DNA of 64,000 bases from Trichosphaerium sp. ATCC 40318 (taxonomy: Eukaryota; Protista; Tubulinea), in the NCBI GenBank assembly GCA_038496445.1, contig JALMLS010000030.1, positions 136,516-200,515 on the forward strand, read 5' to 3'. The translations under genes and the position numbers were made by a program. Under the pieces are notes generated by a model. The model was not told where the DNA came from, did not search any database, and worked only from the letters and a program-made list of their open reading frames with translations. This document shows, piece by piece, positions 1 to 64,000 of the stretch; position 1 is the first letter of the stretch; every line of letters begins with the position of its first letter.

Positions 1-3000
1 AATGAGGAATCATACCTTGTTACTAATAATACGACCTTTAAATCTTTTTAAATTGGCATACAAACTCGCTGCTAGTGTATGAACACCTTAACAAAAAAAC
101 ATAAGCGAACTTAATCCAAAAAAAATTCAAAAAGGTCTCATCAAAACAAACGTACCAAACATTAGAAGGCTACCCTTCTTTCTATTTTGGTCAGCCAGAG
201 TTAAAGCATCTTTAAATAGGTTTTGAATTGCTTCAAATACTTTTTCAAACATGAAACCAGGTGCTTCTGTTGATTTTACATAAGACTTTCCTGCTTCATA
301 GAAAAATTCATAGACTTTATCCTTCTTTACTTCCATAGCAACTGCTTTTTTTAACTGTGTTTTAGCAAGTTCTACAAGAGTTTCACCAAGTCTAATAAAA
401 GATGCTTGAAACTTTGGGTTAATTTCAGAGGCCTCTTTGAATTTCTGACTGGCTCGCTCTAAAACTTTTTGAATGTCATTACCACGGAACATCTTGGCTT
501 GCTCCATAAGCACAGTACCTAAAAAATACATCAAAACACCTCCTCAATCAGCAAGAACATCTTTTCTTTTCATACAAAACCTGGGAAGACGTACCCCAGC
601 GATACATTGCCATGTAACTGTTTGGCTGTGACTGAAGCGCAAGAGAAAATTTACTAGCAGCTAGTTTGAGTAACCTTAACCTAGATAACTTCTTCTTCCT
701 TCTCGCCATGATTGCCAACGCCATACCCTCTTTAATAAGAAACAAGTAAGTACCATGCTATTTACACTCTCTGATAAAAAACAAAAAAAGAAAAGAAAAC
801 AGAACATACCAGCGTAATTCACAATATTAAGATGTTTTACTGTTGGATAGACTTCAAGAACATCTGAATCTACAAATTCGAATGTATCATGATTCTTTTT
901 TAAGTCTTCTAAAGAAGCAGCAGTCATAGCAACCTAAGAAATCATTAATTAGCACTTGTTAAAGAATACAAATTACCGTACCCCAAGAAGTTCATTTGTT
1001 CTATTAAAAAGTACAGGCATATTAAGCTTGCCTTGTAACCTTTTTATGTGCAAGTACTCTTCTTTAGGTGATAAAGCAAATCTGAATTTTTCAACCAACT
1101 TCGCTTTAATATGTCTCCATAACTAATAGATTATTACAATCACAAGCAATGCCAAGTGTTTGATTCAATTAAAAAAAAACAAGAATAAAATGGGAAAAGC
1201 ACTAGTTGTTAGTTATAAAGTTAAACGGTTGTAAAAAGGAAACGATAGTAAAACAGTTTATAAAGTAATTGTATGAAATAAGGAATAGTACCTCCATGCT
1301 TGCGTCACTTTTATCTTTGATTAAATTAAACAATGTAACAACAATACGCTATAACGCAAAGTCAAACAAACGTACTCAGTTAAAATATCTAGCATACCTT
1401 GAACGGCTCTTCAGATAAGACTTTAAGTTCACTTCTAGTCTGAGCAGCCGCTCTGAATTGAGCACGAACAATATCTTTAATTACACGAGCTACCATCTAC
1501 AGATAAAAAATGTTAACAGTGTTCGAACAGGTAGCCTTAGCTACAAATAACGCTAACCTCTACAAGTAGGAGTGATCGCATACGAGAGGAAGCACACTTG
1601 CGTCTTACATAACCCATATGTCTTATATTAATACCATACCGATGTAGCTCCTAAAGAGAAACGTAAGTAATGAGGATACATAATAAATTGGATTGTATCA
1701 GGTTGGTTTAGTCTTAAAAATAAATCATACCACGACTAGACTCAGACTGTCGTACACTCCTGATATCGTATTAGAAACATTCAAGTCACGCTCTAAGCTA
1801 CGCTCAGAAAAATAAATGTCCCTAAACATACAAGTCAACTACCAATAAAACTTGATGATTTTTGGATGAAATTTCCAATAATAAAAACATAAACCGTACT
1901 TTCTTCTTCGCTGTATGACTGCAAATTGTTGTGCAAAGCTCTCTCTATTTTTTAAAAATTTCTGGTTGGCCGATATATTAGGGTATAACGAATCCAGTCG
2001 CGCTGCAAACTCTGCCACAGTCTTTGTCAACAAAAACTTTGTTGCTTTCGCAACTTCATCATTATTTTCCTAAATATGTTAAGCGAAATGGAACCCAATC
2101 AAGTATAGATTTTACCTGAGCATGCAAGTCTACTTTTTGCCAACTTGTATACGCATCGCTGCACAAAGGTTTTTGCCATTTTATAACGAACTCTGGACGT
2201 AAAAGTTTATAGTATACTTGACGCTTATTGGTATATCTTGGATCATCGCTTGGCGCTTCTGGAGGGAAAGTACGTGCAAAATCAAGCAGATAAAATCGCC
2301 CATCAGTACCAAGATGACCTTCAAGGTCTCCTGCAGAGTGTAACTCGGACCAATCACTTGATGTACCAACACGATGTCCTTTCAAATTTAAAGTTTCAGC
2401 AGCTTGCTTTATCCTTCTATTCATTCTCGGGTTTTCACTGAACACATTCTGACCGCCATCACCAGAACCATATATAATCGTATCCTTATTAATAGGTAAC
2501 ATACATACAGCTGTAACACGGAAACCCTTGTAATCAATAACAGCCATCTAGTACACCATTAAATACACAAAAATAAAATTCTATGAAATTCAAGCTAAAT
2601 TTCAGTGAGTTTAAAAAAGACATACCAGAGGTACATGTAATCCCTTAATATTACATTCATAGTAACCCATTAAACCTTTAAGTTCATGGGAAGCAGATTT
2701 AAGAGCTTTTTCATCATCTCTCTTCTTTCCACCGTACATCCAAATTGTTGTTTTTTCGATCTTGTTATCTTCAGTAAGTTTGAACAGAATATTTTGACAT
2801 ATATATTTTCTAGTCACAGTATTAATACGTTGTGGTGACATAACCAAAAAACTTTTGATAAAGGCCACCCAATCTCAAAAATAATTTTTTTACTTTTTTA
2901 GTAATTTTTAGCCTATAAAACTTTGGACGTACTTTCCACCTGCTACTCCACCAAGGTATCCAGCAGGTTTTATTGTTTTTTGTTCATCAGGTAGTGAAAG

Positions 3001-3774
3001 CTCTGATATAATAATTTTTGCATAACTCAGTATTGTCAAGGAGCAACATCCATCAAAAGAAGAAAAAGAAAAAACTTCTACCAAAAAAAAAAAAATCAAT
3101 TAACTAACGGTTCATTTGAAACAGTTATTATGATGACAACCATGAACATATGATGTTATATTTTTCATGTAAGGATACGTTTGTGCAGCGTAAACAAAGT
3201 TATGCGCCAAATGAAAGAGTTTCTTATACTTCACCTCCGTATCAGGCAGTGCAAGATATTTTTGAAATTCTTCATTCCAGTCTTTTAATACTGCAGCACT
3301 CTCTTCGCTTGGGCAATGATTTTAGTACACGAAAAAACACTTTTTATCGCGTTAAGAATTTTTTATATTTGGTTCGTTATTTTTTTCACCAAAACGTATA
3401 AATTACGTACCGACACGATTGAATAAACGCTGCTAGCTTATCGGCGAATGATTCTGGTTGTTTATTCTTTTCCTTTGCTACTTTGGTTACAAAAGCACGT
3501 AATTGGGATTCATCCAGGCTCTTGAGCAGTAACTCGACTTGTTCGTCTTCTTTATTTGGTTTTGCGTCTGCTACAGCAAAATGTCGTTACAATCGGTTAA
3601 ATACATACCAAATGCTTTCGTACACGCTGAGAAACTGTATTTTGATAAATCTGGATCTAAAACGTAAGTGCTGTCATCGTCTGAGGCATAACCATCGTTA
3701 TAGTTGGTTTGTAGGCCTCCTGCGTATATTTGGTTTGTGTGCTTTGACAAATGCGTGGTATAATTGTCGCTCAT
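1..3774 (-). CDS. Clu (clustered mitochondria/eIF3-p135 central) domain protein with C-terminal TPR-like repeats; multi-exon, 3' end beyond window start
   Basis: Spliced exons give DWNEEFQ, TYAKIIISEL, GGVAGGKKYICQNILFK, SASHELKGL, PLMAVIDYKGFRVTA and DLEGHLGTDGRFYLLDFARTFPPE, all typical of the Clu domain; helical TPR-like exons at 127-745. Confidence 0.8.
3026..3178 (-). other. U12-type (minor spliceosome) GT-AG intron
   Basis: Donor GTATCCTTAC, branch site TCCTTGAC (3042-3035) just upstream of the AG, no polypyrimidine tract; splicing restores AQ-T-YAKIIISE. Confidence 0.75.
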
Positions 3775-4120
3775 CTCGCTACGACATCAAAGAACGCGGC
3801 GTAGACAGTAGTCTCGCGTGACGTATCAGAATAGTACAAATTCACGCCAGATGCACATTGACCAACACATGTCGGCACTTTGTTATTTTTTTCTTCGCCT
3901 GGTTTCCTACATGCGTTTTGTGATGGCTCAAACTTACGTGTCATTTCTAGCGATAAATTACTACTCTTTTACAAAATGCAACTAAGGCGTAGATTGTTAT
4001 AATAATTTTAGTACATACGCGCTAACGCGATTTTTAAGGGTTAATGTTGAGTTATCTTTACAATAAGCCAACAAGTGTTTTTGGTTTGCCACCAGGTCTT
4101 CGTTTGTTCCTCCGCGTGGT

Positions 4121-4408
4121 TTAACCGCGTTGGCCTTCCATTTGGGCTCGAATATCTGCCGTAATTTGTATTTCGATAGCTGCTGCCATTACAAGAGGTA
4201 CTGAGAGTACTACGAAGCCAGTAGAAAAGCACCAGAAAAACTTATAACCAGTTGAAATCAAATATTGACCAGTGGCCATCAAAGAACGTATTGTGCTATT
4301 GTAAGCGTTGAATATAGAAAATACGCCAGTGAATGGAGCTGGTTTTTTTGGTTTATCCTTCCACAAGCTACCGGTTTTTAGACCTGGTTTCATAAGAGCG
4401 GATGCCAT
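4121..4408 (-). CDS. TOM22: Tom22/Tom9-like mitochondrial outer-membrane import receptor (95 aa, intronless)
   Basis: Transmembrane motif FWCFSTGFVVLSVPLVMAAAIE resembles the Tom22 W-x2-S-T-x6-P pattern; short basic N-terminal domain; ATG at 4408. Confidence 0.6.
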   Translation of the reverse strand: MASALMKPGLKTGSLWKDKPKKPAPFTGVFSIFNAYNSTIRSLMATGQYLISTGYKFFWCFSTGFVVLSVPLVMAAAIEIQITADIRAQMEGQRG

Positions 4409-4925
4409 TTTGTATGAGTTCACTAGCAAGAGATAAACGCAAGAATGAAAAAGGTTAAGTCGTGCGCCTAAGAACGCGACGAACTCAAAGACTAATGTCT
4501 GAGTGCCCAAAACAGCAAATTAAGAAGCTTTTTGGAGTACACGCACCTGGTTTTAAATTATCAAAGAAGGCACCGCTTTTTGTACGTTTAGCCAATTGTA
4601 CCCTCTGGCAAATGTGTATTAATGGTTACAGGCGTATTTGAACTATCTGGTGTTTGTAAAAAAATTAACAGCCGAAATAGACGCTCAAGTTGCTCGAGAT
4701 ACCACAGACGACGTTTACACAGAGCACGTAGAACTTGCGTTAAAGGTTGTCACCGTTTGTTATTTGGCGCGTTTATTAATGTTCAAATAGAAAGTTCTAC
4801 GCGAAATGAAGGCATAAACAGCAGTTTCGAAGCGAGAAAAAAATTACAGCAACAGTTGTACTTGAACAAACCTAAAACGCGCTTTGGCTGAAGCGAAGGA
4901 TACCAACCTTTATTGTACATACTCA

Positions 4926-5668
4926 CTAAGATAAAAAGATGTGATTTAGACCAAGATAATTGAATGTTTTTGGATGCTTCTTCATAAATGTAATGAGCTC
5001 TTCAGGTGTCAACATCCCGTCACCATTTGAATCTACCTTTGAAAATATTTGCTCTACAACCTTCTCTGGACTATTAAGTTGTTCGGCTACAACGTCCTCC
5101 ATCCCAGGATAATGTTTAAAGAGCAGTTCAACAGCATGAAGCACTTCGCTTCGCGTAAGGTGTCCATCATTATTTACATCTAAAGAACGGAAACAAAACA
5201 ATAACTTTTCTTCAGGGTTATCACTTGAGCTTAAACTGATAGCTACCAGAGGGAGTTAGACGCACGTCTAGATATCCAGTTTTTTAAAAGCACGTGTTTG
5301 GTAACAGGTTCAATTAATTTGTAGTTTTTGTAAGCAACAATGTGAAAAGATTAAAGGACAAGTACTTTTGGGCTGGACAATATCGTACCTATCATAAACT
5401 CTCGAAAATCAATACCTCCACTATTGTCTGTGTCAAAAGCGTTAAAAAGTCTGTCTATGAGCATAGGAGAGCGTTGATTCTCTGGTAAGAAGTCTCCTAC
5501 CATCCTAGCAAAGCCAGCTTTGTCTATTTCTCCATTAGGGTAATCCCTCTTAAATTCTTTGTAAGAATGCGCTAGATCCTCTTTTGACATAGATGTAAGC
5601 TTCTGTGTTGAACGTAAGAGTTTTATTTCCTTCGCTGTAAGTTTGTCGTTGGTGTTTTTATTGCCCAT
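4926..5668 (-). CDS. Neuronal calcium sensor/frequenin-like myristoylated EF-hand protein (2 exons)
   Basis: MGNKNT myristoylation start; EF loops DTDNSGGIDFREF, DVNNDGHLTRSEV, DSNGDGMLTPEEL; one GT-AG intron at about 5388-5246. Confidence 0.85.
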
Positions 5669-5907
5669 TTTTACTACTGACGTTGTTCAAATTGTATCTC
5701 ATACGAAAAAGGGCGGTTTAAATGTCACTAAACGCAATTAATGTGAAGATTGTTAATAAGTCGCTTTAAAAATGCGTGGTAGTACCTAAAACGAACTCTT
5801 CCGCGAAAGAGTTGTCTAAACACAAGATACAAAGAATTAAAAAGATCAGACCTTTTTTGACCTTATTAGTCTAACGTCGATTGGATTCGCTGCTTTTGGT
5901 CTCTGCG

Positions 5908-8900
5908 ATGCATAAACTATGGCTGGGTGTGAAATGCACTACATGGAAAGATTTTGACACGCTATGCTGTGTAAGAGGCGTTAAAACTTTTAAACGAGCG
6001 TCAGAAGATCAAATACATAACTTACCGAGTTTAAAGGGTTTTGTAACGAAGGTACAATTTCACATTCATTAAAACACCAACACGTTACAGCTAGGTAACG
6101 CTCTGAACCTAAAAACGCCGAAAGACTGGTATAGAATTAAATTCACAGATGTCATCGCAAATGGCGGTAAAAGCTTGCTATTGTACGTCACTACATCAAT
6201 ATTAGCTTGCAGTGGGCGGTATCGGCTCACTGGAGATTATAGAACTTATGACAATGATCTGCATAAAATGTTGTCTTTGTCTTTACCTCATCATGAATGG
6301 GACCCATGGCTTTTCGGTACGCTCTAATATTGTTGTATAGCAAGATCTTAATGTATTCTTTCAAAAAGACACAAAGCCACATGGATTCTGGGAGTGTCCT
6401 GATAACCGTACAGGTTATTTCCGTTGGGTAAATAAGCTCATTTTATGGTTTCTTATTTTTTTACGGTTTTTGAGTTAATGGAGTTTAGTTGGAACAAAAA
6501 CTCTGTATAGAGCACCCAGCGGATTGGGAAAATATCAGTGTTGCCGATGTAAATAAATTAGGTGGTAGAGATTTCTTAACGCACGTGATTTGTAACAATT
6601 TTGACGAAAAAACCTTGAAGTTAATTTCTAGTTGTAGGGATTATATGCACTCTGTACACGGTATGGTGAGTCATTTCTACCCCACAAATATATGGCATCC
6701 TTGGAAATTTAGTAAGTATTTCTTGCGAATCATTCTTTGGTGTTAACATTTTGATGAGATGGTAAGGTTGCAGATAAATATTGGGATGATGAAGAAAATA
6801 CTTTGACCTTTGTTATTGAAGTTAGTTACTTTTTTGATTGTTACCTTCAATCTGACATCTGACTGTTGGTTAGTTTGAACGGTTTTATAGTATAAAAGAA
6901 TTAGATGACTACTATAAATTCACACAACAACATGTTCTAGATATAGGTGGAAATAGTCTAATGATGTAAGATCTTTTAGTGTTATCATTTTTAATTAGAT
7001 TCTTAAAGGAAGTTCGCAAGTTTCCAATACATCGTCAATTATTTCTATCCTGATAAATACTGGTGTCCTTGGAAATTTGGTTAGTGATCATTAAAGGTTC
7101 TTCTATTTCACCTCTTAACACTCACTAGTAAGTGTCACGCGGAATTTTTGGACGCAGGAAGAAAATCAAATAGCATTTTTGAGACATGTAAGTTGATGGT
7201 ACCATAGTGTCTATTCATCAATGTGACCGCTATAGGTTGAGACTAAGAAAGGGTTAAAAGTACCTGAAGATTGGTATGGTATTAATACGACTGATATAGT
7301 AGATTTGAGTGGTTCAGGACTTATATTTAGGTTCGTTTTTTTGAAACTAGTATTTATATGTTATGTCTTACCAAATAGTTTATTTAACGGTTCAGTGATT
7401 GGTTTGGTGTCACAGTTTTATCCTGAAATAAAGTGGGATATAAAAGGATTCAGTACGTGTTAAATCATGGTAGTTGAGTACTCAACCTTTCAGAACGTGT
7501 TAGTGCAAACTATTGGAAACAAGAAGAGAATCAGCAGGAATTTATGAGAAAGGTTCTTTGTTTTATTACCACAAAAGATAACGATACCTAGGTCGAAGAA
7601 AAGCTTAATATAAACAAAGTATCTGACTGGTACAATGTAAACACTGTTGATATTCGGGATCTTGGTGGATCTGGATTAATAAGGCAGCCATTTTACAAAA
7701 ACCAAATCTTGTGTCAAACTTTTTTTCTGACTAAATCTAATAGTCACTTTGGCTCAATATCAGCTCTTGTTGGTAACTTATATACAGAATTTGATTGGAA
7801 AAAGAGTCGTAGAACTGATTCACAATCAAAAACGCGCATAGCAGCTCAAAAACGATTTATAAATCAGGTACATTACATGGTGAACCTTTCAGTGTGTTAA
7901 CATAATTATAGCTTGAGCAGAGATTAGGTATTGAAGAGCCAGATGAATGGTATGGTGTGACTTATGCAGAGGTTTATCAATGTGATGATTTGGGTTTCTT
8001 GAGGTAAGTTCTTGGACAGTAACTCCTCTTATTGACTAAACGGCTGTAGAAATTTTGATGGTTCTTTGTACAAAGTGTTAAAAAATGTTTACCCTAATGT
8101 TGATTGGGTAGCATCGAAGTTTAAAAGTACTGTTTGCGTTATTCTTAACTCAAATAATAGTAATAATATACCATAGGTATGTCTGATCACGGACTTTCTT
8201 GGGCTGTCCATGAGAACAAGAAACTTCTGTTGAAAGAGGCAAGTTTTTTGGTGGTTGTCTACTTTTGCTTGCTGTTTACTATAACTGTGTTATTCTTACT
8301 CATACAAGACTGAAAAACGGCTTAAAGTTCAAAAACCTGAAGATTGGTACAAAGTACGACATGAGGACCTTAGACTAGCCGGAGCATCTCGTCTAAGATC
8401 GTATGTTGAGCAGCCCTTTATTTAGCTTGTTTTCAGTTAAACCTAACCCTGTTATTAGATTTGGGACTTTACCTGTCATGCTACAAAACTTTTATCCAGA
8501 CTATGAATGGGACGTTAGTCGATTCAAGACAAATAAACGTGAGTATCCCATTTAGAAATGAAAAAAAACCGGTTTTTTACCTCGTCTGGTTTTCTGGTTT
8601 TGACGTCATTGCGTGGCAATGCAATTCACTTGCTATATTGGCACCAAAACCAGTCGGTCCATCCAAACTCCAAACCAGTCAAATCAGTCTTGGTATCACA
8701 AAGCATTGTCTTTTTTTTTAACACTCTTTTTTTTCAGAAACTGTACCAGCTAATTTTTGGCGTGATACTGGGAATGTTAGTGCCTTTTTAGACGATGCTG
8801 CAAAGAAATTACGCCTAAAAACACTTATGGAGTGGTATGATGTATCTCCAAATACTGATTTTGAGCGTATGGGTGTAAAAGGACTTACACAATATTGGCC

Positions 8901-9093
8901 AGATATTCTTGGTGTCATTTATCCTAAATTTAATTGGGACTTTAGTTTGTTCGCTAAGAAAGATAAACGTGCTAATCAAAGGTATTCTTTGATATTTGTT
9001 TACTTCTCAATATATTTTACTTTCTCACCAACAATGCTTAGATGGGTAGTCCTTGGTTTGAGTGACTTGTTCCAAAAACAAAAGAGAACCTAG
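5908..9093 (+). CDS. Hypothetical protein with eight tandem ~70-aa repeats (DWY..GG.LL..Y.S..YP..W.PWKF..P..FW); about 20 introns
   Basis: Repeat cores KDWY, ADWE, DDYY, EDWY, SDWY, DEWY, EDWY, MEWY; introns recur at the same repeat positions; ends ANQRWVVLGLSDLFQKQKRT*. Confidence 0.7.
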
Positions 9094-9523
9094 AGGTAAA
9101 ATGAATGAAGAACCTGAAAGAAGACATGCCGTGGGATGTTGCACTACCACATAAAATGTGGTATTAGTGGTAGTTTATTGGCAATTTGGGTGATTAGCGG
9201 CAATTCAATGTCTTAGTAATGGCTGCTAGTCATATAGGAACGAGCAACTCATACAAACAGCCAAGTTAGCTTTTCACTAAGTGTTAAAGAGAAAGCTTTA
9301 TTGAGACTAACATAATTCCGAGCTAGTATTCGTCAACTTCAGCTTTAAAGGATGCAAGAATGAATCACGTATAGCAAACAGAGATTCCTATTCTATAAAA
9401 AAAGGTGCTTGTACAACACTTGGAAAAGACTGTCTTTCAGGCAATAAACACAGCAAGTGATACAAAAAACAACTTTGTAATAAAGCAATATGGAAGGAGT
9501 TCTTTGTTGATACATCGTAGTTG

Positions 9524-9993
9524 TCATTGGTTGTTAAGGGTTAAAAACACTTTTTTAGATATCACGTGATAGTTATATACATCTGTTATTTTAACATTAT
9601 CGTTCTCCATCCACTTTGACAAGATTTTATTCTCGTATCGGAAACGTTGCATGTGATATGTTTCATCGATCAAAACACAATGGTCAAACATCAAAGAAGC
9701 CATTTCTTCGTTTGTATCAATATCAAACGCCCCTAAGTTACCATGCATGTTTCTGTGTATAAATTTGCATTCACCTACGTGATCATCACGATCCACACCC
9801 AGATACGAGTTGGTCTGTATTTGTATCAACAGTTTTTTTACAACATCCATTGGAATCGAAAAAAACCAACATTTCAAAGAAGTATCATACTTTGAACATG
9901 TTACGAAATTGTAGTTCAGACACGGCAATGTATTTTCTACACTTTAATACTTCACAAGGGACATGGACGCTACAGATGTGATGTCACTGACAT
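9524..9993 (-). CDS. Hypothetical protein (~145 aa), start uncertain
   Basis: 134-codon open exon followed by an AT-rich 3' region; ATG at 9993 joins through a possible 32-nt GT-AG intron; no recognisable motif. Confidence 0.35.
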
Positions 9994-10786
9994 TGTCTTA
10001 TTTCTGTAGCTATTTATGACATGTTTACACTTGATCTTCTAAAGATTGCTGTGTTTTCACTCGTGGCGCGTGACCCTCTAGTTTTTTTGGGCGTTCAGTG
10101 ATTACCGGGTCGCTATGCGCTTAACTCAAGTGTTAATATTGCTTGCAACTAAAGGCTGTAGTATCTATATGCGAAAGCTACTTACAAAGGCGTTGGTAGC
10201 AGTAAACAAAATAAAATCGTCAACAAGCAATGAAGTAACGTACGTTTATGTGTGAAACGCAACCCCTAGGTATTTCCCGGCTGTTTTACCGAATGGGTTG
10301 TTTGTTATTTCTGGATTTGATCAAATTGCCATCTAACGCGTCGTAGGGATAGTAAACCTTGTTATTTATTCGAATTGCTACCTCCTGAGGTGTATCACAT
10401 CATTATAAGCTTATATCCTCCATTGGCTGATACATGGAATAAATTATGCGTCCATAGCGCTATATCTACGCGATATAGGTACGCAACGTCATATTACGAT
10501 AAGAAAGGCCTACAAAAACGAACAACAAACTAAAAACAGCCTAAACTGCTCGTATTTATTCATCCATCTTGTTGCACTTTTTACAATGTGTCAACAAAAT
10601 GTAAAACGCCATTTTGACATAAGTTTTTATTTTCTTCGTAGCTTTAGTCAACTCAAATCCACGCTGAAAAAATTTTACAAAACAGAAAAATAAGCTATGT
10701 TTCGTGTTTTTTTGATGTTCGTTAACCGTAATGAGCTTTCGCTTGCATTTTTTTATTCTTTATTTATTAACTTTGTTTTCTAAAGG

Positions 10787-11224
10787 TTGTTTGAAGGCGA
10801 ACTTGTGAAGCATGGTACTTTCAAACAATGGTACAGATGTAAGAACTCACCACTTAAGTTTGAAGGACAATTTATAGATGGTAAGCCAATAGGAGAACAT
10901 ATATCATACTTTCCAGGTGGTAGAGTAAAATCACATTGTATCTTTACAAAGCATGGTATAAAAGATAAGAAAAAAAGAAGAAACATTGGTGTATATAAGT
11001 CATACTTTCACACAGGTGAAGTTAAGTCAATATATCATTATAAAAATGGATCACTTAGTGGAACTTTTGAATCTTGGTATATAAATGGTTCTAAGCATGA
11101 AAGTGGTAGTTATCTTTATGGTAAGAAGGAAGGGATATGGGAAAGATGGAGTAGAACTGGACATCAAACTGGAAAAGCAAAGTTTAGTTTTGGTAGATTT
11201 ATACCAGGAGGTGCGCATCACTAA
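10787..11224 (+). CDS. MORN-variant (YwqK-like) repeat protein; 5' exon(s) not resolved
   Basis: Repeated G.F..WY..G.....G.Y..GK..G units; acceptor ctaaag immediately upstream. Confidence 0.7.
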   Translation: MFEGELVKHGTFKQWYRCKNSPLKFEGQFIDGKPIGEHISYFPGGRVKSHCIFTKHGIKDKKKRRNIGVYKSYFHTGEVKSIYHYKNGSLSGTFESWYINGSKHESGSYLYGKKEGIWERWSRTGHQTGKAKFSFGRFIPGGAHH

Positions 11225-11623
11225 GGATGCATAATATTTCTGCACTTTCACCGAGTCGTTCGTCAAAAAACCCTTGTAAATAAAAATACTGTTCTACTAT
11301 ATTTTGATGCCTAGCCTTTTGTAAAATAATATGCCCCGCGTCTATTGTCCACTGTCAACCTCATATGTAGTGTGATTTAGGCCTTCATAGGGTGGCCATA
11401 CCTACGCCAGCATACATACACGCCATCACAGCTGGCACTGTAAATAGTTTTCGATCTTTCTTCTGGTTCTTGATTTAAGCTGTGGATTGGTGTTGGTATA
11501 CACTGGGCAATTTGTTGAATACGCTAGTGTTGTGCCCATTAACACTATTTTGGTATCACTGTAAAAATATTGCAGCTTTAATCCACAATGATATTAAAAC
11601 CAAACAGATTGAAAAGATTTACT

Positions 11624-14600
11624 TCGGCTTACTGAGAAAATACAAACGAATTTACCATTCAATCAAGTATTATGTTACAGCAAACAAGCGTTTTGAAGCT
11701 ATAGTCGTAGCTCTACTGATGACAAGTCTTATGTACTTGCATCAAATTTATAACGAATAGTATCAACAACTCCACACTGTCACAAGCTTTTGAAAGTTGA
11801 TCAGTGAGTAATTATACCACTTCTAAGACGAAGAGATATCTATGTGCAAGTTAATGCCTAACGCCTTCTTTAAATGATCTGTAATCTTCTATTTCAAACA
11901 CCAACGCCGACACCAGACCAAAAGCAGCAAGTCACAGCAAACACCCCCAAAAATATGTAAATAAGACTTTTTATACTACAATTGTATACACATGGAGTCC
12001 CTCTCTGCACATTAACACTCTCGAGACAGTGAACTTTGTTTCATCTGACGCCTAATAACAAACAGTTGCGAATCTTCCTACTACTATTACATATTAATCC
12101 TAACGTATTAACAATACAATGCAGTCCAATCGTAATAACAACAAACATATGAGAGTGTTTTCATTGAATAGCGCATCGGGTATTCATCGGACAAACTTTA
12201 AGCATCACGTGACACACTTGTCAGTATTCAATGAATCAAATCCTCGAGACTTCTCGTCAAACCTTTCATTTAGAACATTCGTTATATATTTGTCGACACG
12301 TGATTTTACGTTGTACAAACAATATTCGGAGATGTAAACGCTCCACTAACCTCTTAAAAGTCAAAAAAAAAGAGACTTCAATACTATTGGCGAGATGTAG
12401 TACTGCGGAGCGTATAGATGAACCTAATAATGTATTTGAGCCGAACGTTAAAATGTAAACCTATAATTAAACCGTTTCTAATTTATGTAGAAGTAGGGTG
12501 TTCTTTCAGCGCCTTTTTTGTGTTTGAGATCAAAAATCCTCGTCAAATCACGCAAAAAAACGATCCGAGATTATGCGTGATGAAGTAGTGCAGATTCGTG
12601 CGACAAAGGTGCGGCGTAGTAAAGCAAGGTAGCTTTACAATATATGTTTCTTGCAGGTTGTTTGGGATGATACAATTAGGCCCGGAGCTCACACAATGAT
12701 TCACATCAAGAATGTCAATCGTGGTCAAAACCACGAATAAATTAAACAAACGAACCAAACCAACAACAGCAACAAGTGAAACATGAATAGAAGTACAATC
12801 TTAGTTGTAATATGCACGCGTACGTATAATCAGAAGGCTTCTATATTGATTTTCTGCTGTTTTTTTCTTGTTATAATGTGGGAGTAACATAATTGTCTTT
12901 CTAGTTTTTGTAATGGCATTTGCCCAGTATGAACCTGAGATTTGTGATAGATGCTTGGACTGTAATATCACACCCTGCTTTAATGCAGGAGATGATTGCT
13001 ATCAAAGGGTAATGGGTGGTGAGTGTTGGAGAATAGGAACCGACCATGTAGATAGAAACAGTACGTGCGGTTTTTTGTTTGTTTTTGAATTATATTAAAT
13101 CAACATCACGTGGCTACGGTTTTGGTATTTTATAAGACTAAGTGCTTTATTTGTTGTTTCTGATACATTTATGCAAGTCGATATGGAAAGGGATTTATCA
13201 TATCCTTGTATTTTTATCGAGCCGGGTGTTCAATTTTATGGCACCATTACTGGAACGAATGGGGATGACTGTCTCATCCTTGAAGAGGGTGCCGAGCTGT
13301 ATTCACAAGTAGATCTAAAAGGAGGGAATGACTATGTATTAATGGCACCAGGTAGTTACCACGACGGAGACATGGTAATGGGTACGTTACTTGCGTTGCT
13401 GCTTTAGTGTTTTTTGTGTTTTTGAACACAGAATATAACCTTTTGATACAGGAGGTGGTGATGATTGTCATATTGGTATAGTTTATCAAACAGGTGATAT
13501 AAATACAGGATCTGGAAATGATGCTATTTTTTCTTTTGGGCGTGCTTTAGGGTAAAGTATTTTTATTGTTCATCATAACCAAGTTGCTAATATTGTACCT
13601 TTAGGAATGAAGAATTCCGTATGGGAAGTGGTGATGATTGTTTGCTATTTAATATTGATCCTGGTCTCCTTGAACCATCTGGTAAGAAGAAAAGAGATGG
13701 AAGTATGACATTACGTGACTTGGGTGCTAGTACGTTTTCTTTCTTTTTTTTTTTTTTTTGGCGTTTTTCATGAAGAAACAAAATCACTGTCTTCAATTAA
13801 CGTTTGTTTTCTTTCTTCATGTACTAAGACACCTTTCCATAGTTGCTCAAGACGATTCCCCTATGGATAATTATTTCAGGATGATGATCAAAGAAGGACT
13901 AAATTATCAACAACAAAACAGTAAACGAAATGAGGAACTAAGAATTAAAAATAATAATACCAAACCTGCTCATAAACGTTCCACTGAGGGAGGTACTGGC
14001 ATTGGTGATGTTTTTCTTAATGCTGGAAATGATTGCGTACTATATACTGATATGGCCGTCTTTGGACAAACAAGAGGTATGCACAGACATATATTCTTAA
14101 TTTTTTCTTATCATGTAAAAAAAAAACCTTTTGTGTTCTCTACAGTTCCATACATTCACATCATACATTTTTACCCTTAAAAAAAACACTTTTTTTGAAT
14201 AAGCAACCTAAAAAGCAAGGCGTTTCTGTGGTGGGGGTTAAAAAAAAGCGAAGAATTTGAAGTGTAACATTTGAAATCACTTTTTCAAAATACTCTCTCC
14301 AAAGTTTACTAGCCATATTCATTCTACTGTGTAATTATGAGTTAAGACTTTATTTAGCGGGAAGCGGAGATGATTGTGTTCAGGGATATGATTTTGTATT
14401 GGGTGACAACATCATTGCTGGGTCAGGTGATGATGTTATAGATATTTTGGACTGGGGTATTATCTACAACGATAATTTACGTTTCCTTGGTGGTTTAGGA
14501 GATGATACTATTTTTGTTCGTATTGATAACTATCCGCCACCTACTCGTCGCCACGAGATTAACGGAGGAGGTGATACAGATTTTTGTTGCAGCAGATATT

Positions 14601-14963
14601 TCGCACCAACAACGGACCCAACAACAGCGCCAGTTAAGAGACAGGAAGGATATGGTGGTCCTCCTATGGCTGTTGATATCATAAGAGGATGTGAAGAGCT
14701 TTGTACTATGCCTACATCTACACCTACGCCTCCTTGATTCTAGCTTTTTTTTTGTTTTCTCTTTGACTTGATTTTTTACAGACTTGTTAGTTGTCAAACA
14801 AAAAAATCTGCAACATAGATAAAATAAAACGTTTTACATATTACAACCTGGATTCCAGTACTTGTTTTGTCATTTTTGTTTTTCTGTTCATTTTGCTTCA
14901 AGAGATTATGGTGTGCAATAACTAAGAAAAAACCGAGATTGTGTCATATCTTGTTTTTTTGCT
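11624..14963 (+). repeat. Copy A of a ~3-kb inverted segmental duplication (partner 25562-28515)
   Basis: Direct comparison shows near-identical non-coding and intron sequence; segments at about 12572-12733 and 14129-14285 occur only in copy A. Confidence 0.95.
12783..14737 (+). CDS. Secreted Cys-rich protein with RTX/hemolysin-type Ca2+-binding GxGxD repeats (7 exons), copy A
   Basis: Signal peptide MNRSTILVVICTLFVMAFA; repeats GTNGDDC, KGGNDY, GGGDDC, GSGNDA, GSGDDC, NAGNDC, GSGDDV, GGLGDDT, GGGDTD; GT-AG introns. Confidence 0.8.
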
Positions 14964-15117
14964 TATCTCTTACAGAGGTATTACTCCAAACAATTGTTTT
15001 GTACATTTTAATTTAATTTATTACAGAAAAAAAAAAGAGAATTGTAATCTTCTACATCGCGATAAAGACTTCTTTTCTACCAAGTTCCAGATCCAAAGAA
15101 CAAAGGTTATTGTCTCT

Positions 15118-18100
15118 CTAGTGCTTAAACATCTGCGAAAGCTTAGACTTAGAAAGAGACCGTACACTCAATCGAACATCCTCTAGAGGTTGTTTTGTTG
15201 AGTACGTTACAATGTACGTTGGTAATATCTGTTCTTCCTAAAAAGAGCACGTGGTTAGAAAGGCTGACACAATAGTCATTCATTTCGTATTTATTTTTGG
15301 CTTTTTTGCCACGTGATCAAATAATAAAATCACGTAATAACAATTCCAACGAAAGAAAAAAGCAAAAAAAATTTACTAGTCTTTTTTTGATGTTTTTTTT
15401 TTCCTCTATGTTAAGGACTGTGAGTAGAGATATGTACCTGCGTAATAAATATGCCATCAAATGTTGGTACTTTCTTTATAGAATCTATAGGCACATGAAC
15501 ATTTCTCTTTTTATACAAAGGCAGATAATGTGCATCAAAGTCATTGATTTTAAGTTTATCTTCTTTTAATCTCCTTATATCTGCTTCAGTCATCGGAAGC
15601 AGCTAAAAAACGATGAGAGTGTATCTTTAAAAACTTGGATCATGATGATTACGTACGTTACTAACAGCTAAGAAACATAATAGTAGAATACCTTGGTTAT
15701 CTAACCTAGCAGCATAATCTGCTTGAGGTGTAACATAAATACCACTACCATAATGAACTAAGAAACGTCAGTATTGTTTATCACGTACGCATTGCCATTA
15801 ATGCTCTAATAATTTACCTGACTCAGAAACAGACAAACCAGCCGCTGCAATAAGAGGAATTTGGTCTTTCCTACAAAAGACAAAGAATCAGCACTGAAGA
15901 CATCGAAATAAAAGAGCAACAAGAAGTTTGGTTTGTTGTTGAACTCAACATTAACTCTTTGTTCAAAGATATACGTACTTGACAGCATACCATACTGGTA
16001 TTATAGTGACATTATTATGTGGTGCATATGTAAAATTTGAAAACCGTTTAAGTAACTTTGCACGTAGCTTTGCGCTACCTAAAGGTGATGCAGGAGGTGT
16101 TTTTTTATCTGAAACACGAATCGAAAGACGTTCAAGTTTTGTTTCGAAACTTTCTCTCAACTTATCATTACGTAAAGCCTAACATATTAAATGTTTAGTA
16201 CATGCCAATCAAACAAAAAAAAAACTTTTTTCTGAAAAAGTCACGTGGTGGTGGAAGAGAGCAAAAAAAGTTGAACTTGCCTCGATTTTTTCAATCGTAA
16301 AATTACGAGCGACAGCAATATCAGCAATGTGCTCATAGAAGATATCTTCGACAAGCTGACATTGCTCAACCACACTACTACTATTATTACTACGCTTAAT
16401 TTCAAGCGTATTATAATGCTCAGTCTTAACCCATCCTTTACGTTTGAGTATCTTTTTAGGGAAACGCCAAGGTGTTGGCATATTTCTATTTCTATCAACT
16501 TGCTTAGCTAATTGATTATCTATAAGTTTAGCTATTTCTTTATTGCCTGTCACGTGATATTAGTATATTGATATAATCATATTGTAAAGTACCTTTCTTT
16601 CTAGCATCATCAGAAGCTGTATCACCGAGTCTGTTACGAGAAATGGCGATATTGTTCTCAAGTAAGAATTTACAAACTTTTAAATGTCCACCCCAAGCAG
16701 CTCCTTAATAAACTCATGTAAGTTTACATGTATTATAAAAATATCTTGTCGTACCATGCAAAGCAGTTGATCCGTGAATTTGTACATGATTAATATTTGC
16801 TCCAAGTTTAAGTAATTGTTTAACAATTAACATTTGTCCATGTCTTGCAGCACTATAAAGAATGGAACTTCCAAAATGATTTGGATCACCAGCATCAATA
16901 GGACCACCTACACATGACCATAAACATTTATAATAAGGAACGCTATCACTCTTACCTTGATTTATCCAAGACATAGTCATAGATACATTACCCGTCATGG
17001 CAGCTTTCCATGGATTGATGCCTTAACAAGGTTATTAAGTAGGGCTTTTTTTGGTTTATGCGCTTACCGGTGCTCTTTTCTACGTCTTCTGCAGATAGAA
17101 ATGACTCTTCTACTCTTCCTGTATGATCTATACTTCTCTTACGAGAAGGTAATGGTACTCTACATCCTACAGACCTAGAAGATCCTCTAACTGATTTACC
17201 ATGCCATTCTTTGTTCATATTTTTTTTAAGTTTAGATACAATCTTCTTTGCTGTAGGTCGACAAAAAGGATCACGTTGCCAGCACTTTTTAATAAGTTTG
17301 ACATAAAAATCAGGCCAAAGTCTTTCAGGTATTGATGGCCTTAGATCCTGGTATATTATTGCATCAACAAGCTTTAACTTGTCCCAGGTTTCTTTATATG
17401 CCATACCCTTTTCTTCATCCCAAAGAATTCCACTCTTACCTAAAATACTCGGTTAGTATTCCGCACAATATACACAATATACTGTACCTCTTGACTTATA
17501 TGAATCGTAATCAGACTTCGATACTTGTTGTCTATTCACATACTCCTCAAATTCCGAAAAAGGGTCTTGGCTGAAAAACTCAAGTTAGACGAACACAAGA
17601 AAGGTTTGTTGAATAGTGTACCATGTCATTAGCTCCCACAATAAAATACCAAAGCTATACATATCGCTTCGTTCATCGTAATGTGCTGCTGTAGGATCAA
17701 TCACTTCAGGAGCCAAATAAGTGAATGACAGAAGCAACTCGCAAAGTGCAGGTCTCGTTTGAGCAGCTAAGAAAATTTTAAGAAAAAAGTCCTGGACGCT
17801 AAAACAATCTTCGTAATACCTAATCCAAAGTCTCCAATGATTGCATTTCTTTCAGCAGATGGATCAAGAGAAGTCACCTACACAAATATTAGAAACAAGA
17901 AGAAAAACGTCCAGAAAAGTAGTCATACAAAAATATTTGCTGGTTTCAAGTCTCTGTGTGCTATAGGAGGTCGTAGTGTATGTAGATGGTTCAAACCACG
18001 TGCAACATTAAGTGCAATCTTAATTTGAAGTTCCCAAGATAAATTACCCTTTAAAGAGAAGAAAAGTAAGCTTAAACCTGTGCTATTATTTTTTTCCTAC

Positions 18101-20991
18101 TTTTTTCAAATGATGATCGAGTGATTTATCAGGCATGTACTCTATGACCATCCTCAGTGGATTCTTGGTAACACCAATTAGTGAGATAAGGTTAGGATGT
18201 TCCATAAAACTATAAACATATGAGTATAATATATAAAAAAGAAAAGGAGCACCTCGTCAAGTACGACTCATGTTGGAAAGCTAAAAATTTGTTCAAAAAT
18301 TCCTCGTTCTCATCACGTTGATGTAACTCCTTTAGTGCAACAGAATTTTCCCCGATTTTACCCTTATAAACTTTACCAAATCCTCCTAATCGAGGAAATC
18401 AATAAGTGTAATTAAGCAACTGTTTAACAAACCTTGTCCAAGCACCTCCATAATTTCTACATTATCAATTGCTTTAGTATAAGCAAAGTCCATGTCTGGC
18501 GCTACTTCTATAAGACTCACAGCGCCTATGGTACACTCTTAGAATCGAACACGACTAGTAATTTTTACCTTGTGCAGCAGCGAAAGTATATTCTCCACGC
18601 ATCACTGCACCAAGACAGACACTGAAAGGAACAAACTAGAAAAAAATGTTATAAAAAGTAATAGGTGACGGATTGTTTGCAATTACCTGGTTTGCTACAA
18701 GTACTTCTCTTGAAACACGATTACTCAAGTGTCCGTAATGAAGCGTTATTAGCTGTTCAATACCATGAGCAATCTCAGTGAATAAGTCTATATCGCCAGT
18801 TTCACCAAGACCACTTAATAAAAAAATGAGGTTAAGCTATATTTTTTGTCTTTTAAGGCCTAAAGAACAACCCACTTACGAATCACGTTTTCTTATAACA
18901 TCAATCCATAAATTACGTTTCTTTTTAATATTACCCGTCGTGTATGATATTATAGCATGTTGCCTATTTAAAGAGAATAAACAAGAAATCTGGTACCGAA
19001 AAAAAAACTTTTTTTTTCCGTACTGGTTACTTATCTCAGCTTCCATATAATTTGCAAAAACTTGGGGTGCATTAACACCAGGTATATTATGTACTTTTGC
19101 TAAAATCCTTTCAAAAAAAGCGAAAGGGTATGCCGAAAACTCATATCTTCGGCCCCATCTATAATACTTTTTCATACTTACTTCCTATTTTAGGCAAAAG
19201 TAATTAATTAACCGATTCCTTTTTTTTTTGGACGTCACTTACTTCGTGTTCTTTGAATACATCCGTAAAGTCATTTCTATGCGGTAAAAATGTTGGTACA
19301 AGATACGATACTATCGAACCATTAACACGTGGTAGCGGGTATATAAGTTCGAATCTATCAAGTAACAGCAACATAGGTAGTTGTAAGGACTCTGGAACCC
19401 GTACACGGACTTCCTCCTAGCAAGAAACTATTAATTTCCGTTCATTTTTTTCGATCAAAGAAATGACTTACAAAAATGTCATCTGTCAAAGCTTGACCAT
19501 TACTAACAATCCTCGAAATCGGTTTTATAAAATTAGTAACCAATCTAAAAATATAAAATCAACTGAAGATAACCATAGGTGAGAGCGAAGTAACAAAATA
19601 AATACCTTGGATCAACAATAACAATATTCTTCAACCGAATATCTGATTTAAAATGAAGAATAATGCCATGATCATTAAGAAAATCCGCTGCCTAGTAAGG
19701 TACCATAAGCGATTAGTGAAATGGTACAAGCTAATAACGTACTAGTTCAACTTCATCCTCAGCAAAATTAAGTTGATTCGTTAGAGTCTCAAATTGTTCA
19801 TAAGTCATATAAAGAGTAGTTTTCCTCATCTCTATGACTTCTTCCATTAATCTTTTAAAGCGAACTGGCTTGCTCCCTCTTAAACGTCTTTTGGAAACAA
19901 CCTACCAAACACAAAAACGTGATCAGCACGCATACACACACAGAGGCCAAAAAACACCAAAGAAAAAAAACCGTACTGTGTTTAGTTTGTCTTTAAACTC
20001 ATGTAAAATTTGAACTGCATCTCTTTTTTTAGTGGCACAATTCAAAACAACACAGTCAGTTATTGACTGTACTTTGAAATAAGATTTAAGAGTATCACAT
20101 GATTCAATTGCATCCTTTCTATTGACCTATACAATCACATAAGAACGTCAGAACACAACAACCAACCTTTCCAAAAAAAAAGAAAAAAAAAGCATTATTC
20201 TACTGTAAATCAATAACAAATAACCCTCGAATGGACTTTTGTCGCTGTAGAACGCGTTGGCAAGGTTTTCACGCAAAAATTCGTTGATTTTTTGTTACTT
20301 TCGAAATCTGTTTTCAGACGTTATGTACCTCATCGAAATGAGTCCCTACTAAGAATATAGGCGCATATTTTTGTCTAGAGCGTATTGATTTTACCCAATA
20401 GTCCAAATGATGCGGGTTTGGGTCACGTAAGCTAAAAACGATAGTATAAATGCTGACGCTGCTTAGAACCTAAAGAGAGTATTAAAGAAAGAAGAAAAAA
20501 ATAAAATGTCAAATACGGACTATTTAAACAAAAAGGTTACGGATTGCTACAATTATCCGTTTATGGCGAAGTAGTATGTATTTTATTACAAAGATAGCGT
20601 TTAAACGTACGAATTGGTGCGTAGAGTAAAGTAAATCTGCTGAAAAGTCCCACACTTCCCATTCAACCTTGTTGGAGCGTCAATGGTATTTGTAAGCGTC
20701 ATGGCGTACATTAGGTCCTGTAACGGTTTGAACGTGAATGCCATCGTTTTTAGGAGAAGAGGACGTTTCGTACGCGCTACCAGGCACTTCTGTTGCAAAG
20801 AAAGAAGCAAACTGAGATTTTCCTAAAAGTTTTTTTTAACTTGTTGCTCAAACATGCTATGCAACACGCGTTTATACGCTACAGTGCTATATGATGGGAT
20901 TTTTGAGTGCATAAGGCGAGAACAACGCACCAACTTGCCGGTGACCCAATATTATCAGGTTTACTCTGTTAATAGTAGCGTTTTCCTCCAT
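15118..20991 (-). CDS. Roco-family protein: Roc GTPase - COR - TKL kinase - ankyrin repeats - PARP-like domain
   Basis: Roc: GHRQVGKS, NDGI, WDFSA, STHQF, VGTHFD. COR: FLNDHGIILHF, PFAFFERIL. Kinase: GQGGFGKV, VALKE, HRDLKPAN, DFG, APE. Ankyrin: SILYSAARHG, TALHGAAWGGH. PARP-like: YGSGIYVT, LLCFLAV, FDAHY, QILPTYIV. Confidence 0.88.
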
Positions 20992-21271
20992 TAAGAGCCA
21001 AAATAGTGGTGAGCGTTCTAAAACACTAACAGCCTACTAAAAAAACAAAAGAGCAAAGAGCACTGCCACACCTCTTGTGAGGATTGCGTGATTGTTGTAC
21101 GGGGTAAGAAAAGTCAATACAAAAAAAAAACGGCGAATGACGTCTTTTTGCTTTTTGTTCTATTTTTTTCACGTTTTTCTGTCCTTCAGAGTAAAGCAAC
21201 ATACAAAGCTATTAGCTAATAATAAACCCAATTCAGCTAACACTATTTTGACACCCAACTAAGAAGGAATA

Positions 21272-21762
21272 ATGGAAGACAAGCTGAAAGAGTCTGATAA
21301 GTATAAGAATGATCTATTGAGGGATCAACAAGCTGTTACTGATAAGTTATTTGCCGAAGCTGTTGCTCCAGATAATATGCGTAACGACTCATTTTTTAAA
21401 TACGCCATACAAAGGCCGCCATTGTTCTTGGGTACGCCGTTAAAGTGTATTAAGAGTAATAATACTTGTCTAGGCATTGGTTTAGCGCTTACTGCGTTTG
21501 GTTGGTCCACATCGCTTTTTTTTAGAGGTTTACCTGCGTCAACTCCAACAATACTATGGATGCGCGCGTCTGGCATGTACGGATTAATTCTGTAATTTAC
21601 GAAGTGTCATTAAAATCATATAGTACGCTCGTTCTAGGCTCATCGTTTATATATTCGGTAATAGAGAGCGATGAGTATAAAAGAGAGGTAAAAATTGCTC
21701 TTGATGAAAGAGATAGACTACGAGCAATAGAAAAGCAAAAAACACAAACTACTCGGCTGTAA
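21272..21762 (+). CDS. HIG1/Rcf1-like two-TM mitochondrial protein (3 exons)
   Basis: FFKYAIQRPPLFLGIGLALTAFG...ILWMRASGITLVLGSSFIY followed by a charged tail; two GT-AG introns. Confidence 0.5.
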
Positions 21763-22847
21763 CAGAGCAACTATGTCAAAAAATGAAAAAAAACCAAAAA
21801 ACTGTCTAAATTCTTGCCAACCGATTTTGGCATCTGTACGCTATTGTATTTAATAAACAAACATCACTAGTTAGTCTACCTTATTTACTGATAACTTGGA
21901 GAGGACTTGGGACACCTCTCATTCCAGAACAAACGCCCAGAACTGAACAATGCAAAAAAATCTTCACAGCTGTTGCAAAAGAGTATACCTAATACATATA
22001 ATGAATATTGCAAGGGTCTGTGTTATGTTAACAGTATCTATCTCTTGATTGGCAGAATTCCACGTGTGGCTTAAGATAGCCCAGTTTCTGGTCTTTTTTA
22101 ATTTAGACGCCGACTTCATTTTCCATACAACGAGTATTAATAATAAAGCATGTCCCAGCTTCCTGTGGTAGTATTACCTCAATGTAAAGTTTCAAAACCA
22201 GAATCACGTGTTACGCGATCTCATACATCACGTGGGTTTACTAAAAAGAAAAGGTGACTCCGCTAGTTGTTTTGTTCCGAAAACTGTTAATTTGTTAAGC
22301 ATAGGCGACACAGACGACGTCCTACATACCCGCCACCACGTTCGAGGGATAGTAGGCACATCAGATCCCTTGCGAACAAATATAACGATGATCACGAGAC
22401 AGAAGCAACAGAACCTACATTTAGCTTACGTAACGTGTATGATGCGCTTCCTGACCCAAATTCGGCTGTGATACCACGTGATATTAGACAATCAAGACCA
22501 TTGAACCCAAAAGCAAAAAGGAGGCATACTCATCACCGCACTAGGTCTCACAGCTATAGTATAGCACTGGAACCATGTTTAGGCTCAGACAGTCCAGTCT
22601 TGAGGTAACAACTTGTTTTGTTGTTTAGCTGGTGCGACTCAATACTAACTACTATTCCAGGCGCTCTGTTTATTTAAAGTACAACAGTTCAAAGAAGGAA
22701 GAAGGACATCAGTAGGCCAATTTTGCATCGGTTTTTTCATTGTACACTACGTTGATTTCTAAGTGCATAGCGTTGCACAAGGATTGCCCAAATACACCAT
22801 AATATGCCTATATTAGTTCTGTTATTCTCTAGCTATATGTTTATAAA

Positions 22848-24972
22848 ATGCAATTCACTAATGAAGTTTCAAAACGCCGATACTGGACTGCGAATGAAAA
22901 ACATCATAAAAATGTTGAGCAGAAAAGAAAAAGGATTGACTTTTCAGTTATTATGAGCAATCTTTACGTCAACAGGCCTTCATGGGCTAATATTCCGCTA
23001 TCTAACTTACAACAAACACATACAAAAGGTATTCTAGGCAGACAGCGTTTTACAATCCGCCATAACTTTTCCTTTTGCTAAAATGGACTAGAACAGCTTT
23101 CAGATGCTAATATACTACCTATTACATACAATGACCTTATTCATGACGTATTAACGGCCGAACAAGTACAACATTTCAAAGACGACGGTTACCTTGTATG
23201 ACTTAACTCGATTGTCGCTATTAAAACCGTCTTAACTTCTTTCGTAGGTTGTTCATGATGCGCTCAATAACGATCAGTGTAATGTAGTTATAGATGCATT
23301 AATAGATGCACTAAACAAAACAATGCTGAAAGAAGAGGAGTTTAAATTAAGTCGAGAAGATTACTCAACATTTGACATTTTGACACATCCAAAACTTCGC
23401 AAAGAAAAGCTCAAAAACCCTGATGCGGTGTACTCTACAAAGAGAAAAGGGAAATGGAAGACACTAGAAATAGGTACTTTGACATACTCAGTAAAATCTA
23501 ACCCACGTGATTGATAACAGGCACAGCTGGAATGACAAATTTCTTCTTTTTGCCAAGTGCAATGGTTTTAAAGTACAACAAAACGACATACAACACCTTG
23601 CGCCAGCTTTATGGTGCTACTGATGTATGTGTATCTAAATTATCTCATATCTTGTTTAATCATTTTTAATAGTTGCATATGGCAATGGAACGTCTTGGTG
23701 TAAAGGCCAATGGAGACAATAAAATGAGACTGCACATGGATGTAAACTTATTTTCTGTATGTTTTTTTTTCCTTTGGACTTTTCGACTTTCTTCTTTGTT
23801 GGTTAATTCTCTTGTTCAGGATTTTGATCCGTTAACACGTATTCAATCTCTTTTGACTCTTGAAATTGATAAGGACTCTCCACCAGTAAGTTCTGGTACT
23901 CTTGCAGTAATTCCTGGATTCCAACACTATATTGGAGTGGCACGTGCTTTGATGCACCCTAAAACAGGTACAATAAATCAAAGAAACATTTTCTTGTACT
24001 AAACAAGCCTAAGGATACAAGGAATTACGAGTACCTTATCCAACATGTGATTTTTTTTGCCTTGACAGAAAGGATGGTAAAAAAAACATAAATTGGGAAA
24101 AGCAACATTTACCTGTACTTAATGAGTATATTAAAATGTGGACAATGATTCAACATCAACCTCAAGATGTACCCGAGGTATGTACATTATGATCTCTAAT
24201 CAAGCTTAAAACCTAACTTGTAACAGGCAAGGAAAGCAAGTGAAATGCAGTCTATATCAACCTTTGATAGTAAATCTTTGTGGGAACATGCTGTTAATGC
24301 ACAGCGTTCTAACCCTGGTGTAACAGTACCCAAGGAGCATAGGCTTTTACGCGTTTTACCAATAAGAGCTCAAAAAGGTGATTTGGTACTATGGTCTTGG
24401 GCTCTACCTCACAGAAATCAAATCAAGAAAAGGACGAAAGGAAAAAAAATAAGGTACAAACTTTGCGCATCTATATTATGTCTAATTACATGTTTCAGTC
24501 CACCACGTATTTGTGCTTATATGCAATATAATAAAGTTACTGGTCCCCACGGTAGTAGATATGAAGATGTTGAATATAGGAAGAGATTATTCAAGCAAGT
24601 ATTTGGCACTGTAGGAAAAAGATATCCCGAAAATGACTTGGAAAGAAGATGGGTTATGAACGAACTTTCTGTAGAAAAATACTCTCCTCTGTTCACTCAG
24701 GTACTACTTCAATAAAGGAAAATACGTGAGTATTATATCTATGGATAGTAACACTAAAATAGGATGGATTTTATGCTCATCCAAGGACAGATAACCTACT
24801 TCTCAAAGCGCTTTTGGGTTTTGATCCAAAAACTTTTGAAGATTTTACTTGGGATGATTATCGTTCTCTCAGTGTTACACCAGTTTCCACCAAATCAAAG
24901 CGAGAAGCCCCAGGAAAGCCATTGGTAGAACATATATCAAAAAAAAGGCGAACAGAAAAACCGACCAACTAA
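22848..24972 (+). CDS. Phytanoyl-CoA dioxygenase (PhyH)-like Fe(II)/2-oxoglutarate dioxygenase; multi-exon
   Basis: LTAEQVQHFKDDGYLVV, HxD motif LHMD, IQSLLTL, GTLAVIPGFQH, KGDLVLWSWALPHRN, RICAYMQY. Confidence 0.8.
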
Positions 24973-25561
24973 AATACTGAAAATGTCAACAATAACTAAT
25001 AAGATTATTTTTGAACAAATGACCTGTCTTGTTCTTTGAAGGGCACTAAATTAATTCCATGAATTGATTTGCAACTTCATAGTTAGATCTGTTAATGGCT
25101 CGGTCTCAGACCTCTCTTAAGCTTAGTTGAGTCAACAGGTGTCTGGCCAAACTGAATTGGTCCTAAAAAAAAACACGTGCAACTAATATGACAGTTATAC
25201 ACGAGCAACGTATTTCAACCAACTTGACCTTTATATCCACAATGGCTGTACACGCGTTTTCTCCATTACAGACGTTTGGGTAAGACTTGGTATGACTCAC
25301 ATAAATCAACTACAAACGCCGACAACGTGTATACAGAACATGGCGAGCAGCAATCACCCACATCCCACCGAAAAATTTCCTTTTCAATTTGATTTAAAAT
25401 ACTGTAAAACTTTCTTTTATTTCCAAGTGTTTCTTGTATAATATAACAAATGCTTGGCGCTGCGCTAGAGCCACAAGATATTTTGTCTTTCTCCCAACAT
25501 CGTCTAAAGTTGATTCCTTGGTTAGTTGATAGAAGAGTAGTATTAGTGGTATAACTCTTAT

Positions 25562-28515
25562 TAGCAACAAAACAAGATATTTACAATCTCGGTTTTTTCT
25601 TACTTATTGCGCACCGTAATCTCTGATCAGTCTGCTAGATATGAAGCAAAATGAACAGAAAAACAAAAATGACAAAACAAGTACTGTAATCCAGGTTGTA
25701 ATATGTAAAACGTTTTATTTTATCTATGGGTTGCAGATTTTTTTGTTTGACAACGAGTCATGTAAAAATCAAGTCAAAGAGAAAACAAAAAAAGCTAGAA
25801 TCAAGGAGGCGTAGGTGTAGATGTAGGCATAGTACAAAGCTCTTCACATCCTCTTATGATATCAACAGCCATAGGAGGACCACCATATCCTTCCTGTCTC
25901 TTAACTGGCGCTGTTGTTGGGTCCGTTATTGGTGCGAAATATCTGCTGCAACAAAAATCTGTATCACCTCCTCCGTTAATCTCGTGGCGACGAGTAGGTG
26001 AAGGATCCTCATCAATACGAACAAAAATAGTATCATCTCCTAAACCACCAAGGAAACGTAAATTATCGTTGTAGACAATACCCCAGTCCAAAATATCTAC
26101 AACATCATCACCTGACCCAGCAATGATATTGTCACCCAATGCAAAATCATATCCCTGAACACAATCATCTCCGCTTCCCGCTAAATAAAGTCTTTAACTC
26201 ATTATTGCATTGTAGAATGAATATGGCCCTAGTAAACTTTGGAGAGAGTATTTTGCGCGGTTTTTTAACATGATAAGAAAAAATTAAGAATATATGTCTG
26301 TGCATACCTCTTGTTTGTCCAAAGACGGCCATATCAGTATATACTACACAATCATTTCCAGCATTAAGAAAAACATCACCAATGCCAGTACCTCCCTCAG
26401 TGGAACGTTTATGAGCAGGTTTGGTATTATTATTTTTAATTCTTAGTTCCTCATTTCGTTTACTGTTTTGTTGTTGATAATTTAGTCCTTCTTTAATCAT
26501 CATCCTGAAATAATTATCCATAGGGGAATCGTCTTGAGCAACTATGGAAAGGTGTCTTAGTACATGAAGAAAAGAAAATAAACGTTAATTGAAGACAGTA
26601 ATTTTTGTTTCTGTTCATGAAAATCGCCCAAAAAAAAAAAAAGATCACGTACTAGCACCCAAGTCACGTAATGTCATACTTCCATCTCTTTTCTTCTTAT
26701 CAGATTGTCCAAAGAGCTCAAAATCAATATTAAATAGCAAACAATCATCACCACTTCCCATACGGAATTCTTCATTCCTAAAGGTACAATATTAGCAACT
26801 TGGTTATGATGAACAATAAAAATACTTACCCTGTAATACGCTCAAAAGAAAAAATAGCATCATTTCCAGATCCTGTATTTATATCACCTGTTTGATGATT
26901 AAAACCAATATGACAATCATCACCACCTCCTGTATCAAAAGGTTATATTCTGTGTTCAAAAACACAAAAAACACTAAAGCAGCAACGCAAGTAACGTACC
27001 CATTACCATATCTCCTTCGTGGTAACTACCTGGAACCATTACTACATTGTCATTCCCTCCTTTTAGATCTACTTGTGAATACAGCTCGGCACCAAATTCA
27101 AGGATGAGACAGTCATCCCCATTCGTTCCAGTAATGGTGCCATAAAATTGAACACCCGGCTCGATGAGAATACAAGGATATGATAAATCCCTTTCCATAT
27201 CGACTTGCATAAATGTATCAGAAACAACAAATAAAGCACTTAGTCTTATAAAATACCAAACCGTAGCCACATGATGTTGATGTAAAAAAAAAAAAAAAAA
27301 CACAAAAAACTGCACGTACTGTTTCTATCTACATGGTCGGTTCCTATTATCCAACACTCACCAGCTGTTACCCTTTGAAAGCAATCCTCTCCTGTTTCAA
27401 AGCAGGATGTGATATCACAGTCCAAGCATCTATCACAAATCTCAGGTTCATACTGGGCAAATGCCATTACAAAAACTAGAAAGACAATTATGTTACTTCC
27501 ACATTATAACAAGAAAAAAACAGCAGAAAATTAATATAGAAGCCTTCTGATTATACGTACGCGTGCATAGCACAACTAAGATTGTACTTCTATTCATATT
27601 TCACTTGTTGCTGTTGTTGGTTTGGTTCGTTTGTTTAATTTATTCGGGTGATCTCGGATGGTTTTTTTGCGTGATTTGACGAGGATTTTTTGAATCTCAA
27701 ACACAAAAAAGGCGCTGAAAGAACACCCTACTTCTACATAAATTAGAAACGGTTTAACACAAGGTTTACATTTTAACGTTCGGCTCAAATACATTATTAG
27801 GTTCATCTATACGCTCCGCAGTACTACATCTCGCCAATAGTATTGAAGTCTCTTTTTTTTTTGACTTTTAAGAGGTTAGTGGAGCGTTTACATCTCCGAA
27901 TATTGTTTGTACAACGTAAAATCACGTGTCGACAATATATAACGAATGTTCTAAATGAAAGGTTTGACGAGAAGTCTCGAGGATTTGATTCATTGAATAC
28001 TGACAAGTGTGTCACGTGATGCTTAAAGTTTGTCCGATGAATACCCGATGCGCTATTCAATGAAAACACTCTCTGTATTTCACATGTTTGTTGTTATTAG
28101 GCTTCCAGATGAAACAAAGTCCACTGAATAGTCTGGAGAGCATTAATGTGTATACAATACAATGTCTTATTTACATATTTTTGGGGTGTTTGCTGTTTGA
28201 CTTGCTGCTTTTGCTGGTCTAGTGTTGGCGTTGGTGTTTGAAATAAAAGATTACAAATCATTTAACGAAGACTAAAGCATTACCTTGCGCACACAGATAT
28301 CTCTTGGTCTTAGAAGTGGTATAATTACTCACTAATCAACTTTTAACACTTGTGACAATGTGTGGAGTTGTTGATACTATTCGTTATAAATTTGATGCAA
28401 GTACATAAGACTTGGCATCAGTAGAGCTACGACTGTAGCTTCAAAATGCTTGTTTGCTGTAACATAATATGTGATTGAATGGTAAATTCGTTTGTATTTT
28501 CTCAGAGTAAGCCGA
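25562..28515 (-). repeat. Copy B of the inverted segmental duplication (partner 11624-14963)
   Basis: Reverse complement aligns to copy A from tcggcttac...gagaaaatacaaacg through aaccgagattgt. Confidence 0.95.
25801..27597 (-). CDS. Secreted RTX-like GxGxD-repeat protein, copy B
   Basis: Same exon structure as 12783-14737; ATG at 27597; ends CTMPTSTPTPP*. Confidence 0.8.
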
Positions 28516-29163
28516 TACAAGATCAGTTTTAGGTTCATTTAGAGAAGGTGCTCGTTTATTGATATGTCGTTTCATTGTGCAATGTACGGTTTGTTGTAAA
28601 TTGAAGCCACCTACCTGGTCTTCCAGGTGTAATACCTTTTCTTATCGAATCATGCAAGCATCTGGTAGATATCCAACAAATTCGTAAGGGAAGGTATCCA
28701 ATGTGTGGAAGCCAGCTAGTAGAAAACAATTAGATTTACTATACTTTGTCTGGGCTTAACCTGTTGCATCTTTGTAGTATATCCGTAACAATTCACCATT
28801 AGTAGTAACACAAATAAATGGATTGAGCTTGAAAGCAAACAAGTTAGCAAGAACAAAAAAAAGAAGGAAAGATGATATCAGTCAAGGGAATGCGTACTTA
28901 GTCCTTCGGTTTTAAAGTCGTTAAAGACATACTTAGAGCCTCCAGCAATTTCCCCGTCAGCACAGGCTGATACTACAAAATGTGAATGAGATTGATCAAG
29001 GGTCAAAAAAGTGACAACACTGTTGACATACAAACTAAGTGGCCTTCACTAGCAAAATGATAGATTTTAGAGGTTCAATCAAAACACCATTCAATCGATG
29101 AAATAATGAAATTTGAGTAATGCATTTGTGAAAAAAATTCAAGTAAATCGTTTCAATCTCCAA

Positions 29164-29619
29164 TGTTTAGATTGGAACAATGATCATGTATGAGACAGTA
29201 TTCTTTTGGACACTTCACAACCTTCATTGTAATGTTTTGAGATGGCTTCTTGGAGTAGGTTTTGCGTAAGTGAAATCATAATTTTGTAATAGCCATAGGA
29301 TGTCGCTTTTCCCATTGAATAACACGTGATAGTTGGCTTATGGAGCAATGTTTGCTCGTATTTACAGAATTGGTCAAATATTTTTTGAAAAACGTTTGGC
29401 AGTCAAAACAGTCACCAACAGGATGATCCTTCCAATTGTTACTGGTATCGTTGTCACTGAGGTGCTGATATTGGCTATATGGACAGGTGTGAGTCCATCA
29501 AGAGCTGAATGTAAAGATGCGTCAACACCACACATTCTATCTGATGACTACTTTGAATGTTCAAACACAACAACAGATAGTGTGTTCATGTCAATACTAA
29601 TTGCTTTAAATACTTGTAT
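29164..29619 (+). pseudogene. Class C GPCR pseudogene, piece 1 (TM2-TM5)
   Basis: Highly similar to 38600-39055 (LAYGAMFARIYRIGQIFFEKRL); no ectodomain; small deletion after cacttcac; stops abruptly within TM5. Confidence 0.85.
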
Positions 29620-29734
29620 CATATTATTCATTATTGTAACCGGAGAAAGGTGATCACTATGGCAAACTTACATAGAATAAGGTAAACTTCTTATTTTATT
29701 TATTCAATTGAATAGTTGTTTACTTTTACAGGCT

Positions 29735-32700
29735 TTACGAGTTGTATTCTGACTCCGTGACGGTTGTATTTCTAAATAATATTTAATGATAGTATGAAAA
29801 GTTTTAGACGCACTTTGTATAAGAAGTGCCTACAGAAGATGACCTTGACGAGTTTACACTTGCCACGAAAGTTGAAAAACGTGTCTTATGCAAGAAAATA
29901 GAGTTGACAGTAATAGCTAACAACAAGTTAATATCACGTGCAAGTAGGGTTTTTTTAAATGTTTGTACTGGATCCCAATATAATGAATAACGATAGAAGG
30001 AAGAACTGGGTAAATCTTTCTATACGTGAGAGCGCAAGAGCAAAACAAAGCAATGGGAAAAAAGTTACATTGTAAACAGAAAAGAAAATGAGTTTGGACT
30101 CATTAAACTGCTTGATTGGTATCAATCGAACTCTAAAAGCTACAATGCTTGTAACCAGTAGTAATATACCCTATTAAAGAGTTCAGCAACTTGCACAAAG
30201 AATAAAACTTACGTTACAAGCAGCAATGATGTACACAATAATGTTATATCCAGGCTTCATTTCACAGCTATAGTAATTATTATTGACTCGAATAGCATCT
30301 AGTACAACTATTCCTCTCTTCGGCAGACCGACAACGGACTAGTAGGTATACTTTTAGCTTCACAGCGAGAGATTTTAGATACTAGTCACATACCGTAACA
30401 ATCAACAAAACAGTGTGAGCACCAACAAGTACAAGAACCCAAAGAAGCACTGTTTTATCTGTAATTTTAAAAATTTCTGCTGTTTTGTTGGAGTACAAGC
30501 GCTCTACACGAAGAGTTTTTGCGAACAAAGGCCTTAAAGGTGTTATTAATATTGAACTCAATAACGTTGAACACTTCATACCCGAATAATAATATAAAAC
30601 CAAGATCAAGCATCCACGCTCTAAAGTAGCAACCTGTTGTAGTCACTACATTAGGAAGAAGAGTAAAAACACTTCCAATGAGAATACTGCTACCGAAGAG
30701 CATGATGCCCATGAAAAGAGGTGATGATCCCTAGAGAAAAATTTAACCAACAATTTCTTCAGCAAAAAAAGTGAAAGATCACAAAAATCCACGTGATACT
30801 TGACATACTTTTACTTTTTTGTCTTTGATATTTAGTATCAAGAATATCAGCCAAGCGATGTTAACAAGGAAAAATACTATTGCCAAAATAGTTATAAACA
30901 CTTCTGTCAAATGGCCTAACAAACTATTAATTTCGTCACGTGTTAGCTTCTAGTAGATGGTACCATATTGAGGATCAAATATACGTTCTTTCCATGTTGG
31001 CATTGGATATATAAGCTCTTTGACTTCTGTCCTTATAGGCGCTAACAAATATGTTTAGTTGAATGGTTTTGGTTATGATAAGTTCTTCAGCACCTATTAG
31101 ATCAAATGTTCCTTTTTCTTGGCTCTGTAATAATAACCAATCTCTTTGTTGCGCAGAATTTGAATCCCAAGAATAACATCCAGTTATAGTATCAAGTTTA
31201 AGACGGAAAATCTCATCATAAAGTACGTCGTATATCTAAAACACATAAGTCGACAAAGGATATTTTTCACATCTCAAGAAAAAATACACACGTTTTTTTC
31301 ATTACATCCAGAGCTGTTGTTTTCTTGTAAAAGTACAAGCTGTGATTCTGTAGTCAACTAAAAGAACCAAAAGTGTCAGCTCAAGTGTCTTTCTTCAGTA
31401 GTTTTTATCTGTACGTACTGCCACTCTTGAACCGTACTTTTGTACAGCGGTATTTATGGATTGTTGGTACATTGCAAACATTGCTAGAAGACTAGGGAAT
31501 GAGGCATGAAAATGAGTTACACCACGACTGAATAGCTCTTCTTCAACATCTTTGTATGTGCCAAACATACCAGTCTTCGGAAACTTTGTGTCTGTGTGCG
31601 ACTGCGAAATATTAACTATTAAAAGACGATATTTGAAAATGCGTACAAGTCCTGTTCCACACGTGTACCACCACAAGTCGGTATCAAATAAAAAAAAGAA
31701 GTCTTGAATACCATGAGTGAGACCAACATATCTCGGTGTATAATCTTCATCTCTCAAGGTCTTCATCATGAGGCCTGTAGCATCGAAAGAATTGTACAAT
31801 ACAACCTTTAAGGGTTTAAGGAACTGGTTTTTTTGCTTGAAGAGTGTACCATGAATCAGCATCGTCATCCTTAGCAAGAAGTGCTGTAGCACTTATATTT
31901 CTTTTTACATCATCTGGATAATTATCATGAGGTCCTGAAGCGACGGCAAATATATTTGGAGCTAGTGCCTGGTCAGACTTGAACAGGATAAAAAAAAACT
32001 TCAACTTACGATCTAATATTGCATACTCTGACTTTACAGTGAAACCCTGAAGAGCTAACTCATCACGCAACAACTCGCTATGACATCTATAAAGTGTTTT
32101 AACGCGATAATAAGGTATAAAGCCGACGTACCTCCTTGATATTATATCATCTCCTTCCGAATAAAATAATGTAACTGTCTTAGCACCAACTCTTCTTAAG
32201 TTAGGTAGAGATACGTGGAAGGAAGATTCAGCGTTTAGACCAGTAGATAGAGAGTAACTTGTTCCTGCAGCAAGCTGGTTGAACTCGTTACCAGTAGACA
32301 CTTTTTGGAACAAAAAAAAGTTAGTACGAGTTGTTACGAGGTTTTTCTGACAACACAATAAACTGTGTTCGCCTCAAATAATAGAGTGTAAAAAAATTGA
32401 TAATTTTTTTCGGTTCTACGTTTGCAGAACAAACCCAAAAAAAGAAGTTGTTATTTGAACCCATTAAAATTAGGAAGTACGTACTTAGTACACGTTCTTG
32501 CTCTGCTAGGTCTACTATTGGTTGCGACTGTCGTGAGTCCGGTGCGATAAATAAACAAGTTGAGTTATCATTAAACCAGTCGGTGTATATTTGATTTACA
32601 ACAGTCTGGTTTCTTTCGCCGTCTTTAATCCTAAAAAAGGTAAGTTCCTTTAGGAAGTGGACTTCGAAAAAAAAACAATGCAACCATCTTTAGAGCGGGT

Positions 32701-33076
32701 TTACATACTGCACAATAGCATGTATTCAAGGGTAAAGACGTACTCTTACTGCAACCCGATTTTTTCACCGTTTATGTCGACAAAAGCGTCATTCTCTACT
32801 ATCCATTCTTCGATGTAGTCGAACAAGATTCTATTGGTAACAACAAAAATAAGCACTTTTTTTTTTTTCGAAATGAACGAGAAACTTCGCTATCACGGTA
32901 CCTTACATCCTCAAGGAAAAATGGAGTACCTCCTGAATTATAAACAACACCTTTTTACACTATAATTAGTTCAATAGACTTCAAGTTAGTTGTACAGTAC
33001 CTATTGTTATATTGCGCTCTGCAATACAAGTTGCTATTAAGCAAACTATTGCGAGAAGTACTTCGTGCAACTTCAT
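29735..33076 (-). CDS. Class C (GABA-B/Grl-like) GPCR, subfamily B: signal peptide, Venus-flytrap domain, 7TM, short Ser-rich tail
   Basis: MKLHEVLLAIVCLIATCIA signal; IYPMPTWKERIF linker; GCYFRAWMLDLGFILLFG; FNESKLIFFSVYN; TM7 ending SIFLHK. Confidence 0.8.
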
Positions 33077-33189
33077 AATGAGAACTGTGTTCAAAGTATG
33101 TTTTGTTTGACTTAAGCAAAGTTTAAATGCAGACGCAACCAGACAACACAGATTCGCCACCCCTATTTGTTCAAAGATTTGTCGGGTCC

Positions 33190-34162
33190 ATGTGTATTGT
33201 TGTATGGCATTTATTGGGTGTTCAGAATATGGAAATTGAAAGCAGTTCTTTACAACGAATCAAAGTACGAGAGCAGCAATATTGAAAATCTTTCTGACTG
33301 ATTTCAAATAGATCAATTGGATTCGCAGTTTACACTCACATTCTTTATCTGTAAGAGGGTAAGGTAGTCAAGAGTAGTGGTTGAGCTGTTGTATAGTATT
33401 TATTATGGTCTTAAGGACCGTGTACATTAAGTAGAGTACGGTGAACGTCAGTTGAACCGTCAATGTGATTCCTGTTGACTTTCCACCTTACATATCATCA
33501 TCTTCATCATCGTTCAGGTACCACTTTATTGTATTTAATGAAAATATGCTTAATACTTGTGTAGGTGTTTGGAAGCAGCTATCGTTCAGTTGCGTTTATT
33601 CTCCGTTTTTGCAGTGCTTTATTAAAGCCAAATAATCAATCAAAACAAGCATATTTTGTGAATGGGGAGAAGTTGATGCTTTCAAAATAATAATGACTGA
33701 CAAAATATAAAAAATATTTTAGTCAAACAACAATGAATTTAAGTGTCTTCTCTCTATCTAATCAATTTAGCTAGCGATTTTTGTTTCATATAATCTGAAA
33801 TAAAAAAAATTATAAACTAAAGTCATTTTGCAATATCAGTATTACATGACACTTTCAAAAGAACAACTTTCTCTCTATGATAGACAAAGTGATAAAAGAA
33901 CACCATTATCAAATATATCGCAAACAATGACAACAATGCAAGAGTTACAAGCGACCAATGATACACTACGAGAGACACTGAAGAAATACTATCAACAGGA
34001 AGAAAACGCAAAACAATCAAATGCAGCAACAACAGCAATACAAGAGTTGCAAGCAACCATTGATAAACTAAACTACAAAAAGAACTGAAGGAATGCAAAC
34101 AAGAAGAAAATGAGAAACAATCAGATGAAACATATGACTCAGACTCAGAGATAGTGTTGTAG
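33190..34162 (+). pseudogene. Class C GPCR pseudogene, piece 2 (TM5 to tail), with insertions and a frameshift
   Basis: Resumes where piece 1 stops (catgtgtattgttgtatggc...YNESK); interrupted at 33350-33492 and about 33607-33838; frameshift in the coiled-coil tail. Confidence 0.85.
33350..33492 (-). mobile_element. 143-bp solo-LTR-like (or Ginger-type MITE) insertion
   Basis: Termini TGTAAG...CTTACA, 4-bp target-site duplication TATC (33346-49 and 33493-96), internal AATAAA on the minus strand; empty site ttctttatcatcatc in the paralogs near 39200 and 54835. Confidence 0.8.
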
Positions 34163-34305
34163 TCACAACAGCAATCATTAATTTTAGATGTTCATCGTTC
34201 AATAAATAATAATATTACTGATGTTGTCAAAAGGAGTTCACACCGTCAGGGTATGGAACACTCTTATTGTTCTGTCAACATAGATCAAGTCAGAAAATAA
34301 TAAGA

Positions 34306-34573
34306 AAAAATAGTATCATAAGATTGTATATTGTGTTTCCCTAGAAACTAAAGTCGTTTTACTGATTCATGTGCAGAGTACATGACTTAACAGCCAGCAC
34401 AAATGCTTCAGAAAAGGAAGAGATACGACTTTTTTTATATCCAAAAAGCAGCTACTCCGACAGTAAACAGCAGTTTTTTATAAACATGAAATGTACAAGT
34501 ACGCCACAAAATGAAGAAATGATTATTTTTTTGTGTTTTTATTTAGAACAACCTCAAAGCTGTCTCTATTGCA
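34306..34573 (+). repeat. Inverted repeat partner of 40042-40605 (decayed gene-like segment)
   Basis: ORFs 34369..34590 and 39948..40247 share LTAST.ASEKEEIR.FLYPKSSYSDSKQQFFINMKC; this copy lacks about 310 bp. Confidence 0.85.
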
Positions 34574-34684
34574 TTTCAAATACGTTTTAACGCGTAAAAT
34601 AGCACTTTGATCAAATTTAAAAGGAGTTAAATTAAATACCGGCTTATTTTCACTTGTATTCGCTCTAAATACTTCACGCAATAG

Positions 34685-35886
34685 CTATCATTATAGATAA
34701 TGGATCTGGGATGATAAAAGCCGGTTTCTCAGGAGAAGATGCTCCACGAGCTGTCTTTCCATCAGTTGTAGGTCGCTATTCATCAGATACCACTGGCAGC
34801 GCGTTCATTGGCTACGAAGCACAATCTACACATGGTAAAACGGTATTGACAAGACCAATAAATCGTGGCGTTGTAACCGACATGGATGACATGCAAAGGA
34901 CGTGGAACCATACCTTCGAAAACGAACTACGTGCTAAGCCAGAGGATCACCCTGTTCTCCTCACTGAAGCCCCACTAAATCTAAAATCTAACCGGTACAA
35001 TTTTCTGCTTTTTTATTCACTTTTTTTCTGACATTCTTTCGTCAGAGAAAAAATGACTGAAATCATGTTTGAGACTTTTAAAACACCTGCAATGTATTTA
35101 TCAACACCGGAAGTACTCTCCTTATTCGCTTCTGGACGAACAACTGGTATGCAACAGTACAAGCTTCTGATTGTATCGAAAACAGTTTATTTGCTTACTT
35201 TTTGTTGAGGTATTGTACTCGATTCTGGCTTTGGTGTTACCCATGCTGTACCAATATACGAAGGATACGCTGTTACTCATGCTATATCACGTGTATATAT
35301 TGGTGGTTATGATCTAGACGAATACTTACAGTCGATGCTCAATGAAAGCGGTTGCTCTTTCAAAACGGAACAAAAACTTGATATTGTTCGTGACATTAAA
35401 GAGAACCTCTGTTATGTTGCTCTTGACTTTGAAGAAGAGAAAATAAAGCAAATACAATCAGATTCTCTTGAGAAGACCTACAGCGTTCCTATTAAATCTC
35501 ATATTGGCGCTGAACGCTTCAAGTGCCCAGAATCTCTGTTCAAACCTTCTTTGATTGGATTGGAATCACGTGGAATACATGAACTGATAAACAAGTCAAT
35601 TATGATGTGTGACTATGATATACGTAGGCAGATGTATGGTAATGTTATACTATCTGGTGGAAACACAATGTTTGAAGGTATTGATCAGCGTTTACATAAG
35701 GAGTTATCTGCTATTGCTTCGCCTTCTGATGTCAAGGTAAAGATTGTTGCTCCACCAGAGAGAAAACATTCAGCTTGGATTGGAGGATCTATCCTTGCTG
35801 ACCTTCCTACTTTTGGTGATATGTGTATAAGAAAAGAAGAATATGACGAGTGTGGCGCATCTGTTGTCCATAGAAAGTGCGTATAA
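34685..35886 (+). CDS. Divergent actin / actin-related protein; first exon not found
   Basis: [77 protein letters not shown]; two GT-AG introns. Confidence 0.85.
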
Positions 35887-36147
35887 CTCTGTACTCTCAA
35901 AAAGGTCACGTGGTGTAAACAAACCCTCACTGCGATGAATACAACAAAAATATTGAATATAATTGTGATCGCTAGAAACGGCATTTATACTCACAATGCT
36001 GAATATACTCTTGGACTAACTACAACCAAACCTACAATATAAGGGTAACTGACTTTTACATTATTCGTTTCATATTGTCTCATTCAATAATTAGAGGTTC
36101 TAACAATTTGTTTGTTTGTTACTTTGGACTCATTGCTATTAATAATA

Positions 36148-36185
36148 AAACTTGTTCGAAAAAACTTGTTCGAAAAATTGTTCTT
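36148..36185 (+). promoter_or_regulatory. Tandem TTGTTCGAAAAA motif upstream of the GPCR
   Basis: aaaacttgttcgaaaaaacttgttcgaaaaattgttc about 100-135 bp before the ATG; same motif at 51881-51914 and 60468-60562. Confidence 0.45.
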
Positions 36186-36281
36186 AGAGAAGAGTACTGT
36201 GAAAAATACCTTGCAGAAATTACACTCCTAGCTACTTAACGTTTCTATTCAAGTCATATCCACAAATAAAACGGTGTCAAC

Positions 36282-39200
36282 ATGAGACAAGCAACAACGA
36301 CTGTTTTACAACTATTGTTGGTTACATTCATAGTTATCACGTGGTCCCATGATCCCGTTATACGTATTGGTCTTATATACGGATTAAACAACAACATAAC
36401 CCATTCGGGAGACCAACTTGCACTACAAGGTCATCAGATGTGGCAAGACGAAGTAATTTTTTTATCTGAGCTTTCTGCGATTGTATTGACACTTTTTTTA
36501 ATTTACCAGGTCAATGCTCGCGGCGGTATTACTATCAATACCATTAAACACCAAGTAGAACTTGTTCTGTTTGCATTTGACTATAGCTGTATGCAAAAGT
36601 TCTATTTAGCTCACTAATGCCTTCACCTAGCCTGGAATGATACCTCGAAGGAGGTCTGGGAAAATGGCGCCAGAAAGTTGATTGACCAAGAAGTTGACTT
36701 TGTATTGTTGGTGCGTTGTTTGACTTTTAGTCCTAATTCTCGTATGTGCGATAACTAGCAGCCGCAGTATTACTGTTGTAGGTTATTCTTCTTAAAATTA
36801 ATAAGTGTAGCCAGCGCGTTGGACAGACTTTTTTAATATTATAACAAACGAACATGGAATCAACGCAATACTGCGTACGACTTTTTGTTAGAATTTTCCC
36901 TGTTGTTTTTGCTTTGTACTAGTTGAGTATCATACTTGAGTCACAGCAATGCCAGGTATTGGTGTTTGGTATTTATTGTTATAGCGCAACCTGTTCGACC
37001 TGAGTATAATGCATGTGATGAAAGATTAAAACCTCCATGTACTGTGCCTGTAGGAAGAAGGTTTAAATACTATTTTGGATTACTTGCACCATATGCAAAC
37101 AGTTACACAGAATCTTTTAGCTTGTTGGCAAGTCGTGGTGCCCGCACTGTAGCCATTATATGGCCAGGTACTGTCAACTTCTTATGTCGGCTTCATTTAA
37201 AAGCTGGACATTTTTTGGGACAAAAACATAAATTTTGAGTTTTCTAGGCTCCTACAATCACTTGACCTAGTTCAAACGTCCCAGCTTTACATCGAATCCT
37301 ACACGTTATACATCTTAAGTGCTCACCAAATGTCTATGCTTAGATGGGGCGGGATATGACAGTTTAATTGAAGATGCAATTAAATCTATGCCATTTCTTA
37401 ATCTGACAGTTATATACACAAACAACATACCAGCACAAACAATAAACATGCTCAATGTATCCATAAAAAGTACATTGCGACCAATTGTCAAAGAACTCAA
37501 GGAACATAATCCAGGTACACAATTTTTAAATACTGGTGAAAATGCTTACCAGACTTTAGATATTGTATTGATAGAAGCATTTGCCATTTGTGGGGATTTT
37601 ATCACTGTTTCAAAAGAGCTTGACTTTAATCCAAAGGTGTGAATTATTTCTTATGCGTTTTACTACATTGTACAAACTGTCAATTTTGTAACCTAACTTT
37701 GCTTTACAGGCTTATATATTTTCATATCTTTGTGTTAGTCCGTTTGATGAGATTACTGATGATTTAAAGTATACCTTGTCTATCGGATTTTTTGTAATAC
37801 ACTCTTATTATTCTATTTTATTTGAATAACTCATTTTAGTGGGACAAAAACCTTAACACTGAATTTCATGACGAAAACAACATGACAAATTTCCATCATT
37901 TTGTGAGCAATGGAACAATCGCATCACCAATGATATTCAACAACAAGTATAAACAACGATTTGGACAGGATCCCACTGCTGTTGGTGCCATGGGTTACGT
38001 TTCAGGATACATAATTCAGTACGCGTATGAAACAGCAAAGTACGGCAACAAAAAACTGATTTTTTTATGTATCACGTGACAATCACACATCTTGATTACC
38101 CTTTATATTAGTACATATGATGGTGAAACAATTCAACAGACAATCCTTACAATGGATATCACTGGGTTTTATGGAGAGGTTACTTTTGATAGGTTTGGTC
38201 AGAATAGCGGAAGGAATCGATTGGTGTATCAATATGGACAAGATCTCAATCAAAAAATTGTTGGTCCTCTTTATGCTGCAACTACACAGCTCATATATCC
38301 AGCTCCAAAACGGAATGAACGTCATACTACATTTGGATGGTACAGTACGTTCTTTTTATTTTCTTATTTCGTTTCTCTTTTTCTTCATTTATTCTCACTT
38401 TATTTGTATTTCAAGAACAAACAAGTGAGCTTGTGATGCTTTGTTTGGTTAGCGGTCTCATAGTCATCACTCTTGGTCTCATTCCGTGGGTATTAATATA
38501 CCGCAACCATCGGGCAATGTGTGCATCACAACCTTTGTTCGTTGTACTTGCTCTTGTATGTTCCTAAATCTACGCAAACCTATTGTTCACTAATTTTTAT
38601 TGTTTAGATTGGAACAATATTCATGTATGCGACTGTCTTCTTTTGGACACTTCACACTGATGATTTGCATTGTAATGTTGTGAGATGGCTTCTTGGAGTC
38701 GGTTTTGGTGTAAGTCAAAATTTTGTAATACATAGTAGGATGTCACATTGACTAACACGTGATAGCTGGCATATGGAGCAATGTTTGCTCGTATTTACAG
38801 AATTGGTCAAATATTTTTTGAAAAACGTTTGGCAGTCAAAACAGTCACCAACAGGATGATCCTTCCAATTGTCACTGGTATTGTTGTCACTGAGGTGCTG
38901 ATATTAGCTATATGGACAGGTGTGAGTCCATCGAAAGCTGAATATGAGCAAGTGTCAACACCACACATTCTATCTGATGACTACTATGATTGTTCAAACA
39001 CAACAACAGATACAGTGTTCTTGTCAATACTCCTTGCTTTCAATACATGCGTATTGTTGTATGGCATTTATTGGGTGTTCAGAATATGGAGATTGAAGGC
39101 TGTTCTTTACAACGAATCAAAGTACGATAGTAGCAATATTGAAAATCCATCTGAATTTGAATAGATCAATTGGATTCGCAGTTTACACTCTTACATTCTT

Positions 39201-39911
39201 TATCATCATCTTCATCATCGTTCAGGTACCACTTATTGTATTTAATGAAAAAAAGCTTTTAATACTTGTTTAGGTGTTTGGAAGTAGCAATCGTCCAGTT
39301 GCATTTATTCTTCGTTCCTCGTGTCTTATTCTTGGACCTTTCATCTCCATCTTATCAATTCTCATTCCAAAATGTATTACATGACACTTTCAAAAGAACA
39401 ACTTGCTATCTATGATAGAGAAAGTGATAAAAGAACAACATTATCCAATATACCAACAGCTATGACAACAATGCAAGAGTTGCAAGCGACCAATGAAGTA
39501 CTACAAGAGAAAATGAAGATATACAAAGCCAAAAAAGAAAAAAATGTGAAACAACTTGGTGACAAACTAATAACAATACAAGAATTGCAAGCAACTAATT
39601 CAAAACTACGAAAACGAGTAAAGAAATACAAAAAAGAAAGAACAACATTATCGGAAGCATTGAAAACAGTTCCAACAATACAAGAGTTACAAGAATTGAA
39701 GGCAACCAACGATAAACTGCAAAAGCAATTGGAGGAATACAAAAAAGAAGAAAATGCAAAACAATCCAATGCACTGACAACAACTACAACAATACAAGAG
39801 TTGCAAGCAACCATCGACAAACTACAAAAGGAACTGAAGGAATACAAAGAAGAAGAAAATGAGAAACAATCAGATGAAAAAAACGATTCAGACTCGGAGA
39901 TAGTGTTGTAG
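36282..39911 (+). CDS. Class C (GABA-B/Grl-like) GPCR, subfamily A copy 1: Venus-flytrap domain, 7TM, coiled-coil repeat tail
   Basis: Signal peptide; VNARGGITIN..HQVELV (periplasmic binding fold); TGFYGEVTFD; seven TM segments with YNESKSIGFAVY and ILIPK; four QELQAT repeats. Confidence 0.85.
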
Positions 39912-40041
39912 TCACAACAGCAATCATTAGTTTTAGATGTTTAACGTTCAATAAATAAACTTTGTATTTATACCAAAATAGAGCCGTGCCAGGTCCGAAA
40001 ACTTTTGGAAATTATTTTTTGTCCAAAGGAGAGATGATTTC

Positions 40042-40605
40042 ATGCAATAGAGACAGCTTTGAGGTTGTTCTAAAAAAAACACAAAAAAAATCATTTCTTC
40101 ATTTTGTGGCGTACTTGTACATTTCATGTTTATAAAAAACTGCTGTTTACTGTCGGAGTAGCTGCTTTTTGGATATAAAAAAAATCGTATCTCTTCCTTT
40201 TCCGAAGCAGTTGTGCTGGCTGTTAGGTTATGACCTTTCAAATGCACGTGTTGATTAATCGAACATCATTTATGAACAGCTTCATCCCAATACTGATGTA
40301 ATATGTCTGGAGCTTATTGTTGGAATGTTGAGCTTTCTGGACGATCTGCATTACACAATATATAATTATGGGCACACGTGTGACTTGTGGTATATGAACA
40401 AGACTGGGATGTTGATGATGATAAAGACGTCAATGAGGTTCTATACATTCGAGAATGCTTTTTAACCACTCTGCAAAACGCTTGGTATTAAACAAATGGC
40501 TCTTGGTAAACACGCTACTAAAAATTGACATGGCGTACTCGGCATTATCAGTAAAAAGACTTTATTTTCAAGATAAACACGATACAATCTTATGATACTA
40601 TTTTT
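40042..40605 (-). repeat. Inverted repeat partner of 34306-34573
   Basis: Reverse complement matches in two blocks separated by about 310 bp unique to this copy. Confidence 0.85.
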
Positions 40606-41114
40606 CAGTCTAGCAAATTCTTGTATGGAAAAAAACATACGAAACGATAAACCTATTATAGTATCTGTATGTTTTTTCTATTTTTTGTATTTGACCAAAA
40701 TACACGGTTTAGGATAGATGACCATGATAGGCATCACTTGTGTTGATGCAAATACAAAAAAAATTCGGTAGCATGACACTTTAAGGCGTTTATGAAAACG
40801 ATTTTGAAAACTCAAACTTCTTACTTTTTAATTTATGCTCAACAATTGATTCTAATTCCTTGCCTCCATTTTCTTGCAACAGTAATATAAATATAACAGT
40901 GATTTGTAATGCAGTGCCTGATCTGAATTATATTAGGTATCTGTCTATATCTTCAGCATTGAGCGGAAGTTCGCTTACAAAAGCTACACAAACAATGAGA
41001 ACTGTATAAACAAAACTAACTGTCTTCTTCCGTCAAGGTAACAAAGACAATGTACCGCTATTTGTTGGTGAGAAATCACATGGTAAAAATAACACCATAG
41101 TATTTTTCTTTTGC

Positions 41115-41490
41115 AACAAAAAAGGGGAGATCGCGGCACGTGTATTTTTGTCTTGCGCTGGGTTAATACCTAATGTGATTCCACACTAGGCGTGTCAGGC
41201 CCCGCAAGCTTGATGTGGGTATTGGTCTTTCATTTTGTCGTCTTGAGAATGCCCTTGTAGAATTGAATCGGTACCAAAACAAAAAAGGGGAGATCGCGGC
41301 ACGTGTATTTTGTCTTGCGCTGGGTTTATGCCTAATGTGATTCCACACTAGGCGTGTCAGGCCACGCAAGCTTGATGTGGGTATTGGAACCGCAGATTGA
41401 CTCCATTCGGAGCCCCACAGTCCTCTTTGGAAAGATTTAGTGATTGGCCAAGAGGAAGGAGAGGTCTTTCATTTTGTCGTCTTGAAAATG
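41115..41490. repeat. Local direct duplication of a GC-richer ~110-bp unit (41115-41225 and 41278-41387) plus a shared ggtctttcattttgtcgtcttga block
   Basis: Near-identical copies read directly from the sequence; the first copy lacks about 75 bp. Confidence 0.9.
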
Positions 41491-42567
41491 CCCATGGGCA
41501 CTTTTAAGACTACCTCGTTGCTGTACTCTTCCTCGAGAAACATTGAAACGGATTAACGTTTTCAGTCTTGGTGACAATAACACCGCATTGAAATTCGAAG
41601 AATCACGTATCCATGGCCACACAGTCCTACCGCTTCCATCCTTGACTTTGTTTTTTTCTTTATATTGAATTTAAACATAGTAGGTTTCAAGGTTTAATAC
41701 GGAAGGCTGTGTTTGTTTAGTAGCCGCTCCCCACTAGAATTGACAATCTGTTAAGTTTTAAGTCCGTGACGTTTGAAAACAAAAAAAAAGTGGTACCTAT
41801 GGTTTGTATGTAAAACCGTATTAGGGCTTCCTATGATCTATCTAATCAAAGTAGTAAACCAAATATTTTTTGTGGTAGTTCAGAAAACAGGGAGGTATAT
41901 TTCGCATTTTCTTTCAGGTGTCCAGAAAACTCACTTTTTTTCAGATTTTGCATACATTGTAACTTACAATTCCCTCGCTGCACAGGATCTACTCCACGTG
42001 CTAACCTAAACGTCGTATGTATTAGCATTAAAAAGTACAATGTCACGAGAACGTTATCTATTCCAAACCAGTTATGTACCTCACAACGGGTGAGTGCTAA
42101 CAATCCGCTACCATATTGCATAAATTATCATAAAACTAAGTTGCATATTCACGCTCTTGGATTCATAGGCGTTAGTAGACGAGTTTAAAACCCAAGAGAA
42201 CTTGTGCCTTTACTAACAACCTTGTAGAAATTGCTATATCTTCACTTGTTGTTAACGTTGCAAGAGGTATTGCCACAGGAGGTCTAGTTGGTGTTATGTA
42301 AATAAATTGAAACTTGCACCTTTAAAATTCTTAGAATACATGGAAGCTAAATCACGTGCGGGTAGTTACAAAAATCCTTCACAGTGGTTGGACACTATCG
42401 GGTTAATTTTTGATTGAGTATTGTTATACTGTTGAAGTGATGTTGTTGTCACAGCGTGAGTGAAGCATCTTGCCTTGACGGAGATTTTCTGGTGAGAAAA
42501 AAAAATGGCAACAAAATCAGCTTGTTGACGTCAACGATCTTATTTTCGTATTTCAGTCCTTCACACA

Positions 42568-43483
42568 ATGGCAGAATCTAATCCAAAGGTATTTTTTGAT
42601 GTTAAAGTCGGCCGAAAAGCCCTAGGCAGAATCGAGATGGAAGTAAGTTCATAAACAACGCTATAATCATGATTTACAACGTTTTATAGTTGTTTGCCGA
42701 CGTTGTTCCAAAGACTGCTGAAAATTTCCGCTGCCTATGCACCGGTACGTTACTTGTACCTTCCGATCGCGTTTGTGATGTCTTTTTGTATCTTTACGTT
42801 CTAATTTTTTTTACAACAGGCGAAAAGGGTGTCACAAAGAGCGGCAAGAAGCTACACTACAAGGGATCCAAGTTTCACCGTGTAAGAAATTAATCTTATC
42901 AAGATTTATCTAAAACTCCCTTTAGGTTATCCCACAGTTTATGTTACAAGGTGGTGACTTCACCAAAGGCAACGGCACCGGTAAATAACGACTAATACTG
43001 ATATTTAAACAAAAAAATGTTTCCATGTCTCCAAAACTCTAAAATACCCTCCCTAGGCGGTGTATCCATCTACGGCAACAAGTTCGAAGATGAGAACTTT
43101 GAATTGACGCATACAGGACCAGGAACACTATCTATGGCTAACGCTGGACCTAACACCAACGGATCTCAGTTCTTTATCTGTACTGTTAAGACTGAATGGC
43201 TTGATGGGAAACACGTTGTTTTTGGTAAAGTAACGAAGGGCATGGAGGTTGTAGAAGCCATCGAAAAGTACGTGATCCTCATTGACACGCTGAGATGAGA
43301 AAAAAAAAAGATCCAGTTTGGACGGTTTTTTTTTGGTTTTTTTTTGTTTCTTCTTTCTTTTGCAGCGTACTGCTGTTTTGAGGTTCGTTTAATTAACGAT
43401 TTTTCCTTTATAGACTTGGAAGCAAACATGGTAAGACTAAAAAAACCATTACTATCGATGATTGCGGTGAATTGAAGGAGTAA
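42568..43483 (+). CDS. Cyclophilin A-type peptidyl-prolyl isomerase (6 exons)
   Basis: [75 protein letters not shown]. Confidence 0.95.
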
Positions 43484-44533
43484 AAAAAGATCTCTATTTC
43501 TGATGTTCAAATAAAATTTAAAATGGTAAACACTTGCCATTTTTTTATTAATCACGTGTAAACAACACAAAGTAAATTCTCGAAATGTTGTTTCTAAATT
43601 ACTATTCTGTTTTCGGTGAGGTGTTTAAATCCTTGTCAGAACGACGTTCACGTAGATTCACTGTCTTGTATGCATTGGTCTATTTTCCTCACTCACCTTG
43701 TTAGTGAGTTTACTATTAGTTATTGTGAGTTGCTTTGAGCACGTGCAAGCAAGTAAAATCTGAGTACTTAACAGTCATTTTACTTCCAATAACGTTGTTT
43801 CAAGCGAAAATAAATGCAGACAAACAAATGCTAGCCAAATGGTCCGAAAAACCCAAATGACAGTTTTTTTCTGATCAAAGACAATACATCTCCGAAGGAG
43901 AACCTTCGCTAGATCAAAACAAACTAAATCGTAACCTACATACATAACCTGAATGGCAGTAAAAACTGTAGAGCCTTGTACAATACAACGCATTTTTCAT
44001 GAAAAACCGGTTGACAGAACTTACGTTTCAAAGTGCTCTTATAAAATAAATCATGGAATAAACGCTATCTGGGTAATTCACATTGTACCATTTTCAAAAT
44101 GCATGATGCATTATGGTCAGATGTACTAATCTATCCTGTTCGAATTCTTTATCTTCTACCCTATTTCGCTTTCATAAAAAAAAATGCTGATCTTCCGCAC
44201 CCTCAATCATGAACACCCACGGAACCCTCTACTTTGTCAGACGTGATACTTAGTGGCTATATACCGGTTATAGCAGACAAAACAAAAAGAAGCAGATAGT
44301 GTCAATACTACTTCCATAGTTGTTCAAAATGTGACATATAATTTTGCGTTAAAATCACAAAAAATCGGTCCCAGTTTCTTTGCCAAAGGATAATACTTTT
44401 TGGTTTAGTTGTGACAGGACTATGACCACCTTTACTACGGCAATATAAAGTGATTGTCCGAGAAGAGTTACTAGTTGTGTAGTTTGGATTTTTTTCAGAT
44501 TTTTTATTTTATTTACAACACAGTGTATCATTG

Positions 44534-46229
44534 TTACATAACCATCATTGAGCTTCTTTGATTAAAAAAATTACGCACAACCAAGTTTACATTACCACCA
44601 TGCTTTGTAAGAAGATTAAGGGTCTCTTTGTTCTTTTGAAAACCCATTTCATAAAGTTGTTCCATTTCTCGAGCGTAAAAAGGATAAGAGAATCCATTAT
44701 TACAATAATCCTCAACCTCATAATCACTAGAGAATGATTCTGTCATCTCGTCAGCATCGTTACCGACGCTTATTATTTTAACACCAAGGCGCGGCCCAAA
44801 TCTGCTTCCATTACCCGAAAGGCGAAAGAACGCATTATAGGTACCAGGTACTACAAGGAGAAGTTAACAACTTGCATACAAAAAAATACACGCTCCGACA
44901 GGCAAAAGAAACCCATGAATGTAAGGCGCACGCCAACAACAATTTTTCAGTGAAAAGGCTGTTTCGGCTCAACTTTTTGACCGCGGTCTAAAAACGTACC
45001 CTCTGGCGCGCGTAGGTTAACGCTGACTAAGATTTCCTGCCCAGGATTAACCTCTCTTAAAAGAGGGATCTCCTGAGGAGCAGATAAATTATTATAACTG
45101 CTAACAAGTAACAGTGTTGTGCCTAAAAAATCCCAAGTCAAAAAAAAAACCAAAAAAAAAAAAAAACAATTGAACCATTCTGTGCACGTTTTTGTTGAAA
45201 CTCCAACGATCTTTTTTAACAATAACAATCACATTCACGTGTCTGTTGTAAAAGAAAAAATTGCAATTTGCAATTTTTTTGTGTACCTTGTGGCCAACTC
45301 TTTGAGCAAATGTTTTGGACCTTCCAGGTCTTAACAAAATCGCATCCAGCAGAAATCTCAGTATTATTCTGTATGGTTGCATGCGCAACTAATCGCGCCC
45401 CAAAACCATGCTTTGACCCTGAACCACCAAAGGACGAAGCTTTTATATTATTTCCGCGGTTTATCCAACCTCCGCGGCCTTTTTTACCTCTTTGTACATT
45501 AACACATCCCTTACCACTCAAAATACCACGAGAGGCTAATTCAGCCAATACTACTCGTTTCTGCAAGAGTTTTTTGTTGGGCTTTTTTCCAACGCTTTCT
45601 TTTTTCATTTGGACATGTAAGCGTTGTTTCTCTTGCCTATAGAGATACAATGGTAAGGATATGAGGTCTATAGATGTTGACAGAAAAAAATAAAAAGGCG
45701 CGTGGAATTCGTAGAGAAAACTTGGTTTTATAGCGTGTTGGTTGTTTACGGGTTCTATACGTACTTGATGAGCGGGCTTTTGGGTTTTGGAGTGTGCCGT
45801 TTTTCCGAAACGGTAGATTCTACCGTATCAGCTGCAATTAAGCTTTCTACTGCCTTCCTAGAAAGAGCATTGTTATCCTTCTGTTGTAGAGTATTCGACG
45901 AGCTTGTGCCACAATAAACCCAAACACGAAGAGGTTTTTTATGACTCAACGCAATGTGAAGATCTGTGAGGCTATGAGGGTTGTTAGGAGATCAGAACGG
46001 GGGAAAGTGGTAGAAATCTGGTTTATACGCACCACACCATCGTTACTTTCTCCTGTTCGTCATCCTCATATTTTATACGGATGTCTTGCCCGTATAAGCC
46101 GTACGCTTCGAGAATATTATTTCGAAGTGCATCGAAGGAGTCGCGAGGGAAGTAAAATACTCTAATGTCGTCGTGGAAGTAAGCTTTGCATTTAATCTTG
46201 TTGGTGGAGGTAAAATCAGTCATTTTCAT
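44534..46229 (-). CDS. NBR1-like autophagy receptor: PB1 - NBR1 FW/Ig-like - UBA (no ZZ finger seen)
   Basis: PB1 IKYEDDEQEKVTM; FW domain ARLVAHATI.....FVKTWKVQN...WP, FRLSGNGSRFGPRL; UBA MEQLYEMGF...NLLTKHGGNVNLVV. Confidence 0.8.
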
Positions 46230-46690
46230 CAAAGTTTGCCGTTGGTGTATAAGTAAGCCACCTATGAGTACGGTAAGGATAAAATAGAGCAAGACGATCC
46301 ATTTATAAGCTTCGAAGTAGCTAATACTTTCATAAATTAAACCACAACGCACCTGTGGATTCGTTGATGAGGTCGGAATGAAAAAAAGCCTTAAGCTGCC
46401 ATAGATTACAACTTAAGTGAATGGAATTAACCACGTTGTACTTTTTTTGTGATAAATACGCGAACCCATGTTTTATATTGCAAGTTGTACCGGTTCATGT
46501 GAAACTTTTTCGTGGTACAAATATGACAAATGGCCACCAAAGTACTCAGTTATACCGACCAGAGGTGCTCGTGCATGTGACGCGTAGTATTGGGCAATTT
46601 ATACGCGGCAGAGTTGCTCTGGCTAAACGTACATACGACAGCACTTCAGTGAAACTATCAGCTAGCTATGCCTTAGCCACTAAAGTTGAA

Positions 46691-47758
46691 ATGTCGTTCC
46701 ATGTAGTACAACCGTACCAGTACTATTGTGTTCTTGACTTTGAAGCTACTTGCGAGCGTTATTTTCCACGTTCATACCAAAATGAAATAATAGAGTTCCC
46801 AGTAGTTGTAATAGACGCCGCTAACTACCGTGTATTGCCTGAAAGCTTCAGAGTGTTTGTAAAACCAAATATAAATCCTAAGCTCACAGAATTTTGTACA
46901 GAGCTCACAGGCATTACACAGGTGCGTAATAACTTGCATAAATACGAACGAACCGTTAATGGTTCCCAAAGGACCAAGTTGACAAAGGAGTAACTCTATC
47001 GGAAGCAGTTGACCTTTTTGATGCGTGGCAGGCCAAACATATTCCGGGTTAGCAATTTTACAGATGATTCCGTTAACGCTAACACGTGAAAAATTTCCAG
47101 GTTCATGGGCGTTCATAACAGACGGGTATGAATGAAAAAGATGATAATCTTCTGGTTGTTCAAAAAAATTGCTGATGTTTATCTTGTTTGAAGTTGATCA
47201 CTTTTTAGGCCATGGGATTTAAGGAGGTTCTTGGATAGGGAGTGTAAATTAAAGAATATAAAGAAGCCTTCATATTGTGATAGTTGGGTTAACATTAGAT
47301 GGTTGAATGCTTCATTCTATAACAAGAAACGTGGTAACATCGAAAGAATGCTTGGAGATTTTGGCATGCAGTTTCAAGGAAGCCCGCATTCAGGTTCCTT
47401 TATAACAACCAATAATTTGGATTGCCATTAAAAAATTACTTTAGGAATCGATGACGCAAGGAACATTGCAAGGATAGCACGTGCGGCACTTATTATTTTT
47501 TTCTTATTTTTTTCTCGTTTGTTGGTTTTGTTTACAGTCTATCTAGTACGCATGATGTGTGATGGATGTTTGATGGTTATAAATGACTCTTTGGCTTACC
47601 CTATAGATGGTCAATACGAAACTAATACTCCAACATACATTGATACAAAGCGTTGTAATCACTGTAAAAAGATTGGACATATTGATGACAAGTGTTGGTT
47701 TAAGCATCCACATCTTAACCCGTATAATCAAAGAGCTTCGATTGTTGTACCTAATTAA
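46691..47758 (+). CDS. ERI1-like DEDDh 3'-5' exoribonuclease with a C-terminal CCHC zinc knuckle
   Basis: VLDFEATC, EIIEFP, LTEFCTELTGITQ, TDGPWDL, HSGIDDARNIA; CNHCKKIGHIDDKCWFKHP. Confidence 0.88.
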
Positions 47759-48010
47759 TCAACAAAAAGTCTACAGGCTTGAATAAATATTTTCTAGCCT
47801 TTTACCTTCATGCTTTGTACGGGAAACGAACGTTTTATGCCAATCAAACTTTTTGTCCATTTTTTGTGTTACTCAATTATTTGACTGGTACCAGAATTAA
47901 CTGAACTGAACAAACACGGCTAGGAGTAAGCCTGAATACAAAATTCTAAGCCACAACACTCCACTCAAGCGACACAACGTTTTTCAATATTAAAACACCG
48001 ATCCGCGGAT

Positions 48011-48943
48011 ATGAGCGCTCCAGAATCACTTGATAGCATACTATCATACCTACCGGTAGAGATACAGCTTGATATTATCGATTTGGACCTCGAAGTGTAC
48101 AAAAAGTGGCCTATCTTGTCTAAACACGCTGCAACTACAACAAGATTTGATAGTGAGCTTAATAAGAGCGGTAAATGGAAACGAATAGAGATTATACCAC
48201 GGTATAGCAAATCGCCAGTCGAACAATTTAGTATTGTAAACTGGGCACGTGGTAAAAAACATGGAGAATCCAAGTCGTGGCGTGACACATTGACATTAAA
48301 ATGTAACTATGTCAATGGTGAGCTTGAAGGAGAGTATAAAGAGTGGTATTCAGATGGATCATTTAATAATGATGGTGAGTTAGAAGGAGAGTTGAATGGT
48401 AGTAAATTGTGTAAGCAATGTTATTATGTCAATGGTAAGCGTGAAGGAGTGAGAAAAGAATGGTTTCAGGATGGTACTCTAGAGCTGCATTGCCATTATG
48501 TATTTGGTAGACTGGAAGGAGAATATAAAAGGTGGTTTGAGACTGGTCAATTGGAGTGTAGTGGTAACTTTGTTTGTAGAAAAAGAACAGGAGTGTGGCG
48601 GTTTTGGTATGATAATGGCCAACTGAAAGAGCATGCTAATTATGTCAATGATGTAAAAGAAGGAGCATATCAATGTTGGTATAAGAATGGACAGTTATGG
48701 GAACAGGTTACCAATGATGGAGCGTATATGCGTTGGTATGAAAATGGTCAAGCAAGAGAACAGTTTTATTATAATAGTAATGGTCACCAAGAAGGAGAGT
48801 ATAAGGAATGGCATAGCAATGGCCAGTTGAGGAAGAAATGTTATTTCGTCAAAGGTAGATTTCATGGAGAATATAAAAGATGGAGTAAAACAGGCTTCCT
48901 GATTGTACACCATAAATACGTTGATGGTATGCAATTGAAGTAA
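48011..48943 (+). CDS. Intronless MORN-variant (YwqK-like) repeat protein with an F-box-like N-terminus
   Basis: 310-aa single ORF; ILSYLPVEIQLDII start; about ten G.YK.WY.NGQL.....Y..G units. Confidence 0.85.
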   Translation: MSAPESLDSILSYLPVEIQLDIIDLDLEVYKKWPILSKHAATTTRFDSELNKSGKWKRIEIIPRYSKSPVEQFSIVNWARGKKHGESKSWRDTLTLKCNYVNGELEGEYKEWYSDGSFNNDGELEGELNGSKLCKQCYYVNGKREGVRKEWFQDGTLELHCHYVFGRLEGEYKRWFETGQLECSGNFVCRKRTGVWRFWYDNGQLKEHANYVNDVKEGAYQCWYKNGQLWEQVTNDGAYMRWYENGQAREQFYYNSNGHQEGEYKEWHSNGQLRKKCYFVKGRFHGEYKRWSKTGFLIVHHKYVDGMQLK

Positions 48944-49083
48944 TTAACACAAGGCATAAGCTTTGCAATATGGACCATAGATTCTGTTGAGCCAACTACC
49001 AAACAACCAGACTCGGTGAGAAGTTTGGTAAAAAATAAACATGATTTTTAGCTTGAAGGTGACTGGTTTTTATTGTAGGTCAT

Positions 49084-50344
49084 TTAAAAGTTACGACGTC
49101 TAATTGCCTGTGGAGAGTTTTGAGTTAGCATTCCCGAGCCAATATCAATCTCTAAGCCATCGGTTGCCTAGAAAAACCAGGAGTCAGTACTTGGAACTGA
49201 TATAAAAGTTGTTTTTTTGTTGCTAGCATCACATACAGTTCTGCGAATGACATCAACTACTGTTCTTGCTGCTGATACTGGGAGGTACTCTGTACGATAA
49301 ACAGTGGAGGTACATGTTGAGTTACTACAAAAGGACTTGAAACAAAAAAAGTGAGTCGTTAGCTACAATCAACACGTGTACATTTTGGGCAGTTTCTCCA
49401 AAGTTTGCGTTTAGGACTTGCTTTCCAGCTTGATCGTAGAAAATGATGAAGAAGTGATCCTCATTTAGTCCCATCTGATATCCGCTAACATCTTTCATGC
49501 ATCCTGTAGGACACGTGGCTTCAACAGCGATTTTGGACGAAGACTCAATTGAAGCTCCAACTTTTGGAGATTTGAAAGCTAAATCGGACTCAAAAGGCAA
49601 CTGTTGCACTAAGGTATGGCTAACAACGCCTGTGGCAGGGAATACGTTTACATAGGTGAGCGCCTGAGTGCTATCATCGAGTATAGCCATGTAGGCTTCG
49701 AGAACTTCAATGTATTTTGATTCGTATCTTATCGCTTCAGAACACGTGGTGACGCCATTACAGTACGCCTAAAGAAGTGTGAGGTAATATTAATCGATTT
49801 TAAGACGTACTGGAGGTAGTTTGGTGTTGTTGGGGTAAAAGTCTACATTGTATACAAGGCCATACGAAGGATCAGGCACACTTTGTATTTCTGTATAGAA
49901 CCCAAGTTAGAAAGTTCATTGCGACATTTCTCAACGGATTGTCATGTCACAAATCAAACTATAAAACGGTTTGCAGGGCGTTTTAGCGTGTAACAAAGAG
50001 GCATAGGAATACGACAAAAAGAAGAAAAGGTAGTCAAGAAAAAAGGCCTCTTAAAAAATCAGGAAGAACTGGAGTGTTTTGCTTTGAGGGAGGAAGTTAT
50101 TGTAACACGTGCGTTTAAAAAGTTGGAGTTGAGGAAGACCTGTAGCGAAGTTTCTGCCTAGCTTGTAGTGTGTAGCAATGTTAAACTGTTGTAAAGTGTT
50201 AGCGAACACGTCGTGATGAACAAAATAAAAACCAATGATTTACTAGTTCTTACGTACACAGACTGGAGAGAAATTGCATAGATCAGCGTGTACTGAAACA
50301 AAAAGAAGACATAGAGCAAAGAGAAGAATCTTATGTGGTGTCAT
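49084..50344 (-). CDS. Secreted hypothetical protein, multi-exon
   Basis: Signal peptide MTPHKILLFALCLLFVSVHA; spliceable exons with Cys pairs; ends QAIRRRNF*. Confidence 0.55.
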
Positions 50345-52119
50345 GGTGATGTGATACCTAAATTAACCGGTTTTCTTATCTGACTTAAATAAAAAGGTGA
50401 GCCAAGGAAATGTGTTCATGATTGTTTACGGTATATAGTAGAAAAGGTGCAACGGTTATAAGTATGTAAAGATGTTTAATAGGACAAAAGTCAACATTGG
50501 TTCAGGCCAAATGTGACTTGTAAGTACAATGCTGTAACCACGCAGCTTGTATATTCACTTCTAATTGTAACACAATGAAAGTATACACATTTTGGATGTA
50601 CAGCACGTCACTTTGTATAAATAATGCCCTTATCAATAGATTTTTTTGTATATGTGTTTGTAAAAGACCTTTAGGTCTGTAGATGATAAACAAATTGTAT
50701 TTGGATGAGCTAAATTAGTCACACATGAAGAGTGTCCCAAATCAGGTGAAGTGTCCCAAAAAAATTTATAATGTTAGAACCTATCCTTTCTCAATCCTTC
50801 TACTCATTCGCAATTCATTTAACTAGACGGCTTTGGGTGGGAAGACATCAACGTCTAGTGACTCTAGCCCGGCACTTGATGTTGTTTTTACTAGCCAAAA
50901 CAGCATACAAGTTGTACTGCAATACCATGTTATTTTTGTAATTTCGCAATATTATCGTGGAAAGCGTTTTCGGTTTGTAAGAATAATCTATTTAATCAAA
51001 GATCGATTGAACTTGTCAACAAAAGTGTTCATTTCATATCATGGAAAAACATCAACTTTAATACTGTTTCCTGCCCAGTATTTAGTATTTGTGTCCCTCA
51101 AGTTTTTTTCTTATATTTTTCTTAATAGTAAATTTTTAACGTTCAGTTTCTCTGCACGTGTTGGTTATCACGTGCTCTTTTACACGTAATTCTGGTACAA
51201 TTATAAGCATGCTCCTTCTCCACTTAAACTAGGTTCCGTGACATATCAGGCTCCTCAGTTCATCAACCTCAAAATTTTACCGCATCATACACGTTGTTTG
51301 TGCGCAGTGACCTCGTTTTGCTTGGTTAGAGCTCCGTTTGTGAAAGAAAATATTTGGGACACTAATCTGAGATACCTAGATACTAAAAATTATCAGATAT
51401 TCGAAAATAAGGCACCTTCATATTTTCAAATACCACGTTGTACCACAGGAAGTGGGATTTGAAAACACCTTTTAAAATATCTAGATACTTGTGAATTATC
51501 TAGTTTTGGCGAAATTATCTATCTATCTAGAGATATTGTAGGTATCTAAACATTTCTACAAACTTGACGGTTTACTTTGGTAATAAGAAATTGTCACGTG
51601 ATTTAAACACCAAAACGGTGCCTGGCATCACTTCACGTGCGTAGTACTACTTGTTACCGTATTTTTGACGCTATAAAACTAATGCTAAGCTGCTGTATTT
51701 GTTAACAGTCGCGAGAGCTTACGTTGTGGTCAACAGGTACAGTAAAAAATCCTACCGAACACCAAAAATTTTCGACCGTCTCTGTTCGAACTATGTTCGA
51801 ACTCTTTGCGAAATTTGCAGCAAAGTGCCGGGTTGATAAAGTGAACATAGCTCTCGCTATTGTTCAATGTCTCACCTGCATTTTTTCGAACAATTTCAAT
51901 AACTTGTTCGAAAAACAACATGTAATTTTCATTAGTCCTCTACTCATAGAGTATGCCCGCGCTAGCTGTTATTCTTGTATTTTCAGAACACAAAAAAAAA
52001 CCTACACAGAGTATTGAATCGCGCTAGCTGCTTAATGTTTGTTTCAAGTCACCCTTTTCAGCGTTTGATACAATAAATACAACTACATAATCAACAACGC
52101 AACGTTTATTAGACAGAAA

Positions 52120-55100
52120 ATGAAGACCCTTATTCTCGTATTGTTTCTTGTTTATTTCATTACCATAAGCGAGGCAGATGAAACAAGGAACGCTACAATC
52201 ATAATACGTAAGAGAAAACAAAAATAAAGACTTCGTCACATTCTACAAATTGACAGTTTTTTTTGAGGCTTGTCGTTACCATTTTCTGCGTCGCCGAGAT
52301 TTGCACGTAGCGCAGAATTAGCAAGGTAACCATATTGCAATGTGATAAAGTAAACTAAACTCTTCTTTCAAGGCAAGGACTTGAGTATGCTGAAGAATGG
52401 ATCAAAGATAACCCTATTGTTGTACGACTGAAAGCCATAGAGGCTGTTAGGTAAATTACTATTTAGATTAAAGACTTCTCCGGCGAGACAACAAACCTCC
52501 ACTTTAAGTTTAAAATAGATGATGATGGCTATTCGATTTTTAATGTTACGGAATTATATAAAGAATTTGTCAAAGATAAAACCGTTTCGATATTTATTGG
52601 TCCTCTTGGTACTTACACTGGTGGCGCTGCTTCTGATGTACTTACTGGAAACAATCTACCATCGTGTACAGTTATATATGTTTTTTTGGTTTAAATTGTT
52701 GAGCGACAAATGGAAGCTAATGAAGTTAGTTTTATGGCTTGGACTTAATTTGCGTCGTAGTAGGCGGTCTCTTTCTATTTTACCACCGCTCGAAAACCCA
52801 TTCAGGTACCCATACCATAACAAAGTTGTGTTTTGTTTTAATCCTGCCTGATAAAAAAGCATATTGTGGTAATTTTTTCTTCTCTAGAGGTACATTGTCT
52901 TCATTACGCGTTGCTGGAGCGAAGAGAGTTAGTATTGTTTATGAGGCAGCATCTCATGGTCATGGAGCATGCAGTGGTACAAGTATAAACGAGTATCTTA
53001 CAGATAACGCATTTAATATTGTTGGTAAGCACCCTTTGCCTGACAAAGGTACGCGTTTTCGGCGTTTAGTGCAGAATGAATCGGCTTTTGATTTGCTGAA
53101 CTTTGTATCAAGGAGGCATTACGTCAAGATTACCCATCGAAGACTTCGATCCAGTCTATTTAAAAACTATCACAGATGTTTCTGATATAGTCATAAAAGA
53201 GGATCCAGATATTTGGATATTGTGTATGGAATTTGCACACACAGGTCGTGTGTTTATGAACTACTTTCAAGAAATAGACTATACACCAAAAGGCATTCAA
53301 TTCCCATACTGTACACTCATCGTGTTCTTATTGTTTGTAGCTTTTGTAAGCATGCTTCATATTCGCACTGAAGATGACCTGTTAGAATTCACATCTGGCA
53401 TAGCTTGGGTACATAATTGAAAGGGGACTTTTCTAAAAAATATCGTCTAAAATAGTTTTTGTAGTACGAACCTTCTGTAGACTACCCCCCTACCACTTAT
53501 GGCACAATGAGTCAGTTTGCTGCAGATATATATGAGCGATTTAATACCACTTACGTATCATATCATCTCGCTGGATTTCTTATGACATTATTGCTCAAAA
53601 AAGGAATAGAACAAATTGAGCAAAGATTACTCCATGCACGTAACCTGCAAAACCCAAACACAAGCGACCTTTTTATAGTTGCGTAGTGCTAATAGCTACC
53701 AAAATTTAGGTCGATGAAAATGGTCGCCTAAGTTCGTATTCCCACCCCTACGCGTGTGAATATGTTATTCAGGATGTTGATACTGCTAATTTCTACGCAT
53801 TCCAACGACAATTATTTGATAATATATTCTCGATGAAGCTTGATACAATAGCAGGTCGTTATTCATGGGGAGCAGACCAAATCCAACAAAAAGACAACTT
53901 TTTGGTACAATATATCAACGGGCAAAGACAACTTATAGCTCCGGAGAGGCTTAAAACTCATGATCTTGTTTATCCTATGCCTACCTGGAAAGAACGTATT
54001 TTCAGTACAGAATACAGTACGTAAAAAGCACCTTCATCCTCTTAAAGATTGACAAGTTAAATTCTTTTTAAGGGCATACTGAGCTTGCGATGTTTTGTTT
54101 GGTCAGTATTGTCATATTTATCACTTGCGGTGTCATTGTGTGGGTATTAATATACCGCAAACATCGGGCAATACGTGCATCACAACCTTTGTTCGTTGTA
54201 CTTACTCTGGTAAGCGCTCATAAATATCTGTTTGATACTCACACTTGTTTATTAGATTGGAACTATATTCATGTATGCAACTGTATTCTTTTGGACACTT
54301 CACGCTAACAACCTACATTGCAATATTGTGAGATGGCTCCTTGCACTTGGTTTTGGGGTAAGCGCTATAATCTGTGTTTGTATTAACACGTGATAGCTGG
54401 CATATGGAGCAATGTTTGCTCGTATTTACAGAATTGGTCAAATATTTTTTGAAAAACGTTTGGCAGTCAAAACAGTCACCAACAGGATGATCCTTCCAAT
54501 TGTTACTGGTATTGTTGTCACTGAAGTGCTTATATTAGCTATATGGACAGGTGTGAGTCCATCAAGAGCTGAATATAACAATATGTCAACACCATACATT
54601 CTATCTGATGACTACTTTGATTGTTCAAACACAACAACAGATACTGTGTTCATGTCAATACTCCTTGCATTTAATGCGTGCGTTTTGTTCTACGGTATTT
54701 ACTGGGTGTTCAGAATATGGAAATTGAAAGCAGTTCTTTACAACGAATCAAAGTACGATAGTAGTAATATTAGCTGCGTATTGACTTGTTTCAAATAGAT
54801 CAATTGGATTCGCAGTTTACACTCTCACGTTCTTTATCATCATCTTCATCATCGTTCAGGTACCACTTACCTAATAATGTCAATATGCTTAATACTAGCG
54901 TAGGTGTTTGGAAGCAGCAATCGTTCAGTTGCATTTATTCTTCGTTCATTGTGTCTTATTCTTGGACCTTTCATCTCCATCTTATCAATTCTCATTCCAA
55001 GAATGTATTACATGACACTTTCAAATGAACAACTTGATATCTACGATAGAGAAAGTGATAAAAGAACAACATTATCAAATATATCGCAAACAATGACAAC

Positions 55101-55437
55101 AATGCAAGAGTTGCAAGCAACCAATGATACACTGCGAGAGAAACTGAAGAAATACGAGCAACAAGAAGAAAATACAAAAAGGGATGATGAAATAGTCACA
55201 TTATCAACAACCACGACAGTACAAGAGTTAGAAGCAACCAATGACAAACTAAGAAAGAAACTGAAGAAATACAAAAAAGAAAAAACAACATTATCCAAAG
55301 CATTGACAACAGCCCCAACAATACAAGAGTTACAAGAATTGAAGGCAACCAACGATAAACTGCAAAAGCAACTGGAGGAATACAAAAAAGAAGAAAATGA
55401 GAAACAGCAATACACTACTCACGATTCAAACTCGTAG
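52120..55437 (+). CDS. Class C GPCR, apparent chimera: subfamily-B-like ectodomain with subfamily-A 7TM and coiled-coil tail
   Basis: Signal peptide MKTLILVLFLVYFITISEA; IDDDGYS...IFIGPLG; LDTIAGRYSW...YPMPTWKERIF as in 29735-33076; from about 54075 highly similar in DNA to 38420-39900. Confidence 0.85.
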
Positions 55438-55673
55438 ATAGTTGCGTAGCTACAACAAGTCATTAGTTTTAAATGTTCAATTCACAAAATAAAGTTGGTA
55501 TACAAAACAGAACTGAAGTTAGCTAAACTTCATATCTTTGTTTCAAAATCATTTTATTCTTGTTGTATTCATTATTCAAGTTAAACATAACGTTGACTTC
55601 TCCAGAAAACAACAAAATAAGTGTATTTTTTTTTTGCCTTTTTAAGTAAGTTGACACGACGGTATATTCCACT

Positions 55674-56058
55674 CATGCCTAGGCATGTAGCACAGAAATT
55701 AGTAAGGGTTACGATCCCTTTGCTATTAAACGATTGACGCTAGCGGGTGAACCACCCGCTGTGGTGTTACAATAGTATTTTGTTGAAAAGGTTGGGTGTT
55801 GGGTTGGACTCCCGTACTGAGGGGTTTCCAGTACCCGTCTGGCTTGACAGTGGCCTAAATAACATCGTCATGTCCTCAATGTCTTTACCAAGCAAGTTTA
55901 GAGAGTGGCGGCAGGTGGCTTCGAATGCCGAAAATTATGCTGTCGAGTGAACATTAACATAGATGGTGGATAATTATCTGTCGTATTCAAGGTTTGAGAC
56001 AGACTGGCTTAGTAAAAAATCCAGTCTGCCTATGTTTTTCCGTTATGAATGAATACGA
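55674..56058 (+). other. Candidate structured non-coding RNA or folded DNA element, family unknown
   Basis: GC-richer island with stems AGCGGGTG/CACCCGCT, GTACTG/CAGTAC, CGGCA/TGCCG, CAGACTGG/CCAGTCTG and TCGTATTCA/TGAATACGA; G-U pairs favour the plus strand. Confidence 0.35.
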
Positions 56059-56727
56059 ATATTCAAATAGGTAATATTGATTAGTAAAAATATTCACTCA
56101 TTATTCATGCAATGGACTGCCACAGTAAATGTTCAAAAATTGTGCAATTTGATAGCTGATTTTTATTGGATTTGTGGTTTTGGTAGCGATGTTGAAAATT
56201 GTCCAATGTAGAAAAATATGCTTCTTGTTGCTTGGTCGGATAATTCACGTTGTGCCACCATTTTAGTAATATATAACCCTCGTACTTAGCCTGTACGGCC
56301 CAAACAAACACCCAAAGACATTTTCAAGTCTCGCTTTTAGTAGAATTTTGTTGAACTCAGTATAATCAAATTAGCAGTTCCTCAACGGTAAGCGCTACCT
56401 TAGAAAAGAAAGGGATAAGAATAAGACGGTACACAAATGGCAAAGTACAAGCTTAACAATATAGTGAGAGAATAGGCATGTAATGTGATGGTAATGCACC
56501 TAGACAACAACAGTATATCAGATGAGAAAAAAAGAAGAACGTGTTAACAAGCTCCTTTACAGACTTGGTTAGTTTCTTATTCAAAGCAACTTATTATACG
56601 TGATCAATAAATGCTTTGGCCTCGATAAGGATGCTTGAGACTGATTTGAAATATACACAATCTTGGGTAATCCAACAGCTATTTATTGAATATCTAAAAC
56701 TAATGATTACTTGTTGTGATTTTTTAG

Positions 56728-59700
56728 CTACACCACTATCTCCGAGTCTGACTCATTTGTTTCATCTGATTGTGTATCATTTTCTTCTTCGTGCTTGTAT
56801 TCTTTCAGTTCCTGTTGTAGTTTATCGATGGTTCCTCGCAACGCTTGCATTGTAGTTGTCAATTCACTGAATTTCTTTGCATTTTCTTCTTGTTGTTTCT
56901 TCAGTTTCTTTCTTAGTTTGTCGTTGGTTGATTGCAACTTTTGTATTGCTGTATTTGTTTCCGTATCATCTGGTGGTTTTTTTGCAGTTGCTTTTTTTTT
57001 GTATTTCTTTAGTCGCTTTCTAAGTTTGCCATTGGTTGATTTCAACATTTGTATCATTGTGGTTGTTGCTGCATTGGATTGTTTCACACTTTCTTCTTGT
57101 TCCTCGTATTTCTTCAGTTTCTCTTGTAGTGTATCATTGGTCGCTTGTAACTCTTGCATTGTTGTCATTGTTTGCGATATATTTGATAATGTTGTTCTTT
57201 TATCGCTTTGTCTATCATAGAGAGAAAGTTGTTCTTTTGAAAGTGTCATGAAATACATTCTTGGAATGAGAATTGATAAGATGGAGATGAAAGGTCCAAG
57301 AATAAGACACGATGAACGAAGAATAAACGCAACTGAACGATTGTTACTTCCAAACACCTACACAAGTACTAAGCATATATTTATTAAATACAATAAGTGG
57401 TACCTGAACGATGATGAAGATGATGATAAAGAATGTGAGAGTGTAAACTGCAAATCCAATTGATCTATTCAAAACAAGTCAATATTACACTATCTAGTCT
57501 ATCGTACCTTGATTCGTTGTAAAGAACAGCTTTCAATCTCCATATTCTGTACACCCAATAAATACCGTACAACAATACACATGCATTGAAAGCAAGGAGT
57601 ATTGACAAGAACACAGCATCTGTTGTTGTGTTTGAACAATCATAGTAGTCATCAGATAGAATGTGTGGTGTTGACACTTCCTCGTATTCAGCTTTCGATG
57701 GACTCACACCTGTCCATATAGCCAATATCAGCACTTCGGTGGCAACAATACCAGTGACGATTGGAAGGATCATCCTGTTGGTGACTGTTTTGACTGCCAA
57801 ACGTTTTTCAAAAAATATTTGACCAATTCTGTAAATACGAGCAAACATTGCTCCATATGCCAGCTATCACGTGTTAGTCAATGAAAAAAGTAACATTTAT
57901 GGCTACTACAAAACGCAAAATTATGACTTCACTTACGCCAAAACCGACTCCAAGAAGCCATCTCACAACATTACAATGCAAATCATCAGTGTGAAGTGTC
58001 CAAAAGAAGACAGTCGCATACATGAATATTGTTCCAATCTAAACAATAACAATGAGTGAGCAATTGGCATAGATTTAGGAACATACAAGAGCAAGTACAA
58101 CGAACAAAGGTTGTGATGCACGCATTGCCCGATGTTTGCGGTATATCAATACCCACGGAATGAGACAAAGAGTGATGAATATGAGAACGCTGACCAAACA
58201 AAGCATCACAAGCTCGCTTGTTTGTTCTTGAAATACAAATAAAGTGAGAATAAATGAAGAAAAAGAGAAACGAAATAAGAAAATAAAAAGAACGTACTGT
58301 ACCATCCAAATGTAGTGTGACGTTCATTCCATTTTGGAACTGGATATACGAGCTCTGTAGTTACAGCATAAAGAGGGGCAACAATTTTTTGATTGTGATC
58401 ATCTCCATATTGATACACCAATCGATTCCTTCCGCTATTCTGACCAAATCTATCAAAAGTAACCTCTCCATAAAACCCAGTGATCTCCATTGCAGCAATT
58501 GTCTCTTGAATTGTTTCACTATCAAAGGTACTAAAATAAAAATAAGCAACATGTGATTGTCACGTGATCTATAAAAAAAGAAGTCTATTTTTGTCGTACT
58601 TTGCTGTTTCGTAGGCGTGCTGAATAATGTATCCTGAAACGTAACCCGCGGCACCAATCATAGTAGGATCTTCTCCAAATCGTTGTTTATACTTGTTGTT
58701 GAATATCATTGGTGATGCGATTGTTCCATTGCTCACAAAATGATAGAAATTGGTCATGTCGTTTTCGTCATGGAATTCAGTGTTAAGGTTTTTATCCCAC
58801 TACAAATGAGTTATTCAAATAAAATAAAATAAGAAGAGTGTATTACAAAAAATCCACTGGACAAGGTATACTTTAAATCATCGCTAATGTCACCGTCGCG
58901 ATCAATACACACAGGTGAAAATGTATATGCCTGTAATGCAAAGTTAGGTTACAGAATTGACAGTTTATACAGTAAAACGCATAAGAAATAATTCACACCT
59001 TTGCATTAAAGTCAAGCTCTTTTGAAGCACTCATAAAATGTTTACAAATGATAGATCCTTCTACCAATACAATATCTAAAGTCTGGTAAGTGTTTGGTAG
59101 ACGTTCTCATAGTATTTAGAAATGTGTACCTGGTTTGTGTTCCTGTTTTTTGAGTTCTTTGACCACTGATTTCATTGTTGTGGATATAAAGGTCATGTTG
59201 GCTGGAATACGTTGCTCGTATATAACTGTCAGATTAAAAAACGGCATAGATTTAAATACTTCTCCTATTAAACGATCGAAATTTTCTAAGCATAGGATTT
59301 GGTGAGCAAGTAAGACACAACTGATCGGATTTCTTTTAAAGCTGAGACATTTTTATTTTGGGCTAAGTGACTGTAGTAGCCTAGAAAACTCAAAATTGGC
59401 AGTACCTGGCCATATAACGGCTACAGTGCGGGCACCATGACTAGCCAACAAACCAAGAGATTCTGTGTAAACCTTTGTATATGGTGCAAGTAATCCGAAA
59501 TAGTATTTATACTTTCTTCCTAAAGGCACAGTACATGGAGGGTCTAATCTTTCATCACATATATTATAACCAGGAGATTTAATTTGTGCTATAACAATAA
59601 ATACCAAACACAAATCCTTTGGCTACAGCAGAGTATCCAAAACACGCTCCACACAAAAAGGTGAGACTCAAGTACGTATTATGATACTCTGCTAATACAA

Positions 59701-60316
59701 ACCAAAAACGTACGTAGTATTGCGTTGATTTTATGTTCATTTGTTACATAATTAAAAAAGCCTGTCCCAAAAGCTGGCTACACGCACCAATAAGTAAGTG
59801 ATAAACATTTTATACAACAACAGCCGTATTTCGGCTGCTAGTCATATCACACACGAGGATTAGGGTAAAGAAGACAACGCACCAACAATACAAAATCAAC
59901 ACCTTGCTCTAAAAACTTTTTTGTGCCATTTTCCCAGACCACCTTCGGGACAATCGAGGCTAGGTGAGGCATTAGGTACAGCCAGTCAGGTAAATAGAAC
60001 TTTTGCATACATCCTTGTTCAAATTCAAAACGTAAAAGTTCTACTTTGTGACTAGTTTCATTGATAGTAATACCGCCGCGAGCATTGACCTGGTAAATTA
60101 AAAAAAGTGTCAATACAATCGCAGAAAGCTCAGATAAAAAATTACTTCGTCTTGCCACATTTGATGACCCTGTAGTACAAGTCTGTCTCCGTCCACTGTT
60201 TTGTTGCCTTCTACTGCGGATATAACACCAATGCGTATTACACGGTCATGGGACCACGTGATAACTATAAATATAACCAACAATAGTTGTAAAATAGTTA
60301 TTATTGCTTGTCTCAT
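56728..60316 (-). CDS. Class C GPCR, subfamily A copy 2 (inverted paralog of 36282-39911)
   Basis: Same exon-intron structure, several near-identical introns, four coiled-coil repeats, ends SDSEIVV*. Confidence 0.85.
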
Positions 60317-61480
60317 GTTGACACCGTTTTATTTGTGGATATGACTTGAATAGAAACGTTAAGTAGCGAGGAGTGTAATTTCTGAAAGTTATTATGACGT
60401 ACAGCAAGCGAAGAAGGCGGGTACAGGTATTTTTCGCAGTACTCTTTTCTGACAAAATAAAACAACACGAACAATTTTTCGAACAATTTTTTCGAACAAA
60501 CAAGTTGAACAAAGCTTCATTTTATAGTTGTAGCGTAAAGTATGTTGAAACTTGTTCGAAAAAATATGACTGTCCACAAAAATAGACCAAAAACCACACA
60601 AGTGGATTCTTTGCCTTCCCAGTTTAATTCAACACATTTATACTATGGGACAGCAAACGCAAGCTATTATAGACGCTGTTCACTTTCGGTTAGGCCCGTC
60701 GCTTTGCACGGGACAAGAAACCGACCTTCAGTCATAGAGTTGATCGCTAAACGGCTATAGCCAGTTAGCCGCTTAAGTTTTTGGGACCGGCTATAACCAG
60801 CTAAGAAAAAATAAGGGAAAACTCAACCGTCTTTTTGCTTGATACTAGGCTTTGTATCTATGTTTCGAACACAAACGAATTTCAAAGCCATTGAGAGCAT
60901 AGTAGAACTTAAAAAACGCATGTGGTGCCATTGTACAACACCAACAAAATCGCACATTTTTAAAGCGGTTTTAGCCGATTACAGATTTTGTTGCTGAGTT
61001 GCTTAGCCGGGACCGGACCACAAACACCATTATTCACAATTTGTCATGACGTTGATGTTAATACATGATTAGTTTCAAAATCCACTTGAGTGGATTTTGG
61101 TCATATTTTGCGGACAATTGTATGTCAATGACCAATTCGTTTCGAACAAGCCTTGTAGGCTTGGTTTACTAATCCAAGAGCGCTATTTCAACATTGAGAG
61201 TACGATAGGAGGAACCTATAGCAATGTTGGAAAAGATGTATCCGTCTACAATAGTTGTGGGCATTGTCGTAAGGAAACAAAAAAAATCCCCAAAACTTGT
61301 GAAATTTCGCAGAATTGTTCAGTCTTTTTAGAAATAAAATCATTCTTGTAGTAAATCCACGTTTTATAATCCATACTCTATTTATTTCCTTGCGTTTTCT
61401 ATAAATGGAAAGTAAAAAAGCGTGGCGGAACACAGCACGCTTTTCTTACTGTTAATAAGCATTACGTCATCAAGAAAGCA

Positions 61481-63295
61481 ATGTTTGCTGTCAAAATAAG
61501 TTTAGTGGTTTCTTTGTTGTTGGTTTGTTTGGTACAGTGTGAAGGTTAGGTTTTGACGTTCTAATCGTCATCTTATTCTTCAAGCGTAGGCAGTGATATA
61601 GGTACTATTCAGTCTGTATACCTTCAAGAAGACTTTCTTTTAACATGGCAAATAATGGGAGAATAGTACGTCAAAAGTAGTTTAATGTACGCCTTATGAT
61701 AACTAACTATCGTTCTGTAGCATTTCTATAAGCGTCACAAGTACAAAAGTAAGCCACATTCTCCTTTCTGGTGTTATTTTTTCGTTGCCTTAACACGTGG
61801 TTGTAGTTAGGTTGGATTGCTATTGGGTGGCATAACCCAGGAGAATTTAATAGTATGGCAAATACAGATATCACAACTGCAACTTTCGATAAGTCTGGGA
61901 AGGTAAGAGACTTATGAAAGCGAAATACGCTTACATATTCTATTTAGCTTGCTAGTGTCGACGATAGATACTACCCTGGTCCTAGCGGAGGAGGTTTTCC
62001 ATTACTGGATACCGAACAGGTTTGAAATAAGAGCAAACAATCACGTTGTCTTACAACGAAACTTAGGGTGGTACAAATGATATTGTCTCTTTTTCTGGAT
62101 ATCAAGCAACAAATCCTCCGCTATCAAAGTTCACCTTTCTTAAAAAACTAGAAACAGGCGATAAGATGGATATACCTGTTTCTAACAATTCATACCCGCA
62201 CGTGATTTCTTTCGACTTAACGCTTTCACAACATTTTTGTTAAATCAACTGTTTTTTTTTTGAATGTTTCTAACTGCTTTATAGTGTTATTTATGCATGG
62301 GGAGATTCAAATGATTTCGGATACCACGGACCGAATGCGGGTACGGGTCTTAACATTAAAGGTTTTTCCTTAAAGTTCTTGGACTAACGATTGTAGGGTC
62401 TTCTAAAAATGCTTTAAATTTCTTGTCTGGAGGAAAAGGAGCTCCTGTATTAAAGGATCCAATGGCAATATATCGTCAATTGCATGCTTTGTTAATGTTT
62501 GCAGCGTACGTGACTGTTTTTTTAACTCACTAACTGAACGTATACAGGTTCGGTGTCTTGATATTTGCTGGCGCTTTTATAGCTCGTTTTATGAAGGCTT
62601 ACAGATGGTGGTTCCCACTTCATATTGCTGTCCAAGTTACAGGTACAAGTACAATACTTTAAGATGAATACTAATACCTTGAAGCGCTGTGTTCTTCTCT
62701 GGTCGCTTTTTCTTTTGCCGTGTATTTGGTTCAAGAAAGTAGTGTACGTGTTGGTGTCTTTATGTTTGAACAACACTTAATAGTCTGTTTCAGGGAGCAC
62801 ACTTTACAAAGATACACCACTGGTTTGGTCTAGCAGCTATGATTTTGATGAGTATGTCTCCTTTCCTCGGCTGGTTATCGGACATGCTATGGAATCCAAG
62901 TAGAACCAAAATACCAATATGGCCAGATAAACTACACTGTACAAGTTACCGTTCAAAACTTCTCTTTTAACTTTTTACAAATAGGGTGGGTAGGAAGACT
63001 AACAATGGTTTTGGGCGTTGTCGCCATTTTCCTTGGGATGTGGATTATGGTTAACAAGTTCTTAAGTACGATTGAATATGTCAGTGGGCAATAGCAACTT
63101 ATTGGAGTTTTTAGTGATTCTGTTTGGTGTTCTTGTTGCTTTCTATGTATTTGTACTGTGCTACGTCTCAGTATATAAGCGTGTTAAAGGCGATCTTGTG
63201 AGGTTTGTGGTATCTTTTCTCAAGAATTATGCCTAACTCTTTATGGTAGTGAAGATGTTCATAAACCTTTGATAATTAACCACGATGAAAGATAG
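61481..63295 (+). CDS. DOMON + cytochrome b561 (ferric-chelate reductase/SDR2-like) protein; multi-exon
   Basis: Signal peptide; WIAIGW...SMANTDI; VIYAWG...GYHG; b561 His motifs QLHALLM, WFPLHI, IHHWFG, KLHWWVGR. Confidence 0.88.
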
Positions 63296-63534
63296 CTATA
63301 AGAGTACAGCAAGTCAAAAAAAAAAAACCAACTGTTGTATAAACGAAAGAAAACTTCTGTATTTTTTTTAGCTTATCACGTGTTTATTTTACCTTCTCAC
63401 AAAGTCAAGAATAGCCTGGATTCATTCAAGCGCTAACTTTACTTTTGAAACTCTGACACTAATATCTCAGAGCGTATCAACGCCTGTAACGTACTACGTG
63501 TTTAGAAGGTACCTTTACAGGCAAGTTATTATTG

Positions 63535-64000
63535 CTACATTACGCTGCATTTCTTTTTATCGGACGGTAGTGTATTTTGTATAATATCTCTTTGTCTTTT
63601 CTTTAGTATCCCATGGATACAAATAGCACGGCACAAATTATCAACATTAAAACCAGTCGTAGAACTATTTTTGGTAAAGAAAGGTTAGAATTCAAAACTA
63701 TTTTAGTGTTCATCAACTCACCTTATCTCAAAAAACATAGCTCCTTTTCTTTTAGCTATTACAATACCTTCTTCAAAGCTTACTTCTCTATCTTTACTCC
63801 TATCCACATTATTCCTAAAGCAAAGGTCAACAGTGTGATAGCAACTTCAAAAAATCAAAATTAGAATTTGTTGAAGTGCCTATTCTCGGCGATCATGTAA
63901 GTGCTCAGTCACTTAATGTTGACCTCCAAAAAAGTTTACACGTACCCCACTACAATGTAAAGACAATTTGGCTCTGCTTTATGCTTCATTGCTAAGTTGT
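63535..64000 (-). CDS. Ras/Rab-superfamily small GTPase, 3' part (5' end beyond window)
   Basis: YIVVG|NNVD...REVSFEEG..IAKEKELCF(F)EI|SSTTGFNVDNL...KKKCSVM* (CaaX); requires one extra T in the homopolymer at 63730-63735. Confidence 0.7.

What the first reader, a model, noticed from the sequence alone, without database searches (positions are those of the whole stretch)
12783..14737. Secreted RTX-like beta-roll pair with hypervariable residues at a fixed repeat register
Seen: introns and some exons are near-identical between the copies, yet multi-base non-synonymous changes cluster right after the GxGxD-strand units: LEEG/LEFG, DYVLMAP/DNVVMVP, IGIVYQ/IGFNHQ, SFGRALG/SFERITG, IDPGLLEPSG/IDFELFGQSD, IDNYPP/IDEDPS. 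The Cys-rich N-terminus also varies (NITPCFNAGDDCY/DITSCFETGEDCF). Established: RTX nonapeptides form Ca2+ beta-rolls and are mainly bacterial. Inference: a eukaryotic, intron-bearing, Cys-laddered beta-roll under diversifying selection on one face, analogous to variable LRR receptors; a candidate undescribed recognition, adhesion or toxin family.
Basis: partly seen in the sequence, partly recalled or inferred. Interest (0 to 1): 0.75.

Follow-up and report, generated by a model that had tools for sequence, protein, structure and literature searches.

The report
Fast-evolving secreted calcium-coil protein gene pair
A marine amoeba carries two near-identical, oppositely oriented genes for a secreted coil-shaped protein of a bacterial calcium-binding type, and the copies differ mainly in one loop of each coil, as expected of a family of binding proteins that is diversifying, although what they bind is unknown.

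Summary
Window 12783-14737 (+) and 27597-25801 (-) are two intact seven-exon genes inside a 3.3-kb inverted duplication in the Trichosphaerium sp. genome. Each gene encodes about 411 aa: a signal peptide, a 6-Cys cap, and a beta-solenoid of about ten 19-24-residue coils with one GxG(D/N)D turn each. Models and motif place it nearest the RTX-variant solenoid of the Marinomonas antifreeze adhesin. It does not reach Pfam's RTX threshold, and no real homologue turned up in 1.84 billion protein clusters.

Three tandem paralogs lie on another contig, and the first two-coil module matches at least 75 places in this genome. The A/B differences are clustered (P<5e-5). They sit 5-11 residues after each calcium-type turn (20/91 versus 4/80) and in the Cys cap.

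Pairwise dN/dS is only 1.25-1.37 and not significant. Introns are not all near-identical (0-8.6%). Family-wide site models favour positive selection (LRT 45-53), but the LRT falls to 9.9 (p=0.007) once multi-nucleotide changes are modelled.

Verdict: a real, undescribed, lineage-restricted family, probably binding proteins with variable loops. The selection evidence is moderate.

The parts
12783..14737 (+). Copy A gene, 7 exons: 12783-12819, 12905-13060, 13178-13381, 13452-13551, 13605-13729, 13843-14076, 14358-14737. The CDS is 1236 nt (411 aa plus stop).
   Evidence: Reading of the sequence. All borders are AG/GT with phases 1,1,1,2,1,1, conserved in five paralogs.
25801..27597 (-). Copy B gene, 7 exons on the minus strand: 27597-27561, 27475-27320, 27203-27000, 26929-26830, 26777-26653, 26541-26308, 26180-25801.
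   Evidence: Alignment to A, splice sites and open frames, and ORF 25801-26139.
11624..14966 (+). Left arm of the inverted duplication: upstream region, gene A and the 3' flank.
   Evidence: blastn of the window against itself gives 84.7-95.8% identity to 28515-25560.
25560..28515 (-). Right arm of the inverted duplication: gene B and its flanks.
12907..13059 (+). Exon 2 in-frame part: the end of the signal peptide plus the 6-Cys N-terminal cap (C-x2-C-x2-C-x4-C-x6-C-x9-C). This is the most variable exon between A and B (9 of 51 residues; Nd 10.5 versus Sd 0.5), and all Cys are kept.
13180..13728 (+). Exons 3-5: the first half of the solenoid, five coils each with a GxG(D/N)D turn. The variable patches lie at residues E/F, Y-L-A/N-V-V, IVY/FNH, G-AL/E-IT and PG-LEP-G/FE-FGQ-D.
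   Evidence: The AF2 model of exon 3 has pLDDT 91 with a strand-turn-strand-loop coil pattern.
13684..13979 (+). Conserved internal linker between the two solenoid halves. It is bounded by dibasic sites KKKR (13684-13695) and KR (13974-13979) and spans intron 5.
   Evidence: Both sites are invariant in all five paralogs. Cleavage there is an inference only.
14360..14734 (+). Exon 7: four more coils (GSGDD, GSGDD, GLGDD, GGGDTD-CC), a Pro/Thr linker, a KR site (14636-14641) and a conserved Cys-x3-Cys tail.
   Evidence: The AF2 model has pLDDT 61 overall and 70-83 in the coils.
14124..14285 (+). A 162-bp insertion in intron 6 of copy A only. It is a member of a small dispersed repeat.
   Evidence: It appears as a gap in the A/B alignment, and five other genomic copies exist at 74-80% identity.
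12572..12733 (+). A 162-bp segment about 50 bp upstream of A's ATG that is absent from B. Because it is conserved upstream of paralog C3, it is a deletion in B.

Best explanation
The two genes are young paralogs in the amoeba Trichosphaerium sp. Each encodes a secreted protein whose core is a calcium-type beta-solenoid. Each 19-24-residue coil has one conserved GxG(D/N)D turn of the kind that binds Ca2+ in RTX proteins, then a short strand, a four-residue corner loop, and a longer strand. The conserved turns, the hydrophobic strand residues and the cysteines would form a rigid scaffold. The corner loops on the edge opposite the calcium turns, together with the 6-Cys N-terminal cap, carry most of the differences. 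I read the family as extracellular binding or recognition proteins. New specificities would arise by gene duplication followed by selection on those loops, against prey, microbes, viruses or other cells. In this respect it would work like variable leucine-rich-repeat receptors, on a different fold. Shown here: the gene structure, the family, the fold class, where the variation lies, and the elevated non-synonymous rate. Inferred: calcium binding, secretion, a binding function, and that the variation is adaptive.
For: Five intact paralogs share exon structure and framework residues. The exon-3 model has pLDDT 91 and superposes on the MpAFP Ca-bound solenoid at 1.5 A over 54 aa. The top five structural neighbours of the exon-7 model, out of 48,161 chains, are all RTX or MpAFP solenoids, Z 6.4-8.1. 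23 of 30 ESM-Atlas neighbours are HemolysinCabind clusters. The coil consensus resembles the published MpAFP repeat xGTGNDxuxuGGxuxGxux (PMC3492233). A/B differences are clustered, fall at a fixed coil offset, and coincide with sites that vary independently among the three other paralogs (odds ratio 4.0, p=2e-4). At those sites A/B pN is 0.089 against pS 0.024 (binomial p=0.034). The M1a/M2a LRT is 45-53 on the 5-taxon tree in all three topologies, and 15-52 on topology-free trios. Null simulations gave a maximum of 5.2. The test is still significant with multi-hit rates (LRT 9.9, p=0.007, omega 2.4 at 25% of sites). None of the five close paralogs could serve as a donor of any patch.
Against: Gene-wide A/B dN/dS is 1.25-1.37 and not significant (p=0.29). 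Most of the likelihood signal disappears when double and triple nucleotide changes are allowed. Non-coding differences are also clustered, so a clustered mutation process may contribute. The tandem paralogs are mosaics, with site support of 20:17:16 for the three groupings. There are no expression data, no ligand, and no coordinates to measure surface exposure. The exon-7 model is of moderate confidence, and both Foldseek searches were non-significant. The full-length spliced protein was neither searched nor folded.
Confidence: 0.5

Rival explanations
1. Same protein and fold, but the variation is not adaptive. The corner loops and the cap are simply unconstrained, and a clustered, multi-nucleotide mutation or repair process, or short conversion tracts, produces the patches.
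For: Adding double and triple-hit rates improves the null model by 41.7 lnL units and cuts the selection LRT from 45.1 to 9.9. Non-coding differences are also clustered (19 versus 7.3 expected). Pairwise omega is not above 1 with significance. The tandem paralogs are mosaic.
Against: The selection LRT remains significant (p=0.007), with omega 2.4. Exon 4 has 10/96 differences between introns 3 and 4, which have 0/122 (Fisher p=2e-4). dN (0.049) exceeds clean non-coding divergence (0.023). Non-coding clusters lie mostly in T-runs and indel zones, which exons lack. The same sites vary in independent lineages.
Confidence: 0.25
2. The proteins act in calcite spicule formation or attachment. The row of Ca2+-loaded GxG(D/N)D turns, spaced one coil apart, would bind or template a crystal face, much as the same row in the Marinomonas antifreeze protein binds ice. 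The variable loops would be irrelevant to that function.
For: Trichosphaerium builds a coat of calcite spicules (PMC11575492). The proteins are secreted, acidic at the turns, and structurally closest in coil geometry to a crystal-binding solenoid. The calcium-turn side is the invariant side. Some superfamily members are fused to mucin-like Pro/Thr stalks.
Against: There is no direct link to spicules. A large, fast-diversifying family is not what a lattice-matching face needs. The cultured strain's spicule state is unknown to me. The idea rests on analogy only.
Confidence: 0.1
3. They are secreted toxins or antimicrobial effectors used on prey or competitors, processed at the conserved dibasic sites into active fragments.
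For: The proteins are secreted and Cys-rich, belong to a rapidly evolving multigene family, and carry conserved KKKR/KR/(R)KR sites. RTX solenoids occur in many bacterial toxins (PMC3034196).
Against: No hydrophobic, pore-forming or enzymatic domain was seen in any exon. In RTX toxins the solenoid is the folding and receptor-binding part, not the toxic part.
Confidence: 0.08
4. The family is a recent horizontal acquisition of a bacterial RTX gene.
For: The genome is reported to hold many bacterial and giant-virus genes (PMC10521059). The only outside matches are bacterial RTX-type proteins.
Against: Those matches are motif-level only: E 8e-10 and 5e-4 across 14 and 6 short stretches, and 42% identity over 54 aa. 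The genes have six spliceosomal introns at conserved positions, a eukaryotic signal peptide, host-like GC and dozens of diverged paralogs. No viral or metagenome relative was found.
Confidence: 0.03

Closest known systems
Region IV of the Marinomonas primoryensis antifreeze adhesin (MpAFP/MpIBP RIV, PDB 3P4G)
   Same: Both are beta-solenoids with one Ca-type turn per 19-21-residue coil. The published consensus xGTGNDxuxuGGxuxGxux (PMC3492233) compares with G-T/S-x-G-D/N-D-C-u-x-u-x-x-G-A-x-u-x-G-x-u here. Model superposition gives rmsd 1.5 A over 54 aa for exon 3 and Z 6.9, rmsd 2.7 A over 93 aa for exon 7.
   Different: MpAFP RIV is bacterial, secreted by type I secretion, part of a 1.5-MDa adhesin, without cysteines, and its functional face is the conserved Ca/Thr/Asx row. 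The family here is eukaryotic and intron-bearing, with a signal peptide, a Cys after most turns, a 6-Cys cap, an internal dibasic-flanked linker, and variable loops on the other edge. No sequence-level match was found.
Classical RTX beta-roll (Pfam PF00353 HemolysinCabind; e.g. the Bordetella CyaA RTX blocks and serralysin)
   Same: The GGxG(N/D)D turn motif followed by a hydrophobic strand is shared. The best structural neighbours are CyaA RTX blocks IV-V at Z 8.1 and 7usl at Z 7.9. The ESM neighbours agree.
   Different: In the classical roll the motif recurs every 9 residues, so both edges bind Ca2+. Here it recurs every 19-24 residues and the second edge is a variable loop. The Pfam score stays below the cut-off (7-20 bits against 23). 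There is no type I secretion signal context.
Variable leucine-rich-repeat receptors (for example lamprey VLRs and plant NLR LRR domains)
   Same: The working principle is shared: a solenoid with conserved framework positions and hypervariable residues at a fixed position of every coil, in a multigene family with signs of positive selection. This is my own knowledge, not tested here.
   Different: The fold and motif are unrelated, and there is no somatic assembly. Here diversity is between germline paralogs only, and no binding function is shown.

Membership tests
RTX / HemolysinCabind (PF00353) | Score at or above Pfam's gathering cut-off (23 bits) | tested here: not met
   Exon 7 of A scores 7.2 bits, E 6.6. 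Distant paralog exons score 15-20 bits, E 8e-4 to 0.02. The test was run exon by exon only; the joined protein was not scanned.
RTX / HemolysinCabind (PF00353) | Tandem nonapeptides GGxGxDxUx, i.e. a Ca-binding turn every 9 residues | tested here: not met
   Successive GxG(D/N)D anchors are 19-24 residues apart. The intervening half-coil is a non-motif loop.
RTX / HemolysinCabind (PF00353) | Parallel beta-roll/solenoid fold | tested here: met
   The AF2 models are all-beta with a coil pattern. The top VIA neighbours are RTX solenoids at Z 6.4-8.1. Foldseek was non-significant, although its top rows are the same families.
RTX / HemolysinCabind (PF00353) | Ca2+ bound in the turns; Ca-dependent folding | not testable with these tools
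   The Asp/Asn/Gly ligand pattern is conserved: the last D is invariant in 9 of 9 coils. No metal was modelled.
RTX / HemolysinCabind (PF00353) | Bacterial type I secretion context (C-terminal signal, ABC/MFP/OMP genes) | tested here: not met
   This is a eukaryotic nuclear gene with six introns and an N-terminal signal-peptide-like sequence.
MpAFP RIV-type 19-21-residue Ca-bound solenoid | Coil of 19-21 residues with one xGTGND turn and alternating hydrophobic strand positions | tested here: met
   Coil lengths are 19-24. The consensus across 33 genomic modules resembles the published one.
MpAFP RIV-type 19-21-residue Ca-bound solenoid | Detectable sequence homology | tested here: not met
   The exon-7 profile found nothing in PDB sequences at E up to 10, and only two motif-level hits in 1.84 billion clusters.
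MpAFP RIV-type 19-21-residue Ca-bound solenoid | Structural superposition of coils | tested here: met
   Against 3p4g: rmsd 1.5 A over 54 aa (Z 4.7), and rmsd 2.7 A over 93 aa (Z 6.9). Z is modest because the fragments are small.
Diversity-generating retroelement target | Template repeat plus reverse transcriptase nearby; changes only at template adenines | tested here: not met
   The window holds no second copy of the patches other than the paralog itself. The substitutions are of all kinds, for example GAG/TTT, CCT/TTT and GGT/GAG. No reverse transcriptase was searched for.

The most novel reading that the evidence does not exclude
Trichosphaerium encodes a large germline repertoire, with at least 75 module matches genome-wide, of secreted calcium-solenoid proteins. 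These would serve as a recognition system for prey, microbes, giant viruses or fusion partners, with specificity set by one hypervariable loop per coil. That would be an independent invention of the variable-solenoid-receptor principle on an RTX-type fold in a protist. A second possibility is that the calcium-turn row binds calcite during spicule building.
Probability: 0.3. Interest if true: 0.75.

Novelty: new variant of a known kind. Interest (0 to 1): 0.55.

Why it matters
Calcium-type RTX solenoids are regarded as a bacterial device linked to type I secretion. Here the same architecture appears in a eukaryote. It has introns and a classical signal peptide, it has added cysteines, it has expanded to dozens of genes, and it shows no detectable relatives elsewhere. 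If the variable loops are a binding surface, this would be another independent case of a solenoid used as a diversifiable recognition scaffold, in a group (Amoebozoa) whose extracellular recognition is poorly known. The pair is also a clean small test case for how far multi-nucleotide changes inflate positive-selection tests. In this data set the signal dropped from LRT 45 to 10.

Tried and rejected
1. Pfam on every exon of A and on long exons of distant members gave nothing above cut-off.
2. The exon-7 profile against PDB sequences gave no hit.
3. The big HMMER search with the exon-7 profile gave only two motif-level bacterial repeat proteins.
4. The word-index search with the 33-sequence module alignment gave none. 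It sees only proteins of 37-117 aa.
5. Viral contigs and JGI metagenomes gave none.
6. Prokaryote genomes gave one ordinary RTX locus.
7. Foldseek on both models was non-significant.
8. Patch donation by gene conversion from the three other close paralogs is rejected, because the patch DNA matches none of them as a block.
9. A misassembled allele pair is rejected, because the copies are inverted and 11 kb apart on one contig with different flanks.
10. A diversity-generating retroelement is rejected (see the membership test).
11. One simulation run failed for technical reasons and was repeated.
12. Searches and folds of the joined (spliced) protein were left out, because a spliced model has no reference here. 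Everything was done exon by exon.
Full report
ORGANISM AND LOCUS. The window is AT-rich (GC 34-39%) and its genes carry spliceosomal introns. The assembly has 70.28 Mb in 642 contigs. Its contig C1 is 1,255,013 bp long, exactly the longest-scaffold length given for the Trichosphaerium sp. draft genome (70.87 Mb, GC 37.7%; PMC10521059). Trichosphaerium is a marine amoeba that can build a coat of calcite spicules (PMC11575492).

THE OBSERVATION. A blastn of the region against the window found a second copy on the minus strand. A global alignment and a wider self-comparison show an inverted duplication of about 3.3 kb, 11624-14966 versus 28515-25560.

Copy A has seven exons: 12783-12819, 12905-13060, 13178-13381, 13452-13551, 13605-13729, 13843-14076 and 14358-14737. 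This gives 1236 nt, or 411 codons plus stop. Copy B has the same structure on the other strand. All borders are GT-AG with the same phases.

In 1215 in-frame exon bases there are 55 differences and 36 amino-acid changes (35 of the 387 codon columns without gaps in all five paralogs). Twelve codons carry two or three changes, against 2.4 expected. Thirty-one neighbouring differences lie within 6 nt, against 13.1 expected (both P<5e-5).

The statement that introns are near-identical needs qualification:
- Introns 3 and 4 are identical (0/122).
- Introns 2 and 5 differ by about 8%, largely in T-runs.
- The overall intron figure is 26/549 = 4.7%.
- Outside homopolymer and indel zones, non-coding divergence is 12/530 = 2.3%.

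WHAT THE PROTEIN IS. All searches and folds were done exon by exon by reference. The joined spliced protein was not searched or folded, because it has no reference here. Reading the exons in order gives this layout:
- a hydrophobic N-terminus ending in an A-x-A-like site, which I read as a signal peptide by eye;
- a 6-Cys segment;
- five coils, each with a GxG(D/N)D turn (exons 3-5);
- a conserved linker of about 65 residues bounded by KKKR and KR;
- five more coils (end of exon 6 and exon 7);
- a Pro/Thr linker, another KR site, and a conserved tail with two Cys.

Pfam finds nothing significant on these exons. HemolysinCabind scores E 6.6 on exon 7 and E 8e-4 to 0.02 on exons of more distant paralogs, always below the 23-bit cut-off.

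AlphaFold2 results are as follows.
- Exon 3, with a 33-sequence alignment of genomic modules, gave pLDDT 91. Each coil reads as a Ca-type turn, a 4-residue strand, a 4-residue loop and a 7-residue strand.
- Exon 7, with 7 sequences, gave pLDDT 61 overall and 70-83 in the coils, again all-beta.
- Foldseek was non-significant for both, though the top rows for exon 7 are almost all RTX proteins.
- VIA-align against 48,161 chains put CyaA RTX blocks (Z 8.1 and 7.9), the Marinomonas antifreeze solenoid 3P4G (Z 6.9, rmsd 2.7 A over 93 aa) and an Aeromonas RTX-like domain (Z 6.4) in the first five places for exon 7.
- The same search put 3P4G third for exon 3, with the tightest fit (rmsd 1.5 A over 54 aa, Z 4.7).
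- The ESM Atlas neighbours of exon 7 are mostly HemolysinCabind clusters (23 of 30, scores 0.91-0.93).

The coil length (19-24 residues) and consensus resemble the 19-21-residue repeat xGTGNDxuxuGGxuxGxux of MpAFP region IV, which its authors describe as RTX repeats folding as a Ca2+-bound beta-solenoid (PMC3492233). So the fold class is well supported. Strict RTX membership (tandem nonapeptides, Pfam threshold, type I secretion) is not met.

FAMILY AND RELATIVES. Exon 7 finds five close genes in the genome. These are A, B and three in tandem on contig C124, all intact with the same seven exons. It also finds two distant genes on C115 and C137. A profile of the first two-coil module matches 75 places at E<=0.001, including clusters (C164) and a fusion to a mucin-like Pro/Thr region.

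Outside this genome the picture is nearly empty:
- The exon-7 profile found only two proteins among 1.84 billion cluster representatives. Both are bacterial-type repeat proteins matched through many short stretches, one of them with Calx-beta and HemolysinCabind.
- The prokaryote genome scan gave one ordinary RTX protein.
- Viral contigs, JGI metagenomes and the word-index search gave nothing.

The family is therefore lineage-restricted as far as these collections go. A recent bacterial origin is not supported. An ancient transfer or convergence cannot be told apart.

WHERE THE VARIATION LIES. I aligned nine coils on the last D of the turn. Positions -4 to +4 (turn and first strand) carry 4 A/B differences in 80 cells. 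Positions +5 to +15 carry 20 in 91 (p=0.0016), with peaks at +6, +8 and +9. In the exon-3 model these positions are the outward start of the short strand and the corner loop after it. In the exon-7 model they are the loops between strands. The edge opposite the calcium-type turns is therefore the variable one. The N-terminal Cys segment is, however, the most variable exon of the pair (Nd 10.5, Sd 0.5), with all cysteines kept.

SELECTION. For the A/B pair, dS is 0.036-0.039 and dN is 0.049, giving omega of 1.25-1.37, which is not significantly above 1. Sites that differ between A and B are the same sites that vary among the three C124 genes (odds ratio 4.0, p=2e-4). At those independently defined sites A/B pN is 0.089 against pS 0.024 (p=0.034). 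At the other sites pN is 0.029 against pS 0.042. Exon 4 has 10/96 differences between two identical introns (p=2e-4).

I wrote a Goldman-Yang codon likelihood program with models M1a and M2a.
- On 387 codons of five genes, M2a is preferred with LRT 48-53 on all three topologies, with omega about 3.5-4 at 20-24% of sites.
- The LRT is 45 after removing gap-adjacent columns, 32 on the coil region alone and 17 on the rest.
- The tandem genes are mosaics, with 20:17:16 sites supporting the three groupings. I therefore repeated the test on three-taxon sets, which have no topology, and got LRT 15-52.
- Twelve data sets simulated under the fitted null gave a maximum LRT of 5.2.
- The important caveat is this. 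When instantaneous double and triple nucleotide changes are allowed, the null model improves by 41.7 log-likelihood units and the LRT falls to 9.9 (p=0.007, omega 2.4 at 25% of sites).
- Non-coding differences are also clustered, though mostly in low-complexity zones.

Diversifying selection is thus the better-supported reading, but not a secure one.

FUNCTION. No function was tested. I commit to secreted binding or recognition proteins with a rigid calcium-stabilised scaffold and a variable loop row (0.5). The rivals are:
- neutral loop drift with clustered mutation (0.25);
- a role in calcite spicule formation through the calcium-turn row (0.1);
- a processed toxin or effector (0.08);
- recent bacterial transfer as the origin (0.03).

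EARLIER NOTES. My counts are 9.75 synonymous and 45.25 non-synonymous differences, close to the 1:3.7 ratio of sites, so that wording overstates the case. A note on another gene family of this genome that varies on one face (s1-404187) suggests the pattern may recur here. I did not test it.

Noticed in passing
L005 (C124:85948-89322), L004 (C124:89689-93141), L003 (C124:95912-99301): There are three tandem paralogs with the same seven exons. Their Pro/Thr linker holds about 9, 5 and 1 copies of a TPDPTS-like unit. Informative sites support all three pairings of these genes, with runs along the gene, which indicates gene conversion or recombination.
   Followed up: partly
window 13684-13695, 13923-13928, 13974-13979, 14636-14641: The dibasic sites KKKR, KR, KR and (R)KR are invariant in all five close paralogs. 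Two of them bracket the conserved linker between the solenoid halves, so the protein may be cut by a kexin-type protease into disulfide-held pieces. This is inference only.
   Followed up: no
window 14124-14285: A 162-bp insertion is present in intron 6 of copy A only. Five related copies lie elsewhere in the genome at 74-80% identity, so this is a small dispersed repeat.
   Followed up: partly
window 12572-12733: A 162-bp segment just upstream of A's conserved 50-bp leader is missing in B but conserved upstream of paralog C3 (C124:95565-95671). B therefore has a promoter-proximal deletion that might affect its expression.
   Followed up: partly
G000 contigs C164:74-103 kb, C251, C143, C3:575-577 kb (L020), C155 (L034): The two-coil module matches at least 75 places genome-wide. 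One cluster has at least seven matches on C164. In one gene the module follows a long PPTTEPPTT mucin-like repeat. One member has a last exon of about 170 aa holding about eight coils.
   Followed up: partly
G000 C6/C400, C155/C77, C113/C484: Pairs of contigs give identical scores for the same module matches. This suggests uncollapsed haplotypes or duplicated assembly pieces, so raw family counts are inflated.
   Followed up: no
window 12964-12972 (A) versus B: The N-I-T sequon in the Cys cap of A is D-I-T in B, so a possible N-glycosylation site differs between the copies.
   Followed up: no
window 10787-11224: An open frame encoding MORN-like repeats (YxGxWxxGxxxG pattern) lies just left of the duplicated segment. 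It was not examined.
   Followed up: no
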